DNA of 32,000 nt. Origin: Candidatus Saccharimonadota bacterium (GTDB lineage Bacteria; Patescibacteriota; Microgenomatia; UBA1406; GWC2-37-13). Location of the stretch: the NCBI GenBank assembly GCA_016700135.1, contig CP065004.1, forward strand, positions 1,416,137-1,448,136. Direction: 5' to 3'. This document shows, piece by piece, positions 1 to 32,000 of this stretch; positions within the stretch are counted from its first letter, which is position 1, and every line of letters starts with the position of its first letter. Both the position numbers and the translations under genes were made by a program. The notes beneath the pieces are model-generated. The model was not told where the DNA came from, made no database searches, and worked only from the letters and a program-made list of their open reading frames with translations.

Positions 1-177
1 TGATGCCTGTCCGAATTTGACATGTGAGATAGCAGCACCCGGCAAAGAAGAGAGAAGCGTTCTTCTCAATGCATTACCGATACTGTTTCCGAAACTGGTA
101 TTGAAGGGTTCGTAAATAAATTTTCCGTAGTTCTCAGATTGCTCTTCAATTTTTACGGAAAACATTGGCTCTAACAT
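1..177 (-). CDS. rpoA: DNA-directed RNA polymerase subunit alpha, first 59 codons only (continues past window start)
   Basis: Not in the ORF track because it is truncated. The reverse complement from the ATG at 177 reads [73 protein letters not shown] is the RpoA N-terminal signature, and the position after rpsD fits alpha-operon order. Confidence 0.85.
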
Positions 178-207
178 ATAAAGATGTATACAATTAGTAA
201 AAAATTA

Positions 208-828
208 TTAACGTGAGTAGAACTCAATAACTAATCTTAAGTTCACTTGCTGTTCAATAATTGAGTTGTCAGGTGTCTTAGTAAGAACGCCCATATCCTT
301 CTTGAGTTCAACCCATTCAGGAAAAGTTATATCATTCTGTCCGCGGAATTCTTCAATATATGGTATCTTCTTTGAATCATCCGATGCAAATGTAATCTTC
401 TCATCTACCTGTACCAGATATGACGGGATGTCAAGAACTTTTTCATTGACTTTGATATGTCCGTGAGATACCAGCTGTCTGGCTGCTGCACGTGTCGGTG
501 CAAATCCCAACCTGTATACAACGTTATCAAGTCTTCGTTCCAGGAGCTCACCGAGGAAAATGGCGGTGTTTCCGCGACGTCGGGACGCTGTATCAAAATA
601 TCCCTTCAACTGTTTCTCGGTCACTCCGAACAAAAAGCGAAGCTTTTGCTTTTCCCGAAGCTGGCGGGCATGTTCAGAAGATTTTCTTCGGAATCGTGTG
701 CCGTGCTGCCCAGGTAAAATATTTATTTTTTTAAGCAAAGACGCCTGTGCTTTTGATCCGGTTGTTTTTAGACCGAGGTCGGCGCTTTCTCTTCGTGAAA
801 CTTTATTCTTGGGACCTGTATAACGCAT
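208..828 (-). CDS. rpsD: 30S ribosomal protein S4
   Basis: 206-aa ORF with MRYTGPKNKVSRR N-terminus and an S4 RNA-binding domain (RLDNVVYRLGFAPTRAAARQLVSHGHIKVN). It follows rpsK. Confidence 0.96.
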   Translation of the reverse strand: MRYTGPKNKVSRRESADLGLKTTGSKAQASLLKKINILPGQHGTRFRRKSSEHARQLREKQKLRFLFGVTEKQLKGYFDTASRRRGNTAIFLGELLERRLDNVVYRLGFAPTRAAARQLVSHGHIKVNEKVLDIPSYLVQVDEKITFASDDSKKIPYIEEFRGQNDITFPEWVELKKDMGVLTKTPDNSIIEQQVNLRLVIEFYSR

Positions 829-859
829 TTTATTATTTCGTAATTATTAATTCTTATTA

Positions 860-1249
860 TTAAACTCTTCGCACTTTTGGCGGTCTAACACCGTTGTGCG
901 GGATAGGTGTAATATCGACGATTTTACCGATATCGACACTGGAAGCACGCACTGAGCGTAAAGAAGCTTCACGGCCGGGGCCAATACCTTTTACATAAAC
1001 ATCAACCTTCTTAAGTCCGTAATCTTCAGTTGCTCTTTTTAACGCTGCATCTGTCGTAACTGTTCCTGCATACGGTGTGGATTTTCGGGTACCGGTAAAT
1101 CCGTGCATACCGCATGAACTTACAACGAGTGCGCCGCCGTTTTCATCGGTGACTGTGACGAGTGTATTGTTAAAGGTAGCCGTAATGTATATACGACCAT
1201 TTTCGACAACACGTGTCTTTTTTTGTTTCGCTTGTGTCTTTGGTGCCAT
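860..1249 (-). CDS. rpsK: 30S ribosomal protein S11
   Basis: 129-aa ORF with the S11 core YITATFNNTLVTVTDENGGALVVSSCGMHGFTGTRKSTPYAG. Confidence 0.96.
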   Translation of the reverse strand: MAPKTQAKQKKTRVVENGRIYITATFNNTLVTVTDENGGALVVSSCGMHGFTGTRKSTPYAGTVTTDAALKRATEDYGLKKVDVYVKGIGPGREASLRSVRASSVDIGKIVDITPIPHNGVRPPKVRRV

Positions 1250-1263
1250 AGATTGAAATATAA

Positions 1264-1674
1264 TTATTTGGTAGTTGTCTGTGTTTGATCAACTTTTGCC
1301 CATGCTTCTTTGGTAAGTGCTCCGACTGTTCTTCTTTTACCCCGTTTTGTGCGGGCATTTGAACGGGTTCTCTGACCTCTTGACGGCAATCCCATTCCGT
1401 GTCTCATACCGCGATATGAACCGATTTCGCGAAGTCTCTTTATATTTTCGCTTCGTTCTTCACGAAGATCTCCTTCTACTTTGATATTTTTATCAATATA
1501 GGTAGTAAGGGCTTTCAACTGGTCTTCTGAGAGATCTTTTACTCTTACTGCTTCATCGACTCCTGTTTCAGACAGTATCACTTTTGATTTTGACCAACCG
1601 ATACCGTGAATAAGTGTCAGTGCATAATCTATTCTTTTTTCATCTGGTAAGATGACTCCCATTAACCGTTGCAT
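1264..1674 (-). CDS. rpsM: 30S ribosomal protein S13
   Basis: 136-aa [29 protein letters not shown] matches the S13 N-terminus, and the C-terminal tail is basic. Confidence 0.95.
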
Positions 1675-1705
1675 ATGATAGTAAACTTCAAAATACTAAT
1701 AATAA

Positions 1706-1822
1706 TTATCCTTGTCTCTGTTTGTGTTTCGGATTACGGCTGCAAATGACATACATAAGCCCTTTGCGGACGACAATCTTACAACTTTCACATCTTTTTT
1801 TTACTGTTGATCTTACTTGCAT
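1706..1822 (-). CDS. rpmJ: 50S ribosomal protein L36
   Basis: Below the ORF-track size cutoff, so translated by hand. The reverse complement gives [38 protein letters not shown] plus TAA (38 aa). It has the L36 zinc-ribbon pattern C..C...C....H and lies between infA and rpsM. Confidence 0.93.
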
Positions 1823-1828
1823 AGGATA

Positions 1829-2044
1829 TTATTTTCGATAAACTATACGGCCTCTGTTGAGGTCATATGGGGTGAGTTCGATTTTGACCCGATCACCCGG
1901 CAAAATTTTTATATAATTTTTTCTCATCTTTCCTGATAAGTAACAGAGAATGACTTTCTCTCCCTCATCAAGCTGCACCTTAAACAAAGTGTTCGGAAGG
2001 TTTTCAACAACCTCTCCTTCCACTATAATCACGTTATCTTTCAT
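1829..2044 (-). CDS. infA: translation initiation factor IF-1
   Basis: 71-aa [36 protein letters not shown] is the IF-1 S1-like fold. Confidence 0.96.
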
Positions 2045-2068
2045 AGAAAGATATATTGTAACACATAA

Positions 2069-2824
2069 CTACGCTAAAATGAAGGTTTCTTTATCAGTTA
2101 CGGCAATGCTGTGTTCAAAGCATGCCGACATACTTCTATCTTGCGTAATAATTGACCACGGGACATTGGGCTCGTAGGCAATTTTTTCCGTTCCCATTGA
2201 ATAGATAATTTCTACGGCAATCGTCAGTCCTGACGGTATCTTGTAGGTCTTCTCAATAGGCCGATCCAAATAATTCAGGACATAGGGATCCTCATGCAGT
2301 TCATATCCGACTCCGTGACCGGTCAACTCTTTGAGGATATAGTATCCAGCTCCCGTCATTTCTTCCTCAATAAAGGCTGCAATCGTTCCTAATCGTTCAC
2401 CCACTTTCACTTTTTTAATTGCATTCTCAAGAGTGTCATGCCCTTTTTTTAAAAATGCTTCTGTTTCAGGGTCGGTTTTGCCGCCTATTACAAACGTTGT
2501 CGCATAGTCGGTGTGCAGTCCGTCAAGGTACACTCCGATATCAACTGTCAGCACGTCTCCCTGCTTCAGTTTCTTCTTTTTGGAAGGCGGCGTATGCACC
2601 GTTTGTTCATTTACCGGCAGACATGTTGTCCATTTGTAACCGTCTACTCTTTTGAATGACGGTTCGGCTCCCCGCTCAATAATCAGTCTTTCCGCTTCTC
2701 GATCAATTTCATCAGTTGTCATACCGGCATGAATCTTCGGAAGTAATATATCTACGACTTCCCGGAGGATTGCTCCGCCTTTTTTCATGCTTTCAATCTC
2801 TTCCTTTGACTTGAGGTGTATCAT
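2069..2824 (-). CDS. map: type I methionine aminopeptidase
   Basis: 251-aa ORF with MetAP metal-ligand contexts VDIGVYLDGLHTDYATTF, LTGHGVGYELHEDP, AVEIIYS and CFEHSIAV. Canonical position between adk and infA. Confidence 0.94.
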   Translation of the reverse strand: MIHLKSKEEIESMKKGGAILREVVDILLPKIHAGMTTDEIDREAERLIIERGAEPSFKRVDGYKWTTCLPVNEQTVHTPPSKKKKLKQGDVLTVDIGVYLDGLHTDYATTFVIGGKTDPETEAFLKKGHDTLENAIKKVKVGERLGTIAAFIEEEMTGAGYYILKELTGHGVGYELHEDPYVLNYLDRPIEKTYKIPSGLTIAVEIIYSMGTEKIAYEPNVPWSIITQDRSMSACFEHSIAVTDKETFILA

Positions 2825-2826
2825 CC

Positions 2827-3951
2827 TTATGAAAAATAAATTGCCCGATACACTTCTTCAAGTTTGTGTTTCAGCTCATCAAGCGTGTAATTATTCTTAA
2901 TCAGATAATCTGCATAAGCAATTGTCGGTCCCATGTGTGTATTCAAGAGTTCATCTAGATCGCGTTCTTCACCGAAAAGCCCTGATCGGGATTTTCGATG
3001 TTTGATCCGCTCAAATCGGATAGGTTTGTCTGCATAGACCGCAACGATAAAAATACGAGCTTTCGGAAATTCCTGTTTCAAATACTGATACTCTTCCCAT
3101 GACCTCATTCCCTCAATGACCAGCAAGTTGTGTTTCCGGAGATTCTTTTCAATATCCGCTTTACTGAGCTTTGCCATCGCTTCAAATCCGTATTTATCTC
3201 TCAATCCCTGTCTTATTTCGTGGTGCACTGCAAGAGTATGCGGCTTTTTTTGCTTTTCAATCTCTTTGTTGACAATATCAGAAAAACTGACAATGGGAAG
3301 CCCTTTTGCTGCAAAATACTGAGCAGCTTCCGTCTTGCCGGATCCCGGCATGCCGACAATGGCAACAATAGTATTATTCTTCTGCTGCCATTTGAGAATC
3401 CGGTTTTTGATTTTCTGTTTTCCGAGAGATTTCAGAATGGACTGATTGACTTCTTCTATTGACCGGGTGCCGTCAATAGTTGAAAGCTTATCATTCTTTT
3501 CATAATATTCAAGCACCGGTGTAGTATGTGTCTTAAAAAGTTCAATTCGTTTCTTGATAGCTTCAATAGTGTCATCATCGCGCTGTTCGTTGCGATATGC
3601 CAGCCTCCACAATGCTTCCTTATCAGGAATATGGATATGGACAACCCGATCCACATTATTTTTGAATTTTTTTGCCTGTTTTAAAGTGCGGGGAAATCCG
3701 TCAAGGATATATCCCTTTTTGTATTCCGGACGGGACAGATAACTGTTTACTATCTCTATCGTCAGATCATCTGGAATCAGCAATCCGGAAGACATCAGAA
3801 GTTTTACTTTCTTGCCAAGAGGTGTCGTCTCTTTCGCAATATTGCGGAAGATATGACCGGTTGACAGATACGGAATCTTCAATTGCTTCGAGAGCATGTT
3901 CCCCTGAGTTGACTTTCCTGATCCTTGTATTCCGATAAGAACAATCTTCAT
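2827..3951 (-). CDS. adk: adenylate kinase (short, lid-less form) fused to a second P-loop nucleotide-kinase-like domain
   Basis: 374-aa ORF. Residues 1 to about 180 are Adk (MKIVLIGIQGSGKSTQG, YILDGFPRT). Residues from about 195 carry a second Walker A (IVAIVGMPGSGKTE) and resemble archaeal UPF0200 / dephospho-CoA-kinase-like small kinases (VIEGMRSWEEY, RFERIKHRKSRS, ERDLDEL, ADYLIKNNYTLDEL). Confidence 0.85.
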   Translation of the reverse strand: MKIVLIGIQGSGKSTQGNMLSKQLKIPYLSTGHIFRNIAKETTPLGKKVKLLMSSGLLIPDDLTIEIVNSYLSRPEYKKGYILDGFPRTLKQAKKFKNNVDRVVHIHIPDKEALWRLAYRNEQRDDDTIEAIKKRIELFKTHTTPVLEYYEKNDKLSTIDGTRSIEEVNQSILKSLGKQKIKNRILKWQQKNNTIVAIVGMPGSGKTEAAQYFAAKGLPIVSFSDIVNKEIEKQKKPHTLAVHHEIRQGLRDKYGFEAMAKLSKADIEKNLRKHNLLVIEGMRSWEEYQYLKQEFPKARIFIVAVYADKPIRFERIKHRKSRSGLFGEERDLDELLNTHMGPTIAYADYLIKNNYTLDELKHKLEEVYRAIYFS

Positions 3952-3973
3952 ATTGAGATATCAATTTGGAGTG

Positions 3974-4147
3974 TTAGTCCAGTTTCTTTTTTTCTTTATG
4001 TTCTGTGTGTTTTTTACATACAGGACAATACTTCGTTAATGTTATGGGTTCCTGTGTATTGATTTTGCTTTTTTCAGAAACGTAATTCATTGTGCTACAT
4101 TCCGTGCAAACAAGACCAAAAAGAACGCGTGTACTTTTTTTTGCCAT
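3974..4147 (-). CDS. rpmG: 50S ribosomal protein L33 (zinc-ribbon C+ form)
   Basis: Below the ORF-track cutoff, so translated by hand. The product is MAKKSTRVLFGLVCTECSTMNYVSEKSKINTQEPITLTKYCPVCKKHTEHKEKKKLD plus TAA (57 aa). CTEC...CPVC and KHT.HKE are L33 hallmarks. Confidence 0.9.
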   Translation of the reverse strand: MAKKSTRVLFGLVCTECSTMNYVSEKSKINTQEPITLTKYCPVCKKHTEHKEKKKLD

Positions 4148-4221
4148 AATTTTTAGCTACTTATAACAATATAAATCCGTAAGGAAATGAGAAAAATCTA
4201 TTATACACCATTGCTGCGTAT

Positions 4222-5508
4222 CTACAACGTGAATCTGTCATAGTTTTTCATCACCAGCTGAGATTCGATCTTCTTGAACGTTTCAAGAACAACAGACACT
4301 ACGATAAGGATTCCCGTTCCTCCGATAATCAAATTCTGAAGTCCTGTCACGGAAGACATAATAGCCGGAAGGATTGCGATAAGTCCTAAGAATACCGCAC
4401 CGAATGTCGTAATTTTATATACAACACTCTGCAGATAGTGTTTGGTCGCCGATCCTGGGCGAATACCGGGGATAAATCCTCCGTGCTTCTGGATTTCTTC
4501 AGCTATTTTTTCCGGATTGAAGACGATGATAGTGTAGAAGAATGTAAAGGCAACGACAAGTATGAAATACACTGAGTTATACAAAACGCCGTCTGGAGTG
4601 AATGAAGTTGCTAATGCCGTCCCGATATTTGCCAGTGTCTGGTTCGGGACATAGCGCACGAAATTACCGATAATCTGCGGGAAGAGAACAAAGGATACCG
4701 CAAAGATGATCGGAATAACCCCTGCCTGATTCAGCTTCAGGGGCAAAAAGTTTGTCGCTCCCTGATACATTTTATTTCCCTTAATACGCCTTGCATAATA
4801 TACGGGGATCTTGCGGACCGCTTCGTTGATAAATACAACAGCCGCAATAACCACAAGCGTCAGCGCCAAAAAGATTATGATATTGAGTGCAATTTCTGAA
4901 TTGAATGTGGTGATTGTCCTTCCGATAAGTACAGGAATACGTCCGACGATACCGGCAAAAATAAGAATTGAGATTCCGTTTCCGAGTCCGAATTCCGTGA
5001 GAAGTTCACCAAGCCAGACCAAAATAAAAGTACCGGCAAGAAGCGTCAGTACGAAAGAGAAAAACTCGATCGGCGACAACACATCAATAATCTGCTGATT
5101 TCTCAGAAGCACATAAATACCGACTGCCTGAACAAGAGTAAGCGGAACAGTCAGAAATCTCGTGTATTGATTTATCTTGAATCGCCCGTACTCTCCCTCT
5201 TTTGATAAAGCTTCAAGTTGCGGCACGACCATGGTAACAAGCTGCATAATAATGGAGGCATTAATGTATGGAGAAAGTCCTAAAGCCATAACTGAGAAAT
5301 TGACTAAGGTGCCTCCTGAAAAAATATCAAGGAGTGAAAGAAACTGACTTTGCTCAAAGAGTGCCTGCAGTCTTGAAAGGTCAATCGCAGGTACCGGAAG
5401 GTACGCAAATATTCGGAAAATAAGAATGATGAGAAATGTGATTCCTGTCTTTCGTCTCAAAGCAGGATCTTTTATGAGTGATTGAAATTTTTGAGCTATA
5501 TCTTTCAT
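4222..5508 (-). CDS. secY: preprotein translocase subunit SecY
   Basis: 428-aa multi-pass membrane ORF with SecY motifs ([26 protein letters not shown]). It overlaps the rplO stop by 4 nt. Confidence 0.96.
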
Positions 5509-5945
5509 TGAACCTTTCCGCCAGCCTTTTCAATTTGTTCACGAGCAGACTGCGAAACTGGTAATGAGACAGTTATAGCATTTTCAATTGACCCATTAGC
5601 AACCACTTTCACTCCGCGCTGTGTATCAGCTGACTCGATGATGCCCTTTTCAACAAGTGCATTCATATCTACTGTAGCTCCTTTTTCAAAGATATTCAAG
5701 TGTGTAAGTGTAAGTAATACCGGTTTCATTCCTACCGGCTTGTTTCGGCCTTTTCCTCGAAGAAGAGGGAAACGTTTCACCATGCGGTTTTGACCTCCTT
5801 CAAAGTGAAGAGGCATTTTGGTGCGGGCGGTCTGATGACGTGTGGTACCGCGGCCTGATTTAGCACCGGCTTTCGAACCCAATCCGCGTCCGAGTCGTTT
5901 TTTCCCTTTTTCTGTAATTTTCGGTAATTCTGTTAGATTTTTCAT
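5505..5945 (-). CDS. rplO: 50S ribosomal protein L15
   Basis: 146-aa ORF with [23 protein letters not shown] and [13 protein letters not shown]. Confidence 0.95.
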
Positions 5946-5962
5946 GAGATACGTGTAATTAA

Positions 5963-6631
5963 TTATTTATCACTTTTGACCGGTTTCTTTTTCGGTGCTG
6001 TTTTTTTTGCTTTGCCCGCCGTCGCTTTTGCAGACGTGGCTTTTACTTTTGTCTCTTTTTTTTCGGCTTTTTTCGGTTTTGCTTCAGTCACTGCTTCTTC
6101 CAACACTGTTTCTTGTACGACAGCTTTAGGTTCCGATTCGACAGCTGTTTCTTCTTTCTTTTCTTCCGTGATACGCGGCTTCAACCGTTTGATTGCTTCG
6201 ATGACTGCATAGGCATTGGTGATCTGATTTCGTGTTCCGATAATTTTTCCTGACGCATTGTTTACACCTGCAATATCAAGAACGGCACGGACTACTCCTC
6301 CGACTTTCAGTCCGGTACCGGGAGGTGCCGGCTTCAAAAGAAGTCGTGAAGATTTATATTTTAACTTAATTTCATGCGGAAGGGTATCATTATAAATCGG
6401 CAGTTTCACCATGCGTTTTTTTGCCTGGGTGATAGCCTTCTGAATGGCAGGAGGTACCTCAAGACCCCGTCCGATTCCGATACCTACACTTCCTTCACCG
6501 TCACCGACTGCGACCAGTGCTGAAAATGAAATGTAGTTTCCGCCTGTGGTTTTTTTGGAAACACGGCGGATATTTAGGACCCGTTCATCCATCTTATTTT
6601 CGTCGTTTTGTTTTAATTTACCTTTTGCCAT
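5963..6631 (-). CDS. rpsE: 30S ribosomal protein S5 with a 67-aa Lys/Ala/Glu-rich C-terminal tail
   Basis: 222-aa ORF with S5 core RVSKKTTGGNYISFSALVAVGDGEGSVGIGIGRGLEVPPAIQKA. The tail runs EEKKEETAVESEPK...KKTAPKKKPVKSDK. Confidence 0.95.
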   Translation of the reverse strand: MAKGKLKQNDENKMDERVLNIRRVSKKTTGGNYISFSALVAVGDGEGSVGIGIGRGLEVPPAIQKAITQAKKRMVKLPIYNDTLPHEIKLKYKSSRLLLKPAPPGTGLKVGGVVRAVLDIAGVNNASGKIIGTRNQITNAYAVIEAIKRLKPRITEEKKEETAVESEPKAVVQETVLEEAVTEAKPKKAEKKETKVKATSAKATAGKAKKTAPKKKPVKSDK

Positions 6632-6655
6632 TCTAATATAATAATTTAGTAATTC

Positions 6656-7009
6656 TTAAACGGTAATTCCGCCTTCTCGTAATCCCTCTGCCAGAGCCTT
6701 CACGCGACCTTTATAGGCGAAACTTCCGCGGTCAAATACAACTTGTGTAATTTTCTTAGCTTTCATGAGTTTTGCCAATTCAACACCTACTTCTTTTGCT
6801 TCCTGTGTTTTGGTTTTCTTGTCACGTCCTTCAAGCTTTGATGCATCATAAGCAACAAGGGTCTTTGCGGCTTCATCATCAATGACCTGAGCATAAATGT
6901 GCACATTGGAACGGTTCACACTGACGCGCGGCCGCTCTTTAGTTCCGACAATATTTGAACTGACTCGTCGTTTTCTTCTGAGTTTTCTTTGTAAATTTTT
7001 ATTTGCCAT
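6656..7009 (-). CDS. rplR: 50S ribosomal protein L18
   Basis: 117-aa ORF with [20 protein letters not shown] and [23 protein letters not shown]. Confidence 0.95.
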
Positions 7010-7019
7010 ATATATTTTG

Positions 7020-7069
7020 TAATTTCTGATAGCTATAAGCTAAAAGCTATTAACTGACTTATGCTGCCT
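7020..7069 (-). repeat. ribosomal-operon spacer element, copy 1 (rplF-rplR spacer plus last codons of rplF)
   Basis: On the plus strand, TAATTTCTGATAGCTATAAGCTA ... TTATGCTGCCT. It matches 22 of 23 nt and then 11 of 11 nt of copy 3. It contains the mini-hairpin TAGCT-ATA-AGCTA. Confidence 0.75.
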
Positions 7070-7601
7070 TTGCCTTCTTTCCCGGTTTGACACGGACGTG
7101 TTCGCCTTCATAACGAATACCTTTTCCTTTGTATGCGTCAGGTTTCTTTACTGATTTGATCTGATGGGCTACTTCTCCGACAAGCTGTTTATCGATTCCG
7201 GAGATAATAATAATATTGTTTCCCTCCATCGAAAGCTGGATTCCTTCCGGCGCCTTAAAAATTACAGGATGCGAAAGTCCGAGTTTCAGATTCAGATCCC
7301 GTCCCTGCATTTTACCGTTAAAACCGGTTCCGACTATCTCAAGTCTCTTTGACCATCCCTGATCTACGCCTTTCACTGCATTTGCAATGATACTGCGATA
7401 AAGACCGTGAGAAGCTTTCTGTCTTTTTGCTTCTGATTTTCTTTCAATATACAGTGTGTTTTCTTCGTTTCGGATACTCAAAAAATGAGGGAGTTCAAAA
7501 GATAAATTTCCTTTTGATCCTTTTACCTGAACAACCTGACCTTGAATATCAACTTGTACAGAACTCGGTATCTGAATTGGACTTTGGCCTATTTTAGACA
7601 T
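7059..7601 (-). CDS. rplF: 50S ribosomal protein L6
   Basis: 180-aa ORF. It has the MSKIGQSPIQIP N-terminus, two L6 repeats, and a C-terminal GKGIRYEGEHVRVKPGK. Confidence 0.95.
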   Translation of the reverse strand: MSKIGQSPIQIPSSVQVDIQGQVVQVKGSKGNLSFELPHFLSIRNEENTLYIERKSEAKRQKASHGLYRSIIANAVKGVDQGWSKRLEIVGTGFNGKMQGRDLNLKLGLSHPVIFKAPEGIQLSMEGNNIIIISGIDKQLVGEVAHQIKSVKKPDAYKGKGIRYEGEHVRVKPGKKAKAA

Positions 7602-7602
7602 C

Positions 7603-7983
7603 TTACCAAATGTAAAATAATAACTCTCCGCCTACTTGTGCTTTCTTTGCTTCACGGTCAGTGACTATTCCCTTTGAAGAGGAAATGATCGCATGGCCCA
7701 TGCCGCCTTTTACTGATTTCACATCACGGTATGGCTTATACATTCTTCTTCCCGGAGTTGAGAATACACGCACATCAGTGAGTGCCGGGACGCCTTCATC
7801 ATAACGTAAGTCAATGATGATCGTCTTGATTATCTCTCCCTCAATACGATAGTCAGCGACATAGCCCAGCTCTTTCAGCTTGCGTACCACTGATTCACGA
7901 TACTTGGAATAAGGAGAAACAATCTGTTCCCTCTTTGCCATGTATCCATTTTTTATTCGTATGATGAGATCGATAACTGACAT
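7603..7983 (-). CDS. rpsH: 30S ribosomal protein S8
   Basis: 126-aa ORF with DLIIRIKNGYMAK near the N-terminus and SSSKGIVTDREAKKAQVGGELLFYIW at the C-terminus. Confidence 0.95.
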   Translation of the reverse strand: MSVIDLIIRIKNGYMAKREQIVSPYSKYRESVVRKLKELGYVADYRIEGEIIKTIIIDLRYDEGVPALTDVRVFSTPGRRMYKPYRDVKSVKGGMGHAIISSSKGIVTDREAKKAQVGGELLFYIW

Positions 7984-8020
7984 ATTGTTTATTTAATTTC
8001 CAATTTTATGTAATTTAATT

Positions 8021-8050
8021 TAATTGCTATAAGCTAACAGCTAACTGCTG
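8021..8050 (-). repeat. ribosomal-operon spacer element, copy 2 (rpsS-rpsH spacer, more diverged)
   Basis: TAATTGCTATAAGCTAACAGCTAACTGCTG shares the GCTATAAGCTA core. AATTTC also occurs at 7995..8000 in the same spacer. Confidence 0.55.
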
Positions 8051-8055
8051 ATACA

Positions 8056-8340
8056 TTAGGTCTTATCTGCCGTTCTCTTGGTAACCTTTCCGTGACCTCT
8101 AAAGGTGCGGGTCGGTGAAAATTCTCCCAGTCTGTGTCCGACCATTCCTTCTGAAACAAAGACTTCAATAAATTTTTTCCCGTTATGAACAGCTATTCTG
8201 TGTCCGACAAAGTCAGGATGGATCTGACAGGAACGTGCCCATGTCTGGATCGGTCTTCTCTCACCGGATTCTTTTTGTTTTAGAACTTTTTGATGCAATT
8301 TTTCATCAATATATGGTCCTTTTTTTGCTGAACGAGTCAT
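8056..8340 (-). CDS. rpsS: 30S ribosomal protein S19 (non-canonical position between rpsN and rpsH)
   Basis: 94-aa [18 protein letters not shown]...[51 protein letters not shown] is an unmistakable S19 sequence. Confidence 0.95.
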
Positions 8341-8344
8341 AGTG

Positions 8345-8530
8345 TTACCAAGAAACTTTTTTAACTCCGGGAATTTCTCCTTTTAATGCTTTTTCTCTAA
8401 AGCAAAGACGACACAGTCCGAATCTTCGGATATAACTTCGTGATCTTCCGCATACCGGACAACGATTCACATGTCTTACTGCGTATTTCTGCTTTCGCTG
8501 AAATTTTACTTCATCTGATGTTTTTGCCAT
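8345..8530 (-). CDS. rpsN: 30S ribosomal protein S14 type Z (zinc-binding)
   Basis: 61-aa ORF with CPVCGR...CRLC cysteine pairs, ending in GVKKVSW. Confidence 0.95.
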
Positions 8531-8544
8531 AGAGAAAAATAAAT

Positions 8545-9084
8545 TTATTTACTAAAGGGTATCCCCATTAACTCAAATAATTTTTTGCCTTGTTCACGAT
8601 TTTTGGTACTGGTGACGACTGTCACTTCAAGACCGCGCAATTTGTCAACTTTATCGTACTCAATTTCAGGGAAAATCGTCTGCTCTGTAAATCCGAGATT
8701 CAAATTTCCGTGCTGATCAACAGCTGATTCAGGAATACCTCGGAAATCACGAAGACGCGGAAGTACGATTGCCGTCAGCTTCTCAAGGAAAGAATACATC
8801 TTCTTACCTCTCAAAGTCACTTTGACTCCGATAGCCAATCCCTTTCGGATTTTGTAAGCAGAAATGGACTTTCTTGCTTTAGTAACAACTGTTTTCTGTC
8901 CGGTGATTTGTTCAATCTGTTCCTGAATTTTTTCAATAACTTTCTTATTCACCACAGCTTCTCCTGCACCGACATTGACGACGGTTTTGAGCACTGTAGG
9001 GACTGCAAAATCGTTTTCGATTTTGTACTCTTTTTTGAGTGCCGGTTTTATTTCTTTATTATATCTTTCTTTCAGTCCTGCCAT
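8545..9084 (-). CDS. rplE: 50S ribosomal protein L5
   Basis: 179-aa ORF with [32 protein letters not shown] and [10 protein letters not shown]. Confidence 0.95.
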
Positions 9085-9098
9085 GGGTAAATATCAAT

Positions 9099-9407
9099 TT
9101 ATATTTTTTTTCGGGATGTACTCTTAAATACCCGCTCTTTTTTCCCGTCTTTAATTTCATATTTCACACGTGACGGTTTCTTGGTTTTCGGATCGACAAC
9201 CATAAGGTTTGATGCCTGGATCGGTCTCGGGACATCCATCACACCTCCTTGAGGTGTCTGTTCCGTCTTCGGCACCGCTTTTTTGTACATATTGATGCTT
9301 TCGACGACGACTTTGTTTTGCTTCGGATAAACGCGGTCGACTTTTCCCGTACGACCTTTGTCTTTTCCTGCGATCACCAAAACTGTATCACCTTTTCTTA
9401 TTTTCAT
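9099..9407 (-). CDS. rplX: 50S ribosomal protein L24
   Basis: 102-aa ORF with the KOW motif MKIRKGDTVLVIAGKDKGRTGKV. Confidence 0.95.
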   Translation of the reverse strand: MKIRKGDTVLVIAGKDKGRTGKVDRVYPKQNKVVVESINMYKKAVPKTEQTPQGGVMDVPRPIQASNLMVVDPKTKKPSRVKYEIKDGKKERVFKSTSRKKI

Positions 9408-9413
9408 AGTTGT

Positions 9414-9788
9414 TTAATAAATTTCCTCTGCCAAACTGGCAATCTTGTTGTATCCTGCATCTTTGATCTCTTTTGCGACCGGTCCGAATATACGGGTACC
9501 TTTAGGATCCTGTGTATCATTTCCTGCCAGGATTACACATGCATTTTCATCAAACCGTATATAACTTCCGTCTGCTCTTTTGACTTCTTTTCTGGTGCGT
9601 ACAATTACAGCGCGGACCACCTCTCCGCTTTTGACCTGTCCGTACGGAGCTGCTTTTTTCACAACACCGGTAAAGACTTCTCCCAGGTAAGCAATTTTCC
9701 GATTTCCTTTTTTTGGGATACCGATAAGCTGAACTACTTTTGCTCCTGAGTTGTCTGCGACATTGAGCATTGATCTGAGTTGTAACAT
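9414..9788 (-). CDS. rplN: 50S ribosomal protein L14
   Basis: The ORF track extends to 9824. The canonical L14 N-terminus MLQLRSMLNVADNSGAK begins at the ATG at 9788, with a 7-nt gap after the rpsQ stop codon. The longer form would overlap rpsQ. Confidence 0.93.
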   Translation of the reverse strand: MLQLRSMLNVADNSGAKVVQLIGIPKKGNRKIAYLGEVFTGVVKKAAPYGQVKSGEVVRAVIVRTRKEVKRADGSYIRFDENACVILAGNDTQDPKGTRIFGPVAKEIKDAGYNKIASLAEEIY

Positions 9789-9795
9789 GGTCTTC

Positions 9796-10041
9796 TTATT
9801 TAGTAACTGTATTAACTTTTTCAATCACTCTAAAGCGTTTATCTTTAGAAATCGGGCGGGTTTCTTCAATCACAACCATATCTCCGACTAACACTCCTTC
9901 AAGATCATTATGAGCTTTCAGGTTTTTGTGACGTGTAATAACCTTCTGGTACAGATGGTGTCTGAACTTTCGTTCAATTTTCACGACAATCGTTTTCTGC
10001 ATCTTGTTTGAAACGACTGTACCGGTAAACGTTTTATTCAT
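9796..10041 (-). CDS. rpsQ: 30S ribosomal protein S17
   Basis: 81-aa ORF with FTGTVVSNKMQKTIVVKIERKFRHHLYQK. Confidence 0.95.
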   Translation of the reverse strand: MNKTFTGTVVSNKMQKTIVVKIERKFRHHLYQKVITRHKNLKAHNDLEGVLVGDMVVIEETRPISKDKRFRVIEKVNTVTK

Positions 10042-10045
10042 GTTG

Positions 10046-10252
10046 TTATGATTGAATTCCTAATTCCTTTTGACGAATGAGTGTCAAAACGACTGCTAAT
10101 CTTTTTTTCATTTTGAAAATCATATTTGAATCTTTTTGCGGCTTAGCTTTTCTTTCAATCTCAAGCCGGGCAATCTCTTTATGTAAAGATTCGACTTCTT
10201 TTTTCAGCTCTTCAGCGGTTTTGTTTATGTATTCTTTAGTTACTTTTTTCAT
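10046..10252 (-). CDS. rpmC: 50S ribosomal protein L29
   Basis: 68-aa helical ORF located between rplP and rpsQ, with the L29 pattern ELKKEVESLHKEIARLEIERK. Confidence 0.9.
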   Translation of the reverse strand: MKKVTKEYINKTAEELKKEVESLHKEIARLEIERKAKPQKDSNMIFKMKKRLAVVLTLIRQKELGIQS

Positions 10253-10656
10253 TATTTTGTCACAACTTTTGTGTTAACTGTCAGTTTTGCTGCTGCATTT
10301 CTGAGAACTTTTTTTGTTTCCGCTTCACTCAGACCGTCAATTTCAAAAAGAATTCTCCCGGGCGAAACAGATGCTACAAAATATGCGACATCTCCTTTTC
10401 CGGCTCCCATCGTGACCTCCGGCGGTTTCTTCGTATATGGTTTATCAGGAAAAATACGAATCCAGAACTTTCCTTCTTTTCTAGTGGCTCGTGCTAAAAC
10501 GACACGTACAGCTTCGATCTGACGATCCTTGATCCATCCGGCATCAAGAGTCTTCAAACCGTAACTACCAAAATTAAGAGTATCTCCTTTGGTTGCGATT
10601 CTTCTCCAAGTTCCTCTGAATTGTTTTCTGTATTTTTGTCTTTTTGGTGATAACAC
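10252..10656 (-). CDS. rplP: 50S ribosomal protein L16
   Basis: 134-aa ORF with MLSPKRQKYRKQFRG and IWIRIFPDKPYTKKPPEVTMGAGKG. Confidence 0.96.
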   Translation of the reverse strand: MLSPKRQKYRKQFRGTWRRIATKGDTLNFGSYGLKTLDAGWIKDRQIEAVRVVLARATRKEGKFWIRIFPDKPYTKKPPEVTMGAGKGDVAYFVASVSPGRILFEIDGLSEAETKKVLRNAAAKLTVNTKVVTK

Positions 10657-10682
10657 GATAGTAAATATGAACTTCTAGAATC

Positions 10683-11339
10683 TTAACTTTGGTGACAAAT
10701 CCAAACTTTTACACCCACATATCCTGATTTTGTCAAAGCCGGGTACTTGGCAAATTCAACACGTTCTCTGATTGTTGAAGTCGGAATGGTACCCTGGAAA
10801 TATTTTTCAGATCGTGAAATCTCGGCCCCATTGATACGTCCTCCCAACTGAATCTTTACTCCTTTTGCTCCCGTTTCCATCACTCGGGTCATAGTGCTGT
10901 GTACGACAGCACGATGCGGCAGATTGCGGACAAGCTTTTCTGCTATCGTCTGTGCAACATAGTACGCATTTGTATACGGTTTTTTGACAGGTTCAATCTT
11001 CAATTCGATTTTTGTCTCTTTTCTCTTTTTCTTGTCTTCATTGTATGATTTCAGATAAGAAACAATGATCTTTTTTACGTCTTCCAGTCCTTTTCCTCCC
11101 CGTCCGATGATCATACCCGGTTTCACAGAGAAGATGATAACGGTGATTTTCTTGATCGCCCGCTCGATTACCACATCGGTGACACCGGCATAACTGTACT
11201 TTTTCATCAGTTCTTCACGGATTCTTGAATCTTCAAGAATAGCATCCCGATATTGTTTCTTATCGGAAAAGAACCATCGGGAAGACCAGTTGTATACTGT
11301 CCCTAATCGTAAACCGTGTGGATGTACTTTTTGACCCAT
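10683..11339 (-). CDS. rpsC: 30S ribosomal protein S3
   Basis: 218-aa ORF. It has the MGQKVHPHGLRLG N-terminus, a KH domain (GMIIGRGGKG), and GRINGAEISRSE. Confidence 0.96.
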   Translation of the reverse strand: MGQKVHPHGLRLGTVYNWSSRWFFSDKKQYRDAILEDSRIREELMKKYSYAGVTDVVIERAIKKITVIIFSVKPGMIIGRGGKGLEDVKKIIVSYLKSYNEDKKKRKETKIELKIEPVKKPYTNAYYVAQTIAEKLVRNLPHRAVVHSTMTRVMETGAKGVKIQLGGRINGAEISRSEKYFQGTIPTSTIRERVEFAKYPALTKSGYVGVKVWICHQS

Positions 11340-11359
11340 TAAATTAATTCAATTTCTAA

Positions 11360-11848
11360 TTATTTTGTAACTTCTTTAGTTGACTCCCCAGAGTTTTTAA
11401 CTTCGGCGGCTTTCTTTTCCTTTTTAACAGTTTCCTTTTTTGCTAACGGCTTTTTTTCAGCTTTTTCCTTTTTGACTTCTTTCTGTTCTGCCTTTTTCTC
11501 GGCTTTCTTCGGCTGTGCTTTCTCTACTAATACAACCTTAATATGAGAATATCTTCTGACGATAGGCTTAGCCATTCCTTTTGAACCTGCTTTGAAGCGG
11601 CTCAGTTTTCTTCCTTCTTCAATTGTCAAAAGCTTAAATTGTAGCATATCAGCCTGTACTTTTAAAGAGTTTACAGCGTTCTGAATAGCTGAATTTAAAA
11701 CTTTATAATATGTTTTTGCCGGCTTTGTCGGGGCATATAAGAGATAATCAAGTGCCTCTTTGGGAGACATTTTGAAAATATTATTCCGTATCATCCGCAA
11801 CTTCTTTGGCGATACCTTCAGATTTTTTTGATATGTTACCGATTCCAT
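11360..11848 (-). CDS. rplV: 50S ribosomal protein L22 with a 54-aa Lys-rich C-terminal tail
   Basis: The ORF track starts at a TTG at 11872 that overlaps rplB. The ATG at 11848 (MESVTYQKNLKVSPKKLRMIRNNI) lies with a 4-nt gap after the rplB stop codon and is the likelier start. The tail runs EKAQPKKAEKKAEQKEVKKEKAEKK... Confidence 0.92.
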   Translation of the reverse strand: MESVTYQKNLKVSPKKLRMIRNNIFKMSPKEALDYLLYAPTKPAKTYYKVLNSAIQNAVNSLKVQADMLQFKLLTIEEGRKLSRFKAGSKGMAKPIVRRYSHIKVVLVEKAQPKKAEKKAEQKEVKKEKAEKKPLAKKETVKKEKKAAEVKNSGESTKEVTK

Positions 11849-11852
11849 GAAA

Positions 11853-12626
11853 TTACTTTCTGCGTTGAACAATTAATTTATTACTCCATTTTTTCTTTGC
11901 TCGTGTGCGGACACCGCGTGCTTTTTTACCCCACGGAGTCTTTGCATGCATACCTTCACCGCTTCGTCCTTCTCCGCCTCCGTGAGGATGGGATCTCGGA
12001 TTCTGAGCGGTACCCCGAACTGTCGGTCGGATTCCCATCAGTCTTTTTCGTCCTGCTTTTCCGATTTCTTCATCTTTATGTTCGATATTTCCGACCCGTC
12101 CGACTGTTGCCCAACAACCTTTGCTGAACTTTCGAACTTCTCCTGATGTCAGTTTGACATGGACATAATGGCCGTCTTTAGCAATCACTGAACCGAATGT
12201 TCCGGCTCCGCGAATCATAATTCCTCCCTGTCCGGGATAGAGTTCAACATTGTGAACTTCGATACCGACGGGGATAGCTGATAAAGGAAGAGCATTTCCT
12301 ACAGTGATCTCTGCTTTTTCTGATGCGATCACTTTGTTTCCGATATTTAGATTGGCCGGATGAAGAATATATTTTCTTTCTCCGTCTTTGTATTCAACCA
12401 AAGCGATATCTGCATTTCTGTTCGGATCATATTCAATCCTGATCACCGTACCTTCGACATCTTTTTTATCTCTTTTAAAATCGATTACCCGATAATATCT
12501 TTTTTGTCGTTTACCTTGATGGCGAACCGAAATTTTTCCACTTGAGTCCCGCCCTGAATGTTTTTTCAGGATCTCAGTCAGTTTTTTTTCTGGTTTCTGT
12601 GTTGCTGGAATTTCGTGTTTAGCCAT
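11853..12626 (-). CDS. rplB: 50S ribosomal protein L2
   Basis: 257-aa ORF with RIEYDPNRNADIALVEY, GRKRLMGIRPTVRGTAQNPRSHPHGGGEG. Confidence 0.96.
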   Translation of the reverse strand: MAKHEIPATQKPEKKLTEILKKHSGRDSSGKISVRHQGKRQKRYYRVIDFKRDKKDVEGTVIRIEYDPNRNADIALVEYKDGERKYILHPANLNIGNKVIASEKAEITVGNALPLSAIPVGIEVHNVELYPGQGGIMIRGAGTFGSVIAKDGHYVHVKLTSGEVRKFSKGCWATVGRVGNIEHKDEEIGKAGRKRLMGIRPTVRGTAQNPRSHPHGGGEGRSGEGMHAKTPWGKKARGVRTRAKKKWSNKLIVQRRK

Positions 12627-12637
12627 GTTTGTAATAA

Positions 12638-12680
12638 TAATTTCTAATAGCTATAAGCTATTAGCTAATTTATGCTGCCT
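12638..12680 (-). repeat. ribosomal-operon spacer element, copy 3 (rplW-rplB spacer plus last codons of rplW)
   Basis: TAATTTCTAATAGCTATAAGCTATTAGCTAATTTATGCTGCCT, with the 7-bp hairpin AATAGCT-ATA-AGCTATT. Confidence 0.75.
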
Positions 12681-12960
12681 GTGGAAATAAATCAATTGAT
12701 CCTTCCGACAGCTTGACGTACGCAATTTTGATATCGGCACGTTTCTTTGTCATCATTTTCTTTCCGACTCTTTTTTCTTTTCCTTTTCGGATTGCAATAC
12801 GGACACTTTCGACTGTTACTTTAAACAACTCTTCTACAGTCTGCGCAACCTGATGCTTATTAGCCTGTGTGTTCACCTCAAACTGATACACTTTATTTTG
12901 TGCCAGCTGCGTGGATTTCTCCGTTACCAGAGGTCGGCTTAAAATATTAGTTATTTTCAT
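12670..12960 (-). CDS. rplW: 50S ribosomal protein L23
   Basis: 96-aa ORF with ILSRPLVTEKS and YQFEVNTQANKHQV. It overlaps the end of rplD by 14 nt. Confidence 0.94.
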   Translation of the reverse strand: MKITNILSRPLVTEKSTQLAQNKVYQFEVNTQANKHQVAQTVEELFKVTVESVRIAIRKGKEKRVGKKMMTKKRADIKIAYVKLSEGSIDLFPQAA

Positions 12961-13633
12961 TTTTCAAAAAATGATTTGTTAACACCGTTATTGCATTATC
13001 AACAAAAATGACTTCGTTGTGGTTGATGACTTCATATGCATTGACTGTTGTTGCCTGTGAGATATCGGCATTTTTTATATTTCTTGTAGAAAGGACTAAT
13101 GCATTCTTTTCTACCTTCGGCATAACAAGAAGTACTTTACCTGTCACTTTCATCGCCTTCAATGCACTTGCAACCGTTTTTGTTTTCGGTTCTTTTGTCA
13201 TTGACTCTGCATCAAGAACTTTAATTGTTCCTTCTTTTGCTTTTTGACTCAGAGAAACGAATAAGGCTTGTTTTTTCTGTTTTTTATTCATGGAAAGAGA
13301 AAAGTCTCGTACCAAAGGTCCGAACGTTGCTCCTCCTCCGCGGAACAAATTTGCTTTTGCTGTACTGTGACGTGCTCTACCTGTTCCTTTTTGTCTGTAT
13401 ATTTTCTGCATTGATCCCGTCACATCTGCTCTTGTTTTTGCTGAAGCATTTCCCTGTCTTTGATTTGCCTGGTACACCCGGACATACTGCGCAAGCAGTT
13501 TGCTGTTCATATCCTGTCCGAAAATTTCTTTCGGCAATGCTTCGGTTTTTGCTGACTTTCCGTCAAGTGCGAAAACGGGAGCTTCCAGTTTTGCTGTTTT
13601 TGTCGTTTCTTTTTTTGCTTTAGTTTGTACCAT
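12947..13633 (-). CDS. rplD: 50S ribosomal protein L4
   Basis: 228-aa ORF with QKGTGRARHSTAKANLFRGGGATFGP. Confidence 0.95.
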   Translation of the reverse strand: MVQTKAKKETTKTAKLEAPVFALDGKSAKTEALPKEIFGQDMNSKLLAQYVRVYQANQRQGNASAKTRADVTGSMQKIYRQKGTGRARHSTAKANLFRGGGATFGPLVRDFSLSMNKKQKKQALFVSLSQKAKEGTIKVLDAESMTKEPKTKTVASALKAMKVTGKVLLVMPKVEKNALVLSTRNIKNADISQATTVNAYEVINHNEVIFVDNAITVLTNHFLKNENN

Positions 13634-13641
13634 GACTGTAA

Positions 13642-14325
13642 TTAAGAAATATCTTTTGTTTTTACTTCTACAACACTTCCTGTGTTGCCGGGAATAAGTC
13701 CCTTGACTGTTATTGAATTTTCACTGACTGCAAGAACCTGCAGGTTTTGGACTGTGATGCGGTCTCCGCCCATCTGTCCTGCCATTCTCTGTCCTTTGAA
13801 TACTCTTCCGGGGGTTGTCGTGGAACCGACTGAACCCGGAGCACGAAGTCTGTCTGACTGTCCGTGAGTTTTCGGTCCTCCTCGGAAATTATGTCTTCGG
13901 ACAACACCCTGGAATCCTTTTCCTTTAGAGGTTCCCGAAATGTCTACGATATCTCCTACTGTAAAAATGACTTCAGGCTTCACTTCATCTCCGATAAACA
14001 ATTTCTGTTCACTGATCTGGACTCCTTTTTTCCCTTCTTCTTCTACGAATGTTACTGCTTTCTTATCAAGATCCACTCGGATCTCTTTTAAAAAGCGAAG
14101 CGGGGTTTTGATCCCCGCTTTTTTCAGTTGTCCTTCTACTGGTTTGGCGATATTTTTTCGTGTTCCGAAACCGAGTTTGATAGCTGCATAGCCATCTTGT
14201 TCCGGTGTAAAAATACCGACGACAAAACAGGGAGAAGTGTTGATGACGGTCACAGGGACCATAACACCTTCAGGTGTAAACATTTGTGATTGCGAATTTT
14301 TCTCTCCGAGTATAAAACCTGCCAT
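13642..14325 (-). CDS. rplC: 50S ribosomal protein L3
   Basis: 227-aa ORF with TSKGKGFQGVVRRHNFRGGPKTHGQSDRLRAPGSVG. Confidence 0.96.
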   Translation of the reverse strand: MAGFILGEKNSQSQMFTPEGVMVPVTVINTSPCFVVGIFTPEQDGYAAIKLGFGTRKNIAKPVEGQLKKAGIKTPLRFLKEIRVDLDKKAVTFVEEEGKKGVQISEQKLFIGDEVKPEVIFTVGDIVDISGTSKGKGFQGVVRRHNFRGGPKTHGQSDRLRAPGSVGSTTTPGRVFKGQRMAGQMGGDRITVQNLQVLAVSENSITVKGLIPGNTGSVVEVKTKDIS

Positions 14326-14363
14326 GTTTTTATTTAACTTATGTGTATTTTCTAACTCTATAC

Positions 14364-14387
14364 AAAAAAAGACCCCAGATTGGGGCC
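14364..14387 (-). terminator. intrinsic-terminator-like hairpin 38 nt upstream of the rplC start
   Basis: The minus-strand RNA reads GGCCCCA-AUC-UGGGGUC followed by UUUUUUU. The stem is 7 bp with one G-U pair. On the plus strand that position is an A-C mismatch and no U-tract follows, so the structure is specific to the operon strand. Confidence 0.55.
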
Positions 14388-14623
14388 GTTATATCAGGCT
14401 TCAATCTGGTTAAATTAGAAATGTAACTGTTTCTTACTAACCATTAACAATTGCATGTGTTTAGAATTATATACTATAGTTACGCTTAGTTCAAGCTATA
14501 TTTGCTATGTATATCCGCAATTTTGCTTGATCTCATATCAAAACGCAATCTCTTCCTCAATTTCTTTCTTTATCTCAATTGTCAAAATGGAAATCTCCAA
14601 AAGAGAACTCTTGGAGCTTTACA

Positions 14624-14641
14624 TCTGTACAATTGTACAGA
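14624..14641. repeat. 18-bp perfect palindrome TCTGTACAATTGTACAGA, 12 nt downstream of the rpsJ stop
   Basis: Read directly. The first 9 nt are the exact reverse complement of the last 9. Confidence 0.9.
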
Positions 14642-14653
14642 ATCCGGCGCGCC

Positions 14654-14962
14654 TTACATCTTGACGGCAACCTCAACTCCGGCCGGGAGTTCAAGATGCA
14701 TCAAAGAATCAATAGTCTGATTCGTAGGATTGACGATGTCAAGAAGACGTTTGTGGATTTTAAGCCCAAAGTGTTCTCTTGCATCCTTGTCGGTAAATGG
14801 CGATTTGTTCACCACATACACTTCCTTTTTTGTAGGCAAAGGAATAGGTCCTATGATGGAAGCACCTGTCTTTATGGCTGTATCAACCAGCTTCTGACAA
14901 GTCTCATCGATCAGACGATGATCGTATGACTTAAGCCGTATTCTTATTCTTCCTTTAGGCAT
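14654..14962 (-). CDS. rpsJ: 30S ribosomal protein S10
   Basis: 102-aa ORF with IRIRLKSYDHRLIDETCQKLVDTAIKTGASIIGPIPLPTKK. Confidence 0.96.
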   Translation of the reverse strand: MPKGRIRIRLKSYDHRLIDETCQKLVDTAIKTGASIIGPIPLPTKKEVYVVNKSPFTDKDAREHFGLKIHKRLLDIVNPTNQTIDSLMHLELPAGVEVAVKM

Positions 14963-14989
14963 ATTTAAAAGTGCAAAGATTAACTGAAA

Positions 14990-15022
14990 TCAGTTGGGCG
15001 GCCTTTTGGCCGCCCTAACTGA
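14990..15022 (-). other. long GC-rich stem-loop in the tuf-rpsJ spacer (partial terminator or RNA processing/stability element)
   Basis: TCAGTT-GGGCGGCC-TTTT-GGCCGCCC-T-AACTGA forms 14 bp with one bulge. On the minus strand only UUU follows before mixed sequence, so read-through into rpsJ is plausible. Confidence 0.5.
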
Positions 15023-15030
15023 GATATTGG

Positions 15031-16215
15031 TTATTTAATGATTTTGGTAACAACACCAGCTCCTACCGTGTGTCCACCTTCGCGGATTGCGAATTTAAGA
15101 CCTTCTTCAAGAGCAATAGGTGCAATAAGTTTTGCTTCGATCTTGATGTTGTCGCCAGGCATGACCATTTCTACGCCTTCTGGGAGTTTGACTTCTCCGG
15201 TCACATCCGTTGTTCGGATGTAGAACTGAGGTCGGTATCCTTTGAAGAACGGTGTGTGTCGTCCGCCTTCTTCTTTCTTAAGAACGTAAATTTCAGCTTC
15301 AAACTCTGTGTGAGGTTTGACTGAACCAGGTTTTGTGATGACCTGTCCGCGTTCCACATCTTCTTTTTCGATTCCTCGAAGAAGAAGTCCTGTGTTGTCT
15401 CCTGCCCGTGCTTCATCAAGAGTTTTTCGGAACATTTCGATTCCTGTTACGACTGTTTTTGTACTATCCTTGAGTCCGACGATTTCGATTTCTTCGTTGA
15501 CTTTGAGGATTCCGCGTTCGACTCTTCCTGTGACGACTGTTCCTCGACCTTGAATGGTGAAAACGTCTTCAACCGGCATAAGGAACGGCTTGTCTGTGTC
15601 TCTTTTCGGTTCCGGGAAGTAATCATCGACTGCTTTCATCAAGTCTTCGATTGCTTTTGTTGCTTCCGGATCATCTTCAAGAGCTTTAAGTGAAGAACCG
15701 CGAATGACGGGTACTTCATCTCCCGGATAATCATATTTCTTCAAAAGATCACGGACTTCCATTTCGACGAGGTCGACGATTTCCTGATCTTGGACCATAT
15801 CAATTTTGTTTAAGTAAACGACGATTGCCGGTACATTGACCTGATTGGCAAGAAGGATGTGTTCTCGAGTCTGAGGCATAGGACCGTCAGGAGCTGAGAC
15901 TACAAGAATAGCACCGTCCATCTGAGCTGCTCCGGTGATCATGTTTTTGATGTAATCAGCATGTCCCGGGGCATCAATATGTGCATAGTGTCTTTTTTCT
16001 GTTTCGTATTCTGAGTGATGAATATTGATGGTGACCCCGCGTGCTTTTTCTTCGGGAGCCTTGTCAATTTCTTCATATTTCATGTCCTTTGCGAGACCTT
16101 TCTTTGAAAGGACGTGATGAATTGCTGAAGTGGTGGTAGTTTTTCCATGGTCGACGTGACCGATGGTACCGATGTTAAGATGGGGTTTATTTCTCTGAAA
16201 TGTGCCCTGTGCCAT
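15031..16215 (-). CDS. tuf: elongation factor Tu
   Basis: 394-aa ORF with [17 protein letters not shown] and NKID GTPase motifs, and full-length EF-Tu similarity. Confidence 0.98.
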
Positions 16216-16261
16216 AGGTATGTATAATTACAATTGATAAATAAATAGATGCCAAAACGTT

Positions 16262-16289
16262 ATTATAAATGATACCACAGAAAATACAA
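16262..16289 (-). promoter_or_regulatory. candidate sigma-70-type promoter for tuf (TTGTAT-16 nt-TATAAT)
   Basis: On the minus strand, TTGTAT is at 16289..16284 and TATAAT at 16267..16262. This is about 46 nt upstream of the tuf ATG and outside the proposed IS end. AT-rich context, so weak support. Confidence 0.25.
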
Positions 16290-16336
16290 GAGGTATACTT
16301 ATGTAAGGCCAATAATATAAAGTATTCCAATAAAAG

Positions 16337-17419
16337 TCAAGAGAATGTATGAGTTCCATACATATGGCACTCTTTAGGTAAAATAGATAATAGGTAATCC
16401 ATAGGTGAAATATTGTTCAGGCTTTTGTGAACTCGCTTTGTATTGTACCAGACGAGGTATTCAATAAGGTGACGATTGAATGATCCGATACCGGTCCACT
16501 TGGTATAGATGTAGGGGTTCATAAATTCTTCCTGGAGTGTTCTGTTTGCTCGCTCAATAAAGGCATTGATCTTGGGACATCTGGGGTAGATAAAGAGGTG
16601 TGGGATATTGTTTTCTTCCAGATAGTCATGGAAGTTTCCCAGATACTCGAGGCCGTTATCTGTTTGTATGGTTTTTATACCATCTTGTATTGGGTATACT
16701 AGTTCCAGTCTTCTCATAAAATCAGCACCGTTTCGGCTGTTGAGTTTTGAGTATCCGTAGGAGAACTGGAATTTGAGTTTGATGTCCACTGCATTGAAGA
16801 CATACAGCTTGATTCCGTGTACAAACTTCGTGATGGTATCAATCTCAATGTATCCGGTATCTTCCACCTTGGGAGACCGCTTGACCTTCTGTCGGTACTT
16901 TACTTTCCGTTTTGCAAAGCCACTTGCTGGATTGTGATAGATCCGGTAGGTCTTGCGCTGCAGGTTGTGTCTTTTGATCACTTTTCCAATGGTTGACTCA
17001 GATATAGTTGAAATTCCTTCCTGTAGGCAATACTCATCAAGTAAGGGCTTGATCTTCTCCTTTCCCAAACAAAAGTATTGTTCTCGAATCTCTTTGATAA
17101 AGGATATGACCTTCGGGTGAGTCTCCATACGTCGGGGTGTCTTTGGCTTGGTTGTCTCTGGTATCAGGCTATCCAACTGCCCTTCTGAATCTCGCCGTCT
17201 CTTCCTCCATCGAAACAATGTCCTTCGTGATATCCCATATGCATCAACTGCAGCTTGTATCCCGTACTTCTCTGCAAATGTCAGAACATCGTTTCTGATT
17301 TGTGCTACATCTGACTGATTGTAGTCTGATAGAGATCGTATCTTTTTCATAAGATCTCTATTGTACTGCCAGTCATAACTCCTAATTACTCGAAGCTGAT
17401 CTCCTCCCCATTTACTCAT
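16337..17419 (-). CDS. DDE transposase with integrase-core (rve) fold, IS481/IS3-like
   Basis: 360-aa ORF with an N-terminal HTH (ISRRTLFRWRKRR). The catalytic triad contexts are YIEIDT, IQTDNGLEY and INAFIERANRTLQEEF (DD35E spacing), followed by a C-terminal YNTKRVHKSL. The ORF 3' end runs through the proposed left inverted repeat. Confidence 0.88.
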   Translation of the reverse strand: MSKWGGDQLRVIRSYDWQYNRDLMKKIRSLSDYNQSDVAQIRNDVLTFAEKYGIQAAVDAYGISRRTLFRWRKRRRDSEGQLDSLIPETTKPKTPRRMETHPKVISFIKEIREQYFCLGKEKIKPLLDEYCLQEGISTISESTIGKVIKRHNLQRKTYRIYHNPASGFAKRKVKYRQKVKRSPKVEDTGYIEIDTITKFVHGIKLYVFNAVDIKLKFQFSYGYSKLNSRNGADFMRRLELVYPIQDGIKTIQTDNGLEYLGNFHDYLEENNIPHLFIYPRCPKINAFIERANRTLQEEFMNPYIYTKWTGIGSFNRHLIEYLVWYNTKRVHKSLNNISPMDYLLSILPKECHMYGTHTFS

Positions 17420-17447
17420 AGATGTTAGTTCCCTATGAGTGCCATAT
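16362..17447 (-). mobile_element. IS481-like insertion sequence (boundaries tentative)
   Basis: Single rve/DDE transposase ORF. Inverted repeats ATATGGCACTC (16362..16372) and GAGTGCCATAT (17437..17447) continue imperfectly inward (TTTAGG versus ATAGG). No clear target-site duplication was seen. Confidence 0.55.
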
Positions 17448-17532
17448 CTTTCGTAACTTATTCAGAGAAAAATGAATCCTTTTTAATATATGTATATATA
17501 AAGAGGGTCTGTATTTATCCGAACTCTAGTGC

Positions 17533-17538
17533 TACAAT
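17533..17538 (+). promoter_or_regulatory. -10-like hexamer TACAAT 9 nt upstream of the helicase ATG
   Basis: Seen directly. No convincing -35 element and no Shine-Dalgarno motif. Confidence 0.2.
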
Positions 17539-17547
17539 GTGACCACT

Positions 17548-20500
17548 ATGGCAACCGACTCGGTAAAACTGAATACATCGCAACAGCAGGCTGTCGAATA
17601 CCACAAAGGACCGCTTCTTATTGTGGCCGGAGCCGGTACCGGCAAAACGACTACACTCGTCGAAAAAATCAAGTATCTCATCAAGAATGACCATGCAAAG
17701 CCTGAGGAAATTCTTTGCCTGACTTTCACCGACAAAGCGGCCTATGAAATGGAAGAACGTGTAGACCGTGCCATGCCGTACGGATATTTTCAGATGTGGA
17801 TCTCGACATTTCACAAGTTTGCAGACGAAATCCTGCGCGACGATATTTATCATCTCGGACTTAATCCAGGTTATGATCTGATGACTCAGGCACAGTCAAT
17901 CCTCTTTCTCAAAAAAAATCTCTTTCACCTCAATCTCAAATACTACCGTCCTGTCAGCAATCCCACAAAATTTGTCGAAGGGCTGCTGCAGCATTTCTCC
18001 AGGCTTCATGATGAAGATATTTCTCCTGAGGAGTATAGTAAGTGGGTAAAAAAACTTTCGAAATATTCTCATTCCGTCCGCCGGCTGGCGGATGATCCGG
18101 AATCCAGGAACAAAAAAACTGGATCCCTGGTCATGCCTGGGATGACAACGGAACAAAATATAAGCACTGAAGAAATCCAGCAATACCAGGAACTTTCCGA
18201 TGCATACGCTACCTATCAAAAGCTCAAAATCGAACATGACGTCATGGATTTTGACGATCTTATTTATTATCTGATCAAACTTTTCCGGGAAAGACCGAAT
18301 GTTTTAAAGCAGTATCAAAACAAATTTAAGTATGTATTGGTTGACGAATTCCAGGATACGAATATCGCACAGTACGAACTCATAAAGCTCCTCTGTCCCA
18401 TAAAAACCAATCCGAATTTGACCGTCGTCGGAGATGATTCTCAGGCAATCTATAAATTCCGCGGAGCATCTGTCTCCAACATTATGACCTTCATGGAGGA
18501 CTATCCGCAGGCAAAGCAGATAAGTCTTGTAGATAATTACCGATCCAATCAAACCATACTTGATCATGCCTATAATCTCATCCAAAACAATAATCCCGAT
18601 ACCCTTGAAAGTAAATTGGGTATCTCAAAAGAGCTGGTCGGACATAAAAAAAATATAAAAGAAGCCGTACAGTTTGAGTTGTTTGCACACGGTGATCAGG
18701 AAGCGGATTGGATTGCAGAGTGTATCGCCGGTTACTTGCAGGATAAAACCTATACCTTCCAGGATTTTGCAATTTTGGTAAGAGCGAACAATCACAGCGA
18801 TCCGATCATCAATGCCTTGAAGCGTGAAGGTATTCCCTTTCAGTTTTTAGGGCCGGGAACGTTATTTAAGCAACCTGAGGTCAAAGATCTGATCGCTTAT
18901 CTGCAAGTTCTCGCTGATCTGAATGATACAGTTTCACTATACCGCGTTCTTTCCATGGATCATTTCGGAATTGATGAACAGGACCTGGTTCTCTATCTCT
19001 CCTTTGCGAAAAAAATTTCCCTTTCTCTTTTCCAGTCACTTGAAGTGGCACTTTCCTTTTTCCATGAAGATTGGTGGAGAGAGGAGTTTGAAGTTTATCG
19101 CGAACATTTACCGCTCGTAAAAGAAGAAACAAAAGAGAAACTAATCCAGATAATCTCCATGATAAAAAAGCATCTCACCCGACTCCGCAAGGATTCAGCC
19201 GGTGAGATCGTGTTCCAGTTCCTGGAAGATACCGAATACCTCAAGAAACTCAGCAATCCTGAAAATGAGTATGATCAGCGAAGAACATTGAACATAACGA
19301 AGTTTTTCCAGAAACTAAAAAGTATGGAGAATGAAATTGAAGACAGTTCGGTTTTTGCCGCAGTCGAGTATATCAATATGAGTCTGGAGATGGGTGAATC
19401 TCCTTTGGCATCCGAGTCTGATGCGGTTCAGACGAATGCTGTAAATATTCTCACGGTGCACGGTGCAAAAGGTTTGGAGTTTCCTGTCGTTTTTCTCCCG
19501 AATCTTATAAACGGCCGTTTTCCTACCCGCCGCAGACGGGAACAGATTCCGATACCTGATGCTCTGATAAAGGAGACAATGCCGAGCGGAGATTATCATA
19601 TTCAGGAAGAAAGGCGGCTGTTTTATGTGGGGATCACCCGTGCAAAAGACAGGCTCTTTTTGTCCGCTTCTGAAATATACGGTGAAGGAGTACGGAAACA
19701 ACGCATATCGCCGTTTGTAGCCGAAACAATCGGTGCCGAAAAAGTCACCGGCAAATCCGCAAAGCAATCCGAACAAAAAGAACAGCTATCCATTTTTGAT
19801 TTTAAGAAAAAGGAAGAAGATCCTCCGATACCAATCCCGACCGAGGTTAAAAATCTTTCATACAGCCAGATCAGTACCTATGAACTCTGTCCCCTGAAAT
19901 ACAAATATCAGTACGTACTGAAAATCCCGACAGGACCCCACGGTGCGGCTTCATTCGGAAGCTCTGTGCACAACGCTCTGCAGAAGTTCTATCAGTTGTT
20001 TACGAAAGACAATGAAGTCGGGCTCACACATCTTCTGAATCTGCTTGAATCTTCCTGGATCCCGGTCGGCTATACCTCCCGGGAGGAACAGACGAAACAA
20101 AAAGAAGAAGCACGTCAGATGCTCGAAAACTATTTTCATTCTTTTCATACTCCTGAGATTGCAGTCAAAGATCTGGAGAAACTCTTCAAAATCAAAGTAG
20201 GAAGTGATGTATGTCTTACCGGAAAAATTGATCGGGTGGATGAAAAGGCTGACGGAGCGATCGAGATCATCGACTACAAAACCGGCAACATGCCTGATGA
20301 AAAGAAACTCAGGAAAGATATGCAGCTTGCCATATATGCAATGGCTGCAAATGACTACGGATTGTATCGCAAACCGATTGAAAAAATTAACCTTTCCTTC
20401 TACTATCTCGCCCATCGTGAAAAGGTAACGGTTACAAGAAACGAAGAAGATATTCACGATGTGAAGCTGAAAGTCAGAGAGATTGCTGATAAAATCCGCA

Positions 20501-20577
20501 TGGGAGAGTTCCCGGCACGTACCGGTCCGTGGTGTGCACGGTGTGATTTCAGAATGATCTGCGAAGCCTGGCAGTGA
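17548..20577 (+). CDS. UvrD/PcrA-family superfamily-1 helicase fused to a C-terminal PD-(D/E)XK (Cas4/AddB-like, 4-Cys) nuclease
   Basis: The ORF track starts at a GTG at 17539, and the first ATG is at 17548. It has Walker A GAGTGKTT, motif II VDEFQDT, TVHGAKGLEF and VGITRAK. The C-terminus has CPLKYKYQY, GKIDRVDE, EIIDYKTG and CARCDFRMIC, which gives one plus three Cys as in Fe-S nucleases. Confidence 0.9.
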   Translation: MATDSVKLNTSQQQAVEYHKGPLLIVAGAGTGKTTTLVEKIKYLIKNDHAKPEEILCLTFTDKAAYEMEERVDRAMPYGYFQMWISTFHKFADEILRDDIYHLGLNPGYDLMTQAQSILFLKKNLFHLNLKYYRPVSNPTKFVEGLLQHFSRLHDEDISPEEYSKWVKKLSKYSHSVRRLADDPESRNKKTGSLVMPGMTTEQNISTEEIQQYQELSDAYATYQKLKIEHDVMDFDDLIYYLIKLFRERPNVLKQYQNKFKYVLVDEFQDTNIAQYELIKLLCPIKTNPNLTVVGDDSQAIYKFRGASVSNIMTFMEDYPQAKQISLVDNYRSNQTILDHAYNLIQNNNPDTLESKLGISKELVGHKKNIKEAVQFELFAHGDQEADWIAECIAGYLQDKTYTFQDFAILVRANNHSDPIINALKREGIPFQFLGPGTLFKQPEVKDLIAYLQVLADLNDTVSLYRVLSMDHFGIDEQDLVLYLSFAKKISLSLFQSLEVALSFFHEDWWREEFEVYREHLPLVKEETKEKLIQIISMIKKHLTRLRKDSAGEIVFQFLEDTEYLKKLSNPENEYDQRRTLNITKFFQKLKSMENEIEDSSVFAAVEYINMSLEMGESPLASESDAVQTNAVNILTVHGAKGLEFPVVFLPNLINGRFPTRRRREQIPIPDALIKETMPSGDYHIQEERRLFYVGITRAKDRLFLSASEIYGEGVRKQRISPFVAETIGAEKVTGKSAKQSEQKEQLSIFDFKKKEEDPPIPIPTEVKNLSYSQISTYELCPLKYKYQYVLKIPTGPHGAASFGSSVHNALQKFYQLFTKDNEVGLTHLLNLLESSWIPVGYTSREEQTKQKEEARQMLENYFHSFHTPEIAVKDLEKLFKIKVGSDVCLTGKIDRVDEKADGAIEIIDYKTGNMPDEKKLRKDMQLAIYAMAANDYGLYRKPIEKINLSFYYLAHREKVTVTRNEEDIHDVKLKVREIADKIRMGEFPARTGPWCARCDFRMICEAWQ
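18069..18107 (+). repeat. expanded hairpin-repeat copy F inside the helicase CDS
   Basis: The sequence is TCATTCCG-TCCGCC-GGCT-GGCGGA-TGAT-CCGGAATCCAG. Its ends match the family ends (TCATYCC ... GGAATCCAG). The outer stem is ATTCCG/CGGAAT, with a nested 6-bp stem TCCGCC/GGCGGA. Confidence 0.6.
18119..18146 (-). repeat. 28-nt hairpin-repeat copy E inside the helicase CDS
   Basis: The reverse complement is GTCATCCCAGGCATGACCAGGGATCCAG. It matches copy D at 26 of 28 positions and has one stem mismatch. Confidence 0.85.
20055..20089 (-). repeat. possible degenerate hairpin-repeat copy G inside the helicase nuclease domain
   Basis: CTGGATCCCGG is an exact 11-mer match to the reverse complement of copy A. 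A stem TCCCGG/CCGGGA with a 13-nt loop follows, then GGAAC. It may instead be native coding sequence. Confidence 0.3.
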
Positions 20578-20612
20578 AAGTAATAATGAGTGTTACGCAA
20601 ACGTACTTCGTT

Positions 20613-20640
20613 GTCATCCCGGACTTGATCCGGGATCCAG
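20613..20640 (+). repeat. 28-nt hairpin-repeat copy A
   Basis: GTCATCCCGGACTTGATCCGGGATCCAG, with 8-bp stem ATCCCGGA/TCCGGGAT and loop CTTGA. Confidence 0.9.
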
Positions 20641-20641
20641 T

Positions 20642-20655
20642 GTAATCCTGAACTT
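20642..20655 (+). repeat. half-copy of the hairpin repeat
   Basis: GTAATCCTGAACTT matches the first 14 nt of copy B (GTCATCCTGAACTT) at 13 of 14 positions. No second arm follows. Confidence 0.45.
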
Positions 20656-20679
20656 TGAGCCAAAGGCTCATCGTTTTTT
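20656..20679 (+). terminator. intrinsic terminator candidate after the helicase gene
   Basis: TGAGCC-AAA-GGCTCA followed by TCGTTTTTT on the plus strand. Confidence 0.55.
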
Positions 20680-20688
20680 GGACGGGTT

Positions 20689-21408
20689 TCAGGATCTTCT
20701 ATACCTCAACACTACTTCATCATCCAGTTTCTCGACATTCAGAAGTTCAAACTGAGGCACTGCATCGGAAGGGAACAAAATTCCTTCAGTCATCGTGAGA
20801 GTTTTTCCCGGTAGCGATCCGAAGATCTTCGGTGCAATTGTGAGATGGACTTCGTCGAGTACATTCTCTTGAAGTAACTGCGCGATCAGTGTCGGGCCGC
20901 CGTCAATGAATACGTTTTGATGACCTTTTGAGTTGAGATAACGGATAAGATCTGCAATCTGTACATGCCCTGCGCCTTCTGTGACCTTTTCAACATTAAA
21001 TGCCTGACTTACTTCACCGGTAATTTCTGTAGATGAATTCGTCAAAATCGTCGGTTTATATCCGTGATCGTTTGCAAGTTTCGATGCCAACTCTTCATCA
21101 GGGGAGGTTGTCAGAATGATAAACTCAGGAACACCTTCTTTGCCGATCTCTTTCCTGAATCCCTGATACATCTCATCATTGATCGTACGGATCGTGTATT
21201 TTCCGAATTGCATCGCGGTATTTTTTGCATCCACGATCGCATCGGCATGAGCTCTCAGATAGGTAAAATATTCGTAATCCTTTTTTGATCCGATCGGCCA
21301 GTATCCTTTCTCTTTTACGATAATCTTCCCGTCGATACTCGATACAAAACTGGTGAACATATACGGCCGGTTTGCGGGTTTTTGAAAATCAAATGGTTGA
21401 CGTGTCAT
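20689..21408 (-). CDS. RibD C-terminal-domain / dihydrofolate-reductase-like reductase
   Basis: The ORF track extends to 21480, but that N-terminal extension (..SVIPGLTWEP..) is a translation of repeat copy C. The ATG at 21408 gives MTRQPFDF... The body has FVSSIDGKI and FIDGGPTLIAQLLQENVLDEVHLTIAPKIFG, typical of the RibD_C/DHFR-like family. Confidence 0.8.
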   Translation of the reverse strand: MTRQPFDFQKPANRPYMFTSFVSSIDGKIIVKEKGYWPIGSKKDYEYFTYLRAHADAIVDAKNTAMQFGKYTIRTINDEMYQGFRKEIGKEGVPEFIILTTSPDEELASKLANDHGYKPTILTNSSTEITGEVSQAFNVEKVTEGAGHVQIADLIRYLNSKGHQNVFIDGGPTLIAQLLQENVLDEVHLTIAPKIFGSLPGKTLTMTEGILFPSDAVPQFELLNVEKLDDEVVLRYRRS

Positions 21409-21419
21409 GTTGTTTTTTA

Positions 21420-21447
21420 CTGGTTCCCAGGTCAAGCCTGGGATAAC
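21420..21447 (-). repeat. 28-nt hairpin-repeat copy C
   Basis: The reverse complement is GTTATCCCAGGCTTGACCTGGGAACCAG. It lies 11 nt upstream of the reductase ATG. Confidence 0.85.
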
Positions 21448-21475
21448 AGACAAGTAAATTAAATATATTATAACT

Positions 21476-21503
21476 GTCATCCTGAACTTGATTCAGGATC
21501 CAG
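21476..21503 (+). repeat. 28-nt hairpin-repeat copy B
   Basis: GTCATCCTGAACTTGATTCAGGATCCAG, with a perfect 8-bp stem. It lies 2 nt beyond the GIY-YIG stop codon. Confidence 0.9.
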
Positions 21504-21505
21504 TT

Positions 21506-21796
21506 TTATTTTATCATTTCTTTATAAAGATCATTCCATTGCGGATTTTTCGACTCGATTAGCTCTAATTTCCAGGCTCTTTTCCAAGCTTTTAACTGTT
21601 TTTCACGCCTTAAAGCTCGATTTACATCATTAAATACTTCATAATAAACGAGAATATGTACGTTATACTGAGCAGTAAATCCTTTCACTATTTTATTTCT
21701 ATGTTCCCAAGTACGTTTAATCAGATCAGAAGTAACTCCAATATAAAGTGTTCCGTTGCGTTGACTTGCCAATATGTATACAAAATATGTTCCCAT
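21506..21796 (-). CDS. small stand-alone GIY-YIG nuclease-domain protein (COG2827 / UPF0213 type)
   Basis: The ORF track extends to 21838, but the extra MHCHPRLDLGSSTI is a translation of repeat copy D. The ATG at 21796 gives MGTYFVYILASQRNGTLYIGVTSDLIKRTWEHRNK..GFTAQYNVHILVYYE...REKQLKAWKRAWKLELIE..NPQWNDL, the classic GIY-YIG short-form pattern (96 aa). Confidence 0.88.
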   Translation of the reverse strand: MGTYFVYILASQRNGTLYIGVTSDLIKRTWEHRNKIVKGFTAQYNVHILVYYEVFNDVNRALRREKQLKAWKRAWKLELIESKNPQWNDLYKEMIK

Positions 21797-21803
21797 TATT
21801 GTG

Positions 21804-21831
21804 CTGGATCCCAGGTCAAGCCTGGGATGAC
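21804..21831 (-). repeat. 28-nt hairpin-repeat copy D
   Basis: The reverse complement is GTCATCCCAGGCTTGACCTGGGATCCAG, with a perfect 8-bp stem. It lies 7 nt upstream of the GIY-YIG ATG. Confidence 0.9.
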
Positions 21832-21880
21832 AATGCACCTGTAAAGAATTTCAAGCGGATTATAAACATTAACTTCTCCC

Positions 21881-22555
21881 TTAGTTCACAATCACCTTCG
21901 ATTTTTTTGCATCCTTTTTCAGCCAGTTCACACCGATATAGACAAGAGGTGTCTCAATGACGGACATCGAACATTTAAGAAGCCAGTACGGCAGAATCAA
22001 ACTGAACAAGAAGGAAACATTCTCATCAAATCCGCGATCCAGAGAATAAAATGCCAAGGTCATAAAGAGCGCAGTATCAATAAACTGTGCAATAAAGTTC
22101 GAAGCATTGTTCCTCAGCCATAACTTACTTTTTCCCATTCTCTTTCTGATTTTGCTGAAAATCGCAATATCCAGAAAGTCGGCAACTGCAAACGCAGTCA
22201 GACTTGCGATGGTAATACGTAATGATTTTCCGAAAACAGAATCATAGGCCGCTTCACTCTCCGCAAATCTGCCGGAAGGGGGAAGAGAGATCGAAAGAAC
22301 GATAAAGAGCATCAACAGAACGATCATCGTGAGACCCGTTCGGACAATACTCCGTGCGCGCTCCGCTCCGTATACTTCAATAACAACGTCATTGATGGTA
22401 AACAACAACGGAAGAAGGAATATTGCAACACTGGCATTCAAAGTATACGTCCCGAAAGTCACAAGAGGAAATGTTTTGGCACCCATCAGTTCCGAAACGA
22501 TAATCCCGAAAATGTATACTCCAACCAGAAGATCCATTTTTTGAATGTTGAACAT
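21881..22555 (-). CDS. yhhQ: queuosine-precursor (preQ0/preQ1) transporter, YhhQ/VUT family
   Basis: 224-aa membrane ORF. PLLFTINDVVIEVYG, ADFLDIAIFSKIR and NASNFIAQFIDTALFMTLAF match the DUF165/YhhQ family pattern. Confidence 0.8.
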   Translation of the reverse strand: MFNIQKMDLLVGVYIFGIIVSELMGAKTFPLVTFGTYTLNASVAIFLLPLLFTINDVVIEVYGAERARSIVRTGLTMIVLLMLFIVLSISLPPSGRFAESEAAYDSVFGKSLRITIASLTAFAVADFLDIAIFSKIRKRMGKSKLWLRNNASNFIAQFIDTALFMTLAFYSLDRGFDENVSFLFSLILPYWLLKCSMSVIETPLVYIGVNWLKKDAKKSKVIVN

Positions 22556-22576
22556 AAAAGCGATTATATCACGAAG

Positions 22577-23959
22577 TCATACAGTCTTCTGTATGTTTTC
22601 TTCATTTTGTTCAATAAGCGTGTGAATTTGCCGATACAGTTCCGCTATCAAATAGAGTGAACCCGTAATGACCAACATGGTATTTGGTTTTTTTCGTGCC
22701 TGATGAAATGCATCAATCACAGGAACTATTTTCTGAATGTTTCCGACATGATATTTTCTTGAAAGCATAAGTTCGATATTTTCCGCAGGCTCCCCTTCCA
22801 TCGGCAGGACTTGCTCACTGAAATCAAATCTCGTCACATACACAGTGTCTATGATAGGAATAATGTATTTCAACATTGAAAGGTAGTCTTTGCCGTGTTT
22901 GAACGCAATCAGAAAATCGAATTTAGTGTTGGGGTGTTTCTTTTTCAGACTGCGGATAAATGCGGACATTTTCTGGGGATTATGCGCTCCGTCAATAATA
23001 ATTCTTTTCCCCTCAATGACTACCTCATCGAATCGACCCGGTGTACGAACCGAATTGAGGACTTCACGAACAATCCGCTCATCAAGTGCAAATCCGTCAC
23101 GTACTGAAGTCTCATGTACGGCAGATAACGCCAGGCTTGCATTCTCTACCTGAAATAATCCGTTTAGTGAAAGAACAATGTTCTTCCAGTGAACGGTCTT
23201 ATAGTGATAATCAAACATAAGTTGGCCGTTCTTGGTCTTAATGTTTCTGAATGTCTCCCCGGGTATCACCGTACTGAACTGTGCATCCATATTTCGTACC
23301 CGCTCTTCCACAACTTTCTGTGCTGTCGGCCGCTGTTTGATACTCACGGCAATATTTCCTTTATGAATAATATCTGCTTTCTGACCTGCAATCGCTTTCA
23401 GTGTTTTCCCCAGAATATCAATATGATCCAGACCGATTTTACTGATGACTGCGATCTTGTTTTTACTGTTTGCAACATTGGTGGCATCAACACGACCGCC
23501 AGCCCCGGTTTCCATGACTGCATAATCCGCTCCTTCTTTGAAAAAAATATAGTAAGCAAGCACAATCATAATTTCAAAAAATGAAGGATTCCCGTACTCA
23601 GTATCTGCCATTTGATGTATGGCCGGAATCATTTCATTTATGTACTGAAGGAATGTCTTTTCGGGAAGTAACTGCTGGTTGATCGATGCACGCTCACGGA
23701 TATCATACAGATGAGGAGAAATACTGACGCCTACTTTCATCCCGTGTCCCTGTAGCAAACGGCTGATGATGGCGACAGTTGAACCCTTTCCTGAAGTGCC
23801 AGCAACATGGATGACTCTAATCTTGTTTTGAGGATCACCCATAAGTTTTGCCAGCTGAACGACTCTCTGAAAACTGAAGTCAGCCGACTTCTGCTCAGAG
23901 TTTGACTTTCTGAAAGAAAAAAGATAATCCTGTGCTTTCGTGAGTGAGGTAAACTTCAT
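22577..23959 (-). CDS. folC: folylpolyglutamate synthase / dihydrofolate synthase (Mur-ligase family)
   Basis: 460-aa ORF with the P-loop HVAGTSGKGST, then ISPHLYDIRER, ETGAGGRVDATN and IIDGAHNPQK. Confidence 0.88.
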   Translation of the reverse strand: MKFTSLTKAQDYLFSFRKSNSEQKSADFSFQRVVQLAKLMGDPQNKIRVIHVAGTSGKGSTVAIISRLLQGHGMKVGVSISPHLYDIRERASINQQLLPEKTFLQYINEMIPAIHQMADTEYGNPSFFEIMIVLAYYIFFKEGADYAVMETGAGGRVDATNVANSKNKIAVISKIGLDHIDILGKTLKAIAGQKADIIHKGNIAVSIKQRPTAQKVVEERVRNMDAQFSTVIPGETFRNIKTKNGQLMFDYHYKTVHWKNIVLSLNGLFQVENASLALSAVHETSVRDGFALDERIVREVLNSVRTPGRFDEVVIEGKRIIIDGAHNPQKMSAFIRSLKKKHPNTKFDFLIAFKHGKDYLSMLKYIIPIIDTVYVTRFDFSEQVLPMEGEPAENIELMLSRKYHVGNIQKIVPVIDAFHQARKKPNTMLVITGSLYLIAELYRQIHTLIEQNEENIQKTV

Positions 23960-23969
23960 CGTCAGATAC

Positions 23970-24923
23970 TTAACTTACATTGCCTCTAGCTTCAATAAGA
24001 TCAACAACATTTGCCCATACTTTCTTTCCGATAATTTTCTCGGACTGCGGTGATACTTCAAAAGCAATATTTACTTCTTCAAAGTAATAATTGCCTTTCA
24101 CATCCCTCACAAAGTCAATACCTGCAAGATCTCCTTGCACCGCATCAAGTACGCATTTTGCATACTGAACAAGTCGTGTATCAATACTATCATATTTTGT
24201 GATTGACCCTCCCCTGCTGAGATTTGTCAGAAAGGAATGCTGCGGTGCATTGCGATAATAGGCTTTCTCTACTATCGGCTCACCCGTCTTTGCGTCACGG
24301 GATACGATAATACGGATATCCCTATATCGGTTTTTCAGTTTCTTTTCTTTTTCTATGGTTTTTTGGATCATGATCGGTTCTTCATTGGAGAAGGAATGAA
24401 GAAGAAGTCTGAGTTCACGCTCATTGGTGACATGAAATACTCCTTCTCCGCGGCCGGAATCCGGTTTTTTGATTACACAGCTTCCGTCCTTTTGGATCAT
24501 TTTCATTGCCTTCGATTCTGCAATATTTTTGTCAAAAGCGACACATGTTTCCGGGTTTATGTCCGTTTTAATATTATTCTCTCTGAAATATTTTTCTACC
24601 TGCAGGTGGGTTAGGTATTTGTCCTGTCCCATAATGATGTAGTGTAAACCGTTTAAAATGGGAACATTTTTGTTTTGGTATTCGGTCAGGTATGTCAGAT
24701 ATGCCGCAAAAATCGGCTCTGACAGTGACGACAATTCCGGTCTTGCCAAAATGACATCAGGTGTTTCTCTTTTCGTCATTTTTTTGCCGTACAGCACCCG
24801 CCTCGGATCGATAATCCTGACACTGTGCCCGCGTTTTGTGGCAGTTCTGATAATACATTGTTCGACACGTCCCACTTTGTCGTGTTTGAGAATATGGATA
24901 TTCAATTTTTTCATAGTAATCAT
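23970..24923 (-). CDS. RimK-like ATP-grasp ligase
   Basis: The ORF track starts at a TTG at 25010. ATG candidates are at 24923 (MITMKK...) and 24914. ATP-grasp features are VIKKPDSGRGEGVF, MIQKTIE, RDIRIIV, TNLSRGG and GIDFVRDVKGNYYFEEVN. Its stop codon is separated from the folC start by a 10-nt gap. Confidence 0.75.
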   Translation of the reverse strand: MITMKKLNIHILKHDKVGRVEQCIIRTATKRGHSVRIIDPRRVLYGKKMTKRETPDVILARPELSSLSEPIFAAYLTYLTEYQNKNVPILNGLHYIIMGQDKYLTHLQVEKYFRENNIKTDINPETCVAFDKNIAESKAMKMIQKDGSCVIKKPDSGRGEGVFHVTNERELRLLLHSFSNEEPIMIQKTIEKEKKLKNRYRDIRIIVSRDAKTGEPIVEKAYYRNAPQHSFLTNLSRGGSITKYDSIDTRLVQYAKCVLDAVQGDLAGIDFVRDVKGNYYFEEVNIAFEVSPQSEKIIGKKVWANVVDLIEARGNVS

Positions 24924-25135
24924 ACAATTTAAAACTGACCGATTGTCATTATATTTATTCTTATTTTGAGCGGAGTTACCAATACTATAAGATAAATGCT
25001 GAAAAATCAAGTTGTATTATTTGAACAGTTTTGATACCCTTTATTCAGAATATTTTTTCCAAATTATTCCAAACCCATGGTGTAACAAATCTTTCTACAA
25101 CCAACCTTCATTATTGATAATTTATTTTTACTCCT

Positions 25136-26467
25136 ATGGCACACCAAGATAAACAGATTTACGAGCTTATCGAAAAAGAAAACTACCGTCAAAAAACGGG
25201 AATCGAACTCATTCCGTCTGAAAATTATGCCTCAGAGCATGTCCGCAAACCGCTTTCATCATCATTTGTAAATAAATACTCCGAAGGCTATCCGAAAAAG
25301 CGCTACTACGGCGGCAATGAAAATGTTGACGAGGTTGAGCTTATTGCTCAGGAACGGGCTAAAAAATTATTCGGTGTCGAATATGCCAACGTTCAGCCAT
25401 ATTCAGGCTCACCTGCCAACTTCGCAGTCTATATGGCAACTTGTCAGCCGGGTGACACAATCATGGGACAGGCACTTGTGACGGGCGGACATCTCACCCA
25501 CGGCGCACACGTATCTTTCAGCGCCACTTATTTTAACAGCGTCCAGTATGGTGTTCTGCAAGAGAAACGTGAGAAAGACGGGCTCTTTGATTTTGCCGCT
25601 ATCCGAAAACTGGCACTTGAGCATAAGCCGAAACTTATCTGGGTCGGAGCATCAGCCTATCCGCTGCAAATTCCTTTTGAGCGGTTTGCCGAAATCGCCG
25701 ACGAAGTAGGTGCCTATCTTGCGGCCGATATTGCACACATCGCCGGCCTGGTGGCAGGCGGGCAGCATCCCAGTCCAGTTCCGCATGTCCACATCGTCAC
25801 AACAACAACACACAAAACACTTCGCGGACCCCGCGGAGGCATCATAATGGTGACAAAAAAAGGGCTTGAAAAAGATCCTGAGCTGCCCCAGAAGATCAAT
25901 AAAGCAGTATTCCCGGGTCTTCAGGGAGGTCCTCATGACAATCAAACTGCAGCCATTGCTGTCGCCCTTTATGAAGCATCTCAACCAGATTTTAAAAAAT
26001 ATGCGGCGCAGATCGTCAAAAACGCTCAAGCTCTCGCGAAAACATTGAAATCAGGCGGTATCAATCTTGTCGGCGAAGGATCCGAGAATCATCTTATTCT
26101 CGCTGATCTGACAAAAACTCACGGAGCCGGAGCAGGGTATTTTGCCGAATATGCTTTGGATGCTGTAGGTTTGACCATGAATAAGAATACCGTACCAGGT
26201 GAACAAAGCTCACCCTTTTATCCGTCAGGTATTAGAATGGGTACCCCTGCTGCAACAACACGGGGAATGAAAGAAAAGGATATGCAGTTTATCGGAAACA
26301 TAATGCTGCAAGTCCTCGAAATCACCAAAAAGTACCGATTGCCTGATACAAAAGAAAAAAGACTTCCGTATTTGAAAACTTTTCGGGAAGAAATCAACGC
26401 ACATTCTAAACTCAAAAAGCTGAAAAAAGAGGTCGAGCAGATGGCAGTAGGGTTTGATATACCGTAA
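25136..26467 (+). CDS. glyA: serine hydroxymethyltransferase
   Basis: 443-aa ORF with ELIPSENY, GYPKKRYYGG, the PLP-lysine context TTTTHKTLRGPRGG, and GGPHDNQ. Confidence 0.96.
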   Translation: MAHQDKQIYELIEKENYRQKTGIELIPSENYASEHVRKPLSSSFVNKYSEGYPKKRYYGGNENVDEVELIAQERAKKLFGVEYANVQPYSGSPANFAVYMATCQPGDTIMGQALVTGGHLTHGAHVSFSATYFNSVQYGVLQEKREKDGLFDFAAIRKLALEHKPKLIWVGASAYPLQIPFERFAEIADEVGAYLAADIAHIAGLVAGGQHPSPVPHVHIVTTTTHKTLRGPRGGIIMVTKKGLEKDPELPQKINKAVFPGLQGGPHDNQTAAIAVALYEASQPDFKKYAAQIVKNAQALAKTLKSGGINLVGEGSENHLILADLTKTHGAGAGYFAEYALDAVGLTMNKNTVPGEQSSPFYPSGIRMGTPAATTRGMKEKDMQFIGNIMLQVLEITKKYRLPDTKEKRLPYLKTFREEINAHSKLKKLKKEVEQMAVGFDIP

Positions 26468-26498
26468 AAAACCAGTGCAGGTTGTACCTGGTACCTAG

Positions 26499-26504
26499 TA
26501 TAAT
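26499..26504 (+). promoter_or_regulatory. TATAAT hexamer 6 nt upstream of the ATG at 26511 (possible leaderless transcript)
   Basis: Seen directly. No Shine-Dalgarno motif and no good -35 element. Confidence 0.25.
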
Positions 26505-26510
26505 ATACTC

Positions 26511-26816
26511 ATGATTAAGCTACTGATTGCCGCAGATATAGTTATGGCAGCGGCATTCGCATGGGTGTATCGGTTCCTCCCGGAACAGCTTCCGATTTTC
26601 TACTCCAAACCCTGGGGAGAAGCACAAATTGCCGATAAATGGTATATATTCCTGTTGCCTGTTCTGATGCACGGTATCTTTTTCCTGAATTCTGCCGTAT
26701 CAAACAGGTTCTTTTCGGATGCTCCGCAACTTAAGAAACTCATGAATGTCGCCAATGCATTTTTTATTCTTAGTTTTACGGGAGTCTTTTTGAAGATCCT
26801 GTTTCTCATCACCTGA
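26511..26816 (+). CDS. small integral membrane protein, unknown function
   Basis: 101-aa ORF with three hydrophobic segments. Its stop overlaps the next start (TGATG). No family recognised. Confidence 0.6.
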   Translation: MIKLLIAADIVMAAAFAWVYRFLPEQLPIFYSKPWGEAQIADKWYIFLLPVLMHGIFFLNSAVSNRFFSDAPQLKKLMNVANAFFILSFTGVFLKILFLIT

Positions 26817-27895
26817 TGTTTACCACCGCAGTTATTATTATCGGCGCCTCTGCACTTATATCGTACCTTACGACACCGTTTGCCATCCGGGTGGCAAAAA
26901 AATACAAATTGATGACCGACGTCTCGACCCGCACCCATCCAGCACACACCCATACCGGCATTATTCCCCGCGGAGGCGGAATTCCGATTTTCATCTCCCT
27001 TCTCGTGTGCAGTCTTATTTTTCTACCGATGAATAAAATAGTTTCCGGGATATTGATTGCAAATGCGTTCCTGCTTATCCTCGGATTACTTGATGACAAA
27101 TACGATGTCTCCCCGTATCTGAGGTTTATTATGAATCTGACAATTTCTACAATGGTTGTTGGTTTCGGATTGGGTATTCCTTTCATCTCCAATCCTTTCG
27201 GGGATGTCATCCAGCTCAATATATGGAAACTTACGTTTGATTTTTTCGGTGTGCGGAATATTCTGATTTTGGCTGATATTCTTGCTGTTGTCTGGCTTTC
27301 ATGGATGATGAATATGGTCAACTGGAGTAAGGGAGTAGACGGACAGCTTCCCGGTTTTGTAGCAATAACGGCGCTTTTTCTCGGAATTTTATCGCAGAGA
27401 TTTGTCGGCCATGACATCAGGGCAGAAACGGTTATGATTCTTTCATTCATCGTATCAGGTGCATATCTCGGCTTTTTGCCGTTCAACTTTTTCCCGCAGC
27501 GGATAATGCCCGGGTACGGCGGCGGTTCCATGGCTGGATTTTTGCTGGGAGTACTTTCGATTCTTTCATTCGGGAAAGTAGGAACTGCAATTCTGGTACT
27601 TGCTATTCCGATGATTGATGCTGTTTACACTATTATCAGACGGCTGCGTCATAAAAAATCTCCCTTCAGGGCCGATTGGGGTCACTTTCATCACCGCCTC
27701 ATTGAGATCGGCTGGGGAAAGCGTCGTATTGCGGTCTTTTATTGGACTATTTCGCTTATTCTCGGCATTACCAGTCTTTTTCTGTCCGGAATTGAAAAAT
27801 TTATAGCGTTTATAACTGTCGGGATTGTCCTGGTTGTTTTTATCATTGTTATTGACCGTATGAAAAAGTTGAATGCACAATACAAACAGCTATGA
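26816..27895 (+). CDS. MraY/WecA-family polyprenyl-phosphate sugar-1-phosphate transferase (glycosyltransferase family 4)
   Basis: 359-aa polytopic ORF. It has IPRGGGIP, LLDDKYDVSP and MNMVNWSKGVDGQLPG (a divergent form of the N.N..DG.DGL motif), plus the HHRL C-terminal motif. Confidence 0.8.
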   Translation: MFTTAVIIIGASALISYLTTPFAIRVAKKYKLMTDVSTRTHPAHTHTGIIPRGGGIPIFISLLVCSLIFLPMNKIVSGILIANAFLLILGLLDDKYDVSPYLRFIMNLTISTMVVGFGLGIPFISNPFGDVIQLNIWKLTFDFFGVRNILILADILAVVWLSWMMNMVNWSKGVDGQLPGFVAITALFLGILSQRFVGHDIRAETVMILSFIVSGAYLGFLPFNFFPQRIMPGYGGGSMAGFLLGVLSILSFGKVGTAILVLAIPMIDAVYTIIRRLRHKKSPFRADWGHFHHRLIEIGWGKRRIAVFYWTISLILGITSLFLSGIEKFIAFITVGIVLVVFIIVIDRMKKLNAQYKQL

Positions 27896-29091
27896 GTAAC
27901 ATCGTTGTCGGTATTTCATCCGGAATTGCCGCATACAAAATCGTTGATCTGATCGAGATACTTTTGAAAAAGAATCATGCAGTTGATGTGATGATGACAC
28001 AAAAGGCATCGTACATGATCTCTCCCGGGAAAATTGAGGAGATGACGGGAAGACAGGTCTATATCAATCTTTTTGAAGATAATTTTTCGTATGAACGGGT
28101 GCTGAAAAGCCGGAAGGTCGATCATATTGAGCTTGCAAAACACGCAGATGTTTTTGTCATAGCACCGGCAACTGCCAATATCATAGCCAAAATGGCAAGC
28201 GGGATCGCTGATGATTTTCTGACAACTTCTCTTCTTGCAACCAGCTCTCCTGTTCTGATCTGCCCTTCGATGAATGACGTCATGTGGTATCATCCGGCGA
28301 CACAGCACAATCTGAGGAGGCTTGAATCGTTCGGCTATGAAGTCTTTTCTCCTGCTTCTGGTTCACTTGCGTGCGGTACGGAAGGAATCGGAAGACTGCA
28401 GGAACCAAAAGATATTGCTCATGAGATTGATCTTGTCCTCAACCGTACACAAAAACTCAGGGGGAAAAAAGTACTTGTCACTGGAGGAGGAACAATCGAG
28501 CCGATTGATGATGTCAGGGTGATAACGAATCGCGGCTCTGGAAAGATGGGGAAAGCTCTGGCAGAGATTTGCTATCGATACGGCGCCGATGTGACATTCA
28601 TACACTCCGAACAATCAGTAAAATCTCATCTTCCGATCAGATCAATAGTATTCCACAGCACTCAGGAACTTGCAGAGATCATTGAAAAGGAAGTCAAGGA
28701 TGCTGATATTATGTTCCATACTGCAGCAGTATCCGATTTTACGGCCGAGAGATACAAAGGGAAAATAGAAAGTACGGAAGATATTAATGTCGAACTGAGG
28801 CCTACACCGAAAATCATAAATAAGGTCAAGAAATGGAATCCCAAGATCACGCTTATCGGTTTCAAAGCAATTACTTCAAGCAATGAAGATGAAATTCAAA
28901 AACAAGCTACAAAACTCTTCGAAAATGCTCATGCCGACACCGTGATCGTCAATGACGTCAGCCGTCATGATATCGGATTTGAGTCAAACGAGAATGAAGT
29001 CTACGTCGTAACTCCTGATAGAAAAATTACAAAACTTGAAAAAGCGAGTAAGATCCACATCGCTGAGGAACTGCTGAAAAAACTTCTGTAA
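27892..29091 (+). CDS. coaBC: bifunctional phosphopantothenoylcysteine decarboxylase / phosphopantothenate-cysteine ligase
   Basis: 399-aa ORF. The N-terminal flavoprotein domain has GISSGIAAYK and PSMNDVMW. The C-terminal DFP ligase domain has VTGGGTIEPIDDVRVITNRGSGKMG and AAVSDF. There is an ATGA overlap with the upstream gene. Confidence 0.92.
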   Translation: MSNIVVGISSGIAAYKIVDLIEILLKKNHAVDVMMTQKASYMISPGKIEEMTGRQVYINLFEDNFSYERVLKSRKVDHIELAKHADVFVIAPATANIIAKMASGIADDFLTTSLLATSSPVLICPSMNDVMWYHPATQHNLRRLESFGYEVFSPASGSLACGTEGIGRLQEPKDIAHEIDLVLNRTQKLRGKKVLVTGGGTIEPIDDVRVITNRGSGKMGKALAEICYRYGADVTFIHSEQSVKSHLPIRSIVFHSTQELAEIIEKEVKDADIMFHTAAVSDFTAERYKGKIESTEDINVELRPTPKIINKVKKWNPKITLIGFKAITSSNEDEIQKQATKLFENAHADTVIVNDVSRHDIGFESNENEVYVVTPDRKITKLEKASKIHIAEELLKKLL

Positions 29092-29236
29092 TAAGACTAA
29101 AAGCAGCACTGAACAAATTTTTCCTTTCGTGCGCAGAAATCTAAATTTGTGAATGAAGTGGATGTTCGAGCTGACAGGAATAGGCGAGTTCACTTCTGAA
29201 CAAATTTTTGGTTACCAGCACGTATAAAGACTTGAT

Positions 29237-29569
29237 TTATTCCTCGAGCGTTCCTTTAAAAAGATACATACCTTCTTCGTGAGTGAAACGTACCGATAAA
29301 CCGGTTTCGTCGTCAGTATACACATGTTCCCGGGCATCATTAACAATTGTTGTGCCCACCAATGCAGTCGCTTCATCATTGAGATACGGGACTCCTTCTT
29401 CTCCTGTGACAATCTCACGTGTGCGCAGACTTTCTTCGCCCTTTTTCAGCCGTTCAGCCGTGGTGTCTGTCGGAGATAACCCGTAGTCTCTAAACTTTTC
29501 ATCGTCCGTAACGCCGTAAAGAACAAGAATAAAAAGTAATTCGTCTTCTGTAAGTGAAAGTGAGTACAT
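29237..29569 (-). CDS. acidic hypothetical protein (110 aa)
   Basis: The ORF track starts at a TTG at 29641, and the first ATG is at 29569 (MYSLSLTEDELLFIL...). No recognisable family. The coding assignment rests only on ORF length and the lack of a competing gene. Confidence 0.5.
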   Translation of the reverse strand: MYSLSLTEDELLFILVLYGVTDDEKFRDYGLSPTDTTAERLKKGEESLRTREIVTGEEGVPYLNDEATALVGTTIVNDAREHVYTDDETGLSVRFTHEEGMYLFKGTLEE

Positions 29570-29643
29570 ATTTTTTTTGAATAGTAACACGGTAATAATA
29601 CCATATGAAAAGAACTTGAAAACTATCTTTACAAGTGACAAGG

Positions 29644-29649
29644 TATAAT
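29644..29649 (+). promoter_or_regulatory. TATAAT hexamer 9 nt upstream of the miaB-like ATG
   Basis: Seen directly. No Shine-Dalgarno motif. Confidence 0.25.
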
Positions 29650-29658
29650 ATAAGTCCC

Positions 29659-30951
29659 ATGAAATATTTTGTTAAAACATTCGGCTGTCAGCAGAATGTT
29701 GCTGATTCGGAGCGCATAGCCCAGGCTTTTGCCGCAAGGGGATTTACCGAGGCCCGCGACTATGAAGATGCTAACTACGTCATCATCAACACCTGCATGG
29801 TCCGTGAATCCGCGGAAAACCGGGTCTACGGACTGGTAAACAACCTGGGCACAATCAAAGCACAGAAATCAAAAAATAATGAGCTTTTTAAGATTATTGT
29901 GACAGGATGTATGGTCGGCATCGCATTCCGTGACAAAACCGGAAAATTCCTTTCAAAGATCAGAAAAGCCATGCCCAATGCAGATGAATTCATGCCGATT
30001 GAAGAGGTCGGATTCGACAGTGAGCCGGTCCGTCAGGATCATCATCAGGCATGGGTCCCGATCTCCAACGGCTGCAATAACTTTTGTACATTTTGTATCG
30101 TACCCTTTACCAGAGGCCGTGAGATCAGCCGTCCTTATGAAGATATCATTGAAGAATGTCTCCATCTGAAAGCCCGCGGTTACAAGAAGGTTACTCTTCT
30201 CGGTCAGAATGTTAACTCATACGGTGCGGATCTTATTCTCGGAAAAGAAAATGTGCAGGTCATGCGCGATATTGAAAAAACATATTTTGACCCTTCTTCG
30301 GTCATCCTAAACCAGACCGAAGCGAAAGTGAAGGGTCCAACACACAAAATGGATTCTTCGGTTTCACCCCAAAATGACAAAGATTTTTCCATAACCTCAA
30401 TCCGTGCTAAATTTACTTACAACGGTCGCAATGTCGAACCTGTATATGTGAAACACCTCGGTAAAATGCGTATACCCACACTGTTCCCCTATCTTCTTGA
30501 GGATATTGCCCGCATGGATTTTGAGACCGTCGATTTCGTCTCTTCGAACCCGTGGGATTTTTCTGATGAACTTATCGACATGATTGCAAAGTACCCGAAC
30601 ATTACTCGAACCATTCATCTGCCCGTCCAGTCAGGAGATGATAATGTGCTCAAGCGCATGAACCGATGGTACACGGCAGATGACTATCTCAACATTATCG
30701 AAAAGCTTCGCACGAAAGTTCCTGAGATCAAATTCACAACCGACATAATCGTCGGATTCTGCGGTGAAACGGATGAAGAGTTTGCAAACACCGTCAAATT
30801 GGCTGAAAAAGTCGGATTTGAAAAAGCATATCTTGCGATGTACTCAGAACGGCCTATGACGGCAGCCACCAAAGTAATGACGGACGATGTACCTCATGCA
30901 GTCAAGAAGGACCGCTGGAAAAAACTTGAAAGGATAATCAACGGATATTGA
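29659..30951 (+). CDS. MiaB/RimO-family radical-SAM methylthiotransferase lacking the C-terminal TRAM domain
   Basis: The ORF track starts at a GTG at 29635. The ATG at 29659 gives the canonical MKYFVKTFGCQQN. It has the UPF0004 cysteines (FGC, NTC, TGC), the radical-SAM CNNFCTFC, and HLPVQSGDDNVLKRMNR. The ORF stops straight after the radical-SAM core. It carries an extra segment of about 70 aa after GQNVNSYG. Confidence 0.85.
   Translation: MKYFVKTFGCQQNVADSERIAQAFAARGFTEARDYEDANYVIINTCMVRESAENRVYGLVNNLGTIKAQKSKNNELFKIIVTGCMVGIAFRDKTGKFLSKIRKAMPNADEFMPIEEVGFDSEPVRQDHHQAWVPISNGCNNFCTFCIVPFTRGREISRPYEDIIEECLHLKARGYKKVTLLGQNVNSYGADLILGKENVQVMRDIEKTYFDPSSVILNQTEAKVKGPTHKMDSSVSPQNDKDFSITSIRAKFTYNGRNVEPVYVKHLGKMRIPTLFPYLLEDIARMDFETVDFVSSNPWDFSDELIDMIAKYPNITRTIHLPVQSGDDNVLKRMNRWYTADDYLNIIEKLRTKVPEIKFTTDIIVGFCGETDEEFANTVKLAEKVGFEKAYLAMYSERPMTAATKVMTDDVPHAVKKDRWKKLERIINGY
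30289..30337. repeat. 49-nt nested hairpin inside the miaB-like CDS
   Basis: GACCCTTC-TTCGGTC-ATCCTAAACCA-GACCGAA-GCGAAAGT-GAAGGGTC. The outer stem is 8 bp and the directly stacked inner stem is 7 bp, with an 8-nt 3' bulge. It contains GTCATCCTAAACC, which resembles the repeat-family 5' end. Confidence 0.6.
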
Positions 30952-31286
30952 TTTACTCTGAACTGAATTCTTACAAAACCTTCACCCAATTCAAGCATGA
31001 TAGGGTTATCATAGCTGTTATGATGCACCTTCTTTCCTACATAAACCCAATGAAACGCTTAGGTATACGTGAGTATTCTTTTATTTTTCCCTTGGTGACA
31101 CTTGCTGTCGCAGCTGTCTTAAATGAACTGTATGCTGTTGTACTTCTGCAGGATCCTGAAGCTGTCGGTTCTACTGCTATCTTTGTGTTTTTGTTCTTAA
31201 TCATATATTTTTCTTTCCATGACGGGAGAAAAGGAGGATTTATCGCAGTAATCGGAACGATCAGTTACTACATATATATTATTTAG
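30948..31286 (+). CDS. hypothetical membrane protein fragment, probably 3'-truncated by the IS1595 insertion
   Basis: The ORF begins at a TTG at 30948, with ATGs at 31020 and 31050. It has two or three hydrophobic helices. Its TAG stop (31284..31286) overlaps the first base of the IS inverted repeat. Confidence 0.45.
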   Translation: MIYSELNSYKTFTQFKHDRVIIAVMMHLLSYINPMKRLGIREYSFIFPLVTLAVAAVLNELYAVVLLQDPEAVGSTAIFVFLFLIIYFSFHDGRKGGFIAVIGTISYYIYII

Positions 31287-32000
31287 GCTCTAGACTAGCA
31301 CATTAACAATTTGTAATAGTTCATTGTAAAGGATCGATGGGGATTTGCTCCATCTCCATTCACACTCTTTCAAGTGTAATGGAAAGTTTTTCTTTACACC
31401 ATTGAACTTAACGAGACGTCTTTTACAAAAGGACCAGAATGACTCTATGCCATTGATATGGACCCCTTTTGTATTTGAGAACTCATTTTTCTTGTGATTG
31501 ATTCTCAAATGTTTGTCATACCCGACATCAACAAGTCCGTTGTATCCGCTCCACGAATCTGAATATACAGTACTGTTCAAGTCAATCTTTCCCTTCATAA
31601 CAGCATGTAGCGTTCTTCTTTTACAGTTTGGAATGATACGAGTAAATACACGTCCTTGACGCTCATATATCCCAAATACTACCTGCTTAAATGACGTCCC
31701 ACGACCTCTTTTACTTGACTTGCCTCTCATCCTTCGAGGTCCAAAGTATGATTCATCAATTTCTATCTCACCACCAACATATCGTTGCATCTGGTGCACT
31801 TGGTGATGATATATGAGTTGACGAATATTATTGTAATATTTGTTGACTGTATTGCGGTTGAGACCCAAAATACCAGAGGTCTGTGTAGCACTCAGATCGT
31901 GTGCAAAACACCATAGTATCTTTTTTCTCTTGTATTTTGATATCGGCCTATTGTTACAAACCATACCTCTAGTTTAGCACTACTCTGCTAGTCTAGAGCC
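31286..32000 (-). mobile_element. IS1595-family insertion sequence (715 bp) with perfect 15-bp terminal inverted repeats
   Basis: GGCTCTAGACTAGCA at 31286..31300 is the exact reverse complement of TGCTAGTCTAGAGCC at 31986..32000. It encloses a single transposase ORF. A subterminal near-copy CTCTAGTTTAGCA lies at 31967..31979. Confidence 0.88.
31290..31964 (-). CDS. IS1595-family (ISXO2-like) DDE transposase
   Basis: 224-aa ORF with an N-terminal HTH (SATQTSGILGLNRNTVNKYY). GGEIEIDESYFG, VYSDSWSGY and INGIESFWSFCKRRL are characteristic of IS1595 transposases. The stop codon lies inside the left inverted repeat. Confidence 0.88.
   Translation of the reverse strand: MVCNNRPISKYKRKKILWCFAHDLSATQTSGILGLNRNTVNKYYNNIRQLIYHHQVHQMQRYVGGEIEIDESYFGPRRMRGKSSKRGRGTSFKQVVFGIYERQGRVFTRIIPNCKRRTLHAVMKGKIDLNSTVYSDSWSGYNGLVDVGYDKHLRINHKKNEFSNTKGVHINGIESFWSFCKRRLVKFNGVKKNFPLHLKECEWRWSKSPSILYNELLQIVNVLV

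Follow-up and report, generated by a model that had tools for sequence, protein, structure and literature searches.

An in-frame inverted pair of TGTC-tagged hairpin repeats in a UvrD/PcrA-type helicase gene of a CPR bacterium and its ssnA-linked relatives

A pair of hairpin repeats lies within the reading frame of an intact helicase-nuclease gene in the 32,000-nucleotide stretch of DNA analysed here (the window). This raises the question of how a coding sequence can accommodate such repeats and by which process they might have arrived there.

The hairpin dimer and its site in the helicase

The features of the host gene and of the dimer (coordinates of the window) are as follows.

17539..20577, plus strand: UvrD/PcrA-type helicase fused to a PD-(D/E)XK nuclease, 1012 aa (Pfam, NCBIfam, alignment, AlphaFold)
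18067..18147, plus strand: in-frame hairpin dimer (TCTCAT...ATGACA), 81 nt, codons 177-203, peptide SHSVRRLADDPESRNKKTGSLVMPGMT
18067..18107, plus strand: copy F, tagged hairpin, expanded
18119..18147, minus strand: copy E, canonical 29-mer, minus strand reading TGTCATCCCAGGCATGACCAGGGATCCAG

The first-pass annotation had described two repeat copies in frame in the helicase gene, and recounting bears out its coordinates, its 26/28 match, its 11-nt spacing and its 78-nt span. Copy F reads TCATTCCG-TCCGCCGGCTGGCGGA-TGATCCGGAATCCAG between positions 18069 and 18107 and folds with a nested hairpin, and copy E (18119-18146, CTGGATCCCTGGTCATGCCTGGGATGAC) is identical at 26 of 28 positions to the intergenic copy D (21804-21831). 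The two copies are inverted, with their CCAG ends facing inward 11 nt apart, and together occupy 78 nt of the ORF 17539..20577, where they are translated as ...KYSHSVRRLADDPESRNKKTGSLVMPGMTTEQN... in its conceptual product. Counted with its full end motifs, the unit is 81 nt long, which is exactly 27 codons, and the DNA fold of 18067-18147 has a z-score of -3.9. Copy F departs from the canonical hairpin in that the 16-nt GC hairpin TCCGCCGGCTGGCGGA stands in place of GACT (the end of the left arm and the start of the loop), which makes it longer by 12 nt, equal to four codons. Copy E differs from copy D by two substitutions, one of which breaks a stem pair, and its orthologue in the related genome L001 is identical to copy D at 29 of 29 positions. 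A further weak repeat match within the helicase gene (17848-17882, family D4, 69%) was taken as chance.

Analysis of the host protein reveals an intact ORF with every conserved motif present in an alignment of 104 sequences. Pfam detects UvrD-helicase, UvrD_C and PDDEXK_1 domains, NCBIfam assigns the protein to PcrA/Rep/UvrD, and the mean pLDDT of the whole AlphaFold model is 80.7. The dimer had been placed between motifs Ia and II in the area of domains 1B and 2B; mapping onto PcrA confirms the position between the motifs and the assignment to domain 1B, and removes domain 2B. Query residues 169-216 correspond to PcrA residues 164-170, a 7-residue loop of domain 1B which is the nick site of PcrA structure 1QHH. 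For residues 181-210 block-mean pLDDT drops to 39-58, while the stretches before and after reach about 90. Together with the protease-nick site, this low pLDDT suggests that the insert sits in a floppy, exposed surface loop.

Most of the 120 orthologues listed have only 2-20 residues at this site (mode 12), with no trace of the repeat. Because most orthologues lack the repeat, the orthologue alignment identifies the helicase segment as an insertion, in agreement with the earlier reading of its 26 residues. Recognisable translated hairpin pairs are present in relatives at 96, 93, 86, 85, 69, 68 and 63% identity.

Among the six frames of the 81-nt insert, only the frame used and the matching frame of the opposite strand are free of stops. 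The five helicase inserts are each 81 or 69 nt long, and all of them lie in the stop-free frame C/S-H-...-G-M-T. This conservation of frame suggests that the 81-nt insert is translated. The segment is thus in frame, free of stops and missing from most orthologues, and because the gene-wide pN/pS is 0.06 its host gene is under purifying selection, which is the combination expected of an RPE-type insertion. If the gene were a pseudogene, or if the hairpin pair were removed from the transcript or bypassed, the segment would remain untranslated. This is very improbable, given the intact 1012-aa ORF with all invariant motifs and the low gene-wide pN/pS. Moreover, each of the five helicase inserts amounts to a whole number of codons and is open only in the frame used, which would be needless if they were removed, and a further insert in the RibD_C gene of L001, a net gain of 69 nt, is also stop-free in the frame used. 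An Rfam search of the window at gathering thresholds gave no match, including none to an intron or ribozyme family.

A widespread family of tagged hairpins

The window contains seven copies of the hairpin (A-G) within 3.8 kb, two of which are coding. The remaining copies, together with a gene lying between two of them, are listed below.

20612..20640, plus strand: copy A, intergenic hairpin downstream of the helicase gene
20641..20698, plus strand: copy G, arms TGTAATCCTGAA/TTCAGGATC, 35-nt loop, z = -3.95
21420..21448, minus strand: copy B, hairpin just upstream of the RibD_C start codon, facing copy C with the tags inward
21475..21503, plus strand: copy C, hairpin ending 2 nt from the stop codon of the GIY-YIG gene
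21506..21796, minus strand: ssnA homologue, single-domain GIY-YIG nuclease, 96 aa (Pfam GIY-YIG only)
21804..21832, minus strand: copy D, hairpin 7 nt upstream of the ssnA start codon

Copies A to E consist of an 8-bp stem (ATCCNNNN), a 5-nt loop (CTTGA) and a CCAG tail. Stem and tail are kept in copies F and G, in which nested hairpins enlarge the loops. The loop of copy G holds a terminator-like hairpin and a T-run, and the RibD_C gene ends within the right arm of this copy, which supplies its final codons and its stop. Four copies (A, C, D, E) carry the tag TGTC, copy B has TGTT, copy F TCTC and copy G TGTA; in the L001 and L235 orthologues of copy F the tag reads TGTC. A one-off expansion was considered as the origin of the nested GC hairpin in copy F and rejected, as the module recurs in the RibD_C gene of L001 and in eight metagenome contexts, the eight metagenome hairpins of the F type having covarying outer stems. 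The GC-hairpin module is also present in 79 other contexts.

Hairpins were collected by a tag-plus-stem search of our own, since the published SRM string, HGTCWYN(0-2)YYVSBRHN(0-5)WNVSBRGN(0-2)RNCYNB, recognises exactly copy A only (shuffle mean 0.08). Copies B to G fail this string, their stems having A/T where it needs S. The 8-bp stem is paired in 98.2% of cells, and both sides have changed in 92 cells compared with 24.7 in shuffles, none of 500 shuffles reaching 92. The stem is maintained by compensatory changes, and the similarity of the helicase copies to the intergenic ones, on which the first-pass annotation had relied, is not due to chance.

The chance expectation is 0 in the window for the strict patterns and about 2 in 596 Gb for an exact pattern, with which matches were obtained at at least 120 loci in many phyla. 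The repeat is widespread and not lineage-specific. Dimers in the 0.9 Mb of matched loci are tag-out in 16 cases, tag-in in five and direct in another five. Because the anatomy fits (TGTC tag, 8-bp stem starting AT, 5-nt loop, CCA tail), the repeat can be assigned, as far as sequence features define it, to the CGTC-REP / dRS3 / NTS / SRM superfamily as a TGTC-tagged member. The window and the matched loci contain the terminal tag, the stem, loop and tail, and the repetition, often as inverted dimers, that are typical of CGTC/TGTC-REPs.

Repeats are known to break assemblies, and one contig (L234) stops beside the ssnA hairpins. An assembly artefact or chimera, or else a chance likeness to intergenic repeats, was considered. 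However, at least three different populations, represented by L001/L002, L235 and the window, have yielded assemblies with the same insertion, L124, L125 and L126 contain homologous dimers, the L001 copy E matches copy D in full and the chance expectation is about 0. The probability of such an error is negligible.

Turnover and constraint among relatives

Comparison with related genomes reveals recent turnover of the dimers. L001 (93% identical) carries a second 81-nt in-frame dimer in its RibD_C gene, at a site where neither the window nor L003 has one; the filled and empty sites differ by +86 nt with -17 nt. In L126 the helicase dimer equals the two ssnA-flanking hairpins of the same genome in all but one base, set 11 nt apart, and in L124 one dimer type occupies two loci, an intergenic spacer and the helicase gene. 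At the position of the expanded copy F, L235 (96% identical) carries the canonical 29-mer TGTCATTCCGGACTTGATCAGGAATCCAG instead. Neither a target-site duplication nor a clean junction was found at the five helicase junctions or in the filled/empty RibD_C pair.

Between the window and L001 the insert differs at 6 of 81 nt, five of the changes being non-synonymous and one synonymous, which gives a pN/pS of 1.6 for the insert against 0.06 for the rest of the gene. Codons 168-211 have no third-position difference at all, compared with a gene-wide pS of 0.64. The inserts of L124 and L125 are 86% identical, compared with about 70% for their flanks. The DNA of the insert is far more conserved than neutral sites and its peptide is unconstrained. 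This observation, the second dimer in the RibD_C gene of the sister genome and the match between the L126 dimer and its ssnA flanks go beyond earlier reports.

It is possible that the helicase gene received the dimer through one ancient insertion, followed by vertical inheritance, frequent loss and the exchange of alleles among related strains through homologous recombination, and that gene conversion from other genomic copies has re-homogenised the hairpins, with neither element-specific transposition nor a role for SsnA. Such a history would fit the gapless alignment of the window insert with that of L125 along the spacer motif AACAAAAAAA and the right hairpin, the 81-nt length of four inserts, the low-divergence tract that runs about 25 nt past the dimer on both sides, and possible remnants at the site in L003, P0007 and P0017. 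Over the last ~65 helicase codons the window and L001 do not differ at all, in spite of a pS of 0.64, so recombination does occur. However, one ancient insertion does not explain the new RibD_C dimer of L001, one dimer type at two unrelated loci of L124, the match of the L126 dimer to its ssnA flanks or the identical 29-mer across many phyla. It is a history that we take seriously and consider rather improbable.

The strong conservation of the insert DNA, far above neutral expectation, might instead indicate that the insert has been recruited for a function, as a peptide modifying domain 1B, as a regulatory DNA or RNA hairpin, or as an SsnA cleavage site which limits recombination of incoming ssDNA, as NTS do in Neisseria. 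The loop holds such hairpins in several lineages, intragenic REPs are in excess in repair genes (Di Nocera, De Gregorio & Rocco 2013, BMC Genomics 14:522, PMC3733652), and NTS/SsnA modulates transformation (Chenal et al. 2025, Nat Commun 16:2388). However, the peptide with its pN/pS of 1.6 is unconstrained, pLDDT of the insert is low, most orthologues do without it, copy E of the window has a stem-breaking substitution and no Rfam family matches. Recruitment is accordingly an unlikely explanation.

The ssnA homologue, a proposed route and known systems

The GIY-YIG gene between the repeats was missed by the first-pass annotation. Its product, with 96 aa and a single domain, has the size of the Ssn family (about 94-100 aa, single-domain). 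The Pfam GIY-YIG match covers residues 18-91 of the scanned 110-aa ORF with a GTG start, which are residues 4-77 of the 96-aa protein, with no second domain; a PDB sequence search and NCBIfam yielded nothing informative for this protein. It is 100% identical to P0121, a protein labelled 'Candidatus Roizmanbacteria'. A tblastn search aligns it at 58.9% identity over 94% of the query (E = 9e-29) with a locus of N. gonorrhoeae that is embedded in canonical NTS repeats, a context which suggests that the locus is the NMV_0044 orthologue. The match surpasses the threshold for homology to Neisseria SsnA of Chenal et al. 2025 (E < 1e-10). The gene is located 3.4 kb downstream of the helicase dimer, and its flanking copies C and D are inverted like the dimer. 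This hairpin-gene-hairpin cassette (C-ssnA-D) has the same layout in L001, L126 and L127. No Y1_Tnp match was obtained in the six window ORFs between 15031 and 22555 (Pfam) or in the called genes of the syntenic L001 and L003.

We consider it quite probable that an inverted dimer of TGTC hairpins has been fixed in a permissive helicase loop, where it gives rise to a passenger peptide, and that its propagation is linked to SsnA. The dimer could become fixed in the gene because the surface loop of domain 1B tolerates changes in length, and because its own length is divisible by three with no stops in the frame used. The frame predicts a disordered passenger peptide of 27 residues, whose amino acids show no trace of selection. 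The dimer and the ssnA cassette share one outward-tagged architecture, and the dimers might be gene-less derivatives of the cassette or its natural substrate. A single-strand process involving the SsnA GIY-YIG nuclease may propagate the hairpins and maintain their uniformity as DNA; SsnA cuts ssDNA just 5' of the tagged end, a position that in the dimer would fall at both outer borders. Recombination or gene conversion among copies and related strains might aid the spread, and selection would retain only in-frame, stop-free insertions in permissive loops.

It is possible that SsnA itself mobilises the dimers. However, GIY-YIG nucleases hydrolyse DNA, and we know of no strand-transfer activity of SsnA, both of which count against mobilisation. 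Against the SsnA-linked passenger dimer as a whole, the patchy spread in the helicase tree fits either repeated insertion or one old insertion with losses and allele exchange, neither duplication nor clean junction was seen, and only copy A passes the SRM string. Further still, the ssnA cassette could be an autonomous element and the outward-tagged dimers REPIN-like derivatives cut at both borders by the GIY-YIG nuclease. They would then form a second, mechanistically distinct counterpart of RAYT/REPIN, active in CPR and repeatedly placed in frame in the same helicase loop. This extension is speculative and we hold it with low confidence.

Whether SsnA moves or homogenises hairpins can be asked concretely in these close relatives, which provide the RibD_C site both with and without its dimer, copy F in canonical as well as expanded form, and one helicase dimer which nearly equals the ssnA flanks of its own genome. 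In annotation, peptides like CHP.L..GS and GS...PGMT within proteins should be read as translated repeats, and likewise N-terminal extensions of ORFs through such hairpins.

Among known systems, RPE-1 is reportedly an in-frame palindromic repeat that is located in surface loops, is absent from orthologues and leaves its host genes functional. The helicase dimer likewise is a palindromic repeat in frame, in a surface loop, and missing from orthologues. RPE-1, however, is a single long palindrome of about 100-150 bp, whereas the insert consists of two hairpins of 29-41 nt with an 11-nt spacer. A cut-and-paste MITE would have both inverted ends and a target-site duplication; the former are present (TGTCAT/ATGACA) and the latter is absent.

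Among the closest known systems are also the CGTC-tagged REPs, which have been defined by an unpaired CGTC (or TGTC/CCTC) tag, an 8-9 bp stem with A-T and T-A as first pairs, a 4-5 nt loop and a 3-nt CCA tail (PMC3733652). They share with the window repeats the tag, the stem starting AT, the CCA tail, the frequent inverted dimers and the coding dimers in repair genes. The RPE-like comparison made at first pass is thereby upheld as more than an analogy, since the anatomy is that of the superfamily and Di Nocera 2013 (PMC3733652) equates CGTC-tagged REPs with dRS3 of Neisseria and with RPE-4 and RPE-6 of Rickettsia. The same study had already described intragenic REP dimers that code for 20-30 aa, a large share of which interrupt UvrD/Rep, UvrABC and RecBCD genes, so the phenomenon is not new for the repeat family as had been supposed. 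The window adds a case from a CPR bacterium: the 2013 census covered five phyla, mainly Alphaproteobacteria, and CPR/Patescibacteria were absent. Repair genes were thus already known to take up CGTC-type REP dimers in frame, and CPR now joins the groups in which this is seen. Two further differences are that nested hairpins enlarge the loops of copies F and G and that the CGTC-REPs had no linked enzyme in 2013, whereas the window repeats flank ssnA. The locus thereby joins two literatures, the REP census without an enzyme and the SsnA discovery of 2025.

REPIN/RAYT systems reportedly have the inverted REP doublet as the unit that is repeated (Bertels & Rainey 2011; Nunvar 2010; Ton-Hoang 2012). 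In these systems a single-copy gene between inverted REPs encodes the presumed mobilising enzyme, as might be the case in the window, and the hairpins are recognised as single-stranded DNA, as with NTS/SsnA. That enzyme is a Y1 HUH transposase and the tag is GTAG, whereas the window has a GIY-YIG hydrolase, for which covalent-intermediate chemistry is not known, and a CGTC/TGTC tag.

NTS/SRM hairpins are linked to SsnA, a GIY-YIG ssDNA nuclease that binds its cognate hairpins in single-stranded form and cleaves one strand only (Chenal et al. 2025). SsnA of that study has enzymology, whereas the CPR protein is known here from its sequence. In N. meningitidis 2% of NTS lie within genes (Chenal 2025), compared with two of the seven window copies, and in-frame insertion goes unmentioned in that paper. 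Most window stems use pairs containing A/T and so depart from the SRM string. The general form GTCAT(T/C)CC-stem-loop-stem-GG(A/G)ATCCAG is nevertheless common to both systems, as is a single-domain GIY-YIG gene of ~95 aa which lies between inverted copies, with further copies clustered around it.

An in-frame hairpin dimer in the helicase gene

The 1012-codon ORF at 17539..20577 encodes a UvrD/PcrA-type helicase fused to a PD-(D/E)XK nuclease, with relatives in Roizmanbacteria, Woesebacteria and other Patescibacteria. Two inverted hairpin copies, F and E, are present within it, separated by 11 nt. Copy F is built as TCATTCCG-TCCGCCGGCTGGCGGA-TGATCCGGAATCCAG, and copy E is identical in 26 of 28 positions to the intergenic copy D (21804-21831), in agreement with the in-frame hairpin pair described in the first-pass annotation. 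With complete end motifs, the dimer spans 18067-18147 (81 nt), which is exactly codons 177-203, and is read as the peptide SHSVRRLADDPESRNKKTGSLVMPGMT. The single-stranded DNA fold of this 81-nt unit consists of the two predicted hairpins (z = -3.9 against shuffles). Our analysis shows that this otherwise conserved gene carries an inverted hairpin dimer of a known family, in frame and within a tolerant loop.

Seven related copies are present in the window, all within 3.8 kb.

Related hairpin copies and the ssnA homologue in the window
18069-18107: copy F, inside the helicase gene
18119-18146: copy E, inside the helicase gene
20612-20640: copy A
20641-20698: copy G, with an enlarged loop
21420-21448: copy B
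21475-21503: copy C
21506-21796, minus strand: ssnA homologue, 96 aa, GIY-YIG the only domain found
21804-21832: copy D

In copy G, a terminator-like hairpin (GAGCC-AAA-GGCTC) with a T-run extends the loop to 35 nt, and the right arm encodes the final codons of RibD_C together with its stop codon; this C-terminus is unlike that in the syntenic relative L003. In the close relative L001 (13050-13110), the loop of the copy A orthologue is interrupted by 23 inserted nucleotides; considered with F and G, this points to hairpin loops as favoured sites of nested insertion. The longest RibD_C ORF (20689-21480, minus strand; counterpart in L001 at 13136-13996) runs upstream through copy B, a stretch also taken into the 286-aa gene call of L001. 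Translation probably starts from the ATG at 21408, and the upstream extension is likely an annotation artefact arising from the stop-free hairpin.

Elsewhere in the window, an ORF of 360 aa that encodes rve-type integrase and HTH domains (16337-17419, minus strand) lies between tuf and the helicase, which are direct neighbours in L001 (with only a called 49-aa ORF between), L124 and L126; L003 has a methyltransferase-like gene at this position. The integrase ORF is probably a recent insertion-sequence arrival. The stop-codon-rich motif AGCTATAAGCTATTAGCT occupies three short spacers between ribosomal-protein genes (7033-7072, 8027-8066 and 12644-12683).

Insertion site and selection

Alignment with the 120 orthologues listed reveals that the stretch bounded by the conserved residues W169 and E218 is 2 to 52 residues long, most often 12. 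Translated hairpin pairs (C-H-P/S-...-G-S ... G-S-...-G-M-T) are found among these only in the window protein, P0001-4, P0008, P0009 and P0014, with possible remnants in P0005, P0007 and P0017. The variable loop length and the restriction of the pairs to a few relatives support the earlier reading of an insertion. Four further orthologues (P0051, P0053, P0089 and P0107) have insertions of other kinds at this loop that end in GMT, RMT or EMT; judged from the protein sequence, they look like translated hairpins of related sub-families. The loop of L003, where no dimer is present, holds a small hairpin, CATCCGCCAGATGGCGGAC (10490-10520), which is similar to the F inner module but has another reading frame, and may be either a remnant or a separate acquisition.

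In comparison with PcrA, residues 10-168 of the helicase align with 11-163 and residues 217-351 with 171-303; therefore, the 48 intervening residues replace a 7-residue loop of domain 1B, the place where crystal form 1QHH was nicked into two chains. The first-pass annotation had placed the insert in the 1B/2B area, of which domain 1B is retained and 2B is dropped. An AlphaFold model built on 104 sequences has a mean pLDDT of 80.7, with ten-residue block means of 55, 39 and 58 over residues 181-210 and values near 90 for the helices on either side.

All helicase inserts are 81 or 69 nt long and stop-free in the frame used, while just one or two of the six frames are open per insert. Between the window and L001, the gene outside the insert has a pS of 0.64 and a pN/pS of 0.06, whereas the insert differs at 6 of 81 nt, with five non-synonymous changes and one synonymous change (pN/pS 1.6). 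Codons 168-211 show no third-position differences, whereas in other parts of the gene the median is 12 per 27 codons. Similarly, the inserts of the relatives L124 and L125 are 86% identical and their flanks about 70%. These figures indicate that the insert peptide is unconstrained and that the DNA is constrained or repeatedly homogenized. The relative L235 (helicase 96% identical) points in the same direction: at the position of the expanded copy F of the window and L001 it has a canonical 29-mer, so that the two forms differ by 12 nt in frame.

Turnover among relatives and the ssnA cassette

L001, in which the helicase is 93% identical and the gene order is the same, carries a second in-frame dimer of 81 nt in its minus-strand RibD_C reductase gene (about 13390-13480), composed of an F-type hairpin, 11 nt and a canonical hairpin, and read as CHAVRQLADDSESSDSISGSRIESGMT; this site is empty in the window and in L003. 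Two results speak against a simple transposon: no target-site duplication is present at the L001 RibD_C site or at the five helicase junctions, and the RibD_C event combines a gain of 86 nt with a loss of 17 nt of target sequence.

The helicase dimer of L126 (69% identical) pairs a C-type with a D-type hairpin, 11 nt apart; these match the hairpins on either side of ssnA in that genome, with a single base difference in the D-type copy. In L124 (63% identical), one dimer type is present in both the helicase and the rplC-rpsJ spacer. Dimers are scattered on a neighbour-joining tree of the helicases, a distribution that requires either three or more gains or a single gain and many losses. In 0.9 Mb of matched loci, 16 dimers have their tags (the unpaired TGTC-type ends) outward, as does the helicase dimer, against 5 and 5 in the other arrangements. 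The last ~65 helicase codons (20375-20574) are identical between the window and L001 despite a gene-wide synonymous divergence of 0.64, which looks like a recent recombination tract.

The 96-aa GIY-YIG protein of the window is 100% identical to a protein labelled Candidatus Roizmanbacteria, and 58.9% identical (E = 9e-29) to that of an N. gonorrhoeae locus lying among canonical NTS repeats. The window gene is flanked by two hairpins in inverted orientation: copy C, whose end is 2 nt away from the stop codon, and copy D, which is 7 nt away from the start codon. The hairpin-gene-hairpin layout is common to L001, L126 and the paralogue locus L127; L003 has neither the GIY-YIG gene nor the hairpins there.

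We propose that the dimer is the counterpart of the ssnA cassette without its gene. Cleavage of the tagged strand by SsnA would fall 5' of F (top strand) and 5' of E (bottom strand), that is, at both outer borders. Copying, repair or recombination would then spread and homogenize the copies, and selection would remove insertions that are out of frame, not stop-free or outside a loop.

Repeat family and known intragenic dimers

The repeat has the consensus TGTC-AT-CC(N4)-CTTGA-(N4)GG-AT-CCAG. The exact IUPAC pattern matched at least 120 loci in species-representative genomes, against a chance expectation of ~2 in 596 Gb, and the matches listed include Alpha-, Beta-, Gamma- and Deltaproteobacteria, Campylobacterota, Nitrospirota, Elusimicrobia, Planctomycetes and many Patescibacteria. 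For the 8-bp stem, 98.2% of cells are paired in a set of 56 distinct copies (slid controls, at most 56%), and 92 cells are changed on both sides of the stem compared with 24.7 in shuffles, none of 500 reaching 92.

Several side observations concern this family. A total of 87 distinct metagenomic contexts (L129-L233) contain the inner module of copy F, GTCCGCCRGYTGGCGGATGAT; in only 8 of them is it inside a tagged hairpin, and in 4 a T-run follows. Hairpin dimers form a tandem array with a period of 163 nt in Sphingomonas echinoides (L082, 60-640), and a 2-kb part of a Saccharimonadales contig holds at least four (L083, 4970-6830). One exact copy (L037, 366-394) is in a contig binned as a Methanosarcinales archaeon, an assignment which may be a binning error.

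CGTC-tagged REPs, defined by Di Nocera et al. 2013 (PMC3733652), have a stem of 8-9 bp starting with AT, a loop of 4-5 nt and a CCA tail, are mostly dimers, and were equated with Neisseria dRS3 and R. conorii RPE-6 and RPE-4. Chenal et al. 2025 (PMC11893778) extended dRS3 to NTS, CGTCATTCCCGCGMAVGCGGGAATCYRG, and to degenerate 'SRM' motifs. They showed that these motifs flank ssnA, the product of which, a single-domain GIY-YIG nuclease of ~94 aa, binds the hairpin and cleaves single-stranded DNA immediately upstream. Copy A matches the SRM string exactly, whereas the other copies of the window fail solely through A/T pairs in their stems.

Among the genome-scan loci listed, 19 of the 138 exact copies fall within ORFs that are 150 aa or longer and extend for 40 codons or more to both sides, compared with 64% of random positions. 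As read from their translations, several of these are in plausible putative proteins, namely restriction-modification-like, MiaB-like and YjeF-like enzymes and an oxidase, and the ...VRQLADD... reading of F-type hairpins is also seen in long ORFs from metagenomes. Dimers within genes, encoding 20-30 aa and in many cases located in UvrD/Rep, UvrABC and RecBCD genes, have already been reported (Di Nocera et al. 2013, PMC3733652). The helicase dimer belongs to this known kind of in-frame repeat and is not a new one; its value comes from its occurrence in a CPR bacterium, from its link to ssnA and from close relatives that form an informative set.

Follow-up and report, generated by a model that had tools for sequence, protein, structure and literature searches.

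The window analysed here, by which we mean the whole 32 kb stretch of DNA from a member of Candidatus Roizmanbacteria (CPR), contains a small gene, ssn (21506..21796, minus strand), whose 96-aa product is a single-domain GIY-YIG nuclease assigned to the Ssn family from its Pfam match and by homology. The gene is located within a chromosomal operon. Its neighbours on the minus strand are a folC-like ligase gene, a Vut_1/YhhQ gene and a RibD_C gene (all named from Pfam), and a gene for a UvrD/PD-(D/E)XK helicase is convergent to ribD_C. On both sides ssn is closely bracketed by a 28-nt hairpin repeat, here called an SRM after its published relatives (see below). Copy B, GTCATCCTGAACTTGATTCAGGATCCAG, lies on the plus strand at 21476..21503, antisense to ssn and 2 nt past its stop codon, and copy D (21804..21831, minus strand; reverse complement GTCATCCCAGGCTTGACCTGGGATCCAG) is sense to ssn and ends 7 nt upstream of its ATG. 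The two copies are in inverted orientation, and the unit that they bound is 356 nt long. The initial annotation had described the gene, its position, both spacings and the inversion, all of which are correct to the base when held against the sequence and the ORF list.

Further copies within 3.7 kb, one of them inside a coding region, had also been reported, and three more 28-nt copies are indeed found there. Copy A (21420..21447, minus strand) is degenerate, with GTT for GTC and AACCAG for ATCCAG; ribD_C probably starts 11 nt downstream of it, at 21406-21408, so that the copy is intergenic, not coding. Another copy, found by pattern match and by its fold, lies on the plus strand at 20613..20640, in the interval where the helicase and ribD_C genes converge. 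Near it, at 20656-20670, is a further, distinct hairpin that has a T-run and resembles a terminator. The third is located within the helicase CDS (18119..18146, minus strand), where it is in frame, encodes ..GSLVMPGMTT.. and has a stem weakened by two substitutions. Next to it is a longer SRM-like element of 40 nt (18068..18107, plus strand), in which an outer stem of the NTS type (see below), ATTCCG/CGGAAT, surrounds an inner palindrome, TCCGCCGGCTGGCGGA.

The pattern GTYATCCNNNNCWTGANNNNGGWWCCAG matches exactly five copies in the 32 kb window. Dinucleotide shuffles give an expectation of 0.05 matches, and none of 100 shuffles reaches five. All five 28-nt copies are found inside 3.7 kb (p ~8e-4 for uniform placement), or 3.8 kb if the 40-nt variant is included. 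Folded as single-stranded DNA, the 28-nt copies have a stem of 8 bp closed by the 5-nt loop CTTGA. The fold energy is ~-8 kcal/mol (z = -3.2 to -4.2) except for the helicase copy at 18119-18146, which reaches -4.4 kcal/mol. Stem differences among the copies are compensatory, and GTC-ATCC....GGAT-CCAG is present in four of the five, copy A being the one that deviates. The 28-mer of copy B occurs identically at five other loci (L001, L002, L085, L086 and L008). A promoter scan gave a number of sites not above that in shuffled sequence.

The nuclease and its published relatives

The Pfam GIY-YIG family (PF01541) matches residues 4-77 of the 96-aa product with E=1.5e-15, and the Pfam search found no domain besides it. 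The AF2 model (pLDDT 94.6) is one compact GIY-YIG fold, and among known folds it resembles those of UPF0213 BH0048, Slx1 and UvrC-N most closely. A sequence search of the PDB with the window protein gave no match, and hence no Ssn structure by sequence. In NCBIfam, PADLOC and PHROGs nothing specific was found, only sub-threshold matches to homing endonucleases; the TIGR01453 score of 17.8 bits falls short of the cut-off, 56. Comparison with relatives gives a dN/dS of 0.15-0.36, which indicates a functional gene.

The initial annotation proposed that this nuclease recognises the hairpin, and knew of no described mechanism linking the enzyme family to such repeats. The link, the layout and even the analogies have in fact been published: Chenal et al. 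(2025, Nat Commun 16:2388; PMC11893778) describe Ssn as single-domain GIY-YIG endonucleases of single-stranded DNA, so that the hypothesis is essentially their finding. In their work, the 28-nt Neisseria Transformation Sequence (NTS), CGTCATTCCCGCGMAVGCGGGAATCYRG, and its divergent relatives, the SRMs, flank the gene for a 94-aa single-domain GIY-YIG protein, ssnA (cd10448, GIY-YIG_unchar_3), across phyla. At least one SRM is nearby in 71% of homologs, and in 42% they are on both sides. SsnA binds the NTS as single-stranded DNA only and in one orientation, cutting a few nucleotides upstream, and is inactive on double-stranded DNA and on RNA. Cutting depends most on the three bases upstream of the palindrome, and binding on the C after it. 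Three further homologs, including a distant one from Wolbachia, behave like SsnA, making four tested enzymes. In N. meningitidis, SsnA lowers transformation by NTS-bearing DNA. The same authors liken NTS-ssnA-NTS to an insertion sequence and draw the parallel with REP/RAYT and IS200/IS605. Only 2% of NTS copies in N. meningitidis are intragenic, and Rickettsia is among the SRM-rich genera that they list.

For N. meningitidis SsnA, the biochemically characterised enzyme, an ortholog from N. gonorrhoeae (L114:1489-1773) served as reference; it was taken from two 2.17-Mb records labelled as plasmids, found by tblastn in a plasmid collection. The window protein is 59% identical to this 94-aa ortholog over 90 aa, without gaps. 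The E-values are 6e-40 (pairwise) and 9e-29 (tblastn, plasmid collection), so that by way of the ortholog the homology to Neisseria SsnA lies within the published limit of E < 1e-10. The ortholog has Y6, Y17 and E64, which are the residues mutated in Chenal et al. 2025. Y7, Y18 and E65 of the window protein align with them and are invariant in 25 homologs. The two proteins share a size of ~95 aa, as in the rest of the family (~94-100 aa), a single GIY-YIG domain and the spacing of the catalytic Tyr/Tyr/Glu.

The repeats are shared as well. In both systems they are hairpins, 27-28 nt long and flanked by GTCAT and ATCCAG, that lie to either side of the gene and form clusters in its vicinity. Window repeats have the oriented form and the length (20-50 nt) of SRMs, and retain GTC directly 5' of the palindrome and C directly 3' of it. 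Given the 59% identity to the ortholog of a characterised enzyme and repeats that keep the experimentally important positions, the window protein almost certainly recognises the hairpin repeat, as the initial annotation had supposed. Taking identity and biochemical mode together, as an Ssn/SRM module, membership of the window protein in the Ssn family is very probable from sequence.

There are also differences from the Neisseria system. The host belongs to a group that is not mentioned in Chenal et al. 2025, and copies lie in frame inside genes, as opposed to the 2% of intragenic NTS in N. meningitidis. The window repeats have a CTTGA loop and stems ATCCNNNN, and four of the five escape the published SRM search string, HGTCWYN(0-2)YYVSBRHN(0-5)WNVSBRGN(0-2)RNCYNB, which was built by hand from 29 genomes (PMC11893778). 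A strict match is found at 20612-20640 only; the other four fail at positions that specify stem composition, due to their 5-nt loop and their stems. The mismatch counts against the assignment, but is treated here as a limit of that hand-built string, which is a search aid and not a definition. What has been known since 2025 is the partnership of nuclease and repeat; what is new here is the example from a CPR host and the loop and stem variant of the repeat.

The same genome encodes a paralog, P0081, that is 69% identical to the window protein. It is flanked by SRMs of its own, with ATTCC stems and with spacings equal to those at the window gene, and the same is seen in one relative.

Association across homologs

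A search of a protein database with the window protein gives thousands of homologs. A set of 80 homolog loci (57-70% identity) was obtained from a scan of species-representative genomes, and spans Patescibacteria, Pseudomonadota, Planctomycetota, Chloroflexota, Nitrospirota and others. SRMs were located with a hairpin-aware finder. In these 80 loci, SRM-like hairpins are 27-fold denser at <=100 nt from the gene (76 observed vs 2.8 expected, with the remaining 5-kb flanks of the same loci as baseline), so the suspected link between nuclease and hairpin is not a coincidence. The repeats are also oriented. Upstream SRMs are sense to the gene in 31/37 cases (p=4e-5), and downstream ones are antisense in 29/39 (p=3e-3). 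Copy D of the window is typical of such loci in both its place and its orientation. Around ssnA of N. gonorrhoeae the orientation is the reverse of this common pattern, which shows that the layout of repeats and gene is not rigid. The published string hits one or both sides of the gene in 72% of the 80 loci, and both in 45%, which reproduces the figures of Chenal et al. 2025. Exact matches to the Neisseria NTS consensus are present at 25 of the loci.

For the covariation test a definition based on the flanks only was used, in order to avoid circularity. It yields 199 SRMs in 828 kb. In the 28-nt class, 98.8% of stem cells are paired and compensatory changes are found in five of the eight stem pairs, a result reached by none of 500 shuffles. 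As grounds for doubting the link from genome data, the initial annotation had named a lack of repeat enrichment next to GIY-YIG genes, relatives that have the gene but lack flanking repeats, and relatives with many repeats but no GIY-YIG gene. None of them applies: next to the homologous genes the repeats are 27-fold enriched, relatives carry the gene together with the repeats, and in ~70 kb of syntenic or related loci that lack ssn not a single SRM was found. Among viral contigs, 13 carry a relative of Ssn, with SRMs in three of the 13, and they give no support for a phage origin.

Filled and empty sites

The initial annotation suggested that the interval between yhhQ and the reductase gene be compared in relatives. 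The order folC-yhhQ-[SRM-ssn-SRM]-ribD_C-helicase is found in four related contigs, L001 (GCA_002329205.1), L002, L085 and L086. In three more distant ones (L087, L088 and L089, with YhhQ 81-73% identical) yhhQ is directly beside ribD_C, with neither ssn nor a repeat between them. The spacers are 14 nt in L087, 157 nt in L088 and 188 nt in L089, the latter two being of unrelated sequence. The segment that is absent from these empty sites runs in the window from the yhhQ stop to the ribD_C start (21409..21880, minus strand). Its length of 472 nt exceeds the 356 nt of the repeat-bounded unit, and its edges are not at SRM ends. A search for a target-site duplication at the cassette found none, and outside the repeats only a pyrimidine at -1 is conserved. 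Copy A is present in L001 and L002 and absent from L085 and L086, so that this repeat was gained after the cassette had arrived.

In nucleotide sequence the window is 60-84% identical to L001 across folC and yhhQ; identity rises to 93-99% from ~21860 to 21400 and then falls gradually inside ribD_C (90, 87, 84, 65%). A second tract with zero mismatches ends ~50 nt from the SRM at 20613. For the same pair, pS is 0.07 in ssn, 0.72 in yhhQ, 0.80 in folC and 0.54 in ribD_C; against L085 it is 0.45 in ssn vs 0.66-0.70 in the neighbours. The synonymous divergence of ssn from L001, ~ten-fold below that of its neighbours, is that of a gene of 96 codons compared in four sequences. Judged by this low divergence and by the jump in identity, the cassette is much younger, or more recently exchanged, than the genes around it. 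A young cassette fits horizontal spread by recombination; self-mobility does not follow from it, and mobility of the cassette is best called plausible.

A second kind of insertion is found inside genes. The elements at 18068-18107 (+) and 18119-18146 (-) form an inverted pair with an 11-nt spacer, 79 nt in all, in frame in the helicase CDS. In L087 the helicase is 19 residues shorter at this position. A pair of the same architecture, ~80% identical, is present in frame in ribD_C of L001 and L002 and is not found in ribD_C of the window, and the helicase and ribD_C pairs are translated in the same reading frame. The ends of the pair, TGTCAT...ATGACA, resemble those of the ssn cassette. An estimate of the fraction of SRMs inside genes, based on long open frames at the 80 loci, was discarded, as G+C-rich genomes and repeat arrays yield spurious frames.

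Proposed mechanism and alternative explanations

We propose that the 28-nt repeats are the cognate SRMs of the window Ssn, a CTTGA-loop variant of the Neisseria NTS. In a single-stranded stage, such as may occur in replication, repair or DNA uptake, a repeat would extrude as an 8-bp hairpin. Ssn would bind the hairpin in only one of the two strands and would read both the stem and the C directly 3' of it; as in the characterised homologs, it would then hydrolyse that strand at a distance of a few nucleotides from GTC, on its 5' side. The GTC ends of the flanking inverted copies face outward; together with the published cut site, this predicts that each strand is cut once, close beyond the end of the unit. 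Comparison of the relatives shows that one sub-lineage of Roizmanbacteria acquired the cassette by insertion between yhhQ and ribD_C, that the cassette has been exchanged or homogenised between lineages far more recently than its neighbours, and that further SRMs, including the in-frame copies in genes, have accumulated around it. The cellular role is the weakest step, extrapolated by analogy from transformation in Neisseria: Ssn probably modulates the recombination of SRM-bearing single-stranded DNA.

A different explanation would be that the hairpins terminate transcription or act as RNA-stability elements, and that they are next to a GIY-YIG gene by chance. They are stable, G+C-rich and intergenic, and copy B resembles a terminator when scored on the plus strand. 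The genes, however, are read from the minus strand, a direction in which none of the SRMs scores. Nor would a terminator account for the conserved unpaired GTC and CCAG flanks, which give the repeat an orientation, or for in-frame copies within coding sequences. SsnA does not bind RNA (PMC11893778), and an Rfam search found no family match to the repeats, only an unrelated sub-threshold match in the helicase CDS. Above all, the 27-fold enrichment and the orientation bias across 80 loci, along with ssn-less loci that are free of SRMs, effectively refute this explanation by an association that holds across phyla, and very little credence is left for it. Another possibility is that SRM-ssn-SRM is an autonomous transposable element with Ssn as its transposase, from which the 79-nt SRM pairs would derive as non-autonomous (MITE-like) forms. 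The unit has inverted terminal repeats with outward GTC ends, and there are empty sites in L087-L089; a pair of the same architecture occurs in two different genes, with an insertion in ribD_C that is polymorphic among close relatives. The 57-70% identity of Ssn across very distant phyla suggests horizontal transfer, and the analogy with an insertion sequence was raised by Chenal et al. 2025 (PMC11893778). Against these points, the 472-nt insert exceeds the 356-nt unit and its edges lie off the SRM ends, there is neither a target-site duplication nor a conserved target beyond the -1 pyrimidine, the cassette remains at one locus within the clade, and its two recognisable repeats differ in strand, as the ends of IS200/IS605 do not. 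The chemistry argues in the same direction: to our knowledge, GIY-YIG enzymes are hydrolytic, form no covalent intermediate and have no known strand-transfer activity. A true transposon is for these reasons quite unlikely.

Another way to explain the young cassette is a selfish element of a homing-like kind, in which cuts by Ssn near SRMs prompt recombinational repair, and alleles that are divergent or lack the cassette thereby acquire it together with adjacent markers. Classical homing endonucleases have GIY-YIG as their catalytic domain, and this idea would account for a cassette far younger than its flanks (pS 0.07 vs 0.54-0.80), for the decay of identity into ribD_C, which resembles a co-conversion tract, and for the second zero-mismatch tract that ends ~50 nt from the SRM at 20613. 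The same pattern is nevertheless produced by ordinary homologous recombination after DNA uptake, and it is drawn from four sequences. In addition, Ssn cuts single-stranded DNA beside existing repeats and not empty double-stranded alleles (PMC11893778), and at 96 aa it is without a DNA-binding domain of the homing type. Homing of this sort is therefore unlikely, if somewhat easier to imagine than transposition. A broader version, in which the cassette and the 79-nt SRM pairs are selfish elements that actively spread through single-stranded cuts by Ssn and repair by the host, is a speculation that may deserve slightly more credit, though we would still not expect it to hold. If true, it would mean a hydrolytic, non-HUH route to the proliferation of REP-like repeats and an in-frame invasion of coding sequences in reduced CPR genomes, and the elements would move or convert alleles and set the end points of recombination tracts.

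As an Ssn/SRM module, the window pair of a minimal GIY-YIG nuclease and its own hairpin repeat belongs to an established system that is of biotechnological interest as a sequence-specific cutter of single-stranded DNA. The window gene and its paralog with differently stemmed repeats make a natural pair for studying how a 96-aa protein reads a hairpin. With filled and empty sites, a young cassette and a polymorphic intragenic repeat pair, the clade also bears on how repeats and cassette spread.

Comparison with other systems

In IS200/IS605, the TnpA transposase likewise recognises imperfect hairpins in single-stranded DNA and cleaves a short distance away. TnpA is an HUH enzyme, though, and both of its hairpin ends are on the same strand, whereas here the enzyme is a GIY-YIG nuclease and the repeats are on opposite strands. 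GIY-YIG homing endonucleases such as I-TevI and I-BmoI share the catalytic domain and, possibly, selfish spread with co-conversion of flanks. They differ in that the window Ssn has no C-terminal DNA-binding domain and its gene lies neither in an intron nor in a phage, and in that the substrate of the Ssn family is single-stranded DNA beside a repeat, while theirs is the intron-less double-stranded allele.

Rickettsia palindromic elements (RPEs) are a parallel to the in-frame copies, being short palindromic repeats that are located in frame in genes and tolerated as an extra peptide. They are longer, at ~100-150 bp, and are likened to SRMs here by description; a link between RPEs and SRMs is possible, Rickettsia being an SRM-rich genus. 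REP/BIME elements with their RAYT genes are similar in that a small nuclease gene is flanked by inverted hairpin repeats that are also scattered or clustered in the genome. RAYT is an HUH/Y1 transposase, in contrast to the window enzyme, which by its sole Pfam match and its fold is a hydrolytic GIY-YIG nuclease; as no covalent intermediate is formed by GIY-YIG enzymes, the cut-and-rejoin chemistry of RAYT is not applicable. Tandem mosaic arrays occur in both, with L015 as the example among the Ssn loci. The L015 array has a regular 69-nt spacing and was considered as a CRISPR, an idea that was rejected because its 'spacers' do not differ from one another; what is repeated in tandem is a mosaic of an SRM and a second palindrome.

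Sequence divergence around ssn

When the window is compared with two of the related contigs that carry the ssn cassette (L001, GCA_002329205.1, and L002), nucleotide identity is far from even. Two islands, at about 21330-21860 and at 20320-20560, are 93–100% identical to the relative; the upstream folC/yhhQ region of the same relative is 60–84% identical to the window. At the level of synonymous sites the pS of ssn is 0.07, against 0.54–0.80 in neighbouring genes. The window has the second island in common with L001 but not with L002, and this island ends about 50 nt from the 28-nt hairpin repeat (SRM) at 20613. The pattern suggests recent recombination tracts associated with these repeats.

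A difference of another kind is found between tuf and the helicase gene, where an open reading frame for an IS481-like transposase (rve_3 and HTH_23 domains) lies at 16337-17419. The segment from about 16346 to 17463 has no counterpart in L001. As the helicase gene adjoins tuf there and the transposase is missing, the segment is, on this comparison, an insertion polymorphism. The closest SRM lies about 0.65 kb away.

Repeat pairs within genes and a second ssn

SRMs also occur as inverted pairs within coding genes. In the helicase gene, a pair of about 79 nt (18068-18146) consists of a 40-nt long SRM, an 11-nt spacer and a 28-nt SRM, with ends TGTCAT...ATGACA. It is in frame, is common to the window, L001 and L002, and is missing from the helicase gene of the more distant relative L087. 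Another pair built in the same way lies in frame within ribD_C (L001:10828-10893), in L001 and L002 only. The ~79-nt pair looks like a miniature ssn cassette without the gene.

The genome of the window also contains a second ssn paralog, 69% identical to the first and with its own flanking repeats (L004:2787-3142; L115:5966-6321). The repeat stems are of type ATTCC at the paralog versus ATCC at the window gene, and the 40-nt element in the helicase gene is of the ATTCC type. The two Ssn enzymes may have separate specificities.

Homologous loci in other taxa

Among the homolog loci L005-L084, Ssn identity is 57–70% between phyla as distant as Patescibacteria, Pseudomonadota, Planctomycetota, Chloroflexota and Nitrospirota. 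This is unusually high for such a range of phyla, and is consistent with frequent horizontal transfer. In a MAG labelled Actinomycetota and assigned to a different phylum, the 28-nt sequence of window copy B recurs unchanged (L008:1801-1828), 44 nt 3' of an ssn homolog that is itself only 65% identical; this could be due to horizontal transfer or to a binning error.

In an Ignavibacteria MAG, a tandem array has 7.8 copies of a 69-nt unit (L015:8072-8608), made up of an SRM and a second palindrome (GGGCGCATAGTTATGCGCCC), and another array with a 156-nt unit adjoins ssn (5288-5698). These arrays are BIME-like mosaics. CRISPR arrays were considered and ruled out since the spacers are identical.

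In Neisseria gonorrhoeae, the ssnA ortholog locus (L114, NZ_CP119142.1 1880219-1883488) has ten copies of NTS, the Neisseria counterpart of SRM, in 3.3 kb. The ortholog has ATT at the expected start codon, and a nearby ATG is out of frame. NZ_CP119142.1 and NZ_CP119140.1 are PLSDB "plasmid" records of this species with a length of 2.17 Mb, which exceeds any plasmid by far.

Other features of the window

A repeat distinct from SRM (CTATAAGCTA..AGCTATTA..TTATGCTGCC) is found in intergenic positions of the ribosomal-protein operon (7033-7072, 8027-8066 and 12644-12683), with copies 65–83% identical to one another. At 19578-19676 there is a sub-threshold Rfam match to RF03531 (39 bits, gathering score 65), an sRNA annotated within a Clostridioides helicase gene; the match probably reflects conservation of helicase coding sequence.
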